NCBI GenBank assembly: GCA_003648195.1
Contig: QMOK01000003.1
Span: 1 to 39,526 of the forward strand
Direction of reading: 5' to 3'
DNA length: 39,526 bases
DNA from: Chloroflexota bacterium
GTDB taxonomy: Bacteria > Chloroflexota > Anaerolineae > Anaerolineales > UBA11858
This document shows, piece after piece, positions 1 to 39,526 of the stretch. Within the stretch, counting starts at the first letter, position 1; each line of letters opens with the position of its first letter. Under the pieces are notes generated by a model that was given only the letters and a program-made list of their open reading frames with translations, made no database searches and had not been told where the DNA came from. The position numbers were made by a program, and so were the translations under genes.

Positions 1-2584
1 AAAGTTTTGCGTGTTTTAGGCCTATGCGGGGATGAGCGTTTAGGGTATTGGTTACTGCCATTTGGTAATGTGCGTTCGCCAGGGCGTTGAACACTCTTGC
101 TTCTTCGGTACTGCCCGCCCCCAGAGTCAGCGCGTCTTGAAACATTTCTTCCGCTTTATCCAAGCGATTTAGCATATAGAGAAATACGCCTCTCCGAACC
201 AGGCTTTCTATGTACTCTGTTGTGTGCCGTGTTTCATCTAAATAAGTTAAAGCCCGATCAATAAAGGTAAGTCCTTCTTCAAATTCGCCAGTTGCCATGC
301 AGGCATCGCTCAAGTTTCCCCAAGCGGTACCTTTGAGCAAATCGTCCTCGCGTTGCTCTCCAATCTCTAATAAGGATTGGTTAAGTCGCTTCAATAATTC
401 AATGTCTTGGGTTTCAAAAGCGATGGCACTCCAAGTGGTGAAAAACCGGTATATTCGATTATTAGTGGGGGATAATTTGTGGGTTATTAATAGTTCTTCA
501 GCGTGTTGGAAAGCATGAACGGCTTCCGCCGAGGAAGCCAAGTGCCGGGCTTCTTCGCCTGCTTTCACCCAATAATGAAAAGCGGCTTCAAAAACTCCGG
601 CTTTTTCATAATGAGCGGCAATGATAGCGGGGGGCGCCTCTTCGTCTACTCTGATACGCGCGGCCTGATTGTGCAGCAGCACACAGCGAGCTGAGTTCAT
701 CCTCTGTAGTAAAACTTCACGAAATTTTTGCTGGACAAAGCGGTACTTGTGCAAATCGCTTTGGTTTTCTTTTTGCTCGGTAACAATATTTTTCTTAACC
801 GCTTTTTCAAACGCTATAAAGACTTCTTCTTCTGTTTCTGTTGTGGTCATTAGCGGCAATAGGCTCAAGTCAAAACTTGTTCCTAACACGGCTGCCGCCT
901 CCAAAATTCTATAGGTCGCTTCGTCTAATCCCATTAGACGTGTCTCTATAATTTTAGAAAGTTTTTCACTAATGGGCAATCCGGTTCCTGATTTTATATC
1001 GAATTTGACGTCCGCATCTAAAATAGCCCATAATATTTCCGCGATAAAAAGTGGGTTTCCGTCGGATTCTTGGGATAGCATTTGCGCTAATTCCCTTGAT
1101 GGAGATTCTTGAAGAATGTGATACGCTAATTTTGAGATGTCATTTAAGGATAATTTTTGCAGCCTTAGGAAATTTATGTGTTTGGAATCGCAGAATGAAT
1201 TCACTAATTCTGGGTATCTATATGTCAATTCGCCTTCGCGCGCAGTCCCAATCAACATTCCCCGCCCGTCCTTGAACGGATACCGTTCCATGAGGTAGGT
1301 GAACGTTTGTAAAGTAGCCTTATCCGCGTATTGAATGTCATCGAAAACGAGCAAAAGAGGCTTTTTAGAGGCTAGCAGTTTAAAGACTTGCCGAATAGCT
1401 TCTAGCAACAGATTTTCCCTTTGGGAATCGTCCGTGACTTCTATTTCTTCGACACTTGGCCGAATCATGGCAATCTCTGGCAACATCCGTGTCAAGCAGC
1501 TTACCCACGTGAGGGGCAGCTCAAGCCATTTCTCTGGCGTAATTTGATAACGAAATAGGCTTTTGAACGGTTGATATGATAGATTCACTTCATTGGGTTT
1601 GCAGGTAATGTAAAAGACATCTGCCCGTGAAGATATTTTATCTGCATATTCTTTGAGTACTCGCGTTTTGCCTTGTCCTACATCGCCAAGCAACAAAACG
1701 CTTTGCTGTTGTTTTCTACTCAGCCGTAATTGGGTAAGAATTTTCTCCCGACCCACTAAGGGCATATCTATTCCAGGGTGAATGTCCCAGGTAGGCTGCG
1801 GTTCTGGAATATCTACTGAAATTTCTTTCTGGATTTCCTGGTATAAGGCTACTAAGTTGGGAGCAGGGCCAACTCGTCCATGGGACAGCATCACCTTGGT
1901 CACTTTTCTATAGTATTCACGAGCCCGAGGCATTTCCCCTCGCTCTACAAGTATTTTCATTTGGAGGTAATGGAGATAATCCGAAGTGTTGTTTTCTTTG
2001 AGAGCCTGTTGAATCAAAGGTTCAGCAGATTGAAGGTCTCCAATTGTATGATAATAATCTGCCAAACGTTCAAGCACATCCCCGCGTAGTTTTTCTACTT
2101 CCTGCGCTATTTTCCGCACTTCGTTCTCAGCTTGTGGTTCACTTGAAAAATCAACCCCTTCTAAAAAGTGATTCCCATTCCACAAACCCAGTGCCCGATT
2201 TAATAGGTTAACAGTTTTACGGGGAAGTTTCTGTGTCCTAGCGGTACACCAAGGGATTTGCCCAACGTCATCTAGCAGGTCATGAAATTGGGTTAGGTCA
2301 ACATCTGTATGCTCAAAATCTAGCCCTATGAACTCATCTATTGAAATAATGAGTCCGGCATCGGGCAAGCTTGCTTTTAGTTGAGAAGACGCTTTTGCAA
2401 CCCAATTTGGAGAGGATGCTGTCTTATTCGCAAAAGCGATTTCCAGCTCCTCGCGAGAGATTAAACTATTTTGAAAAGCCAAATAATAAAAAAATAATTT
2501 CAAGAAAGGCTCATCAATATCAATAGTTTTTTTACCAAAATGAATTTTCGGCGTGCCAAGTAAATATACGTGAAACTGGTTCAT
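1..2584 (-). CDS. SARP/BTAD-domain transcriptional regulator with STAND-type AAA ATPase, probably TPR C-terminus (truncated at left edge)
   Basis: Not in the ORF track. Hand translation from ATG at 2584 (MNQFHVYLLGTPKIHF) gives BTAD-like LNRALGLWNGNHFLEG, then PLVGRE, Walker A GDVGQGKT, Walker B LLLVFDDIQYAD and SDGNPLFIAEI, all in one frame. Confidence 0.85.
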   Translation of the reverse strand, partial: MNQFHVYLLGTPKIHFGKKTIDIDEPFLKLFFYYLAFQNSLISREELEIAFANKTASSPNWVAKASSQLKASLPDAGLIISIDEFIGLDFEHTDVDLTQFHDLLDDVGQIPWCTARTQKLPRKTVNLLNRALGLWNGNHFLEGVDFSSEPQAENEVRKIAQEVEKLRGDVLERLADYYHTIGDLQSAEPLIQQALKENNTSDYLHYLQMKILVERGEMPRAREYYRKVTKVMLSHGRVGPAPNLVALYQEIQKEISVDIPEPQPTWDIHPGIDMPLVGREKILTQLRLSRKQQQSVLLLGDVGQGKTRVLKEYADKISSRADVFYITCKPNEVNLSYQPFKSLFRYQITPEKWLELPLTWVSCLTRMLPEIAMIRPSVEEIEVTDDSQRENLLLEAIRQVFKLLASKKPLLLVFDDIQYADKATLQTFTYLMERYPFKDGRGMLIGTAREGELTYRYPELVNSFCDSKHINFLRLQKLSLNDISKLAYHILQESPSRELAQMLSQESDGNPLFIAEILWAILDADVKFDIKSGTGLPISEKLSKIIETRLMGLDEATYRILEAAAVLGTSFDLSLLPLMTTTETEEEVFIAFEKAVKKNIVTEQKENQSDLHKYRFVQQKFREVLLQRMNSARCVLLHNQAARIRVDEEAPPAIIAAHYEKAGVFEAAFHYWVKAGEEARHLASSAEAVHAFQHAEELLITHKLSPTNNRIYRFFTTWSAIAFETQDIELLKRLNQSLLEIGEQREDDLLKGTAWGNLSDACMATGEFEEGLTFIDRALTYLDETRHTTEYIESLVRRGVFLYMLNRLDKAEEMFQDALTLGAGSTEEARVFNALANAHYQMAVTNTLNAHPRIGLKHAKL

Positions 2585-2756
2585 AGAAGTTTCGCAGAAA
2601 AGTTTATTTATTCAGGGTGACTAATATTACAGAGTCGTAAAATCCGCTTGTTGAACAGTGGCACATACAACGAAAAGGATACCAAAGGCGCATTCAATTT
2701 TATTACGAAGCGCATCAATATTTCATCGGCTTTTATGAGAACTATATGACAAGAGA

Positions 2757-4487
2757 CTACGAAGATTCAATTATCTTATCCGCTCTCGTTAAAATTTCTT
2801 GAGCAGCTTGTTTATTGCTCTCGCTAGTGCTTCCCAGCATTTGGGCAAGTTCATTTTGCCGCTCTTCGCCTGTTAAAATTCCCACTTGCGTGACTGTGCG
2901 TCCATCCTTAATTTGCTTTTGAACGCGGAAGTGCTGCTGCCCAAAGCCAGCCAGTTGCGGTAGGTGAGTGATGCAAAGGACTTGATGTTCAACTGCTAAG
3001 AGCCGTAACTTGTGCCCCACAACAGTGCCCACCCGCCCTCCAATTCCTTGGTCAATTTCATCGAATACCAAGGTAGAGATGCTGTCAACGTTAACTAGCA
3101 CTTGTTTCAAGGCCAGCATCAGACGGGATGTTTCTCCGCCAGAGGCGACTTTCGCCAGAGGTTTCAAGCCTTCGCCGGGGTTGGTTTCTACCATGAATTC
3201 AATCTCTTCTAGGCCATCTTGAGTGTAGGCTAGTCGGCGGTTACCATCTACTGGCACACCCGCTGGGTCTGGGGTTTGATGAAAATTAACTCGGAAGCGA
3301 GCTTGCGCCATGCGCAAGTCTTCCAATTCTTTCTCTAGGGCTGCTGCCATTTGCTCTGCGCCTGTCTGACGGCGCTGCGTTAGAAGTTGGCCTTTCGCGC
3401 CTAATTCTGGGAGCAGATTTTCTACTATCGCTTCTAACTCGATAATACGCGCGTTGCTATTGGTGATTGTTTCTAGTTCAGCACGAGCGTTCTCAGCGTA
3501 ATTCAAAACTTCTGGGATTGTTTGACCGTATTTCCGCTTTAAGGAGCGTATCACATCTAAGCGTTCTTCAACTTCTGCAAGTCGTCCGGGGTCAAATTCT
3601 ATGACGTTCAAATAGTCGTGCAAGTCGTGCGCCAGCTCTGCGATGCCTTCAAATAGGTCATTAGCTTTCTCGCTCAACGCAGTTTGAGAAGGATCAGTAT
3701 TAGTCAAATTTGTAATATTATCTACGATCTGACCTAGAAGCTCCGTGACTGTAGGTTGGTCTGGGGGAGCTTCATCTAGGAGGCTCAAGGCAATTTGGGA
3801 AAGTTCAGCCAGTTTTTCTGAATTTGCCAAACGTTTGTGTTCTTGTTTTAGTTCTTCATCTTCTCCATCGGCAAGATTTGCCATGTCAATTTCGTTCAGT
3901 TGATAAGCTAATAACTCGGAACGCTGGGCATTGTCGTACTCAGATTTCCTTAATTTGGTTAATTCTTGTTTGGTTTGCTGTAATTCGCGGTAAGTTTTTC
4001 GATAATCGGCTAAGGCTTCTCCTACATCTGCGTAGCGGTCTAGCAAGCCAATGTGTTGGTTGACGCGCATAAGCGAAAGATGTTCAAATTGGCCGTGGAT
4101 ATCGACTAGGCACTCTCCTAGTTCAACTAGAATGCTCACGCTGGTGCGGTGTCCATTCACACGGGCTACGTTTTGTCTATCACGTCTGAGTTCCCGGCTT
4201 AGGGTGAGGTAGTCGGTGTCTTCTAACAGTGCTTCACGTTTGAGAATGGCAAACACTTGTTTTTTGACTTTCGCTGGGATACAGAAAACCGCTTCCACGC
4301 TTGCTCGTTCGGCACCGCTTCGGAGGTCTGTCATATCTGCCCGATTCCCCAGCAGCATGCCCAAAGCGCCCATAATAATGGATTTTCCAGCCCCTGTTTC
4401 TCCAGTAAAGACAGTTAGGCCTGGCTTAAATTCTAGCTCAAGTTCGTTTATAATGGCGAAGTTTTTAATACGAAGTTCAGTAAGCAT
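2757..4487 (-). CDS. recN: DNA repair protein RecN
   Basis: MLTELRIKNFAII start, Walker A GETGAGKS, IHGQ Q-loop, coiled coil, ASGGETSRLMLALK signature, FDEIDQGIGG. Start reassigned to ATG 4487. Confidence 0.97.
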   Translation of the reverse strand: MLTELRIKNFAIINELELEFKPGLTVFTGETGAGKSIIMGALGMLLGNRADMTDLRSGAERASVEAVFCIPAKVKKQVFAILKREALLEDTDYLTLSRELRRDRQNVARVNGHRTSVSILVELGECLVDIHGQFEHLSLMRVNQHIGLLDRYADVGEALADYRKTYRELQQTKQELTKLRKSEYDNAQRSELLAYQLNEIDMANLADGEDEELKQEHKRLANSEKLAELSQIALSLLDEAPPDQPTVTELLGQIVDNITNLTNTDPSQTALSEKANDLFEGIAELAHDLHDYLNVIEFDPGRLAEVEERLDVIRSLKRKYGQTIPEVLNYAENARAELETITNSNARIIELEAIVENLLPELGAKGQLLTQRRQTGAEQMAAALEKELEDLRMAQARFRVNFHQTPDPAGVPVDGNRRLAYTQDGLEEIEFMVETNPGEGLKPLAKVASGGETSRLMLALKQVLVNVDSISTLVFDEIDQGIGGRVGTVVGHKLRLLAVEHQVLCITHLPQLAGFGQQHFRVQKQIKDGRTVTQVGILTGEERQNELAQMLGSTSESNKQAAQEILTRADKIIESS

Positions 4488-4488
4488 A

Positions 4489-5007
4489 TTAGTGATTGAA
4501 TTGGTAGTAGACTGTTGTAGTAACAATCGTAGAGTAAAGTCCTATCCAAGTTAGGGGTAAAATCGCTCCCAGCCCCAGGCTTTCAATTATAAGCACAGAG
4601 CCAATAATGTTGATGAGCAAAATGGGAACGCTTCCCAAGAAAGACGCGGCAGCGACCACTTGATAAAGTCTAGGAGAACGCCTTTTTTTAGTTATTTTCC
4701 GAACTATTGCCACAATGATGGCGCCGACTATGGGGGCAATGAAAACAACGTAAAATCCAAAAGCCCCTGCCAGCAAGCTCCCTAAAAATGAGAGTATTCC
4801 CGCTGCCAAAGAACCTGATAAATAATCATACCACTTTGTGGTGATAAATATTTTTTGCTGGTTTTTTATACATTCGGGGCAACGGTAGCCAGTGGGAGTA
4901 TGTTGAGCGCATTTTAGGCAGATAGGTCTTCCGCACTTGTTACAGCGCAAACGAGTTTCACGTTTGGGGTGAAAGGCGCAGGTAAGGGGTGGTGAATTCT
5001 CGCTCAT
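4489..5007 (-). CDS. B-box-type zinc-finger membrane protein
   Basis: N-terminal CAFHP...CNKCGRPICLKC...CPEC followed by about 4 hydrophobic helices. Start overlaps the nadK stop. Confidence 0.75.
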   Translation of the reverse strand: MSENSPPLTCAFHPKRETRLRCNKCGRPICLKCAQHTPTGYRCPECIKNQQKIFITTKWYDYLSGSLAAGILSFLGSLLAGAFGFYVVFIAPIVGAIIVAIVRKITKKRRSPRLYQVVAAASFLGSVPILLINIIGSVLIIESLGLGAILPLTWIGLYSTIVTTTVYYQFNH

Positions 5008-5858
5008 TGTTTTTTCTCTATTGATGGGTTGCAGCTCATGTGAGGGGTAAGGTTTCGGTAAAAATACCCTGGGTCTTCAAAACGAACGAAGCGGACAGTG
5101 TGTTCACCAGCTCTAATTTCAATACGATCACTTTCTTGAAGTTCAATGGGAAATTGTCCATCAATGGAAAGTACGGCTTCGTGTTCGGTATGAGCTAACA
5201 CAGAAATATGGGAGCCTTCTGCTAAAACAATGGATTGCTCAATGGAAAGATGAGGTGCCAAGGGGACGAGAAGAATATTGCGCAATTCTGGTAATAGAAT
5301 AGGCCCCCCGGCTGCCATGGCATAAGCGGTAGAACCTGTTGGCGTAGAGGTAATAATGCCATCGGCCACATAGGTGCTTAATAGCCGTTCATCGACATAA
5401 ACTTCTAGTCGAATAGGTCGAGCAAATCTTCCTCGGCTGATAACGGCATCATTAAGGGCCATCCACTGCCCAATTTGTTGTTCGTCACGCCACTGTGCTA
5501 TTTTCAACGTCATGCGATCTTCAAGCCAAAACTCGCCCCGAGCCAACCGGCCAAGGGCGTCTTGCCATTCATCGTGCCCAATCTCGGTGAGAAAACCAAA
5601 TTTGCCTAAATTAATCCCTAGAATAGGCGTCCCGCTGGGAGCGCACATATGTCCCGCTCGGAGCATTGTTCCATCTCCGCCCAAGGCAATGAATAAATCT
5701 TGTTCGTCAACATCAAGGTCGTTAAGCATACCCGCTACAACTTCTAAATTTCTTTCACGAAGATGTTCCGCGATTTGCTCAACAAGTTGAGATGCCTCTA
5801 TAAATTTGGGATGAGTGCCTATTAGTATTCTTCGAAATTCAGAGAGTTTTCTTGTCAT
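5004..5858 (-). CDS. nadK: NAD(+) kinase
   Basis: GGDGT motif, GINLGKFGFL, LND, DGIITSTPTGSTAYAMAAGGP. ATG at 5858 overlaps the upstream TAA (TAATG). Confidence 0.95.
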   Translation of the reverse strand: MTRKLSEFRRILIGTHPKFIEASQLVEQIAEHLRERNLEVVAGMLNDLDVDEQDLFIALGGDGTMLRAGHMCAPSGTPILGINLGKFGFLTEIGHDEWQDALGRLARGEFWLEDRMTLKIAQWRDEQQIGQWMALNDAVISRGRFARPIRLEVYVDERLLSTYVADGIITSTPTGSTAYAMAAGGPILLPELRNILLVPLAPHLSIEQSIVLAEGSHISVLAHTEHEAVLSIDGQFPIELQESDRIEIRAGEHTVRFVRFEDPGYFYRNLTPHMSCNPSIEKKQ

Positions 5859-6382
5859 TAACTTTTTTCGGGTTCTAGTGATTGGTCGCATTTGGCGCGG
5901 TAGCCGCATTTCGCGCATCGTGCCAGAACTTGGTGATCTCTTGGCACGCTGGTTCGAAACTCGTCCCGGCGCATGTCGGCCAGCACATCTAAAAGAGAGT
6001 CCTCAAGTTCTTCTGTATAGTCAATGCGAAATGTTTTTTGGGGGTAATGCAAAATCCCGTAGGAAGGCCGGCGTCTGTATTCTGTTTCTACCAGTTTACA
6101 GTAAACGGCCAATTGAAAAACATGAGCATCGTAAGGTTCATTGCGCACCTTGCTTGACTTAACCTCAACGGGGATAATTTCCCCGCCGTGCTCTACTAAA
6201 TAGTCTGGCTTGCCCGTCAGCTTTAAAACAGCATCGTAAAGCGGATTCTCGACTGCTCCCCATTTTCGCGTGTCGGCGTAGATGACCTTTCCGGGAGGCA
6301 TGGCGGTTGATTGCCGTTGGCGTTGAGAGACCCAGAATAAAACTATCGCCGCTAAAAATACAAAAAACGCTAGATATAACAT
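5858..6382 (-). CDS. cas4: Cas4-like PD-(D/E)XK nuclease, C-terminal catalytic part with N-terminal TM helix
   Basis: GKPDYL (motif II), EVKS (motif III), QLAVY, C-terminal C-x2-C-x5-C (CAKCGYRAKC). N-terminus is MLYLAFFVFLAAIVLFWVSQRQR. Lacks the first Fe-S Cys. Confidence 0.85.
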   Translation of the reverse strand: MLYLAFFVFLAAIVLFWVSQRQRQSTAMPPGKVIYADTRKWGAVENPLYDAVLKLTGKPDYLVEHGGEIIPVEVKSSKVRNEPYDAHVFQLAVYCKLVETEYRRRPSYGILHYPQKTFRIDYTEELEDSLLDVLADMRRDEFRTSVPRDHQVLARCAKCGYRAKCDQSLEPEKS

Positions 6383-6395
6383 TTTTGCCGCAACC

Positions 6396-6650
6396 TTAAA
6401 CGAGATGCCGCGCTACGTAAACGGTGAACAATCCCAATGCCAACAAGATTAATGCATAAGCTAAAAGTCGCAGCAATCCACTGACGAATACCGTTGTTCC
6501 GTGCTGATAGTGAAGCTCCTGACCATTGACCAATTCCTGCTCGTTTTGGGATCTGACACCTTTAATGGCGTACCACCAGGCACGCTTGCAATACAAATAA
6601 GAAGCAATTTCAGACGCTCGAATGATACGCCGTTCTGATTTTTTGGTCAT
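6396..6650 (-). CDS. Cas4-like N-terminal module with C-terminal TM helix
   Basis: IRASEIASYLYCKRAWWY matches the Cas4 N-terminal Cys motif, GQELH matches motif I, then LLAYALILLALGLFTVYVA. ATG 6650 preferred over TTG 6683. Confidence 0.75.
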   Translation of the reverse strand: MTKKSERRIIRASEIASYLYCKRAWWYAIKGVRSQNEQELVNGQELHYQHGTTVFVSGLLRLLAYALILLALGLFTVYVARHLV

Positions 6651-6685
6651 TGGTGTTTCGCTATCTTCTCTACTTGCCGCCAAGT

Positions 6686-7009
6686 TTATTCATCGGTTGG
6701 GGTGGGAGGATGAAATAAAGATTCGGCCAAAGAGGTAAAACCAGGTGATTTGATTTCGCCAAATTTCTGTTCGTACTTAGCAATGTTTTCCTGTAAGGCA
6801 TGACAAAACGCTTTAACGCTTAAAGGGCTCATAAGAATACGAGACTTGATCTCTGGCCTTTTTTGGCCCGGCAACATCCGCGCAAAGTCTAGCACTACTT
6901 CAGAAGGAGAATGCGCGATGCGCACTAAATTCACATACTGTGCTTCTAAATCAGGAGGCAAATCCACTGAGAGTAAATTTTTTTTTATGTTTTCTTGATT
7001 TTGGCTCAT
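6686..7009 (-). CDS. DUF3467 family protein
   Basis: YVNLVRIAHSPSEVVLDFA...SRILMSP...K...ALQENIAKYEQKFGEI pattern. ATG at 7009. Confidence 0.85.
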   Translation of the reverse strand: MSQNQENIKKNLLSVDLPPDLEAQYVNLVRIAHSPSEVVLDFARMLPGQKRPEIKSRILMSPLSVKAFCHALQENIAKYEQKFGEIKSPGFTSLAESLFHPPTPTDE

Positions 7010-7070
7010 GTTTGTATTTTCCCGGCTTGTTAGCAGCAATAAAAAATCTTCGCCGTCTTACCACAAAGTC

Positions 7071-7105
7071 ACAAAGTACACGAAGTTTTTCTCCGTGTAC
7101 TTTGT
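7071..7105. repeat. 12-bp inverted repeat between ssb and DUF3467 (REP-like or terminator)
   Basis: ACAAAGTACACG (7071-7082) / CGTGTACTTTGT (7094-7105). Confidence 0.55.
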
Positions 7106-7135
7106 TTATTTGTAATTGGCGATAACGAGTGTGAT

Positions 7136-7558
7136 CTAAAAGGGAATCTCATCTTCTTCGGCTGGGGGTTGACCTCCCACATTGCCCTGAGCTTGGTAAG
7201 CCTCATTTTCTGCTTTACTGGACAAGAAAACTACTCGATTGGCGGAAATTTCAAAACTGGCGCCCGCCGAGCCATCCTGTCGAGTCCAAATTCGGGGGCC
7301 GCCGGTTTGGGGGTCTGGTTTGATACGGCCTTCTACTAACACTTTGCTACCCCTGCTAAGGTATTGGTTAACCGATTCGCCTTGGGCTCCCCATACTGAG
7401 ACACGGAACCAGGTTGTTTCTTCTTGTTTCTGCCCATCATTACTAGTCCAACGCCGACTTGTAGCAACGGAGATATTAGTAACAGCTCGCCCATCCGGCA
7501 TGTAGCGCAATTCTGGGTCACGGCCTAAGTTTCCTACAATAATAATTTTCTGATACAT
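7136..7558 (-). CDS. ssb: Single-stranded DNA-binding protein
   Basis: IVGNLGRDPELRY, ETTWFRVSVWG, GSKVLVEGR, acidic tail EEDEIPF. AAAGGAG SD before ATG 7558. Confidence 0.97.
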   Translation of the reverse strand: MYQKIIIVGNLGRDPELRYMPDGRAVTNISVATSRRWTSNDGQKQEETTWFRVSVWGAQGESVNQYLSRGSKVLVEGRIKPDPQTGGPRIWTRQDGSAGASFEISANRVVFLSSKAENEAYQAQGNVGGQPPAEEDEIPF

Positions 7559-7669
7559 GGTAATTTCTCCTTTTGAATAAACCGCAGATCTTAATTTATC
7601 TGAACAACGCCTATTATACAATGTTTTAGCGTGAGATGTGAGGCATGAAAAATCCTCATTCGTCACTCC

Positions 7670-8659
7670 TTACGCTTTATTAGACCATTCTCGCGTTCGG
7701 GCGAATAATTCCTTGAGAGGACGCAATTCGTGAACGGGAAGAGTCAGGTTCTCTGTTTGCGTCCTCTGCCCAGAGAATATGCGATTCCCGCTTGGTAAAC
7801 GCTTAGCCTTCCGCGCAAATGTCTCTCCCTGCAAATAGCCCACAAAAACCATTCTCATTCCGTAAACCCAAATATTAGCCCATTGCGAAGAAGAGATAAG
7901 ATAAGGCTCTTCCCAAGTGGGAATATGCACCCCTATCACACCATCCGGCCATTTAGCAACTTGAAGGTAGCTTAAAGTCTGAAAATTTACCAGCGCTTCA
8001 ACCCGCTCTCTGGGAATGAGCATCAAACGCGTTGTTTGAAATTCTCCTTTGATGTTCTGCCCCCCCAGCGTAACCTCAACAGGTTCGGTAGTATCGCATT
8101 TCAGGGTTACCTTGCCAATGGGGTTTCCGTCACGCGAACGGGACACATCGGCGGGCAAACTATGAATAAGGTGAACGTGTTGCCCGGCTTTTACCGCTTG
8201 TTCTACACGCTGACGAGTTCCAGTGATCAACGCGGTTAGAAAAGCGAATACATAAATCCAATTTCGTACTTGGGGCAAGCCAGGAACCTGTTCGGCGGGG
8301 ATAACAGTTTGAGCCTGCAATAATGTTTGGGGAGATTGATGAGCCAAGCGAATACGGTTTTTCTCTAAAAGCAGCGAGGTGCTCAACGCACATCGCCAGC
8401 CGCCTAAATTGAGAAGGCAATCTTCTGGATTAGCAAACTGCGCCGAACCCCAAACCTCGTGCGGGATTTCCCGGGCGACAAGATAACGTTTGAATGCAAG
8501 CTCCACGCCTTTATAAGCCACAATCTGGCGCAAACGCTCAGGAATGTTTTCGCACCTCTGAGAATAGAAATATGGCAAGGAACGAAGCCCATAAGCTATT
8601 CCAGCCCAAGTCAAATCATCGCTATACGAAAGGGTCAAAAAGTCTGCGCTTGTAACCAT
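7670..8659 (-). CDS. Hypothetical protein, possibly degenerate restriction-endonuclease-like fold
   Basis: 329-aa ORF co-oriented with its neighbours. GVELAFKRYL helix resembles PD-(D/E)XK motif I. Family not firmly recognised. Confidence 0.6.
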   Translation of the reverse strand: MVTSADFLTLSYSDDLTWAGIAYGLRSLPYFYSQRCENIPERLRQIVAYKGVELAFKRYLVAREIPHEVWGSAQFANPEDCLLNLGGWRCALSTSLLLEKNRIRLAHQSPQTLLQAQTVIPAEQVPGLPQVRNWIYVFAFLTALITGTRQRVEQAVKAGQHVHLIHSLPADVSRSRDGNPIGKVTLKCDTTEPVEVTLGGQNIKGEFQTTRLMLIPRERVEALVNFQTLSYLQVAKWPDGVIGVHIPTWEEPYLISSSQWANIWVYGMRMVFVGYLQGETFARKAKRLPSGNRIFSGQRTQTENLTLPVHELRPLKELFARTREWSNKA

Positions 8660-8670
8660 GTTTCTATTAA

Positions 8671-8706
8671 GCGTAAAACGTGATCAGTGATGGCTACGTT
8701 TTACGC
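8671..8706. repeat. 11-bp inverted repeat (REP-like hairpin)
   Basis: GCGTAAAACGT / ACGTTTTACGC in the intergenic gap. Confidence 0.5.
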
Positions 8707-8714
8707 CTCATTTT

Positions 8715-9467
8715 TTACTCTATATCTCTCACAATCAAGTCTGTAAAACTAACGGTGACGGCGTTTTCGCCTACAGAGCGAGCGAAAACACCAAAAGACC
8801 CCAACGCAATCTGATCATCAATCACAGAAAATTGATAATCGCCGTTTATGAAAAAGTGAAGTTCGCTATTCTTGGCCCACACGCCCAAGCGAGATTCGCC
8901 AGGGGCTGCCGTGGGAACGGAAGCGCTGGGAAGCCAGTCTTGAGGGGAAAAAGCAACTCCGTTCAAAATACGATCTAAACGCACCTCTCCATCACAAGAC
9001 AACGAATAGCGGTAATAAGAAACATTTCTTGCTGCCCGAAACATTAACCCGTACTCATCTTTACCAACACACAAGTTAGTGCGAGCTGTTATTTCAACAT
9101 AAAAATCAGTGAATAGCGCGCCTTCTAACACACTGTACAAAAAGACTCCGGGAGCATTAATGACCAAGTTTATCGCGTGGTTGTTTATGTTCACGCTCCC
9201 CCTAATAGTGTCTTCTAGCAACCATTCACCTGGCGTGCTGAAATCATCGCTGAAGATGATGTCTCTCGTACCAGGCGAGAATTGGGGGGCAGGTGTAAAC
9301 ATTTGGGTAGGGGCTGGAATTGGTGTTTCGGTAGCGGGAAACCATTCCACCGTTGCCGTGGGAGATGGCGAGGGGGTGACGGTTATTGTCGGTAAGGGCG
9401 CGGGGGTTGGAGCAGCTAGGCAGGAGGTCAGGCTCAACGCCAGGAGGAAGAAAATGATTTTCCGCAT
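8715..9467 (-). CDS. Lipoprotein with Pro/Thr linker and DUF1080/ConA-like beta-sandwich domain
   Basis: Signal MRKIIFFLLALSLTSC (lipobox), P/T tract, FSDDFS...DFYVE...YGLMFR...FFING...GSFG. Confidence 0.7.
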   Translation of the reverse strand: MRKIIFFLLALSLTSCLAAPTPAPLPTITVTPSPSPTATVEWFPATETPIPAPTQMFTPAPQFSPGTRDIIFSDDFSTPGEWLLEDTIRGSVNINNHAINLVINAPGVFLYSVLEGALFTDFYVEITARTNLCVGKDEYGLMFRAARNVSYYRYSLSCDGEVRLDRILNGVAFSPQDWLPSASVPTAAPGESRLGVWAKNSELHFFINGDYQFSVIDDQIALGSFGVFARSVGENAVTVSFTDLIVRDIE

Positions 9468-9476
9468 GAGAGGTCT

Positions 9477-10766
9477 CTAACGCCGAATTATCTGGTCTCG
9501 TTCAGGGCCTACAGAAACCAAGCTTACCGGCACATCCACCAAGGTTTCTATACGCTGGATGTATGCCTGCGCCTGAGCGGGGAGATCCGCCCATTTCCGC
9601 ACCTCCCAAACGTCTTTCTCCCACCCTGGCAATTCTTCGTAAACAGGTTCAAAGGGAGTTAAATCTTTTGGGCCGAGGGGGAGATTTTCTAGCGTTTTGC
9701 CATCAGTTTTGTATCCCGTGCAAATTCGCAGGGTATTAAGCCCGGTGAGGATATCCAATTTGGTGAGAGTAAGCTCGGTGAGGCCATTGATTTGAACCGC
9801 GTACCGCAAGAGAACAGCGTCTAACCACCCCACTCGGCGTGGACGCCCTGTAGTGGTTCCAAACTCATCCCAGGGGTTGGTGCCTGTTCCCCTTAGGCGT
9901 GTTGCCGCCTCCCCGAACACTTCGGTGGGGAATGGGCCTTCGCCTACGCGGGTTTGGAAGGCTTTGGTTACCCCAACCACGCGATTGGTGCGGCCTACGC
10001 CTAATCCTAGCCCCACCAGGGCGCCAGGGGCAGTAGGTGTAGAGCTGGTCACGAAGGGATAGGTTCCATGGTCTAGGTCTAGCAATGTACCCTGCGCGCC
10101 TTCTGCCAGCACATATTTGCCGTTTTTGAGGGCGGTTGATAATAGGGTCGTTATGTCACCCACGTAGGGGGCCAATATGCGGGCATATCCAACGTATTCT
10201 TGAGCTACAGATTGCGCGTCAAGGGGTGGCGCGCCATAAAGTGATGTGAGTTGCTGGTTGATTTTTTCAATATGCGCCATAATTTCATCGGCGAATGTTT
10301 CTGGAGAAAGAACGGATTCCATGCGGATTCCGCTTCGAGCGGCTTTGTCATTGTAGGCTGGGCCAATTCCTCGTTGGGTGGTGCCAATTTTGCCTGCGCC
10401 ACGGGCCATCTCGCGGGCCTTGTCTAGGGCAATGTGCCCAGGGGTAATTACGTGCGCAGCGTATGAGATGCGCATGCGCTGAGGGTTAATGTTAACGCCC
10501 GCTCCACGGATTTGTTCCATTTCGGCCAGCAACACGGCGGGGTTGATGACCATCCCGTTTCCTAGCACGCCAATGGTATGGGGGTGAATTACGCCAGAGG
10601 GGATGAGGTGGAGCTTGAAAGTTTGCTCTCCCACTGTAACGGTATGCCCGGCGTTATCTCCTCCCGAATAACGGGCTACGTAATCTGCCTCCGAGGCTAA
10701 TAAATCTACCACGCGCCCTTTCCCCTCGTCTCCCCATTGCGCGCCAACTATGATATTGAATGTCAT
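9477..10766 (-). CDS. purA: Adenylosuccinate synthetase
   Basis: QWGDEGKG, GGDNAGHT, IGTTQRGIGPAY, EGAQG, EFGTTTGRPRRVGWLD, TKLD. Confidence 0.98.
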   Translation of the reverse strand: MTFNIIVGAQWGDEGKGRVVDLLASEADYVARYSGGDNAGHTVTVGEQTFKLHLIPSGVIHPHTIGVLGNGMVINPAVLLAEMEQIRGAGVNINPQRMRISYAAHVITPGHIALDKAREMARGAGKIGTTQRGIGPAYNDKAARSGIRMESVLSPETFADEIMAHIEKINQQLTSLYGAPPLDAQSVAQEYVGYARILAPYVGDITTLLSTALKNGKYVLAEGAQGTLLDLDHGTYPFVTSSTPTAPGALVGLGLGVGRTNRVVGVTKAFQTRVGEGPFPTEVFGEAATRLRGTGTNPWDEFGTTTGRPRRVGWLDAVLLRYAVQINGLTELTLTKLDILTGLNTLRICTGYKTDGKTLENLPLGPKDLTPFEPVYEELPGWEKDVWEVRKWADLPAQAQAYIQRIETLVDVPVSLVSVGPERDQIIRR

Positions 10767-10868
10767 GATTACCTCCTAAGTACTTTAAGGTGATGTTTTT
10801 CACTACTCTAAAACAGCTAAAGCATTGAAAATGTTAGCGGTCAGTTCATGCATGTCACCCCAAAAATT

Positions 10869-10891
10869 GGGCAAGCTTTAGAAGTTTGCCC
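10869..10891. repeat. Short palindrome GGGCAAGCTT-TAG-AAGTTTGCCC (REP-like)
   Basis: Imperfect 10-bp stem in the divergent purA/SDR spacer. Confidence 0.45.
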
Positions 10892-10984
10892 CAAGATTGG
10901 AATGATACATTTATTCTAGCATAAACCACCTAAGAATAAATACAAAGGTAAAATAATACCATAAGTAAAAACGAGGAAAAATCC

Positions 10985-11995
10985 ATGCTTAAAAAAACAA
11001 CTTTAATTACCGGCGTTTGCGGTGAAATTGGGCAGGCACTTCTAGAAACCCTCGCCGAGAAAAAAGAACACAACATAGTCACTTTCGACTTAAAACCGCT
11101 TCCTAAGGCATTTCAGGGAAAATCTACCCACATTGAGGGGGACATCCTAGACGAAAGTATCCTTGCTCATTTAGCTAATGAATATGAGTTTGAAGTTATT
11201 TATCATATGGCAGCTCTGCTTTCTACAACTGGAGAAAAGAAACCGCTGCTAGCCCACGAAGTTAATGCCTGCGGGACGATTGCGCTCATGGAAATAGCCA
11301 GTAAGCAATCCCGGGCGCGCGGTGAGCGGGTCAAGTTCATCTTTCCCAGCTCAATTGCCGCCTATGGCCTCCCCGACCTAAAAACCAAAACGGAACATTA
11401 TTACATTGGCGAAAAGGAATGTACCGAGCCTACCACCATGTATGGATGCACCAAGCTCTACTGTGAGAAAATAGGGAATTATTATAGCGAATATTTGTTG
11501 CAGTTGGCAGAAGAAGCGCCAGTGCGGATGGATTTCCGGTCACTGCGTTTTCCGGGATTAATTAGCGCTTTCACCGTTCCCAGCGGGGGAACCAGCGACT
11601 TTGGTCCCGAGATGTTACACGCTGCCGCCCAAAATAAGCCGTATGCCTGCTTCGTGCGCCGTGATGTGCGCATCCCATTCATGGTTATGCCAGACGCAGT
11701 AAAATCTCTTATCACGCTAGCAAATGCTCCGTTAGAAAATTTAAGTACGCGGGTCTATAATGTGACTAGTTTTAGCCTCTCCGCCGAAGATTTCGAAGAG
11801 CAGGTGCAAAAATATTTCCCCAACGCAGAAATCACGTTTGAACCAGACCTAAAGCGTCAGGCTATTGTTGATAGTTGGCCCGCCGATTTGAATGACGATG
11901 CAGCTCGCAAAGATTGGGGGTGGAAACCAGATTATGACGTCACACGGGCTTTTGAAGAATATTTAGTGCCTAATATCCGCAAGCGTTACAGATAG
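10985..11995 (+). CDS. Extended SDR, probable L-threonine 3-dehydrogenase
   Basis: TGVCGEIG Rossmann motif, HMAALLS, PSSIAAYG, PTTMYGCTK (YxxxK), RFPGLIS...GGTSDF, IVDSWP, typical of SDR-type TDH. Confidence 0.8.
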   Translation: MLKKTTLITGVCGEIGQALLETLAEKKEHNIVTFDLKPLPKAFQGKSTHIEGDILDESILAHLANEYEFEVIYHMAALLSTTGEKKPLLAHEVNACGTIALMEIASKQSRARGERVKFIFPSSIAAYGLPDLKTKTEHYYIGEKECTEPTTMYGCTKLYCEKIGNYYSEYLLQLAEEAPVRMDFRSLRFPGLISAFTVPSGGTSDFGPEMLHAAAQNKPYACFVRRDVRIPFMVMPDAVKSLITLANAPLENLSTRVYNVTSFSLSAEDFEEQVQKYFPNAEITFEPDLKRQAIVDSWPADLNDDAARKDWGWKPDYDVTRAFEEYLVPNIRKRYR

Positions 11996-12126
11996 GGGGT
12001 CTTGGGAAGAGCAACACAGAGGAACACAGAACAATCATCAACAAAACTAGAATTTGTGTTAAAATACCTCCTTACAATCTGATAAACGCGCTCGAAAACC
12101 TGCACAAGAGATTCATAAAAAGGCGT

Positions 12127-12229
12127 GACTCATGTATGAAAAATGTGCAAAACGACATGAATGTCGTCCTACGAAACCGTAACGCGATATTTATATCGCC
12201 TTTTGTTGCACACATTCAACAGATGAGCC
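12127..12229. mobile_element. MITE family A copy 1 (103 bp)
   Basis: Ends GACTCAT...ATGAGCC. Flanks AAAGGCGT / AAAGGCGC (7/8 TSD). Inverted near-copy at 13656-13758. Confidence 0.8.
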
Positions 12230-12440
12230 AAAGGCGCTGTTATACAACATCTAGCTCAGACAAGCTGAAACCAAAAAATCTTTCAACTCACACGCAATAT
12301 GCCGCAGCGGAGCATGAGGTACACAGAGAAGCATTACGATGTAACTCTGTGGTAAATTTTTTGTTTCGCTGTACACACCATTCGGTATTGTGCAAATATT
12401 TTATTGCTAGATACTAAAACAAATACATGGAGGTATTATT

Positions 12441-13649
12441 ATGGCAAATATAAATAAAAAAAAGGGTGTTCTCGGCATTCTCACAGGCGGCGGTGACGTT
12501 CCGGGGTTGAACCCAGCCATTCGCGCAGTCACTATCCGTGCCATTCGCGAGGGGTATCAGGTCATTGGTCTCCGGCGAGGTTGGGCAGGCATTATGGAAA
12601 TGATCCGTGATAAGAAGGCGGATAACTCCAGAAACTATGAGATATTAACCGAAGAAGTTGTCAATAAAAAAGGAAGAACGGGGGGAACATTCCTCCATAC
12701 TTCGCGAACGCGCCCCAGCCGTGTTCCAAAAAACAATGTTCCTGTACACTTGCAAGAACAATATAGCAAAGAAGTGAATGATCTCACCGCAGAGGTTATC
12801 AAAAATCTTGATTTCCTAGGCATTGATTACCTAATTCCAATCGGCGGCGATGATACATTAAGCTATGCCGTTGAACTGTACCAAAAAGGCGTCAAAATTG
12901 TCGCCATCCCCAAAACAATGGACAACGATGTTCCCGGCACAGACTACTGCATCGGATTTAGCACCTGTGTCACCCGCACCATTGAAATTACTAACAGCCT
13001 GCGCACAACAGCAGGCTCCCACGAGCGTTTTCTGGTCTTGGAAGTTTTTGGGCGTTATGCGGGTTTCACCGCTATGCTGCCCACAATGGCCGGAGCAGCC
13101 AATCGCTGTGTGATTCCCGAATATAAGTTTGACATGGATAATCTAACCGAACTTTTAACAATTGACCGCATGGAGAATCCTAGCCAATACTCAATTGTCT
13201 TGGTTTCGGAAGGGTCTATGTTCAAAGGCGGAGAAATGATATTCAAGGACTCTACAACCGATGCCTATGGTCACAAAAAATTAGGGGGGATCGGAGACCT
13301 AGTTTCCGAAGAACTCAAAAACCGTTCTCCTAAATTTAACAATGGTACTCCTATTGACGTTGTCAATCAAAAACTGGGATATTTGGTACGTGGCGGCAGC
13401 CCAGACGCCATCGACTCCATCGCGCCTATGGTCTATGGCAACTTGGCTCTAGACTTGGTTCTAGAAGGCGTTCATGGCCGGCTAGTAGTTCTAAAAAATG
13501 GCCGTTATGACAATGTTCCTATTGAGATAGTCGCCCGCTCAAGCAAAGTTGTTGACATACACAAACATTACAATATAGAACGCCTGCGCCCACGCTACAA
13601 ACGCTTCACGATGAAACCTCTCTTCATCATGACCAGTGATCTAGAGTAA
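12441..13649 (+). CDS. pfkA: 6-phosphofructokinase, likely pyrophosphate-dependent
   Basis: TGGGDVPGLN, GGTFLHTSR, GGDDT, PKTMDND, EVFGRYAG. Confidence 0.92.
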   Translation: MANINKKKGVLGILTGGGDVPGLNPAIRAVTIRAIREGYQVIGLRRGWAGIMEMIRDKKADNSRNYEILTEEVVNKKGRTGGTFLHTSRTRPSRVPKNNVPVHLQEQYSKEVNDLTAEVIKNLDFLGIDYLIPIGGDDTLSYAVELYQKGVKIVAIPKTMDNDVPGTDYCIGFSTCVTRTIEITNSLRTTAGSHERFLVLEVFGRYAGFTAMLPTMAGAANRCVIPEYKFDMDNLTELLTIDRMENPSQYSIVLVSEGSMFKGGEMIFKDSTTDAYGHKKLGGIGDLVSEELKNRSPKFNNGTPIDVVNQKLGYLVRGGSPDAIDSIAPMVYGNLALDLVLEGVHGRLVVLKNGRYDNVPIEIVARSSKVVDIHKHYNIERLRPRYKRFTMKPLFIMTSDLE

Positions 13650-13655
13650 GTATTT

Positions 13656-13758
13656 GGCTCATCTGTTGAAAGTGTGCGGGGAAAGGCGACATAAATATCG
13701 CGTTACGCTTTCGTAATACGACATTCATGTCGCTTTACACAATATTTATATATGAGCC
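13656..13758. mobile_element. MITE family A copy 2 (103 bp)
   Basis: TIR GGCTCAT...ATGAGCC. Perfect 8-bp TSD AAGTATTT (13648-13655, 13759-13766). Confidence 0.85.
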
Positions 13759-13768
13759 AAGTATTTTT

Positions 13769-13955
13769 GGTTCTTCAGGAAATAGAGGGGTTGCACTTAA
13801 CGAAGTAAGCCCTCTATGTCGCGGTGAGGAACATCTTTTGTGACATGACAGCCGCCCCCCAACTGTCTGAGGGATTGCCGTATCTCCTGCCAACGGTACG
13901 CAAAGCGAAAACGGAGGTTCGCAATGACCTCTATCCCACTACTTCCCATTGAGCT
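13769..13955. mobile_element. MITE family B copy 1 (about 187 bp, degenerate)
   Basis: Inverted homolog of 20502-20683. Begins GGTTCTTCAGGAAAT. Flanks GTATTTTT / ATACTTTT (6/8). Confidence 0.75.
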
Positions 13956-14141
13956 ATACTTTTCACAATTACCTAATACACGGTCAATGCCATTTAATTG
14001 AGGAGTATGTCATTTCAAACGCAGAGAGAGATTTTTCCCGCGCGAGTAAATTTTAGTTAATGAAATACCACCCCAAAAATGGACTGACCTTTAAATATTA
14101 GAAAGGTACACTATGAACAAAACAACAAAAAGGAGTAAACC

Positions 14142-15140
14142 TTGTTATTAGGATTATCCCCTTTTATGCTAATATTCGTCGCCACGGCACTGTTATTTGA
14201 TTTCTTAAATGGATTTCACGACAGCGCGAATGCAGTAGCGACAATGATCTCATCCAGAGCTATGGGGCCTCGAAAAGCCTTAATACTCAATGCTGTTGCT
14301 AACTTTATCGGCCCATTTCTCTTTGGTGTAGCCGTAGCCGAGACCATCGGACACGAAGTAATAGCAGAGAGCGCGGCAAGTTACACAGTCATTCTCGCGG
14401 CTCTTGTAGGGGCTATCTTGTGGAATATATTCACCTGGCTAATGGGAATTCCTTCTAGTTCGTCTCACGCGCTAATAGGCGGATTGGTAGGGGCGGCAAT
14501 CATTGGGAATGGCTTTGAAGCCATCCTTTTGCCCGGCTTAGAAAAAGTATTGCTAGCATTGCTCCTCTCGCCCATTATTGGGATGTTCTCAGGATTTCTC
14601 TTGATGAAAATCACCCTTTTTCTGGCTCGTGGAGCAACCCCCCGAATTAACCATTTCTTCAAGCATGCTCAAATAGTAACCGCCACAACGTTGGCACTAA
14701 GCCATGGAGCCAACGACGCCCAGAAAACAATGGGAATGATCACTATGGTACTTTTGGTAGAAGGAATTTTGCCGCATTTTGTTGTCCCCACTTGGGTAAT
14801 CGCCGCCTGCGCTGGAGCGATGTCACTTGGCACGGCATTGGGCGGCTGGAAAATCATCCGCACTTTGGGTAGCAAATTCTACAAAGTTCGCCCAGTGCAT
14901 AGTTTCACTTCTCAGCTAGCCTCGGCGGGGATAATTTTAGGCGCGGCAATTTTCGGCGGTCCAGTGAGTACCACACAGGTGGTGAGCACTTCTATTTTAG
15001 GCGCAGGCTCGGCGGACAGAGTGAACAAAGTCCGCTGGGGAGTTGTTAAAGAAATCATGGTCGCTTGGCTGCTAACTATTCCCGCCTCGGGACTTTTCGG
15101 GGCATTGGTATATCTAGGACTAAAATATATAGGATTATAA
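14142..15140 (+). CDS. PiT family inorganic phosphate transporter
   Basis: GFHDSANAVAT and HGANDAQKTMG signatures, PSSSSH, PVSTTQ. TTG start after AGGAG. Confidence 0.95.
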   Translation: MLLGLSPFMLIFVATALLFDFLNGFHDSANAVATMISSRAMGPRKALILNAVANFIGPFLFGVAVAETIGHEVIAESAASYTVILAALVGAILWNIFTWLMGIPSSSSHALIGGLVGAAIIGNGFEAILLPGLEKVLLALLLSPIIGMFSGFLLMKITLFLARGATPRINHFFKHAQIVTATTLALSHGANDAQKTMGMITMVLLVEGILPHFVVPTWVIAACAGAMSLGTALGGWKIIRTLGSKFYKVRPVHSFTSQLASAGIILGAAIFGGPVSTTQVVSTSILGAGSADRVNKVRWGVVKEIMVAWLLTIPASGLFGALVYLGLKYIGL

Positions 15141-15157
15141 TAAAACAGGAGAAAAAA

Positions 15158-15790
15158 ATGGGATGGTTACAAAAAATATTTAAAGGAAAACGTCCAGATC
15201 GTTTCATTCAGTTATTGATACAGCAAGCCGAATACACAGTTCAAGGAGCAGACGCTTTACTTGAATATCTTAAAAAACCTAGCAAAAAACACGCGGATGA
15301 AGTCTCTCGTATAGAAAAAGAAGCTGATGAAATAAGGCGCATTTTAATAGCTGAATTGAACAATACTTTTGTCACTCCAATTGACAGAGAAGATATTCAC
15401 GCTCTCTCGCGTGCCATTGACGACGTGCTAGATTACGCATTATCAACAGTTGATGAAATGTATATCTTAGAAGTGCAACCCAATGAATACTTGCGCCGCA
15501 TGATTTCAATGCTAGGAGACGCCGCTCGTGAAATCCACTTAGCGGTACAACGATTAGAGGACCACCCAACAGTAGCCGAAGAACACGCTGTGCGGGCCAA
15601 AGCGCTGCACAACCGTATGGAGAAAGTCTACCGCGAAGCTCTAGCAGAATTATTCCATCGCCCGCAAGACATTAACCACATCATGCAAATGCTCAAACTG
15701 CGCGAGACTTACCGCCACTTAAGCAATGCCGGCGACCGTTGGGATGAAGCCGCAAACACTATGCACGATATTGTAGTAAAAATGCCTTAA
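15158..15790 (+). CDS. DUF47 / PhoU-like Pit accessory protein
   Basis: EKEADEIRR...TFVTPIDREDIHALSRAIDDVLD. ATG 15158 after AGGAG. Confidence 0.92.
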   Translation: MGWLQKIFKGKRPDRFIQLLIQQAEYTVQGADALLEYLKKPSKKHADEVSRIEKEADEIRRILIAELNNTFVTPIDREDIHALSRAIDDVLDYALSTVDEMYILEVQPNEYLRRMISMLGDAAREIHLAVQRLEDHPTVAEEHAVRAKALHNRMEKVYREALAELFHRPQDINHIMQMLKLRETYRHLSNAGDRWDEAANTMHDIVVKMP

Positions 15791-15928
15791 ATTTTTAAAT
15801 TTGTGTGAAAATTTGGTGCGAAGACAACAAGCAAATTAACCTCTTCTCAAAAAAAGGGCAGCTTACACAACCCTACGCTCCAGAGCGGCAAAACGCCCAA
15901 GAACAACAAAACCGGAGAAAGTGCCATT

Positions 15929-16921
15929 ATGCTAACCGAACACCCTCTGAAAATCTTAGTTGTAGACGATGACTTTGTAAACAACAAACTACTTTGCCAG
16001 CAATTACAAACTGCGGGGCACCAAGTAGTAAATCAAGCTTATAATGGCAAACAAGCCATCGAAATGACAAAAAGTCTAAACCCCGACATAGTATTAATGG
16101 ATATGCAAATGAAAAATCCAGATACAGGAGAAATAGACATCCAGGCTGGCATAAAAGCATCCCGCCTCATTCAAGAACAATGCCCTACCCCAATAGTAAT
16201 AATCTCGGCTCACAAAGACCCCACCCTAATAAAAGAAGCCAACAAAGCAGGCGTAGGCGCGTATCTTATCAAGCCATCTAACTTAGACGAAATAGAACGA
16301 ACCATAGCCATAGCCATGACCCGCTTCAACGATCTAATGGAAGTACGCCGTCTGAACAAAGAACTCCAAAACGAAATATCCCGCCGCGTGAAATCGGAAA
16401 AGATCATCAAATTCATGGCCACTCACGACCCTCTAACCAGTTTACCTAACAGATGGCTGTTCAACGATCGCATGAATCAAGAAATAGCTCATGCAAAACG
16501 TAACCAGCAAAAACTAGGCGTAATATTCTTAGACCTAGACCACTTCAAAAAAGTCAATGATACCTTAGGTCACAAAGCTGGAGACCAATTGCTAAAAATA
16601 ATTGGTCAGCGGCTAACCAGTCTTCTACGCAAAAGCGACACCGTAGCCCGCATCAGCGGAGATGAATTTGTCATACTCTTGCCCAGAATGACAACACAGC
16701 TAAACGCCACTGAAATCGTCCAAAAAATACTAACAACTGTTAGCGAACCCCTAACCATCAATGAACAAGCAGTTCAAATCACCAGCAGCATTGGAATTGC
16801 CATCTATCCCCACGATGGCGAAAAAGCTAATGAACTAATAAAAAACGCCGACAGCGCCATGTACTACATCAAAAAACACGGGCGGAATAATTACCATTAC
16901 TACAACGCTGACGCCGAATAA
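15929..16921 (+). CDS. Response regulator receiver plus diguanylate cyclase (REC-GGDEF)
   Basis: VVDDD, LMDMQM, YLIKP in the receiver. HDPLTSLPNR, DLDHFKKVNDTLGH, RKSD I-site, SGDEF in the cyclase. Confidence 0.93.
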   Translation: MLTEHPLKILVVDDDFVNNKLLCQQLQTAGHQVVNQAYNGKQAIEMTKSLNPDIVLMDMQMKNPDTGEIDIQAGIKASRLIQEQCPTPIVIISAHKDPTLIKEANKAGVGAYLIKPSNLDEIERTIAIAMTRFNDLMEVRRLNKELQNEISRRVKSEKIIKFMATHDPLTSLPNRWLFNDRMNQEIAHAKRNQQKLGVIFLDLDHFKKVNDTLGHKAGDQLLKIIGQRLTSLLRKSDTVARISGDEFVILLPRMTTQLNATEIVQKILTTVSEPLTINEQAVQITSSIGIAIYPHDGEKANELIKNADSAMYYIKKHGRNNYHYYNADAE

Positions 16922-16935
16922 AAACAAAAAAACTT

Positions 16936-17007
16936 GGCTCATCTGTAAAAAATGTGCAAAAGGGCAAGATAAATCTTGCCCTTTTGCACAAATACTACGC
17001 AAGAGCC
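16936..17007. mobile_element. Short MITE family A relative (72 bp)
   Basis: GGCTCATCTGT...GAGCC ends. Perfect 18-bp internal palindrome at 16953-16990. Flanks AAAAACTT / AAAATATT (6/8). Confidence 0.65.
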
Positions 17008-17049
17008 AAAATATTTAGATTGTTTCCCAATGTGCCAACCCGCCACTTC

Positions 17050-17075
17050 TGCAACTTTACCCAACTCTCCCCGTA
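17050..17075 (+). promoter_or_regulatory. ECF sigma promoter (autoregulatory candidate)
   Basis: TGCAAC-N16-CGTA, one mismatch from the B. subtilis SigW consensus TGAAAC-N16-CGTA, 48 bp before the sigma start. Confidence 0.65.
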
Positions 17076-17123
17076 TAAACATACAAGAAAACGCGGCATG
17101 AACCACGACCTAGGAGAAAATTT

Positions 17124-17738
17124 GTGCACAACGATGAAAAACAATGGGCTATACAAGCCCAGCAAGGCAACTCAGACGCATTCACTAACTTGGTAATCAA
17201 ATACCAAAAACAGGTCTTTAGCGTATGTTACCGAATGTTAGGCACTCCCACCGCAGCCGAAGACGCGGCCCAAGAGGCTTTTCTCCGTGCCTACCTAGCT
17301 ATTGACAAATACGACATAAACCGCTCTTTTGCAACCTGGGTGCTTTCTATCGCTTCTAACTACTGCATCGACCAAATTAGGAAAAGAAAAGTCATTCTGC
17401 TTTCTGTAGACAACGAAAAACACAGCTGGATGGTTCCACCATCTCAAGACCCCACCCCCGAAAGAGCAGTCCTAGATCAAGAAAAACAAGAACAGATTCA
17501 TGCTCTGTTAGAAACATTAAACGAAACCGACCGCGCCATCATCGTCCTCCAATACTGGCATAACTTCTCCTATAACGAGATTGCCGAAACTCTCTCACTC
17601 TCTGTCAGCGCGGTCAAGAGCCGCCTCTTCCGCGCTCGCAAAACAATGGCTAAAGAATGGCAAAAAGAAACAATTCTCACTCCTCACCCCGCTCATCTCC
17701 CTTTGGAAAGGATAGCTCATGAATCACCAACCATTTGA
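17124..17738 (+). CDS. ECF RNA polymerase sigma factor
   Basis: AEDAAQEAFLRAY, FATWVLSIASNYCID, SYNEIAETL...VKSRLFRAR. GTG start after AGGAG. Confidence 0.95.
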   Translation: MHNDEKQWAIQAQQGNSDAFTNLVIKYQKQVFSVCYRMLGTPTAAEDAAQEAFLRAYLAIDKYDINRSFATWVLSIASNYCIDQIRKRKVILLSVDNEKHSWMVPPSQDPTPERAVLDQEKQEQIHALLETLNETDRAIIVLQYWHNFSYNEIAETLSLSVSAVKSRLFRARKTMAKEWQKETILTPHPAHLPLERIAHESPTI

Positions 17739-18255
17739 AACTTGGATTCTTCTAGAAACCAAACTAACACCCGCACAAAACAGGGAACTCTTAAACCACC
17801 TAAGAACTTGCCCACAATGTCGCCGCTTGGCTCAGTCTACCAGGGAAATTACCCATCTCTTCAAGACGACCCCCACCCCCTACCCCTTGCCCGGATTCAC
17901 CACTCGCTGGAAAAGACGCCTAAACCAAAAGGAGCAAGGGAAAAAAAATCTCATCACCTGGGTAACCCTTAGCACCCTAACCTTGACCGTCATTCTAACC
18001 ATGATTAGCTTCAGCACCCAAATCCCCTCCCTATCGGAGCATTTTCCGCAACTTTTAACAGCGTTCATCTCACTAACCACACGTTGGATCACCTTCATAA
18101 CATCACTTCAAAACATCTTCTCACCCCTTTTCCGCGTGGGAATAAAACTAATTCCCTCTACTTGGATATTCGCGTTCGCAATTAGCTTAAGCGGCATCAC
18201 CATAGCTTGGCTCGTAACACTCTCAAAATCCAATTCCTTTTTCATTCGGAGGTAA
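17719..18255 (+). CDS. Zinc-binding (zf-HC2) membrane anti-sigma factor
   Basis: HLRTCPQC (HxxxCxxC) plus hydrophobic helices. Overlaps the sigma stop. Confidence 0.85.
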   Translation: MNHQPFETWILLETKLTPAQNRELLNHLRTCPQCRRLAQSTREITHLFKTTPTPYPLPGFTTRWKRRLNQKEQGKKNLITWVTLSTLTLTVILTMISFSTQIPSLSEHFPQLLTAFISLTTRWITFITSLQNIFSPLFRVGIKLIPSTWIFAFAISLSGITIAWLVTLSKSNSFFIRR

Positions 18256-18259
18256 CAAA

Positions 18260-19342
18260 ATGAAAACAACCTATAAACTTCTACTCTTAACCCTGCTTAT
18301 CGCTACCATTCTCATACCCCAAGCTGCACAAGCTTCAGGGCTTATGGATGATAAAGTCGTCTTTGGCGGCAACTATACCCTTAGCGAAGGCGAAACCCTA
18401 AACGGTGACCTGGTAGTCTTTGGCGGCAACGCGACCATTGAACGCGGCTCAACAATCAATGGAGATGTCGTTATCATGGGCGGAAGCGCTGATATAGACG
18501 GCACAATCAACGGCACCCTAGTCTCTATGGGCGGATACCTAAAAATCAAAGCCAACGCCCAAATTAACGGAGAACTAACAGCCTTAGGAAGCAGCATAGA
18601 ACGCTCTGAAGAAGCGCAAATCAATGGAAACATCGTCACCTCAGAAGACATCCCCTTTGAATTTGATTTTCCGCGCGGCATCACCATGCCCAAGCAATTC
18701 TCTCAAGCATTCCAATACACACACAACCCTTTAACCTCTGGAGCATGGTTCCTATTCCAAGTGCTAATTTGGACTGGAGCGGCCATCTTACTCACCCTAT
18801 TCTTCCAAAAACAAACCGAGACCGTCAGCCAAACCGCGCTAGAGCAACCAACCATGAGCGCAGGGATAGGGCTGCTAATAGTCATTCTCACCCCAGTCGT
18901 ACTGCTCCTCCTAATCGTTACCATCCTGCTCAGTCCGCTCGTCATAGCCGCTATCCCCATTCTCTTTATCGCCTGGCTATTTGGATGGGCAGCCCTAGGC
19001 CTCGAAGTTGGCAAACGCCTCATGAAAGCGACCAACCAAATCTGGTCTCCCGCGCTTTACGCAGGGCTGGGCATGTTCATCTTATCCCTAATCTTCAACG
19101 GCTTCCAAGAAGTGGTTCCATGTGTGGGAGGTCTTCCTAAATTCTTCGCAGGAATGTGGATGTTAGGCGCAGTCGCCCTCACCAAATTCGGCACCCAGAA
19201 ATACGCACCAGCGGGAGTGGTACCGGCTTCCCCAGCCCCTGTGCCAGTCCCCGCCGCGCCACAGTTACCAGAAGATTTCCCCGCCGAAGAGATTGAACCG
19301 CAAGAAGAAATTCCATCTCCCGAAGGTGAAGAAACCGAATAA
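18260..19342 (+). CDS. Bactofilin-like beta-helix membrane protein
   Basis: Signal peptide, repeated NGDLVVFGG/NGDVVIMGG/NGTLVSMGG units, then several TM helices and an acidic Pro-rich tail. Confidence 0.8.
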   Translation: MKTTYKLLLLTLLIATILIPQAAQASGLMDDKVVFGGNYTLSEGETLNGDLVVFGGNATIERGSTINGDVVIMGGSADIDGTINGTLVSMGGYLKIKANAQINGELTALGSSIERSEEAQINGNIVTSEDIPFEFDFPRGITMPKQFSQAFQYTHNPLTSGAWFLFQVLIWTGAAILLTLFFQKQTETVSQTALEQPTMSAGIGLLIVILTPVVLLLLIVTILLSPLVIAAIPILFIAWLFGWAALGLEVGKRLMKATNQIWSPALYAGLGMFILSLIFNGFQEVVPCVGGLPKFFAGMWMLGAVALTKFGTQKYAPAGVVPASPAPVPVPAAPQLPEDFPAEEIEPQEEIPSPEGEETE

Positions 19343-19361
19343 ACTCAACTGTTGAAAAAAC

Positions 19362-19401
19362 AAAAGACCTCAAAGGACAAAACGCCTTTGGGGTCTTTTT
19401 T
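19362..19401 (+). terminator. Intrinsic terminator of the ECF operon
   Basis: AAAAGACCTCAAAGG-loop-CCTTTGGGGTCTTTTTT. Confidence 0.75.
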
Positions 19402-19462
19402 GTTACCCGCGGCAAGTTTCTGTTTACCTGCGCGAAATTCCAAGAGCAATCAAATTTTAAGC

Positions 19463-19592
19463 GTAACTACTCAGCCCATCTTTGAAATATCACTGCGAGG
19501 GGCATTTTTTACCCCGAAGCAGTCTCCCAGACGCTTAGGAGATTGCTTCAGCGGGAAAACATCGCTTCGCAATGACATGCCTGAGTAGTTAC
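19463..19592. mobile_element. MITE family C copy 1 (130 bp)
   Basis: Perfect 12-bp TIR GTAACTACTCAG / CTGAGTAGTTAC. 8-bp TSD TTTTAAGC on both sides. Confidence 0.9.
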
Positions 19593-19668
19593 TTTTAAGC
19601 TATAATTGGGACAAATTTCTAAAACCGCTAAAAAATAGCGAAGTTATGTAGTGAAAGGAAATGCCAAA

Positions 19669-20472
19669 ATGTCAAATCTGCTAAACAATCCCCCATCTCC
19701 ACAACGAATATTCTTTTATATCATCCTCGCGTTTGCAGTGAGTGCCTGTAATTTACCCTCTTCCACCCCTGCCAGCTCACCTAAAGAGAAACTAATTGGA
19801 ACGAGCGTAGCGCAAACCATGGAGGCAGTTAAAGCTCAACCCCCTACAGCGACAAACGCTCCCACGCACACGCCAACAAAATTGCCCCCAACCCTAACCG
19901 CAACAATCACTTTAACAACAACGCCTACTCCAACTTATGCGCTACCCATCCTAAGCTTTGAGGGAGATACAAATTGTCGCAGCGGCCCGGGGCTAAATTA
20001 CGAGATAATTGGCACTTACATTGAGGGCGAAAAAGCAGAGATTCTAGGAAGACACCCCAGCGAGGATTTCTGGGTGGTCAAAGCCCCGTACGGAGAAGGA
20101 GATTGCTGGGTTGTAGGTGACTATGCCTCAGCTTCTGGGAGCTACTTGGTGGTGCCAACAATGACGCCTCCACCCACCAATACACCCAGCCCACCCATCG
20201 CGCCAACCCTACAAGAATACAATTACGCCTGTAATTGGGATGGCAGCCAGACTAATATGACTATGACCATGGTATGGAGCGATTGGGCCGACAATGAAGA
20301 CGGGTATCGCATCTACCGCAACGGTGTACTAATTATTGATTTGAGCGCAAACACAACAACCTACGTAGACGTGGTCGCCGTAAACCTCACCCAGACCATC
20401 ACTTACGGAATTGAAGCCTACAATTCCAGCGGAGTTTCGGGGCAAGCGACATTTTCTGCATCTTGCCAATAA
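19669..20472 (+). CDS. Lipoprotein with Pro/Thr linker, SH3-like and FN3-like domains
   Basis: IILAFAVSAC lipobox, NCRSGPGLNY (SH3b), WSDWADNEDGYRIYRNG...YGIEAYN (FN3). Start uncertain (GTG 19651 or ATG 19669). Confidence 0.75.
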   Translation: MSNLLNNPPSPQRIFFYIILAFAVSACNLPSSTPASSPKEKLIGTSVAQTMEAVKAQPPTATNAPTHTPTKLPPTLTATITLTTTPTPTYALPILSFEGDTNCRSGPGLNYEIIGTYIEGEKAEILGRHPSEDFWVVKAPYGEGDCWVVGDYASASGSYLVVPTMTPPPTNTPSPPIAPTLQEYNYACNWDGSQTNMTMTMVWSDWADNEDGYRIYRNGVLIIDLSANTTTYVDVVAVNLTQTITYGIEAYNSSGVSGQATFSASCQ

Positions 20473-20501
20473 ACGGGCAGCAAAGCCCACCTCACCTTTT
20501 A

Positions 20502-20683
20502 GGCTCTTTTGGAATTCACGGGGTAGATGTCATTGCGAACCTCCGTTTTCGCTGTGCGTGCCCGTTGGCAGGAGGTGCGGCAATCCCTCAGATAGCTTGG
20601 GAGGCTGCCACGTCACAAAAGACGTTCCTCGCAGCGACATAGTTGGGGTACTTTGTTAAATCCCCGCCATTTCCTGAAGAACC
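20502..20683. mobile_element. MITE family B copy 2 (182 bp)
   Basis: Imperfect TIR GGCTCTTTTGGAA / TTCCTGAAGAACC. Perfect 8-bp TSD ACCTTTTA (20494-20501, 20684-20691). Confidence 0.85.
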
Positions 20684-20711
20684 ACCTTTTAATATGCCAA
20701 GAGGACTAACT

Positions 20712-21683
20712 ATGAACATTTTTATCACCGGCGGAGCGGGCTATATCGGTTCCGCTACCGCCCAAAAACTACTAGAAGCCGGATATAAAGTAACAGTGTA
20801 TGACGCATTAATCACAGGGCACAGGGAAGCAATCCCCAACGGAGTGCAACTCGTTGAGGCTAACCTTGCTAATAAAGAAGCACTCCGCCAGGCGTTAACC
20901 AGCCAACCTTTTGATGCCGTGATGCACTTCGCGGCTTTTATAGAAGCCGGCGAAAGTATGAAAAATCCGGGCAAATATTACCAAAACAACCTGGTGAATT
21001 CCATCAACCTCATTGAAGCAGCCACTCGAGCGGGGGTAAAACGCTTTGTGCTTTCTTCTACAGCGGCTGTCTACCAATCTAGCAACGAACCTCTCAGTGA
21101 AGAATCCACGCTGGGGCCAACTAATGTGTACGGGCACACCAAATTGATGATTGAACAAGTGCTGGACTGGTATCGCCAGGTACACGGATTACACTACGCG
21201 GCTTTGCGCTACTTTAACGCGGCGGGCGCTCTTCCCGGGCGTGGAGAAGCCCATCAACCCGAATCGCACCTCATCCCGCTTGTGCTTCAAGTTCCCCTTG
21301 GGCAGCGAGAAAATATCAGCATCTTTGGTACCGACTACGCCACCCCCGATGGAACGTGCATCCGCGACTACATCCACATTTCAGACTTGATTTCGGCGCA
21401 TCTCTTGGCTCTTGACGCGCTTGAAGAGCATGAGAAATTGATTTATAACCTGGGGAACGGGCAGGGATATTCGGTGCGCGAGGTAATTGAGACAGCGCGT
21501 GAAGTAACTGGGCACACCATCCCGGCCATTGAGACGCCCCGGCGTCCCGGCGATTCCGCGCGGCTGGTGGCGTCTTCGGATCGCATCCGCCAAGAGTTGG
21601 GTTGGGAGCCTGAAACGCCTGACTTAAAGAAAATTATCGCCAGCGCGTGGGAATGGCACCAGGCACATCCAACAGGGTATTAA
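20712..21683 (+). CDS. galE: UDP-glucose 4-epimerase
   Basis: TGGAGYIGS, HFAAFIEAGES, YGHTK, LRYFNAAG, GTCIRDYIH. ATG 20712 after GAGGA. Confidence 0.96.
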   Translation: MNIFITGGAGYIGSATAQKLLEAGYKVTVYDALITGHREAIPNGVQLVEANLANKEALRQALTSQPFDAVMHFAAFIEAGESMKNPGKYYQNNLVNSINLIEAATRAGVKRFVLSSTAAVYQSSNEPLSEESTLGPTNVYGHTKLMIEQVLDWYRQVHGLHYAALRYFNAAGALPGRGEAHQPESHLIPLVLQVPLGQRENISIFGTDYATPDGTCIRDYIHISDLISAHLLALDALEEHEKLIYNLGNGQGYSVREVIETAREVTGHTIPAIETPRRPGDSARLVASSDRIRQELGWEPETPDLKKIIASAWEWHQAHPTGY

Positions 21684-22058
21684 GGGATGAACAACAGACG
21701 CATTGCACACAAGCTTGTAGTGTTGAAGAAATACATTGTGAGACCATATCTAGTGCTGTTCCTATGTGTTAATCCTACTGAACTGAGGTAATTGGGATAC
21801 GCGTGCATTTTCCCTATTTTACGATTGTTTTTGGGCTTGGTCACAAATAACTTTCACCCGATGAACACGGCTAGTTCAAAGACCGTGTCCCTTGGGCACG
21901 AAAAGCACAAAGTTAATAATGCACAACCTCTTTGCGTGTTTTCTATTTTCTTCTGGTATACTTTCTTATCGGCATGGCAAGGTTTTTAAGTCTTGCCTCA
22001 TCTTATCAAGAACCAATTTTTCTATCTTTACTCCCTACAAGAAAAAACGAGGCCCAAA

Positions 22059-22883
22059 ATGGCTACTTACCAAGAATCAATGCAAATGCTCAAACTAACA
22101 AGCCGAACATTTTATCTGCCCATCGTTCGGTTACCTAAAGGAATCAGGGAAGCTGTTGCGTCTGGATACCTTTGTCTTCGAGCAATTGATGAAGTAGAAG
22201 ACCATCCCACCTTAGAAGCAGAGCACAAAGCCAGAATACTCCACACCATCAGCCAAATTTTTCAAGCCCAAACATCGGCAGACTCTTTTGCTTACCATGC
22301 CCTTGAAACAGCTTTTGTGGAATATCATGACGTTCTGCCTGAAGTAACCCTGCGCGTTGGAGAATGGGCATGCCTAGCACCAACCTTTATAGCCCCTCGC
22401 GTCTGGGAGGCGACAGCTACAATGGCCGATCGTATGGCTCATTGGGCCGCCAATGGATTTGAAGTGGTCTCAATAGCGGACTTGGACCGCTATACTTACG
22501 GTGTGGCCGGGGCGGTAGGCTTGCTGCTTTGCGATCTTTGGGCTTGGTTTGAAAAAATACAAATTCACCGTACACACGCTATCCAATTTGGACGTGGTTT
22601 ACAAACTGTTAATATTTTGCGTAACCGCAGCGAAGACTTGTCTCGCGGGGTGAATTTCTTTCCCGAAGATTGGGACAAGGCGCGCATGTTCGCTTACGCT
22701 CGTGAGAATCTCGATAGTTTCAGTGATTACGCTAAAACATTGCCCAAAACAACATTTATGAATTTTGTCGCAATCCCCCGCGCGCTGGCTTACGCTACTC
22801 TTAATGTCTTAGAGCGCGGCGAAAAGAAACTCACCCGCAAAGCGGTGATGGAGATAGTTAAGCAACTTGAGTCAAAAGCATAG
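22059..22883 (+). CDS. Squalene synthase (phytoene/squalene synthase family, cyanobacterial type)
   Basis: TSRTFYLPI, YLCLRAIDEVEDHP, DLDRYTYGVAGAVG, FGRGLQTVNILRN. As recalled, closely resembles Synechocystis Sll0513. Confidence 0.85.
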   Translation: MATYQESMQMLKLTSRTFYLPIVRLPKGIREAVASGYLCLRAIDEVEDHPTLEAEHKARILHTISQIFQAQTSADSFAYHALETAFVEYHDVLPEVTLRVGEWACLAPTFIAPRVWEATATMADRMAHWAANGFEVVSIADLDRYTYGVAGAVGLLLCDLWAWFEKIQIHRTHAIQFGRGLQTVNILRNRSEDLSRGVNFFPEDWDKARMFAYARENLDSFSDYAKTLPKTTFMNFVAIPRALAYATLNVLERGEKKLTRKAVMEIVKQLESKA

Positions 22884-22906
22884 TTAAGCAACTTTTATCA
22901 AAAACA

Positions 22907-24115
22907 ATGAACACACTCTACGATATTGCCATCATTGGTGCCGGGCCTGGGGGAACCACTACGGCCAGTTATTTAGCTAGAGCGGGGGTTCGCGTTCTGC
23001 TAGTAGATAAAGCTAAGTTCCCACGCGACAAAACCTGCGGAGATGCTCTATCGCCCAATGCTCTTAAAGTTCTAGGGGATTTGGGGTTGCTAGGCGCGGT
23101 CAAGGATTTTGGGTTCCGTCTCAATGGCGTTCGGCTTGTTGCGCCAGATGGCAACGAGATGGTTGCGTCAATTCCCCAAAAAGCGGGGTTAGTTGACTAT
23201 CTCTATATTGCGCCACGCTATAGGCTAGACAATTTGCTTCTTCAACATGCTATTGATTCAGGAGCTGAATTTAAGCCTGGATTCAAGGTTAGTGATATTC
23301 AAGTAGAGCGTGATAAGGTGGCTATTGTTGGAAAAAATCGTAAGGTTACCAGTAGTTTTACGGCGCGGATGGGGGTAATTGCAACGGGGGCTAATATTTC
23401 GCTATTGAAAAAGACTGGATTGATGTCTCATTCACCAAAATTTGCAGTTGCAGCCCGCGCGTATTTTGAAAATTTGACCAATTTAGACAACCTGATGGAA
23501 ATCCGCTTTGATGGAGTACCAATCCCGGGCTACGGTTGGATTTTTCCAACTTCGGCTACATCTGCTAATGTGGGGGCTGGTTTCTTGAAAAAATCCCGCA
23601 ATCTACCAATCACAGCTAGAAGAGTATTCGATACATTCCTGGCTCACGGCCCGGTTCAAGAAAGGCTGGGGAATAGCAAACGCATGGGAACGGTTAAAAG
23701 TTATCCCTTGCACATGGGTTTTTCCGCCGCCCGTACTTTCAGTGACCGGCTTATAGTTGTGGGCGAGGCGGCAGGGTTAGTAAATCCATTTACTGGGGAG
23801 GGAATTGATTACGCTATGGAATCCGGACAAATTGCGGCGCAGGTGTTAAATCACCAATTGGGTAGAGGTGATTTTTCATCGCGGGCATTGCATGCCTACG
23901 ATAAAAAACTACGCGCTCGCTTTCAAAGTATCTTTGTTTGGAGTACCCATATGCGTGGTCTTTATATGAATAATTGGTTACTCAATCCCCTTATCCGCGC
24001 GGCTGGCAAAGAAAGCTTCGTGAGAAAAAGTTTCATAGAAATATTGTTGGGCTACTGCAATGCAGGCAAGGCTCTGTCTCCCCATATAATTTACCATGTG
24101 CTGCGGAATTTTTAA
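22907..24115 (+). CDS. Geranylgeranyl reductase family FAD-dependent oxidoreductase
   Basis: GAGPGG, FPRDKTCGD, GYGWIFP, ANVGAG, GEAAGLVNPFTGEGIDYAMESG. Confidence 0.9.
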   Translation: MNTLYDIAIIGAGPGGTTTASYLARAGVRVLLVDKAKFPRDKTCGDALSPNALKVLGDLGLLGAVKDFGFRLNGVRLVAPDGNEMVASIPQKAGLVDYLYIAPRYRLDNLLLQHAIDSGAEFKPGFKVSDIQVERDKVAIVGKNRKVTSSFTARMGVIATGANISLLKKTGLMSHSPKFAVAARAYFENLTNLDNLMEIRFDGVPIPGYGWIFPTSATSANVGAGFLKKSRNLPITARRVFDTFLAHGPVQERLGNSKRMGTVKSYPLHMGFSAARTFSDRLIVVGEAAGLVNPFTGEGIDYAMESGQIAAQVLNHQLGRGDFSSRALHAYDKKLRARFQSIFVWSTHMRGLYMNNWLLNPLIRAAGKESFVRKSFIEILLGYCNAGKALSPHIIYHVLRNF

Positions 24116-24166
24116 GCCTTGTGAGTAGGCGCAACGCAAGTTCAAAGTCTCGCTGAGTTAAAATGT

Positions 24167-24214
24167 AACGCCTTGGTCGCACATTCCCTCAGGAATAAGG
24201 CCAAGGCGTTTTTT
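24167..24214 (+). terminator. Probable terminator between convergent genes
   Basis: AACGCCTTGGTC / GGCCAAGGCGTT followed by a T run. Confidence 0.55.
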
Positions 24215-24245
24215 ATCTCTAATTGAATGCTCGTGTGTCTCGCTT

Positions 24246-27200
24246 CTAAACGACATCCTTTCTTTTTTGGGCAATAAACATGATAATGAAATAGCCTAAC
24301 ATGATTGCGCAAGTTGCCAGCCAACGCCTGGCAATAGTCTTATCAAAAACGTACCCATAATCATCGTACACAGAGCCAAGTAATGTTTCAGCGCTGTTGA
24401 TAGCCTTTTCCCGATTCTTGACCCAGTCGGCGCGTTCGTCTCCATATTCTTGCATGGCGTTTGTGTATTCATCCGCTTGCTCTTGGCGCAAGTTGGCATA
24501 ATCATCGCTCTGTCCAGCCATTAGGTCTGCGTATACTTGCCCCTGATCTTTGCTTTCCAGACGATAATTTTCAAACTGCTCCATGAAGGCGTCTTGTTGT
24601 TCTTGTCCTTGATTGCGTTGATTTTCCATATACACACCCATTTCACGGGGGTCAACTGGAGTTGGAAACGGGGTAAGGGATGGCAACGGAGTAGGCGTAA
24701 AGATTGGCGTTAGCGATGGCAAAGCTGTAGGGTAAGCGTAAGCTGTTGGTTGAGGTGGTTCTTCAGGTTCGGGTATGGCAAGCTTTTCTTTGGCGATATC
24801 GTCGTAGAAATCAGGAGATAGTACGCCAGGAAAATCAGCGCAATCTGTAAAGATACTTTCTCCCATGCAAATACAATCTTGTTTGATAGCGTCTGGCAGG
24901 CGTTGCCGATCTTCTTGGAATGCCATGCAAGGGTCTATCATTAGTTTATCTCCCATATGCGTGGATTTAACAAGTCCTTCCCAAATCCAGCGCGAGGACA
25001 TAATCGTGCTAATCTGTCTTCCTCCGGGCATGACGTCAATGGGCAATAGGGCGCCGGCAAACAAGAATTGCGGCACTAAAATAATTATTAGCAAAATCAT
25101 GGACGAGTTCTGGTTGGGGGCAATAGCCGAGACCATCAAGCCAATAAGATAGCCTGACAAACTCCCCAGCAACAAGGTTATAAAGAGGGCAATATAATCT
25201 TGGATGCTAGGAATAGTTGGCCGCACGAAGAAAATGCGGAAAGCCATCAACACAGCCGCCTGGTAAATGGCTAAGACGACGCCAACCCATACCTTTGAGA
25301 GGAGGTAGGGAAGGATACGTAAATTGACTGCCCTTTCCCTCTTGTAAATATCCGTTTCTTTAACTATCTCTCTAACACTGCACAGCGAACCGGCCAATAA
25401 GGCAACGATGGATAGCATGTACCATTGGGACATGACCAATTCTACGTCACCGGTTACAGGGTCAAAAAGGTCTTTACCCCAAATGAAATCCATCATCCCT
25501 AAAATTGGCGCTAAGGCCAACATCATAGTTAATGAGACTTTGTCTTGCATCATAATTTTAAGGTTACGAGCGGAAAGAATCAAGAATTGGCGTAGTGAGG
25601 AGAGTTTTCTTTTGGCTTTATGCAGTTTCTCGGCTTGTTGAGCTGTAACAGGCCGGTTTTTCGCTTGGGGACTGTCTTTTCCCATAATTTTGGCGTAAAC
25701 GCTAGAGTGCAGATAACGCTCGCGCCATTCGTTGGGGGCACCACGTGAATCGTCATCCAAAATCCGGTAAATATCATCGAATTCCATTTTCTTTTCGCGG
25801 CGTTCACGATCTGTTCGATGTTCATCAAAGTATGCTAAGGCATCTTCAGGGGCACCGTAGAAGGCTAAATTTCCCCCACGCGCTAAAAAGATAACCTTAT
25901 CACACAGCATCACGTTTTTAGTGGCGTGCGTGATTAAAATTACCGTGCGGCCTTGGTCAGCTAGGTTGCGCATCAGTTTCATCATGTCGTATTCGGTGCC
26001 GGGGTCTAAGCCGCTGGTAGGTTCGTCCAAGAAGAATAGACGCGGTTTGGTTAGCAGCTCTACACCTATAGATACGCGTTTTAGCTGTCCGCCAGATAAA
26101 TTGGAAATTGGTACATCTTGCCGTTCAATCAAATCTAGTTCTTTGAGTACTTCTTGAACCGCAGCATGTCGCTCTGACTTGCCAATATCTGAAGGCATGC
26201 GCAGTTGCGCTACGTAATCTAAGGCGATCTTGGGAGTTAATTCTGCGTGAACAATGTCTTTTTGGGGGACGTAACCAATGTCGTTTCGGAAAAGATCGTA
26301 GTGATTATAAAGTTCAACTCCATTGATTAGCACCTGACCATGGCTAGCAGGCCAATACCCGCTTATGGCATTAAGGAACGTTGTTTTTCCCGATCCGCTC
26401 ATTCCAACCAAGGCAACAAATTCATTCGGTTCAATAATTAGGTTAATATTTTTTAGTAGGTTGAGCGTGTCGCTAACTCGTTGGTTGATGTTTTTAGCTG
26501 TGATTTTTAAACCAGTTTCAATTCTTCCTTGTAGTTTATTTCCGGCAATTTCAAAGACAAATGGGCCAATGCAAATCTGGTCATAGTCCTCTAAAAATTT
26601 CTCGTTTTCGACAATATCTTTATTAACATAAACTCCGTTAGTGCTGCGTAAGTCTTTTATGCGGTAACGCTTCCCTACTTTTTCAAACACTGCATGGTAA
26701 CGGCTAACCAGGGGATGCTCCAAGACAACATGATTATCTCGCGCGCGGCCAATTGTCACGCGGGCATGAGAAGCCAAATCCATAGTTCTTACCTGAGTAG
26801 GGACTATGGACATATCTGTATCTATGATGGTTTCTGAAGTATCAACGCCATCTATCCAAACGGCATCCCCCGGCATGATCATTGTTCCACTGACAGCGGC
26901 TCCTATTTCACTTAGAACTTCAACGCAGAGTTCATGGTTTCCTATGGTTATTTTCTGCCCGGCGTCAAATTGGTATTTCTCACGCGGTTTCAATGGTAAT
27001 CCATCTAACTCAATCCCATTCGTAGAATCCAAATCCGTTATCCAAAGAGTGCCAGCATCAACTGTTATAGTGCCATGCAGCCGCGAAACCTCATGATCGT
27101 CTAGGCATAAATCATTATCTTCATCGCGCCCAATTGTAATATCACCAGGTAGAAGGACAAACGTGTTCCATGCCCCACCCTGCAAACGATACCGCAACTG

Positions 27201-27626
27201 GAAACGATCGTTCACGCCATGGCTTTGGTCGCCGCCCGCAATTACCGCCTTTGGGGAAGAGGCATCTACTCTAACGGCCTGAGGCATATCCACAGGTTTT
27301 ACCTCCTGAAGCGGGAACTTTAGCATCAACGTACAAGCTCCTATCGTCACCGATTGCCCTGCTGAAAGTTTAAAAGGAACGTTTGGCACCAACTCTTGAG
27401 AATCTACAAATGTGCCGTTACTGGAGCCTATATCTATCAAATAGGCCTGGGTTCCATCCCATTGTAAATAGGCATGTTGGCGTGAGACTCTAACATGATC
27501 AAGAATCAAATCACAATCTACGCCGCGTCCAATTACAATATTCCCCACAGCCAGAGGAAATTCTTGCCATTCTCCATTTTCTATCTGGTATTGAATTACG
27601 TAATCTGCCATTTTAACGCTCTCCAT
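24246..27626 (-). CDS. Triple-FHA ABC transporter ATPase/permease fusion (Rv1747-like)
   Basis: Three GR...SRxH...NG FHA motifs, Walker A GMSGSGKT, LSGGQ, FFLDEPTSGLD, ABC-2 type TM region. Confidence 0.92.
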   Translation of the reverse strand: MESVKMADYVIQYQIENGEWQEFPLAVGNIVIGRGVDCDLILDHVRVSRQHAYLQWDGTQAYLIDIGSSNGTFVDSQELVPNVPFKLSAGQSVTIGACTLMLKFPLQEVKPVDMPQAVRVDASSPKAVIAGGDQSHGVNDRFQLRYRLQGGAWNTFVLLPGDITIGRDEDNDLCLDDHEVSRLHGTITVDAGTLWITDLDSTNGIELDGLPLKPREKYQFDAGQKITIGNHELCVEVLSEIGAAVSGTMIMPGDAVWIDGVDTSETIIDTDMSIVPTQVRTMDLASHARVTIGRARDNHVVLEHPLVSRYHAVFEKVGKRYRIKDLRSTNGVYVNKDIVENEKFLEDYDQICIGPFVFEIAGNKLQGRIETGLKITAKNINQRVSDTLNLLKNINLIIEPNEFVALVGMSGSGKTTFLNAISGYWPASHGQVLINGVELYNHYDLFRNDIGYVPQKDIVHAELTPKIALDYVAQLRMPSDIGKSERHAAVQEVLKELDLIERQDVPISNLSGGQLKRVSIGVELLTKPRLFFLDEPTSGLDPGTEYDMMKLMRNLADQGRTVILITHATKNVMLCDKVIFLARGGNLAFYGAPEDALAYFDEHRTDRERREKKMEFDDIYRILDDDSRGAPNEWRERYLHSSVYAKIMGKDSPQAKNRPVTAQQAEKLHKAKRKLSSLRQFLILSARNLKIMMQDKVSLTMMLALAPILGMMDFIWGKDLFDPVTGDVELVMSQWYMLSIVALLAGSLCSVREIVKETDIYKRERAVNLRILPYLLSKVWVGVVLAIYQAAVLMAFRIFFVRPTIPSIQDYIALFITLLLGSLSGYLIGLMVSAIAPNQNSSMILLIIILVPQFLFAGALLPIDVMPGGRQISTIMSSRWIWEGLVKSTHMGDKLMIDPCMAFQEDRQRLPDAIKQDCICMGESIFTDCADFPGVLSPDFYDDIAKEKLAIPEPEEPPQPTAYAYPTALPSLTPIFTPTPLPSLTPFPTPVDPREMGVYMENQRNQGQEQQDAFMEQFENYRLESKDQGQVYADLMAGQSDDYANLRQEQADEYTNAMQEYGDERADWVKNREKAINSAETLLGSVYDDYGYVFDKTIARRWLATCAIMLGYFIIMFIAQKRKDVV

Positions 27627-27892
27627 AATTAGCTATATACACGTTAATGCACCATACTAAAAAATGCCCACCTATTTCTAGTCCGTTTTGAGTCATGCCA
27701 AAATACTCACAAACAAAACTAAATTGTAAATGACACACAATAAATTACAAATAATTGCTACAATCAATTCCCCACATTTTAAATTTACCATTCACCATTT
27801 CGCTTGACACAGACCCCTTACCACAGATTTTGGGCATAAAAACCCGTTTTCTAGACAACCTCAAATCATTTGAAACAGACCCTAATCATTCC

Positions 27893-28702
27893 TTATCGCT
27901 TCCTGAACCATACGGCATAAACCCCAAGTCCCACCCCGCCCAAAAGCAAAACAACACCCATCAACCCAAGCAAAGGCGACTTGCCAACATCTTCAGTAAT
28001 AGGCAAATTCTCTTCCACCGTTTCAGAATTAGCTTGAGCGCCAAAAGTAAGGTAAGAAATATCCCCTGCGGCCAACTCTACAGCGGTATTCAATACCATA
28101 GTTGGGTTATACCCTTCGGGAATAGCAGCACTAGCATTATAAGATCCCTCCTCTAAATTTTCAGTGCAAAAATAATCATCCCCCTCTACAGTATCTTCGG
28201 TGATAGAAACGGAGCCATCCCTGTTACTAATATTAATCGCCCCACCGGGTAAAGAATGTTCCTCTTCTTGGCGAATAGAATCGCCGTTCTCATCCTCAAA
28301 AACTAACACGCACAATGTTCCAAAACCCGGTTCAGGAGTTTCTGTAGGCATAGCTGGAGTAGCAGTGATAGCAAAAACCACGGTCGGCTCCACGACTTCT
28401 GCCGGCCCAGCCAACCCCAAAAACAATTCCTGCCCCGGAACAACCACTTCGTCTGCGCCAAGATTATTCAAAGCCCGCAAGTCAGCCACCGAAATCCCAG
28501 TAATGGCAGCTATACGCCACAAAGTATCTCCCTGCTTTATAATATAAATAATTCTCCCATCTGTCCCAGGTGTAGGGGTAGGAAAAGGAGTGAGCTGGTA
28601 CTGTGGAGCAGCTTGAACAGGCCCTTGCCAAACAACGCCCAACACAAGAAGAATAGCAAAGCCAAGGCCAAAAACAGTTTTTGTAAAAGTGAGTTTCTTC
28701 AT
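27893..28702 (-). CDS. LysM-domain surface protein with SdrD-B-like domain and C-terminal membrane anchor
   Basis: Signal peptide, YIIKQGDTLWRIA...LNNL (LysM), FEDENGDSIRQEEE, C-terminal TM plus RKR. Confidence 0.85.
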   Translation of the reverse strand: MKKLTFTKTVFGLGFAILLVLGVVWQGPVQAAPQYQLTPFPTPTPGTDGRIIYIIKQGDTLWRIAAITGISVADLRALNNLGADEVVVPGQELFLGLAGPAEVVEPTVVFAITATPAMPTETPEPGFGTLCVLVFEDENGDSIRQEEEHSLPGGAINISNRDGSVSITEDTVEGDDYFCTENLEEGSYNASAAIPEGYNPTMVLNTAVELAAGDISYLTFGAQANSETVEENLPITEDVGKSPLLGLMGVVLLLGGVGLGVYAVWFRKR

Positions 28703-28950
28703 ACCTTGATTATACCCATTCATTATGTTTTCTCCAAGGAGAGATTAAAAATGCTGAGAATTGGAGAAAAAAAGGCGGAGCGCCCGAGGAAGAGCAGTTC
28801 GCCAAAATAGGGCGGATAGGCGTGGGGGAGGGTACACGCAGACAATGGAATGTTGTGCAAGGGAGCAGGGCGAAAAGAAAATGGAACGAAAACATATCTC
28901 AAAAAAGTAAAAAATAGCGCAAAATGAGTTACAATAGACAAAATATAATC

Positions 28951-29081
28951 GTAACTACTCAGGCATGTCATTGCGAAGCGGTGTTTTCCCGCTGAAGCAA
29001 TCTCCTAGAGCGTCTGGGAGACTGCTTCGGGGCAAAAAACGCTCCTCGCAGTGACATTTCAAAGGTGGGCTGAGCAGTTAC
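28951..29081. mobile_element. MITE family C copy 2 (131 bp, inverted)
   Basis: TIR GTAACTACTCAG / CTGAGCAGTTAC. 8-bp TSD ATATAATC on both sides. Confidence 0.9.
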
Positions 29082-29138
29082 ATATAATCAACAGAATATC
29101 CCCTGATGCTAACCGCACTAAAAGGATAAAAAAGACCC

Positions 29139-30575
29139 ATGACCAAATATGAAACCGTAATCGGCCTCGAAACCCACATCCAACTAAACACCCAAAGTAA
29201 AATTTTCTGTTCCTGCAAAGCAGACTCTTGGGGAGATCCACCCAACACCAATATTTGTCCAGTATGCACAGGGCAACCGGGCGTACTACCCATTCCCAAC
29301 AAAGCTGTCATAAAAAAAGGCATCCTCCTCGCCGCAGCTATGAACTCTGAGATTCGCCCCGTTTCATTCTTCGATAGGAAAAACTACTTCTACCCCGACC
29401 TCCCCAAAGGGTACCAAATAACACAATACGACATGGCTCTTGGCAAGGGCGGGTATATGGACATTCCCACCATCAACGGAGAAACACGAAGAGTAACTAT
29501 CGAAAAATTGCACCTTGAAGAAGATGCGGGGAAAACCATCCACAAGCCTGGGCGCAGGTTGCTAGACTTCAATCGTTGCGGCGTCCCTCTTATAGAAATG
29601 GTGACCGGGCCAGACTTACGTTCTGCAGACGAAGCCGCCGAATACCTCACCCGCCTCCGGCAACTTCTGCGCTGGATTGGAGTCTCAGAAGCAGAGATGG
29701 AAAAAGGCCACCTCCGCTGCGATGCGAACGTATCCATTAGACCAATAGGCTCAACCGAGCTAAACCCCAAAATGGAAATCAAAAACGTTAACTCTATTGA
29801 ACACGTTCGCCACGCCATCAATGCAGAAGTCAAACGTCAAATCAAAGAAGTAGAAGCCGGACGCAAGATTACATCTTGGACGCTAGATTGGGATGAAGAC
29901 ACGCAAACCCTTTCTAAGATGCGCTCTAAAGAAACAGAAGCCGACTATCACTACTTTCGAGAGCCAGATTTACTGCCCGTGCGCTTAGACGCAGAAGAAA
30001 AAGATAAGGTCCTCGCTCAACTCCCTGAACTCCCCTTAAAGCGTCAAGCCCGCTTCGAGAAAGAATACGAACTTCCTACTTACAACGCAGAAATTTTAAC
30101 CAGTGAACGTGCGCTCTCCGATTATTTTGAAGCCACTGTTAAATTCTATCGGGGAGAAGCTAAACAGGTTTCCAATTGGATTATGAATGATGTACTCGGC
30201 ATCCTCAACGAACGTGGACTTTCCGCCCCGGAGCTTCAACTTACTCCCGAACGCCTGGCAAAAGTCATCATTCTCGTAGACAATAAAGTCATAAATACCT
30301 CTACGGGGAGAGATATTCTCCGCAAAGTAGAAAGCAGCGGCAAAGATCCCGCTCAAATTGTAGAAGAAGAAGGCTTAAGTCAGATGACCGACAACGCAGC
30401 CATTGAGAAAGTTTGCGCCGAAATTATTGAGGAAAACCCCTCTCAGGTGGAGCAATACCAAAATGGAAAGAAAATGGTCTTGGGCTGGCTCATTGGTCAG
30501 GTGATGGGAAAAACGCGCGGCAAAGCCGATCCTCAGGCAGTTAGAGCAATGTTGCAAAAATTACTATCCGATTAA
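29139..30575 (+). CDS. gatB: Asp/Glu-tRNA amidotransferase subunit B
   Basis: IGLETHIQL, FDRKNYFYPDLPKGYQITQ, HLEEDAGK, LRCDANVS, EIKN, YFREPDL. Confidence 0.97.
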   Translation: MTKYETVIGLETHIQLNTQSKIFCSCKADSWGDPPNTNICPVCTGQPGVLPIPNKAVIKKGILLAAAMNSEIRPVSFFDRKNYFYPDLPKGYQITQYDMALGKGGYMDIPTINGETRRVTIEKLHLEEDAGKTIHKPGRRLLDFNRCGVPLIEMVTGPDLRSADEAAEYLTRLRQLLRWIGVSEAEMEKGHLRCDANVSIRPIGSTELNPKMEIKNVNSIEHVRHAINAEVKRQIKEVEAGRKITSWTLDWDEDTQTLSKMRSKETEADYHYFREPDLLPVRLDAEEKDKVLAQLPELPLKRQARFEKEYELPTYNAEILTSERALSDYFEATVKFYRGEAKQVSNWIMNDVLGILNERGLSAPELQLTPERLAKVIILVDNKVINTSTGRDILRKVESSGKDPAQIVEEEGLSQMTDNAAIEKVCAEIIEENPSQVEQYQNGKKMVLGWLIGQVMGKTRGKADPQAVRAMLQKLLSD

Positions 30576-30617
30576 CGCCTATATTCTTAGACAATACCTA
30601 TGCCGCTAAATATTAAA

Positions 30618-30668
30618 CTTCAAGTCTCCGGCGCGGTTGTAAAAAACAGCCGTACCGGAGACTTGAAG
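30618..30668. repeat. 23-bp imperfect inverted repeat after gatB (terminator or REP)
   Basis: CTTCAAGTCTCCGGCGCGGTTGT / ACAGCCGTACCGGAGACTTGAAG. Confidence 0.65.
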
Positions 30669-30684
30669 CGTCCGAGCAAAACGC

Positions 30685-30787
30685 GGGGGAATGGCATCAC
30701 GTTAGCAGAGCGGCGAATACCAGCCCGAAGGGGAATTGGGCACGGGGGTTGCAGTGGGTTCGCTCTGGAGCGTCATGCCACTCCCCC
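30685..30787 (-). other. Unassigned structured element (about 100-nt long hairpin)
   Basis: GGGGGAGTGGCAT...CAGAGCG pairs with CGCTCTG...ATGCCATTCCCCC on the minus strand. Internal C(UUCG)G loop. Confidence 0.45.
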
Positions 30788-30800
30788 AGCATTCACCCTC

Positions 30801-31223
30801 TCAATCAAGTTCTTGAGACATCATCGTCAACTTCACCCTTTCTGTCCAGCCCAAACTTTCCCAAAAATCCATGCCGTCTTTGTTATCCTCAAAAATGAAG
30901 AGATGGCATTTCTGAATGCCAATGCGGGTGAGGGCATATAAGCAACGCCCTACCAAGGAGCGTCCAAGACCTTGGTGGCGATAGTCGGGATGCACCATCA
31001 AATGATGAATATACCCCCGCCGGCCATCGTTTCCACACAAAACGGCTCCGGCTATCTCACCATTTTTCCAGGCCACGAAGCTCATGGATGGATTGCGCTT
31101 CAGGAATTTCTCAATTCCTGAATAAGAATCCGCTTGGCTCAATTCGATATCTTCGCTCATCTCCCAGAGCTGGTAAATTTTATCATAGTCTTTTAAGTTC
31201 ATTTCGTAAATTTCAAAATTCAT
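30801..31223 (-). CDS. GNAT family N-acetyltransferase
   Basis: GNDGRRGYIHHLMVHPDYRHQGLG, N...FWESLGW. Confidence 0.92.
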   Translation of the reverse strand: MNFEIYEMNLKDYDKIYQLWEMSEDIELSQADSYSGIEKFLKRNPSMSFVAWKNGEIAGAVLCGNDGRRGYIHHLMVHPDYRHQGLGRSLVGRCLYALTRIGIQKCHLFIFEDNKDGMDFWESLGWTERVKLTMMSQELD

Positions 31224-31299
31224 TGCATTTACTTCCTTGGATTCAACTCGGTGGGTGTTCCTCTTTTGTGAGTGCCCTTTTTTTATTTATACGGGTAAT

Positions 31300-32499
31300 C
31301 TAAATTATTTCAATCGCCATAGCAACCGCTTCTGCTCCGCCAAGGCAAAGGGAGGCTATGCCACGCTTAAGCCCACGATCTTTGAGGGCGTAGAGCAAGG
31401 TGGTCAGGACGCGGGCGCCACTGGCCCCAATTGGGTGTCCCAGAGCAATTGCTCCGCCGTGGACATTCACTTTTTCCCAATCCCAGCCTTGGCCGGTGAG
31501 GGCTTTTCCATCCGCTAAGACTTGAGCGGCAAAGGCTTCATTCAGCTCAATAAGATCAACGTCTTCCAATTTCCAGCCAGTTTTCTTAAGTAAAATGGGG
31601 ATGGCTTTTGCCGGCGCGTAGAAGAGATATTTTGGCTCTACGGCCGCATAGCTATAGGCTATAATTCGAGCCATAGGCGCAACCCCCATTTCTTCTGCTT
31701 TCGCAAGACTAGAGATAACAACAGCCGAAGCGCCATCGTTCAACCCCGGCGCATTCCCTGCCGTCACTTTTCCACCTTTGACGAAGGCCGGGCGCAATTT
31801 AGATAAGACTTCAATTGATGTGTCTCGGCGTGGTGTCTCATCGGTGTCAAAGATGGTCACTGCTCCTTTGCGGCCTTTCACTTCTACGGGAACAATTTCG
31901 GCCTTGAATTTGCCCTGGTCAATGGCATTGATGGCCTTTTGGTGGCTCTGGTAAGAAAATTCATCCATGGCTTCGCGAGAGATGCCATATTCTTCGGCGA
32001 TGAACTCTGCGGCATTACCCATGCTCCAATCTTCAAAGGGATCCCATAATCCATCTTTTAGAAGCGCGTCTGTAAGTTCAGTGTGACCAAATTTTAGTTT
32101 CCCTGTCCGTCCAGACACCAAATAGGGAACGCGGCTCATGTTCTCCATTCCACCAGCCACAAAAAGATCGGCATCACCAGCTTTAATTGCTTGCGCGGCC
32201 AGCATGGCGGATTTCAAGCCCGAACCACAAACTTTGTTGATGGTGAACGCCCCAACCGAAACCGGCAATCCAGAGAAAATGGCCGCTTGTCGGGCTGGGT
32301 TTTGCCCCAGACCAGCGGAAACGACATTTCCCATAATTACTTCGTGTATGTCTGTTGGTTGGGGAATAGCAGCGCGTTTGACGGCTTCGCGCACGACAAT
32401 TGCTCCTAGTTTTGGGGCAGGAATACCACTCAAAGATCCTTGGAAACGTCCAGAGGGCGTCCGCACCGCGCTAAGGATTACAGGGATATTACTCGTCAT
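31300..32499 (-). CDS. Acetyl-CoA C-acetyltransferase (thiolase)
   Basis: [33 protein letters not shown]. Confidence 0.96.
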
Positions 32500-32810
32500 A
32501 GTTCATCCTCCTTGAGATAAAAATCAGTGATAAATTATTCCATCGTTTCAACACATGTTTCACGCTTCAATTCTCCAAAATTACTCTAGCGTCTACAGGA
32601 CAAGACGTAGATAGCCAGCGTTTTCGCCCCTATGCGTAATCAAGTTCGCTGCGTCATCATCTTATGCATATGTTCAGCAGGAGGGGGGAGAAATTGCATG
32701 AGGGGGGGCAAGTCGTTCGAAAAATGTTTTTAGGGGGATATGGTTTCGCTTTCATCTAATTGTAGCAGAAAACTCACAAATATGAAAAAATCTTTCCATT
32801 CAATTTCCCC

Positions 32811-32841
32811 TTGACAATTATAGAACATCTGTTCTATAATT
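32811..32841 (+). promoter_or_regulatory. Consensus sigma70 promoter with a LexA (SOS) box in the spacer
   Basis: TTGACA (32811-16), 18-nt spacer, TATAAT (32835-40). AGAAC-ATCT-GTTCT at 32822-32835. Confidence 0.85.
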
Positions 32842-32918
32842 ATGTTCACATCCCTTACCCACGCCTCTCTGCGTTCCTGCCAAGCACGCAGGGAGGCGGT
32901 TAGTCACAAGGAGGAACC

Positions 32919-33620
32919 ATGAGCATTCCACTATTATCTAATAACTTCCGCGTCAAACGCGGCACATTATTCGGAGCCTTAATCATCACCGCCCTCATCG
33001 CCTTTGAAATCTTCAACTACAGCTCCACCGACTTCGCCCTCTCCGACCTGCTCGGAGAACTCAGCTTCTGGGGTCTAAACTGGGCCACAATTCTCGCCGT
33101 TGCCTTTTGCGGCATCGACTTCGCCGGTATTGCCCGGCTCTTCACCCCCGAACAAGGCGCGGACGAACCCGCCGAGGTCTGGTACCTCTTCGGCGCCTGG
33201 CTGCTGGCCGCCACCATGAACGCCATGCTCACCTGGTGGGGCGTCTCCATCGCCGTCCTCAACCACGAAAGCCTAGGCAACCCCGTTGTCGCCCCCGAAA
33301 CCCTGCTCAAAATAGTTCCCGTCTTTGTAGCCATTCTAGTTTGGCTCATTCGAGTGCTAATCATCGGCACATTCTCAATAGCGGGGGATAACCTCTTTAG
33401 CCAGGATGACCAAAAACTGCACCTCGCTGCTAACCGGAGAGAAACCATCACCTCACGAAGACCAGCGCCAGTTGCCACGGGCAGTCGTCTCTCCTCATCT
33501 CGGAGCGCACGGCCATCCTACAAGCCATCACCCAAACCAAGCTCACGCCCCCGCCCCGAACCCACCTACGAACCGCTCGCCGCACGCGGGCAGTCGCGCC
33601 AAGGCAAATCACAATTCTAA
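32919..33620 (+). CDS. Uncharacterised 4-TM membrane protein with basic disordered tail
   Basis: AAGGAGG SD, four hydrophobic segments, R/P/S-rich C-terminus. Confidence 0.8.
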   Translation: MSIPLLSNNFRVKRGTLFGALIITALIAFEIFNYSSTDFALSDLLGELSFWGLNWATILAVAFCGIDFAGIARLFTPEQGADEPAEVWYLFGAWLLAATMNAMLTWWGVSIAVLNHESLGNPVVAPETLLKIVPVFVAILVWLIRVLIIGTFSIAGDNLFSQDDQKLHLAANRRETITSRRPAPVATGSRLSSSRSARPSYKPSPKPSSRPRPEPTYEPLAARGQSRQGKSQF

Positions 33621-33629
33621 AAGCCCACT

Positions 33630-34352
33630 ATGGATTACTATCCCGAACCTTCCGCCGAAGAGCGGGCGGCTTCCCCCGTAGGGGGCGGTTGCCTGCTTCT
33701 TCTTTTCCCACCCATCATAGTCGCCTTGCTCGCCTTTTTCACCTTTGGAGAAGTAAGCATCGCCGAAACAGCGCCCCTGCCCAGCCCCACGCCTACAATT
33801 GTCCCAGCCCAAGACGCGGAAGCAGAAACCGCAAAGGCGCAACCAACCGCATCCAGCGGTCAGTTGGCGCGTCTATTCACCCCAGAAGTGCTCTTTTGGG
33901 AAGAAGAAATTCTAAAATGGAGCGAGCAATACAAACTAAACCCAAACCTAGTAGCCACGGTAATGCAAATTGAATCCTGCGGAGACAAACAAGCGCGTTC
34001 TGGGGCGGGAGCAATGGGGTTATTTCAGGTGATGCCCTACCACTTCGCGGCGGGAGAAAACGCCTACCATCCGGGCACAAACGCCAAGCGCGGGCTGCAA
34101 TATTTGAGGGCCGCGCAAGAAAAGGGTGGGAGCGTGCGCATGGCTTTCGCCGGATACAATGGAGGGATCACAGGCGCGGCCCAAGGGGAGGCGTACTGGC
34201 CCGCTGAAACCAAACGCTACGTTTACTGGGGGATGGGCATCTACAAAGCCGCCAAAGCGGGAGATACCACCAGCGCGCGTCTGAACGAATGGCTAGCTAG
34301 TGGAGGGGCTAGCTTGTGCGCTCAGGCGGCAAGACGCCAGGGTTCGCAGTAA
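33630..34352 (+). CDS. Membrane-anchored lytic transglycosylase (SLT domain)
   Basis: N-terminal TM, P/T linker, motifs QIESCG, AMGLFQVMP, AGYNGG. Confidence 0.9.
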   Translation: MDYYPEPSAEERAASPVGGGCLLLLFPPIIVALLAFFTFGEVSIAETAPLPSPTPTIVPAQDAEAETAKAQPTASSGQLARLFTPEVLFWEEEILKWSEQYKLNPNLVATVMQIESCGDKQARSGAGAMGLFQVMPYHFAAGENAYHPGTNAKRGLQYLRAAQEKGGSVRMAFAGYNGGITGAAQGEAYWPAETKRYVYWGMGIYKAAKAGDTTSARLNEWLASGGASLCAQAARRQGSQ

Positions 34353-34480
34353 CGCCTGGAAGCGGTTCTACCATCCCCTGCGCGTTAAAACCTTTGGGGA
34401 ATAGCCTTAAGTTTGAAGATTGTTAGCACGTTTTTTGGGGGTTCTACGCCTTTGTTTTCCCCCATTCAGTTTAAATAAAT

Positions 34481-34512
34481 AAAACCGCTGGTTTAAGCCC
34501 AGCGGTTTTTTT
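34481..34512. terminator. Bidirectional intrinsic terminator
   Basis: AAAACCGCTGG-loop-CCAGCGGTTTTTTT between the SLT gene and the convergent tRNA. Confidence 0.8.
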
Positions 34513-34513
34513 G

Positions 34514-34587
34514 TCGGGATGGAGGGATTTGAACCCACGGCCTCGCCGACCCGAACGGCGCGCGCTACCGGACTGCGCCACATCCCG
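34514..34587 (-). tRNA. tRNA-Pro(CGG)
   Basis: Cloverleaf: acceptor CGGGATG/CATCCCG, D arm GCGC/GCGC, anticodon arm CGCCG-TTCGGGT-CGGCG, T loop TTCAAAT. CCA not encoded. Confidence 0.95.
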
Positions 34588-34660
34588 ATGCGGCAAGATT
34601 ATATCTTAGGATAGGGAAGTGAGCAAGGCTGGCATATTGGGAAAATGGTGAATCGGTAAT

Positions 34661-35866
34661 TTACCGTTTTTCTTCAAGTGTGATGGGGCCAAAGAATGAA
34701 CGAAATTTTCCAAGGCGCTGATGATTGAGGGCTACAAGGCAGGCCAATAGTGTTGTGATTGGGACAGCGGCAATTAGCCCCAGAGAGCCAACGAAAGCGC
34801 GGACGATTTCCTCGGTTACAAATTCTAGGTTGAGAACGTAGCCTATTTGTTCTCCGCCTAGGCTGAACAGAAGCAGCATAGGAAGAGCGGCTCCTGCGTA
34901 GGCTAGCACCAGGGTGTTGACCGTGGCCGCGACATGGTCTTGCCCCACGCGCATAGATCGGGTGTATAGCTCTTTGAATTTCATGACAGGGTTTAGGATA
35001 TGAAGTTCAAAAGTTAATGAGGCTTGCATGATGACGAGGTCATCTAAGACGCCCAAGGCGCCGATAAGCATCCCACCCAGCACGAGGCCTCTAAGGTTGA
35101 TGCGCACATTAGATTGTTGAACCAAGAAGAGGGCGTTCTCGTTTCCGAAGCCGGTTAGGCGTGTTAAATCCACGAAAAAGTTGGCTAATAGCGCAGTCAC
35201 TATTAAGGAAAGGAGAGTGCCTAGAACAGCGGCGTGCGTTTTTAGCGTCCAGCCATAGATGAGGTAGAGAGACACGGCTAATAGGAAGAAGGCTCCGCTT
35301 ACACTGACCAGGACAGGATTTTTCCCTGCCAAGATTTGAGGGATGATGTACCAGAGGATAACGCCAAGACTGATTCCCATACCTATTAGGCTGCGTACAC
35401 CTTTCCATCCGCTAATGAGCACACTAAAGACTACGAATGTCCCGAATAGCCATAGAAGAGGGCGGGTGCGGACAAAGTCCATAAAGAATGTGTTGAGGTT
35501 TCCGGCGGGGTCTTGACCTACGGAGACGATGATTTGATTTCCGGCGCTTAAGTTCAGGCCTTCGGGGCGAGTTTGTTGTCTGCCGTAGTCTATTTCCATC
35601 TCTTGCCCTGCGAATTCGCCTTCTAATATTCGTATATTCAGGACTTGATAGGTTTGGGTGTGATTTCCAAGCTGAATCTCGCCTTCTTCTACAATGCCTA
35701 GAACTTCTGCCTTGACGGCGTCTTCTCCGAACCCAAGCGAGCTTTTAGTGTCCTCGGGTTGGTTTGCGGCTTGTTGGAGGTGAGGAATAAAATAGAGGAT
35801 GATAATTCCAGCTAGGATGACCACGCCGATTATAGAAAGTATGAAGAGGATGGTGCTTTTTTTCAT
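34661..35866 (-). CDS. YibE/F family membrane protein
   Basis: GWKGVRSL, IGALGVLDD, GQDHVAATVNTLVLAYAG, EEIVRAFVGSLGL. Confidence 0.92.
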   Translation of the reverse strand: MKKSTILFILSIIGVVILAGIIILYFIPHLQQAANQPEDTKSSLGFGEDAVKAEVLGIVEEGEIQLGNHTQTYQVLNIRILEGEFAGQEMEIDYGRQQTRPEGLNLSAGNQIIVSVGQDPAGNLNTFFMDFVRTRPLLWLFGTFVVFSVLISGWKGVRSLIGMGISLGVILWYIIPQILAGKNPVLVSVSGAFFLLAVSLYLIYGWTLKTHAAVLGTLLSLIVTALLANFFVDLTRLTGFGNENALFLVQQSNVRINLRGLVLGGMLIGALGVLDDLVIMQASLTFELHILNPVMKFKELYTRSMRVGQDHVAATVNTLVLAYAGAALPMLLLFSLGGEQIGYVLNLEFVTEEIVRAFVGSLGLIAAVPITTLLACLVALNHQRLGKFRSFFGPITLEEKR

Positions 35867-35875
35867 ATAGTTTTT

Positions 35876-36550
35876 TTACCATTGATAGTATTGAGCTTGC
35901 GATTGAGGTTTCGCGAAAATTTTGGCGAGGATAACACCACTCATAAATCCGCCAATGTGTGCCCAGAAAGCGACTCCGCCTACATCGGGACCTCCCAGCG
36001 AGAGAACACCCTGGAAGAATTGGAGCAGAAACCAAGCTCCCAGCACCAGACTGGCTGGCAGCATTGTCATGCGCATGTAGAATCCGAGTGGAATTAGAGT
36101 TACTATCCGTTGCTGGGGATACAGAACCAGGTAAGCACCCAGCACGGCGGCTATGGCTCCACTGGCTCCTACGGTGGGGATCATGGAAGAAGGGTTGGTG
36201 ATGATGTGAACCAGAGAAGCAATCGTTCCGCCCAATAAATAGAAAATAATGAATTTGCCCTTGCCCATGGAGTCTTCAACGTTGTCGCCAAAAATCCATA
36301 GATAAAGCATATTGCCGAAGATGTGCGCTAATCCCGCGTGCATGAACATACTGGTGAAAATATCGGTCATATTTCCAATTGATAAATGGCTTGTAATTTG
36401 CGAGGGAATGAGCGCGAATTGATAAACGAACGCATCATTAGAAGGTCCAAGCATGGTCTGAAAAATGAAGACAAGCACATTGATGGCAATGAGCGCATAG
36501 GTGATGAGGGGAGTTGTTCTGGTAGGGTTTTTGTCTCGGATGGGAATCAT
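35876..36550 (-). CDS. Rhomboid intramembrane serine protease
   Basis: SMFMHAGLAHIFGNM, GASG, AHIGGF. Confidence 0.95.
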   Translation of the reverse strand: MIPIRDKNPTRTTPLITYALIAINVLVFIFQTMLGPSNDAFVYQFALIPSQITSHLSIGNMTDIFTSMFMHAGLAHIFGNMLYLWIFGDNVEDSMGKGKFIIFYLLGGTIASLVHIITNPSSMIPTVGASGAIAAVLGAYLVLYPQQRIVTLIPLGFYMRMTMLPASLVLGAWFLLQFFQGVLSLGGPDVGGVAFWAHIGGFMSGVILAKIFAKPQSQAQYYQW

Positions 36551-36661
36551 AGAAATATCCTTTTTTGTGTTTGTAGGTACGTTGAATTATACCGTAGGTT
36601 GGTATGTTGGTATATTGGGAAACTGTTTCTTTGCCTTTTCCATCTCCTCTGTTTCCTTTAC

Positions 36662-36910
36662 GGGAGCACTCAAAGGTTGTTGGAAAGCTCTGCCCCCTGT
36701 CAAGTGTAATTTGATAGGCTCGTTTTAGGGCATGGAATTGATTCCATGTTTACATGCGATTGCGGATTGAGAGGGGCTAAGGTTTAACCAACAACTTTTT
36801 AGCACACCCTCCTTTAGGGAGCACTAAAAGGTTGTTGGAAAAAATGTCACTTCGTCAGGGTAAATTGTAGCGGCATTAGAGGATTAACCAACAACTTTTT
36901 AGCACTCCCC
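36662..36910. mobile_element. Two tandem MITE family D copies (36662-36809, 36817-36910)
   Basis: Each runs GGGAGCACT(C/A)AAAGGTTGTTGG ... CCAACAACTTTTTAGCAC(A/T)CCC. TCCTTTA occurs before, between and after. Confidence 0.8.
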
Positions 36911-36925
36911 TCCTTTACCTTCATC

Positions 36926-36953
36926 TTGACAGGCAACCAGCCTTTGGTAAACT
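36926..36953 (+). promoter_or_regulatory. sigma70 promoter of the proS leader
   Basis: TTGACA-N16-TAAACT with extended TG. Confidence 0.7.
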
Positions 36954-36962
36954 AAGCCCATT

Positions 36963-37019
36963 ATGACAAACAGACTTTTTGCCCTAACCCCCGTCCCTAG
37001 CAACCCAAAACTAAGATAA
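36963..37019 (+). CDS. Putative proS leader peptide (MTNRLFALTPVPSNPKLR)
   Basis: 18-aa ORF 9 nt after the -10 box with Pro codons CCC, CCT, CCA, upstream of a terminator. Confidence 0.6.
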   Translation: MTNRLFALTPVPSNPKLR

Positions 37020-37070
37020 TGTGCTTTCAGTCTTTGAGACGCGGGTAGGTTGCATATGTACTAAAGTGTG

Positions 37071-37101
37071 CCCTCTAGACTGGAAAGTCGGAGGGTTTTT
37101 T
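37071..37101 (+). terminator. Attenuator terminator upstream of proS
   Basis: CCCTCTAGACT-GGAA-AGTCGGAGGG-TTTTTT. Confidence 0.8.
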
Positions 37102-37103
37102 AT

Positions 37104-37144
37104 TTTTAGACTTCCGAAGTCTCCGAGGCTTCGGAAGTCTAAAA
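37104..37144. repeat. REP-like palindrome
   Basis: TTTTAGACTTCCGAAGTCT-CCG-AGGCTTCGGAAGTCTAAAA (19-bp arms, 1 mismatch). Confidence 0.7.
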
Positions 37145-37171
37145 GGTCTGCCGACCAGAGGAGAACGAATT

Positions 37172-38950
37172 ATGCGCATGTCGAAACTTTTTAGCCAAAC
37201 TTTGAGAGAAGCTCCCTCAGATGCAGAAATTACCAGCCATAAATTATTAATCCGTGCCGGATATATCCGCCAATTAGCGGCTGGCATCTTCACCGCCATG
37301 CCCCTGGCAAAGCGATCCCTGACCAAATTAGAGAACATCATGCGCGAGGAGATCAACGCCATCGGCGGACAAGAAATGTCCATGCCCGTTGTGCAGCCTG
37401 CCGAGATATGGAAACAGACCGGGCGCTGGTACAAAATTGGAGCTGAAATGGGACGTCTCAAAGACCGCAATGGCCGAGATATGGCCTTAGCCATGACGCA
37501 CGAGGAAGCGGTATCCGATATTATAAAGAATGAAATCCATTCTTACCGCCAACTGCCCGTTCTCATTTACCATATCCAAACCAAATGGCGCGATGACCCC
37601 CGTCCCCGGGCCGGCCTTATCCGCGTCCGCGAGTTCACCATGAAAGACAGCTACAGTCTCGACAGGGATTGGGATGGCCTCGATAAGCAGTACCGCGCCC
37701 ACTACCAGGCCTACTTTGACATCTTCCATCGCTGCAACCTGCCAGTAATCGCCGTCAAATCCGATGTCGGCATGATGGGCGGGCGTATGGCTCACGAATA
37801 CATGTACTTGACACCCTCTGGCGAAGATACCTTGCTCCTCTGCGATGCGTGCGGATATTCTGCCAACCGCCAAATTGCCGTTTCCCAAAAAGAAAACGCT
37901 CCAGAAGAGGATGCCCGCCCCCTTGAAAAAATAGCCACCCCACACATGAAAACCATTGCTGACTTATCCGAGTTCCTGGAAGTTCCCGCGTCCAAGACCG
38001 CGAAAGTCGTCTTTATGATGGCTACCGTCCTAGAAGACGAGGAAGAGGTTGAAAAACTGGTTTTCGCCATTGTGCGGGGAGACATGGACTTAAACGAAAC
38101 CAAGCTCACCAATGCCATCAAAGCCAAAGAACTTCGTCCGGCAGAAGAGGAGGAGATAGTGGCCGTGGGCGCGGTACCGGGATACGCTTCCCCCATCGGG
38201 CTGGAAAATATCCTGGTCGTGGTCGATGACCTCATCCCTCAATCGCCCAACCTGGCGGCGGGTGCCAACGAAGATGGCTACCATTACATCAATGTCAATT
38301 ATGGCAGAGATTACGAAGCAGACGTTGTCACCGATATTGTCGCCGTGCGAGACGGAGACGCCTGCCCCGAATGTGGCGCTCCCTTACAAGCTGTGCGCGG
38401 CATCGAGGTTGGGAACATTTTCAAGCTAGGAACGTGGTATAGCGAAGCCGTGGGCGCAACTTACCAAGACGAGGATGGCGGGGAAAAACCGATCGTCATG
38501 GGATCCTACGGCATTGGCAGTGGACGTCTCTTGGCCTCCATTGTGGAGGAATACAACGACGAATACGGCATGATACTGCCTATCAGCGTTGCCCCTTACC
38601 AAGTGTATCTTGTCGCCATTGGCGGGAAGGGAGATAAAGGCGCGAAAGCCCTCGCAGTCGCCGAGCAGCTTTATGCGGATTTGCAGGAAGCGGGCGTGGA
38701 AGTCCTTTTCGATGATCGTGACGAAAGCCCCGGCGTAAAATTCAACGACGCCGACCTAATCGGGATTCCCATTCGCCTGACGGTGGGGGCACGCTCCCTG
38801 GCGCAAGGCGGAGTGGAGCTCAAGCGGCGTGACCAAAAAGAACGTGAAACCATTCCTCTCGCGGAGACGGTCACCAAAGTTAAAGGACTCATCACTACCC
38901 TCTACGCCGAAATCGCAGAGCGCATTGTCCCCATGCCCCTTGAAGATTAA
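37172..38950 (+). CDS. proS: Proline--tRNA ligase (bacterial type with INS editing domain)
   Basis: MRMSKLFSQTLREAP, THEE, KWRDDPRPRAGLIRVREFTMKDSYS, GANEDG, IEVGNIFKLG, MGSYGIG. Confidence 0.98.
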   Translation: MRMSKLFSQTLREAPSDAEITSHKLLIRAGYIRQLAAGIFTAMPLAKRSLTKLENIMREEINAIGGQEMSMPVVQPAEIWKQTGRWYKIGAEMGRLKDRNGRDMALAMTHEEAVSDIIKNEIHSYRQLPVLIYHIQTKWRDDPRPRAGLIRVREFTMKDSYSLDRDWDGLDKQYRAHYQAYFDIFHRCNLPVIAVKSDVGMMGGRMAHEYMYLTPSGEDTLLLCDACGYSANRQIAVSQKENAPEEDARPLEKIATPHMKTIADLSEFLEVPASKTAKVVFMMATVLEDEEEVEKLVFAIVRGDMDLNETKLTNAIKAKELRPAEEEEIVAVGAVPGYASPIGLENILVVVDDLIPQSPNLAAGANEDGYHYINVNYGRDYEADVVTDIVAVRDGDACPECGAPLQAVRGIEVGNIFKLGTWYSEAVGATYQDEDGGEKPIVMGSYGIGSGRLLASIVEEYNDEYGMILPISVAPYQVYLVAIGGKGDKGAKALAVAEQLYADLQEAGVEVLFDDRDESPGVKFNDADLIGIPIRLTVGARSLAQGGVELKRRDQKERETIPLAETVTKVKGLITTLYAEIAERIVPMPLED

Positions 38951-38961
38951 TGATTTACCGA

Positions 38962-38992
38962 GTGCGATGCACTTGAAAAAAGTGCATCGCAC
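38962..38992. repeat. REP-like palindrome
   Basis: GTGCGATGCACTT-GAAAA-AAGTGCATCGCAC, perfect 13-bp arms. Confidence 0.7.
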
Positions 38993-39016
38993 CTGATTGC
39001 TTACCCAGATTTTCCT

Positions 39017-39526
39017 ATGACAGAAAAATACAGCATGGACGCCATTGAAAATTTCCGCGATTTTGGGGGATACGTATCTCAAAGCGGAGCGAAATTAAAG
39101 AGCGGAATACTCTTTCGCAGCGGCGCATTAGACGAAGCCACAGACAATGATTTAGAAAAGCTGACCTCCCTTGGCATTCAAACAATTTGTGATTTAAGAA
39201 CTGACCAGGAAAGAAATCGTTGGCCCGACCGTGTGCCAGCCAATTTAGGCATAAAACAAGTTCACATTCCCGTAAGCGGAAGTATGCAAACTGAGGCAAA
39301 TGAACTGTCACGCTTATCTTCTTGGCTATTTGGCAGGGCACGGAAAACTAATTACGCTGAAATTGCCCAAAGAACCTATACCGAATACGTTACCCGTTTT
39401 CAGGCTGAGTTTTCAAAGGTGTTGAAGCTTTTTAGCGATAGCAGCAATTTGCCCATTCTAATTCACTGTACAGCAGGGAAAGACCGCACTGGTTTTTCTT
39501 GCGCGGTGGTACAGTTAATTCTGGGA
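39017..39526 (+). CDS. Protein tyrosine/dual-specificity phosphatase (IphP/PtpB-like), truncated at right edge
   Basis: Hand translation: MTEKYSMDAIENFRDFGGY...LFRSG...DLRT...HCTAGKDRTG (CX5R). Confidence 0.92.
   Translation, partial: MTEKYSMDAIENFRDFGGYVSQSGAKLKSGILFRSGALDEATDNDLEKLTSLGIQTICDLRTDQERNRWPDRVPANLGIKQVHIPVSGSMQTEANELSRLSSWLFGRARKTNYAEIAQRTYTEYVTRFQAEFSKVLKLFSDSSNLPILIHCTAGKDRTGFSCAVVQLILG

Follow-up and report, generated by a model that had tools for sequence, protein, structure and literature searches.

Two adjacent genes on the reverse strand of the analysed DNA (the window, i.e. the whole stretch of 39,526 nucleotides of contig QMOK01000003.1 from a Chloroflexota bacterium) probably code for a single PD-(D/E)xK nuclease of the Cas4 family with a 4Fe-4S cluster, one gene for each of its subunits. 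We expect this explanation to hold as a whole; the gene structure, conservation, co-occurrence, fused relatives and fold rest on direct results, with the assembly, topology, activity and role of the enzyme being inferred only. The pair is apparently a real and undescribed form of the enzyme, and its cellular job is not established.

Cas4 motifs of the two reading frames

The small subunit (Cas4N; 6396..6650, reverse strand) has 84 residues when counted from the ATG and 95 when the alternative TTG start at 6683 is used; it was identified by its open reading frame (ORF), Cas4 profiles, homologues and hydropathy. Residues 1-55 correspond to the N-terminal helices of Cas4, with the first cluster cysteine (C21) and the G-x3-H motif (G43, H47, H50), and are followed by a C-terminal transmembrane (TM) helix at approximately 57-80 and a tail of 4-5 residues. 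The Kyte-Doolittle hydropathy (19-residue window) peaks at 2.41 for residues 62-80. The Pfam Cas_Cas4 profile covers residues 13-50 with its positions 3-41 (E-value 3.3e-4), at a score of 21.2 bits, slightly below the 22.7 cut-off, and the TIGR00372 cas4 profile matches with positions 2-45 (3.2e-5), also below its cut-off. In a profile search the region aligns to residues 7-58 of Cas4 8d3l, a span in which the Cys and the G-x3-H motif both lie; the aligned stretch is weak when taken alone (i-E 0.98), and the Cas4N profile by itself gave chance matches only against the PDB sequences. The 39 homologues (78-95 residues long) have 12 invariant residues: R11, A12, S13, E14, I15, C21, R23, A24, W25, G43, H47 and H50.

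The large subunit (Cas4C; 5858..6382, reverse strand, 174 residues), supported by its ORF, Cas4 profiles and homologues, begins with a TM helix at residues 1-19 (hydropathy peak of 2.52, same residues and method), continues with the basic stretch RQRQ and then with the Cas4 core. The core carries the motifs GKPD (D60), ExK (E73, K75), QxxxY (Q90, Y94) and C156-x2-C159-x5-C165. Residues 54-165 match positions 51-158 of the Pfam profile (E-value 2.5e-11), and positions 32-178 of TIGR00372 are matched with 74.6 bits, above the cut-off of 65. Thirteen residues are invariant in all 76 Cas4C homologues (D37, G57, P59, D60, P71, E73, K75, Q90, Y94, Y113, C156, C159, C165), so that the RecB-type motifs Asp, Glu-x-Lys and Gln-x3-Tyr are all present. 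The family profile matches the solved Cas4 structures 8d3l (4.4e-8), 4r5q, 7mi4 and 4ic1, with D60, E73, K75, Q90 and Y94 aligned to the matching stretch of these chains. Profiles were needed here, as single-sequence searches of the PDB sequences with Cas4N and Cas4C found no match.

Taken together, the two ORFs account for positions 3-41 and 51-158 of the 160 in the Pfam profile and for positions 2-45 and 32-178 of the 180 in TIGR00372, and the PADLOC Cas4 models match the two ORFs at 2.4e-7 and 2.2e-21. The complete set of four cysteines is present across the pair, one in Cas4N and three in Cas4C, and the motifs of both subunits are, to judge from their conservation, under selection. The initial annotation had described the upstream ORF of 84 residues as bearing the Cas4 N-terminal motif with the first Fe-S cysteine and a terminal TM helix, and the second ORF, 13 nt further on in another frame, as a TM helix and basic residues followed by PD, ExK, QxxxY and C-x2-C-x5-C; the ORFs, profile matches, hydropathy and conservation agree with both descriptions. 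The TM helices of both families were called by hydropathy alone. The Cas4 fold was obtained through the AF2 model of a fused relative (P0318, see below), the window pair having been modeled as a complex only, and the pair does not fit the description of a single soluble polypeptide, with its two genes and a TM helix in each product.

The junction between the two genes

The Cas4N stop codon (TAA, 6396-6398) and the Cas4C start codon (ATG, 6380-6382) are separated by a 13-nt spacer (6383..6395, reverse strand), which marks the fission point and coincides with the place where the TM hairpin of the single-chain relatives turns. The junction is free of indels in the contigs of three studies, each covering 6368-6500 or more. 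Cas4N and Cas4C are separate ORFs in 78 of 80 related loci and fused in none (in the two exceptions the upstream DNA ends too early), and the relative frames 0, +1 and +2 occur in 27, 17 and 34 of these 78 loci. When the window is taken together with 13 order-level loci, the distance from the Cas4N stop to the Cas4C start varies between -13 and +96 nt. A gene of 210 residues separates the halves in 17 loci, at a spacing of 658-1334 nt, and in one genome (G025) they are found on different contigs with different neighbors. Both halves start with a conserved ATG of their own, that of Cas4C being placed ~56 residues before GKPDY. No continuous Cas4N-Cas4C ORF was found in the independent contigs, in the 80 related loci or among the matches listed for 401 genomes of the phylum. 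Programmed frameshifting and stop read-through are rejected because the frame of one half relative to the other varies from locus to locus and the halves can be separated by other genes.

Two readings would deny the pair its status as a two-subunit enzyme. According to one of them, the two ORFs belong to one uninterrupted Cas4 gene whose product contains a TM hairpin, and were broken apart by a sequencing or assembly frameshift or by recent pseudogene formation; the existence of fused single-chain relatives and the short spacer between ORFs in differing frames speak for it, but the intact junction in contigs of three studies, the absence of fusion in 80 loci with all three frames represented and an intervening gene in 17, the separate contigs of G025 and the conserved start codon of each half leave it next to no room. 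The frameshift artefact, named from the outset as a finding that would overturn the proposal, is refuted. The other reading, that Cas4C alone is functional, Cas4N being either a relic in decay or a separate small membrane protein that forms no complex with it, can draw on the scores of Cas4N, which alone stays under the curated Pfam and TIGRFAM cut-offs, and on its public label, mostly "hypothetical protein". It is nevertheless very improbable: 12 residues of Cas4N, C21 and H47 among them, are invariant, of 41 related genomes, the 16 that have one half are also those that have the other, presence and absence being identical in all 41, Cas4N is retained even where it is unlinked, Cas4C without it has just three of the four cluster cysteines, and the model of the complex (see below) is confident. 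The conservation of the small ORF beside the large one, another point on which the proposal could have failed, holds in 78 of the 80 loci.

Single-chain relatives and inferred origin of the split

In a set of fused relatives (P0254, P0261, P0264, P0269, P0295 and P0310-P0324), the N-terminal motif, a hydrophobic hairpin, a basic stretch and the C-terminal domain follow one another in this order. The window pair aligns end to end with such single-chain proteins, and their two-helix hairpin is located at the exact site where the pair is cut. The single-chain hairpin proteins (P0318, P0269, P0254 and similar) have 254-301 residues, and one truncated gene call among them is labeled as a Dehalococcoidia MAG. 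An atlas match of the single-chain forms to Thermoplasmatota clusters was also noted and is treated as a lead only. The AF2 model of P0318 (pLDDT 91.9, pTM 0.87) shows the hairpin as helices 37-87 and 91-126; its best Foldseek matches are Cas4 8d3l (1.6e-6), 7mi4, Dna2, ACE1, MGME1 and SSO0001, with AdnAB also among the fold matches, and the Cas4 chains 8d3l and 7mi4 are the best PDB matches (E-values of ~2e-6 to 7e-6).

The fused and split forms interleave in the tree, with 6 changes in the best tree and at least 2 that well-supported branches force; therefore fission or re-fusion occurred more than once. The tree comes from a quick search over 170 columns; its outgroup branch is very long, 27 of its 47 inner branches are unresolved, and its "split" rows were assigned by length only, so that it shows interleaving and no order of events. 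We infer that an ancestor would have gained the two-helix TM hairpin behind its N-terminal helices and ahead of the catalytic core, and that in Chloroflexota the gene would then have been cut in the hairpin turn. Both outcomes that the initial annotation had named for a search among relatives were seen, a split that is conserved in Chloroflexota and fused forms with an internal TM hairpin elsewhere.

Model of the complex and predicted membrane topology

The predicted Cas4N-Cas4C complex scores 0.82, and the highest-scoring of 3 controls 0.01; among 80 solved complexes 58 attain the mark used for this score, as do 2 of 110 mismatched pairs. At least 82% of the contacts are shared between the runs, and the pLDDT of the partner is at least 65. 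Residues 7-36 of Cas4N, including C21, are placed against residues 155-167 of Cas4C, beside C156, C159 and C165, with residue 21 of Cas4N contacting residue 155 of Cas4C. Split halves can pass such a test through their likeness to solved Cas4 enzymes, and the score may mirror a memory of single-chain structures; the run also departs from the calibration of the tool, because the alignments were supplied by us and a 4Fe-4S ligand was carried along. The cluster and active site had been proposed to assemble across two polypeptides joined by their TM helices. In line with the expected convergence of the four cysteines, the model brings the cysteine regions of the two chains together. The joining by TM helices is not shown, since the confident interface is the catalytic domain and does not include them, and a re-pairing of the hairpin has no support from the model.

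In respect to the distribution of charges, the tail behind the TM helix of the Cas4N family has a median length of 7 residues (0.28 K+R), and the 15 residues that lead up to this helix carry 1.87 K+R; in the Cas4C family the TM helix is preceded by a median of 2 residues (0.09 K+R), and the 15 that follow it carry 3.59 K+R. The positive-inside rule predicts a cytoplasmic location for both soluble parts. Cas4N, anchored by its C-terminal TM helix, would supply the first cluster cysteine and the histidine of the G-x3-H motif, and Cas4C, anchored by its N-terminal TM helix, would contribute the three remaining cysteines together with the Asp, Glu-x-Lys and Gln-x3-Tyr motifs. The soluble parts would re-form a single Cas4 fold at the cytoplasmic side, and the Fe-S cluster, and probably also the metal site, would therefore be built across the interface. 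The resulting picture of a membrane-tethered, cytoplasm-facing heterodimeric nuclease is inferred and not shown, there being no biochemical or expression data; no RNA run containing the stretch is listed, so that expression is supported neither way.

Gene neighborhood and distribution

The pair is a Cas4 homologue located outside CRISPR-cas loci and mobile elements, with housekeeping flanks conserved in the order. Directly upstream of Cas4N lies a DUF3467 gene (6686..7039, reverse strand), preceded by ssb (7136-7666), both of them conserved context. Directly downstream of Cas4C lies the NAD kinase gene nadK (5004..5858, reverse strand), also regarded as context and not as a part of the enzyme; it is probably co-transcribed with Cas4C, because its ATG overlaps the Cas4C stop codon (TAATG). 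In Anaerolineales the genes form an operon-like block, ssb-DUF3467-(translin)-Cas4N-Cas4C-nadK-membrane B-box protein-recN, and the nadK, B-box and recN genes follow the pair in 14 of 15 order-level loci. Among loci with enough downstream DNA, nadK is directly downstream in 74 of 77, and it is adjacent in just 18 of 30 loci outside the order. A promoter and terminator scan of positions 2500-11000 gave no excess over shuffles (10 versus 10.3, and 8 versus 10.2) and therefore gives no guide to the limits of an operon.

Translin-like and ARM-repeat proteins are recurrently linked to the pair. For the ARM/HEAT-like gene that lies between the halves in some loci, the predicted fold has a pLDDT of 93.4; its structure matches are designed armadillo repeats only, and the HEAT, Adaptin and PDS5 Pfam models remain sub-threshold. 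The idea of an AlkD-like repair protein was dropped, as neither the fold nor the Pfam matches support it.

A library of species-representative genomes contains at least 597 matching stretches that encode a relative of the pair. The two-gene arrangement recurs in hundreds of species of Chloroflexota and is the usual form in this phylum, not a peculiarity of this genome. Inheritance looks vertical across the order and beyond. Within the genus, the pair was not found in 23 of the 24 other genomes, and in all five same-genus genomes examined the series ssb-(DUF3467)-nadK-Bbox-recN is kept with both halves absent, from which the pair would seem to be dispensable and lost in most of the genus.

Possible role

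The window contains no cas1, no other cas gene and no CRISPR-like array, and the only cas1 of the genome is found on another contig (C230), beside a single-chain Cas4 of 227 residues; the placement of the pair outside CRISPR adaptation in the initial annotation is in line with this. An extra Cas4 serving the Cas1-Cas2 of the genome in trans could still be imagined, given that Cas4C exceeds the TIGR00372 cas4 equivalog cut-off and is labeled "CRISPR-associated exonuclease Cas4" in public annotation, but that Cas1 already has its own adjacent Cas4, and the conserved neighbors of the pair are ssb, nadK and recN with no cas genes. We therefore find this option highly unlikely and infer that the pair does not belong to CRISPR adaptation. 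Defence against invaders, with a nuclease on the inner face of the membrane degrading incoming phage, plasmid or transforming DNA and the tether sparing the chromosome, is a more serious competitor, although still an unlikely one. The predicted topology of a tethered, cytoplasm-facing DNA nuclease suits it, as does the patchy presence in the genus, which is common for defence genes, and defence roles of the Cas4 family alongside Argonaute are reported (PMC12094033). The loci, however, form no defence island and keep a stable housekeeping block (74 of 77), the PADLOC matches of the pair do not go beyond generic nuclease models (Cas4 and DruK), the neighbors remain unmatched, the B-box membrane protein and DUF3467 included, and the apparently vertical inheritance agrees with the description of solo-cas4 as mostly vertically inherited by Hudaiberdiev et al. 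2017 (PMC5704561).

The most likely job of the two-subunit nuclease is inferred to be the membrane-proximal processing of DNA ends, and housekeeping repair is slightly favored over defence against entering DNA. The repair reading rests on gene order, which may be inherited synteny. A replacement of missing end-resection enzymes by the pair is ruled out, since RecJ is matched twice in the same genome and PDDEXK_1 once, the latter in an open frame of 987 residues. A far-reaching version of the hypothesis can also be put forward, which we hold to be speculative and rather doubtful: a heterodimeric membrane-embedded Fe-S nuclease with the 4Fe-4S cluster ligated across chains, in which gain or loss of the cluster controls assembly, so that the enzyme is redox- or iron-gated at the cytoplasmic membrane of Chloroflexota, and which might partner the translin-like and ARM-repeat proteins in an unrecognised system for processing DNA (or RNA) close to the membrane.

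Comparison with known systems

The family of the pair is a large natural clade, by inference membrane-tethered and two-subunit, in which the catalytic site and the Fe-S cluster would have to be rebuilt across an interface. It offers a natural two-piece system for asking how the cluster helps nucleases of the Cas4, AddB and Dna2 types to fold and assemble, and points to an overlooked membrane-linked DNA transaction in Chloroflexota. The current public labels miscount CRISPR components and hide the small subunit.

Cas4 enzymes have so far been known as single soluble polypeptides. The best profile and structure matches of the pair are the solved CRISPR Cas4s, namely the type I-C Cas4 (8d3l), the Cas4-Cas1 fusion (7mi4), SSO0001 (4ic1) and Pcal_0546 (4r5q), which share the cluster and the catalytic residues with it. 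These are soluble single chains or Cas1-fused proteins working with Cas1-Cas2, whereas the pair has the insertion site of a ~60-residue hairpin, is split there and has no cas neighbors. The single-chain hairpin proteins have the same domain order and hairpin position as the pair and differ from it in being one polypeptide. AddB, Dna2 and Cas4 have a common four-cysteine iron-staple arrangement. The nuclease domains of the AddB/RecB family and of Dna2, MGME1 and ACE1 have the PD-(D/E)xK core in common with the pair, but they are soluble helicase-nuclease domains or stand-alone enzymes, in contrast to the membrane-anchored two-subunit form described here.

No paper on a membrane-anchored or split Cas4 was found in a search that did not extend to most subscription journals or to the supplements of PMC5704561. 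A monophyletic solo-Cas4 group in "many Chloroflexi" is described in the main text of that paper (Hudaiberdiev et al. 2017), which does not contain the words "transmembrane" or "split"; its supplementary tree and tables fall outside this statement. Solo-Cas4 proteins (PF01930 / COG1468) share with the pair the fold, the one-plus-three cysteines, the D, ExK and QxxxY motifs, the location away from cas genes and the apparent vertical inheritance, whereas the pair is encoded by two genes and has a TM helix in each product.

The two genes and their domains

The nuclease is encoded by two ORFs on the minus strand, Cas4N (6396..6650; 84 aa counted from its ATG) and Cas4C (5858..6382; 174 aa), which lie in different frames with a spacing of 13 nt. 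Against the Cas4 profiles, Cas4N aligns over the first quarter (Pfam PF01930 positions 3-41, E 3.3e-4, slightly below the cut-off; TIGR00372 positions 2-45, E 3.2e-5; top PADLOC Cas4 model, 2.4e-7), and Cas4C matches the remainder (PF01930 positions 51-158, E 2.5e-11; TIGR00372 positions 32-178, 74.6 bits, above the curated cut-off of 65). These parts are separated by two stretches of high hydrophobicity; Cas4N has one at its C-terminus (Kyte-Doolittle mean 2.41 for residues 62-80, 19-residue window), and Cas4C the other at its extreme N-terminus (2.52, residues 1-19), with RQRQ after it. The description in the initial annotation, of two ORFs with Cas4 motifs and hydrophobic ends, is accurate. 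In public annotation Cas4C is named 'CRISPR-associated exonuclease Cas4', and Cas4N mostly 'hypothetical protein'.

Reality of the split

The split into two genes is real, as four independent lines of evidence demonstrate. The junction is spanned, with zero inserted or deleted letters, by contigs of runs from three studies of marine sediment and hydrothermal vent metagenomes (one contig covers 5700-6800 and another 5772-6800, depth about 21, and the third 6368-6500); one of these runs is possibly the source of the window itself. Database relatives of Cas4C number 1359 at E <= 0.001, the best 120 being all 169-177 aa long, and those of Cas4N number 39 (78-95 aa). In species-representative genomes at least 597 stretches encode a relative, with labels mostly of Anaerolineae or Anaerolineales MAGs. 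Profile searches of all open frames in the 80 best Anaerolineae loci showed two distinct ORFs for the halves in 78 and no fusion in any; in the other two the upstream DNA is shorter than 700 nt. The initial annotation would have fallen with a continuous ORF, the sign of a frameshift artefact, and no such ORF was found in these contigs or loci.

Programmed frameshifting or read-through as the normal route to the protein is excluded, since the relative frame of the halves is not fixed (0, +1 and +2 in 27, 17 and 34 of the 78 loci), the distance from the Cas4N stop to the Cas4C start varies from -13 to +96 nt in the window and 13 order-level loci, and in these same loci the Cas4C ATG is always about 54-58 residues ahead of the GKPDY motif. 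The halves are 658-1334 nt apart in 17 of the 78 loci, where a 210-aa helical-repeat gene intervenes. One genome, G025, has the halves on separate contigs among unrelated neighbours, the conserved block being interrupted precisely at their boundary: one contig (C258, locus L151) carries ssb-DUF3467-translin-Cas4N and then an ABC transporter on the opposite strand, the other (C178, locus L034) cysS, an rRNA-methylase-like gene, Cas4C and nadK.

Co-inheritance and conserved residues

Searched separately in 41 related genomes, Cas4N and Cas4C were found in exactly the same 16, which together with the 78 of 80 loci bears out the expectation that the small ORF is conserved beside the large one. Of the 24 other genomes in the window's genus, only 1 was found to carry the pair; in all five pair-less genomes examined both halves are gone together, while ssb, (DUF3467), nadK, the gene for a B-box membrane protein and recN are retained in place.

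Judged from the alignments, both families are under purifying selection at key residues. Conserved are C21, G43, H47, H50 and the RASEI...C.RAW block in Cas4N, and D60, E73, K75, Q90, Y94, C156, C159 and C165 in Cas4C; three cluster cysteines and most catalytic residues are therefore on Cas4C, and the fourth cysteine and the G-x3-H histidine on Cas4N. By alignment, the counterpart of the latter motif in 8d3l, a type I-C Cas4, is EGQHLH, a match that is weak alone (i-E 0.98).

Topology and predicted assembly

The TM helices of both families obey the positive-inside rule. In Cas4C a median of 2 residues with 0.09 K or R precedes the helix and the 15 residues after it hold 3.6 K+R, whereas in Cas4N the tail after the helix (median 7 residues) has 0.28 K+R and the domain ahead of it is basic. 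From this distribution, the soluble parts of both proteins should be cytoplasmic, the location required for an Fe-S enzyme.

The complex of the two chains, predicted from family alignments for both with a 4Fe-4S cluster included, scored a median of 0.82 over three runs (0.80-0.84), versus 0.01 for the best of three controls; in calibration, 58 of 80 solved complexes came up to this mark, as did 2 of 110 mismatched pairs. Contact agreement between the runs was at least 82% and partner pLDDT at least 65. The confident interface joins Cas4N 7-36 with Cas4C 49-59, 85-97 and 130-167, and sets N:21 against C:155. This supports the proposal that cluster and active site are formed across two polypeptides, but not the part assigned to the TM helices in joining them, as these are absent from the confident interface. 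Halves of a split gene can also pass through their likeness to solved single-chain Cas4 structures, and the custom alignments and ligand deviate from the calibration. For these three reasons we regard it as likely, but not shown, that the subunits come together on the cytoplasmic side of the membrane as a single Cas4 fold, with the 4Fe-4S cluster bridging the two chains.

Fused relatives and origin of the split

A full HMMER scan of 1.84 billion representatives returned 1181 Cas4C relatives; most of the best 150 have lengths of about 170-180 aa, and five, of 265-301 aa, carry in one chain the N-terminal Cas4 motif, a hydrophobic stretch of roughly 45-60 residues, a basic stretch and the C domain. 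A search seeded with one fused protein gave about 16 additional full-length fused forms (254-294 aa), and N-terminally shortened calls of the fused type, one labelled as a Dehalococcoidia MAG. In a joint alignment Cas4N and Cas4C span a fused protein end to end, with the break between its two hydrophobic helices. The high-confidence AlphaFold2 model of the fused relative P0318 (pLDDT 91.9, pTM 0.87) has a Cas4-like core and, extending from it, a hairpin of two long helices (37-87 and 91-126) joined by a turn of three residues; its top PDB matches are the Cas4 chains 8d3l and 7mi4, followed by Dna2, ACE1, MGME1 and SSO0001.

The fused query was matched in 146 of 401 sampled Chloroflexota genomes, where none of the matches listed covers it whole and stop-free; the few extending across it are interrupted by one or two in-frame TGA codons each. 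Since no listed match spans the query without a stop, the split form is, on sequence evidence, the usual one in Chloroflexota. In a quick tree of C domains fused and split forms interleave: the best tree needs 6 changes, and branches with good support require at least 2; resolution is poor, and no order of events is inferred. One fused protein, P0264 (286 aa), is nested among split forms in this tree and has an unusually long, non-conserved inter-TM linker; possible readings are a secondary re-fusion and an artefact of gene calling.

Genomic neighbourhood

In Anaerolineales the pair lies within a tight same-strand block, in the window in the order ssb, DUF3467, Cas4N, Cas4C, nadK, B-box protein, recN, with the nadK start overlapping the Cas4C stop as TAATG. 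Of the 77 loci that extend far enough downstream, 74 have nadK immediately after the pair, and in 14 of 15 order-level loci the series nadK, B-box protein gene, recN comes next. Outside the order the halves are kept together in 27 of 30 loci, but nadK adjoins them in no more than 18 of the 30, so that neither half has a universal partner other than its counterpart.

Directly upstream of Cas4N, a gene of the translin family, matching PF01997 with E of about 4e-7 to 4e-6 (examples are L024:3590-4234, plus strand; L123:2343-2975, minus; L151:3348-3986, plus), is found in 10/15 order-level loci, 33/80 Anaerolineae loci and 3/30 loci outside the order, some of them loci in which nadK has ceased to be adjacent. 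PF01997 is not in the window and was not found in its genome (93.5% complete). The intervening 210-aa gene, all-helical and ARM/HEAT-like (in locus L040 at 2342-2974, plus strand), is conserved between the halves in 18 of 80 Anaerolineae loci (L040 and 17 others among L036-L115) and duplicated in L046. Its product has only sub-threshold Pfam matches (HEAT, Adaptin, PDS5), and its AF2 model (pLDDT 93.4) matches designed armadillo repeats only; it may be a third partner. The B-box protein (172 aa; 4489-5007, minus strand) combines a B-box-type zinc finger at its N-terminus with four hydrophobic TM helices and gives no defence-family hit; its gene invariably separates nadK from recN, even where the pair has been lost. 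Upstream of ssb, ORFs of 329 and 250 aa (7670-8659 and 8715-9467, both minus) have no Pfam match and a position conserved in several related genomes, and downstream of recN a BTAD / AAA ATPase / TPR regulator (2-2584, minus; 861 aa) is open at the window edge.

The pair is not part of CRISPR adaptation, as the initial annotation had proposed. The only Cas1 of the genome is on another contig (C230, locus L001), where cas1 (343 aa) stands beside an ordinary single-chain cas4 (227 aa) and a RAMP gene fragment, so the organism possesses a CAS-Cas4 as well as the split solo form; the window contains no CRISPR array. Two 30-nt direct repeats, 100 nt apart and 93% alike (36780-36909), and a 26-nt unit repeated 1.9 times (22854-22905) do not resemble one.

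Possible role

Vertical inheritance and the presence of ssb, translin and recN nearby point towards DNA end processing or repair, although the activity is only inferred, whichever role is considered. A repair-type housekeeping function is held tentatively, with slightly less than even confidence. Defence at the point where DNA enters would accord with the membrane anchoring, and with the clean loss from most of the genus, about as well as repair accords with the evidence just named; defence is given a somewhat lower confidence, and what remains falls to roles other than these two. The genome also has RecJ and a large RecB/AddB-type protein, and the pair is therefore not its only end-processing nuclease.

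Comparison with known Cas4 proteins

By sequence, motifs and fold the pair belongs to the Cas4 family and its solo-Cas4 group. A monophyletic solo-Cas4 group in many Chloroflexi was described by Hudaiberdiev et al. 2017 (PMC5704561), according to whom solo-Cas4 proteins lacked experimental study; neither of the words 'transmembrane' and 'split' occurs in the main text of that paper, supplementary files aside. The full-text literature, in a scope that leaves out most subscription journals, yielded no account of a Cas4 that is split or anchored in the membrane, which does not prove that none is published. The pair is a widespread, apparently overlooked form of Cas4 with an unusual composite active site, whose assembly is likely rather than shown, and its membrane anchors and its encoding by two genes set it apart from the family norm.
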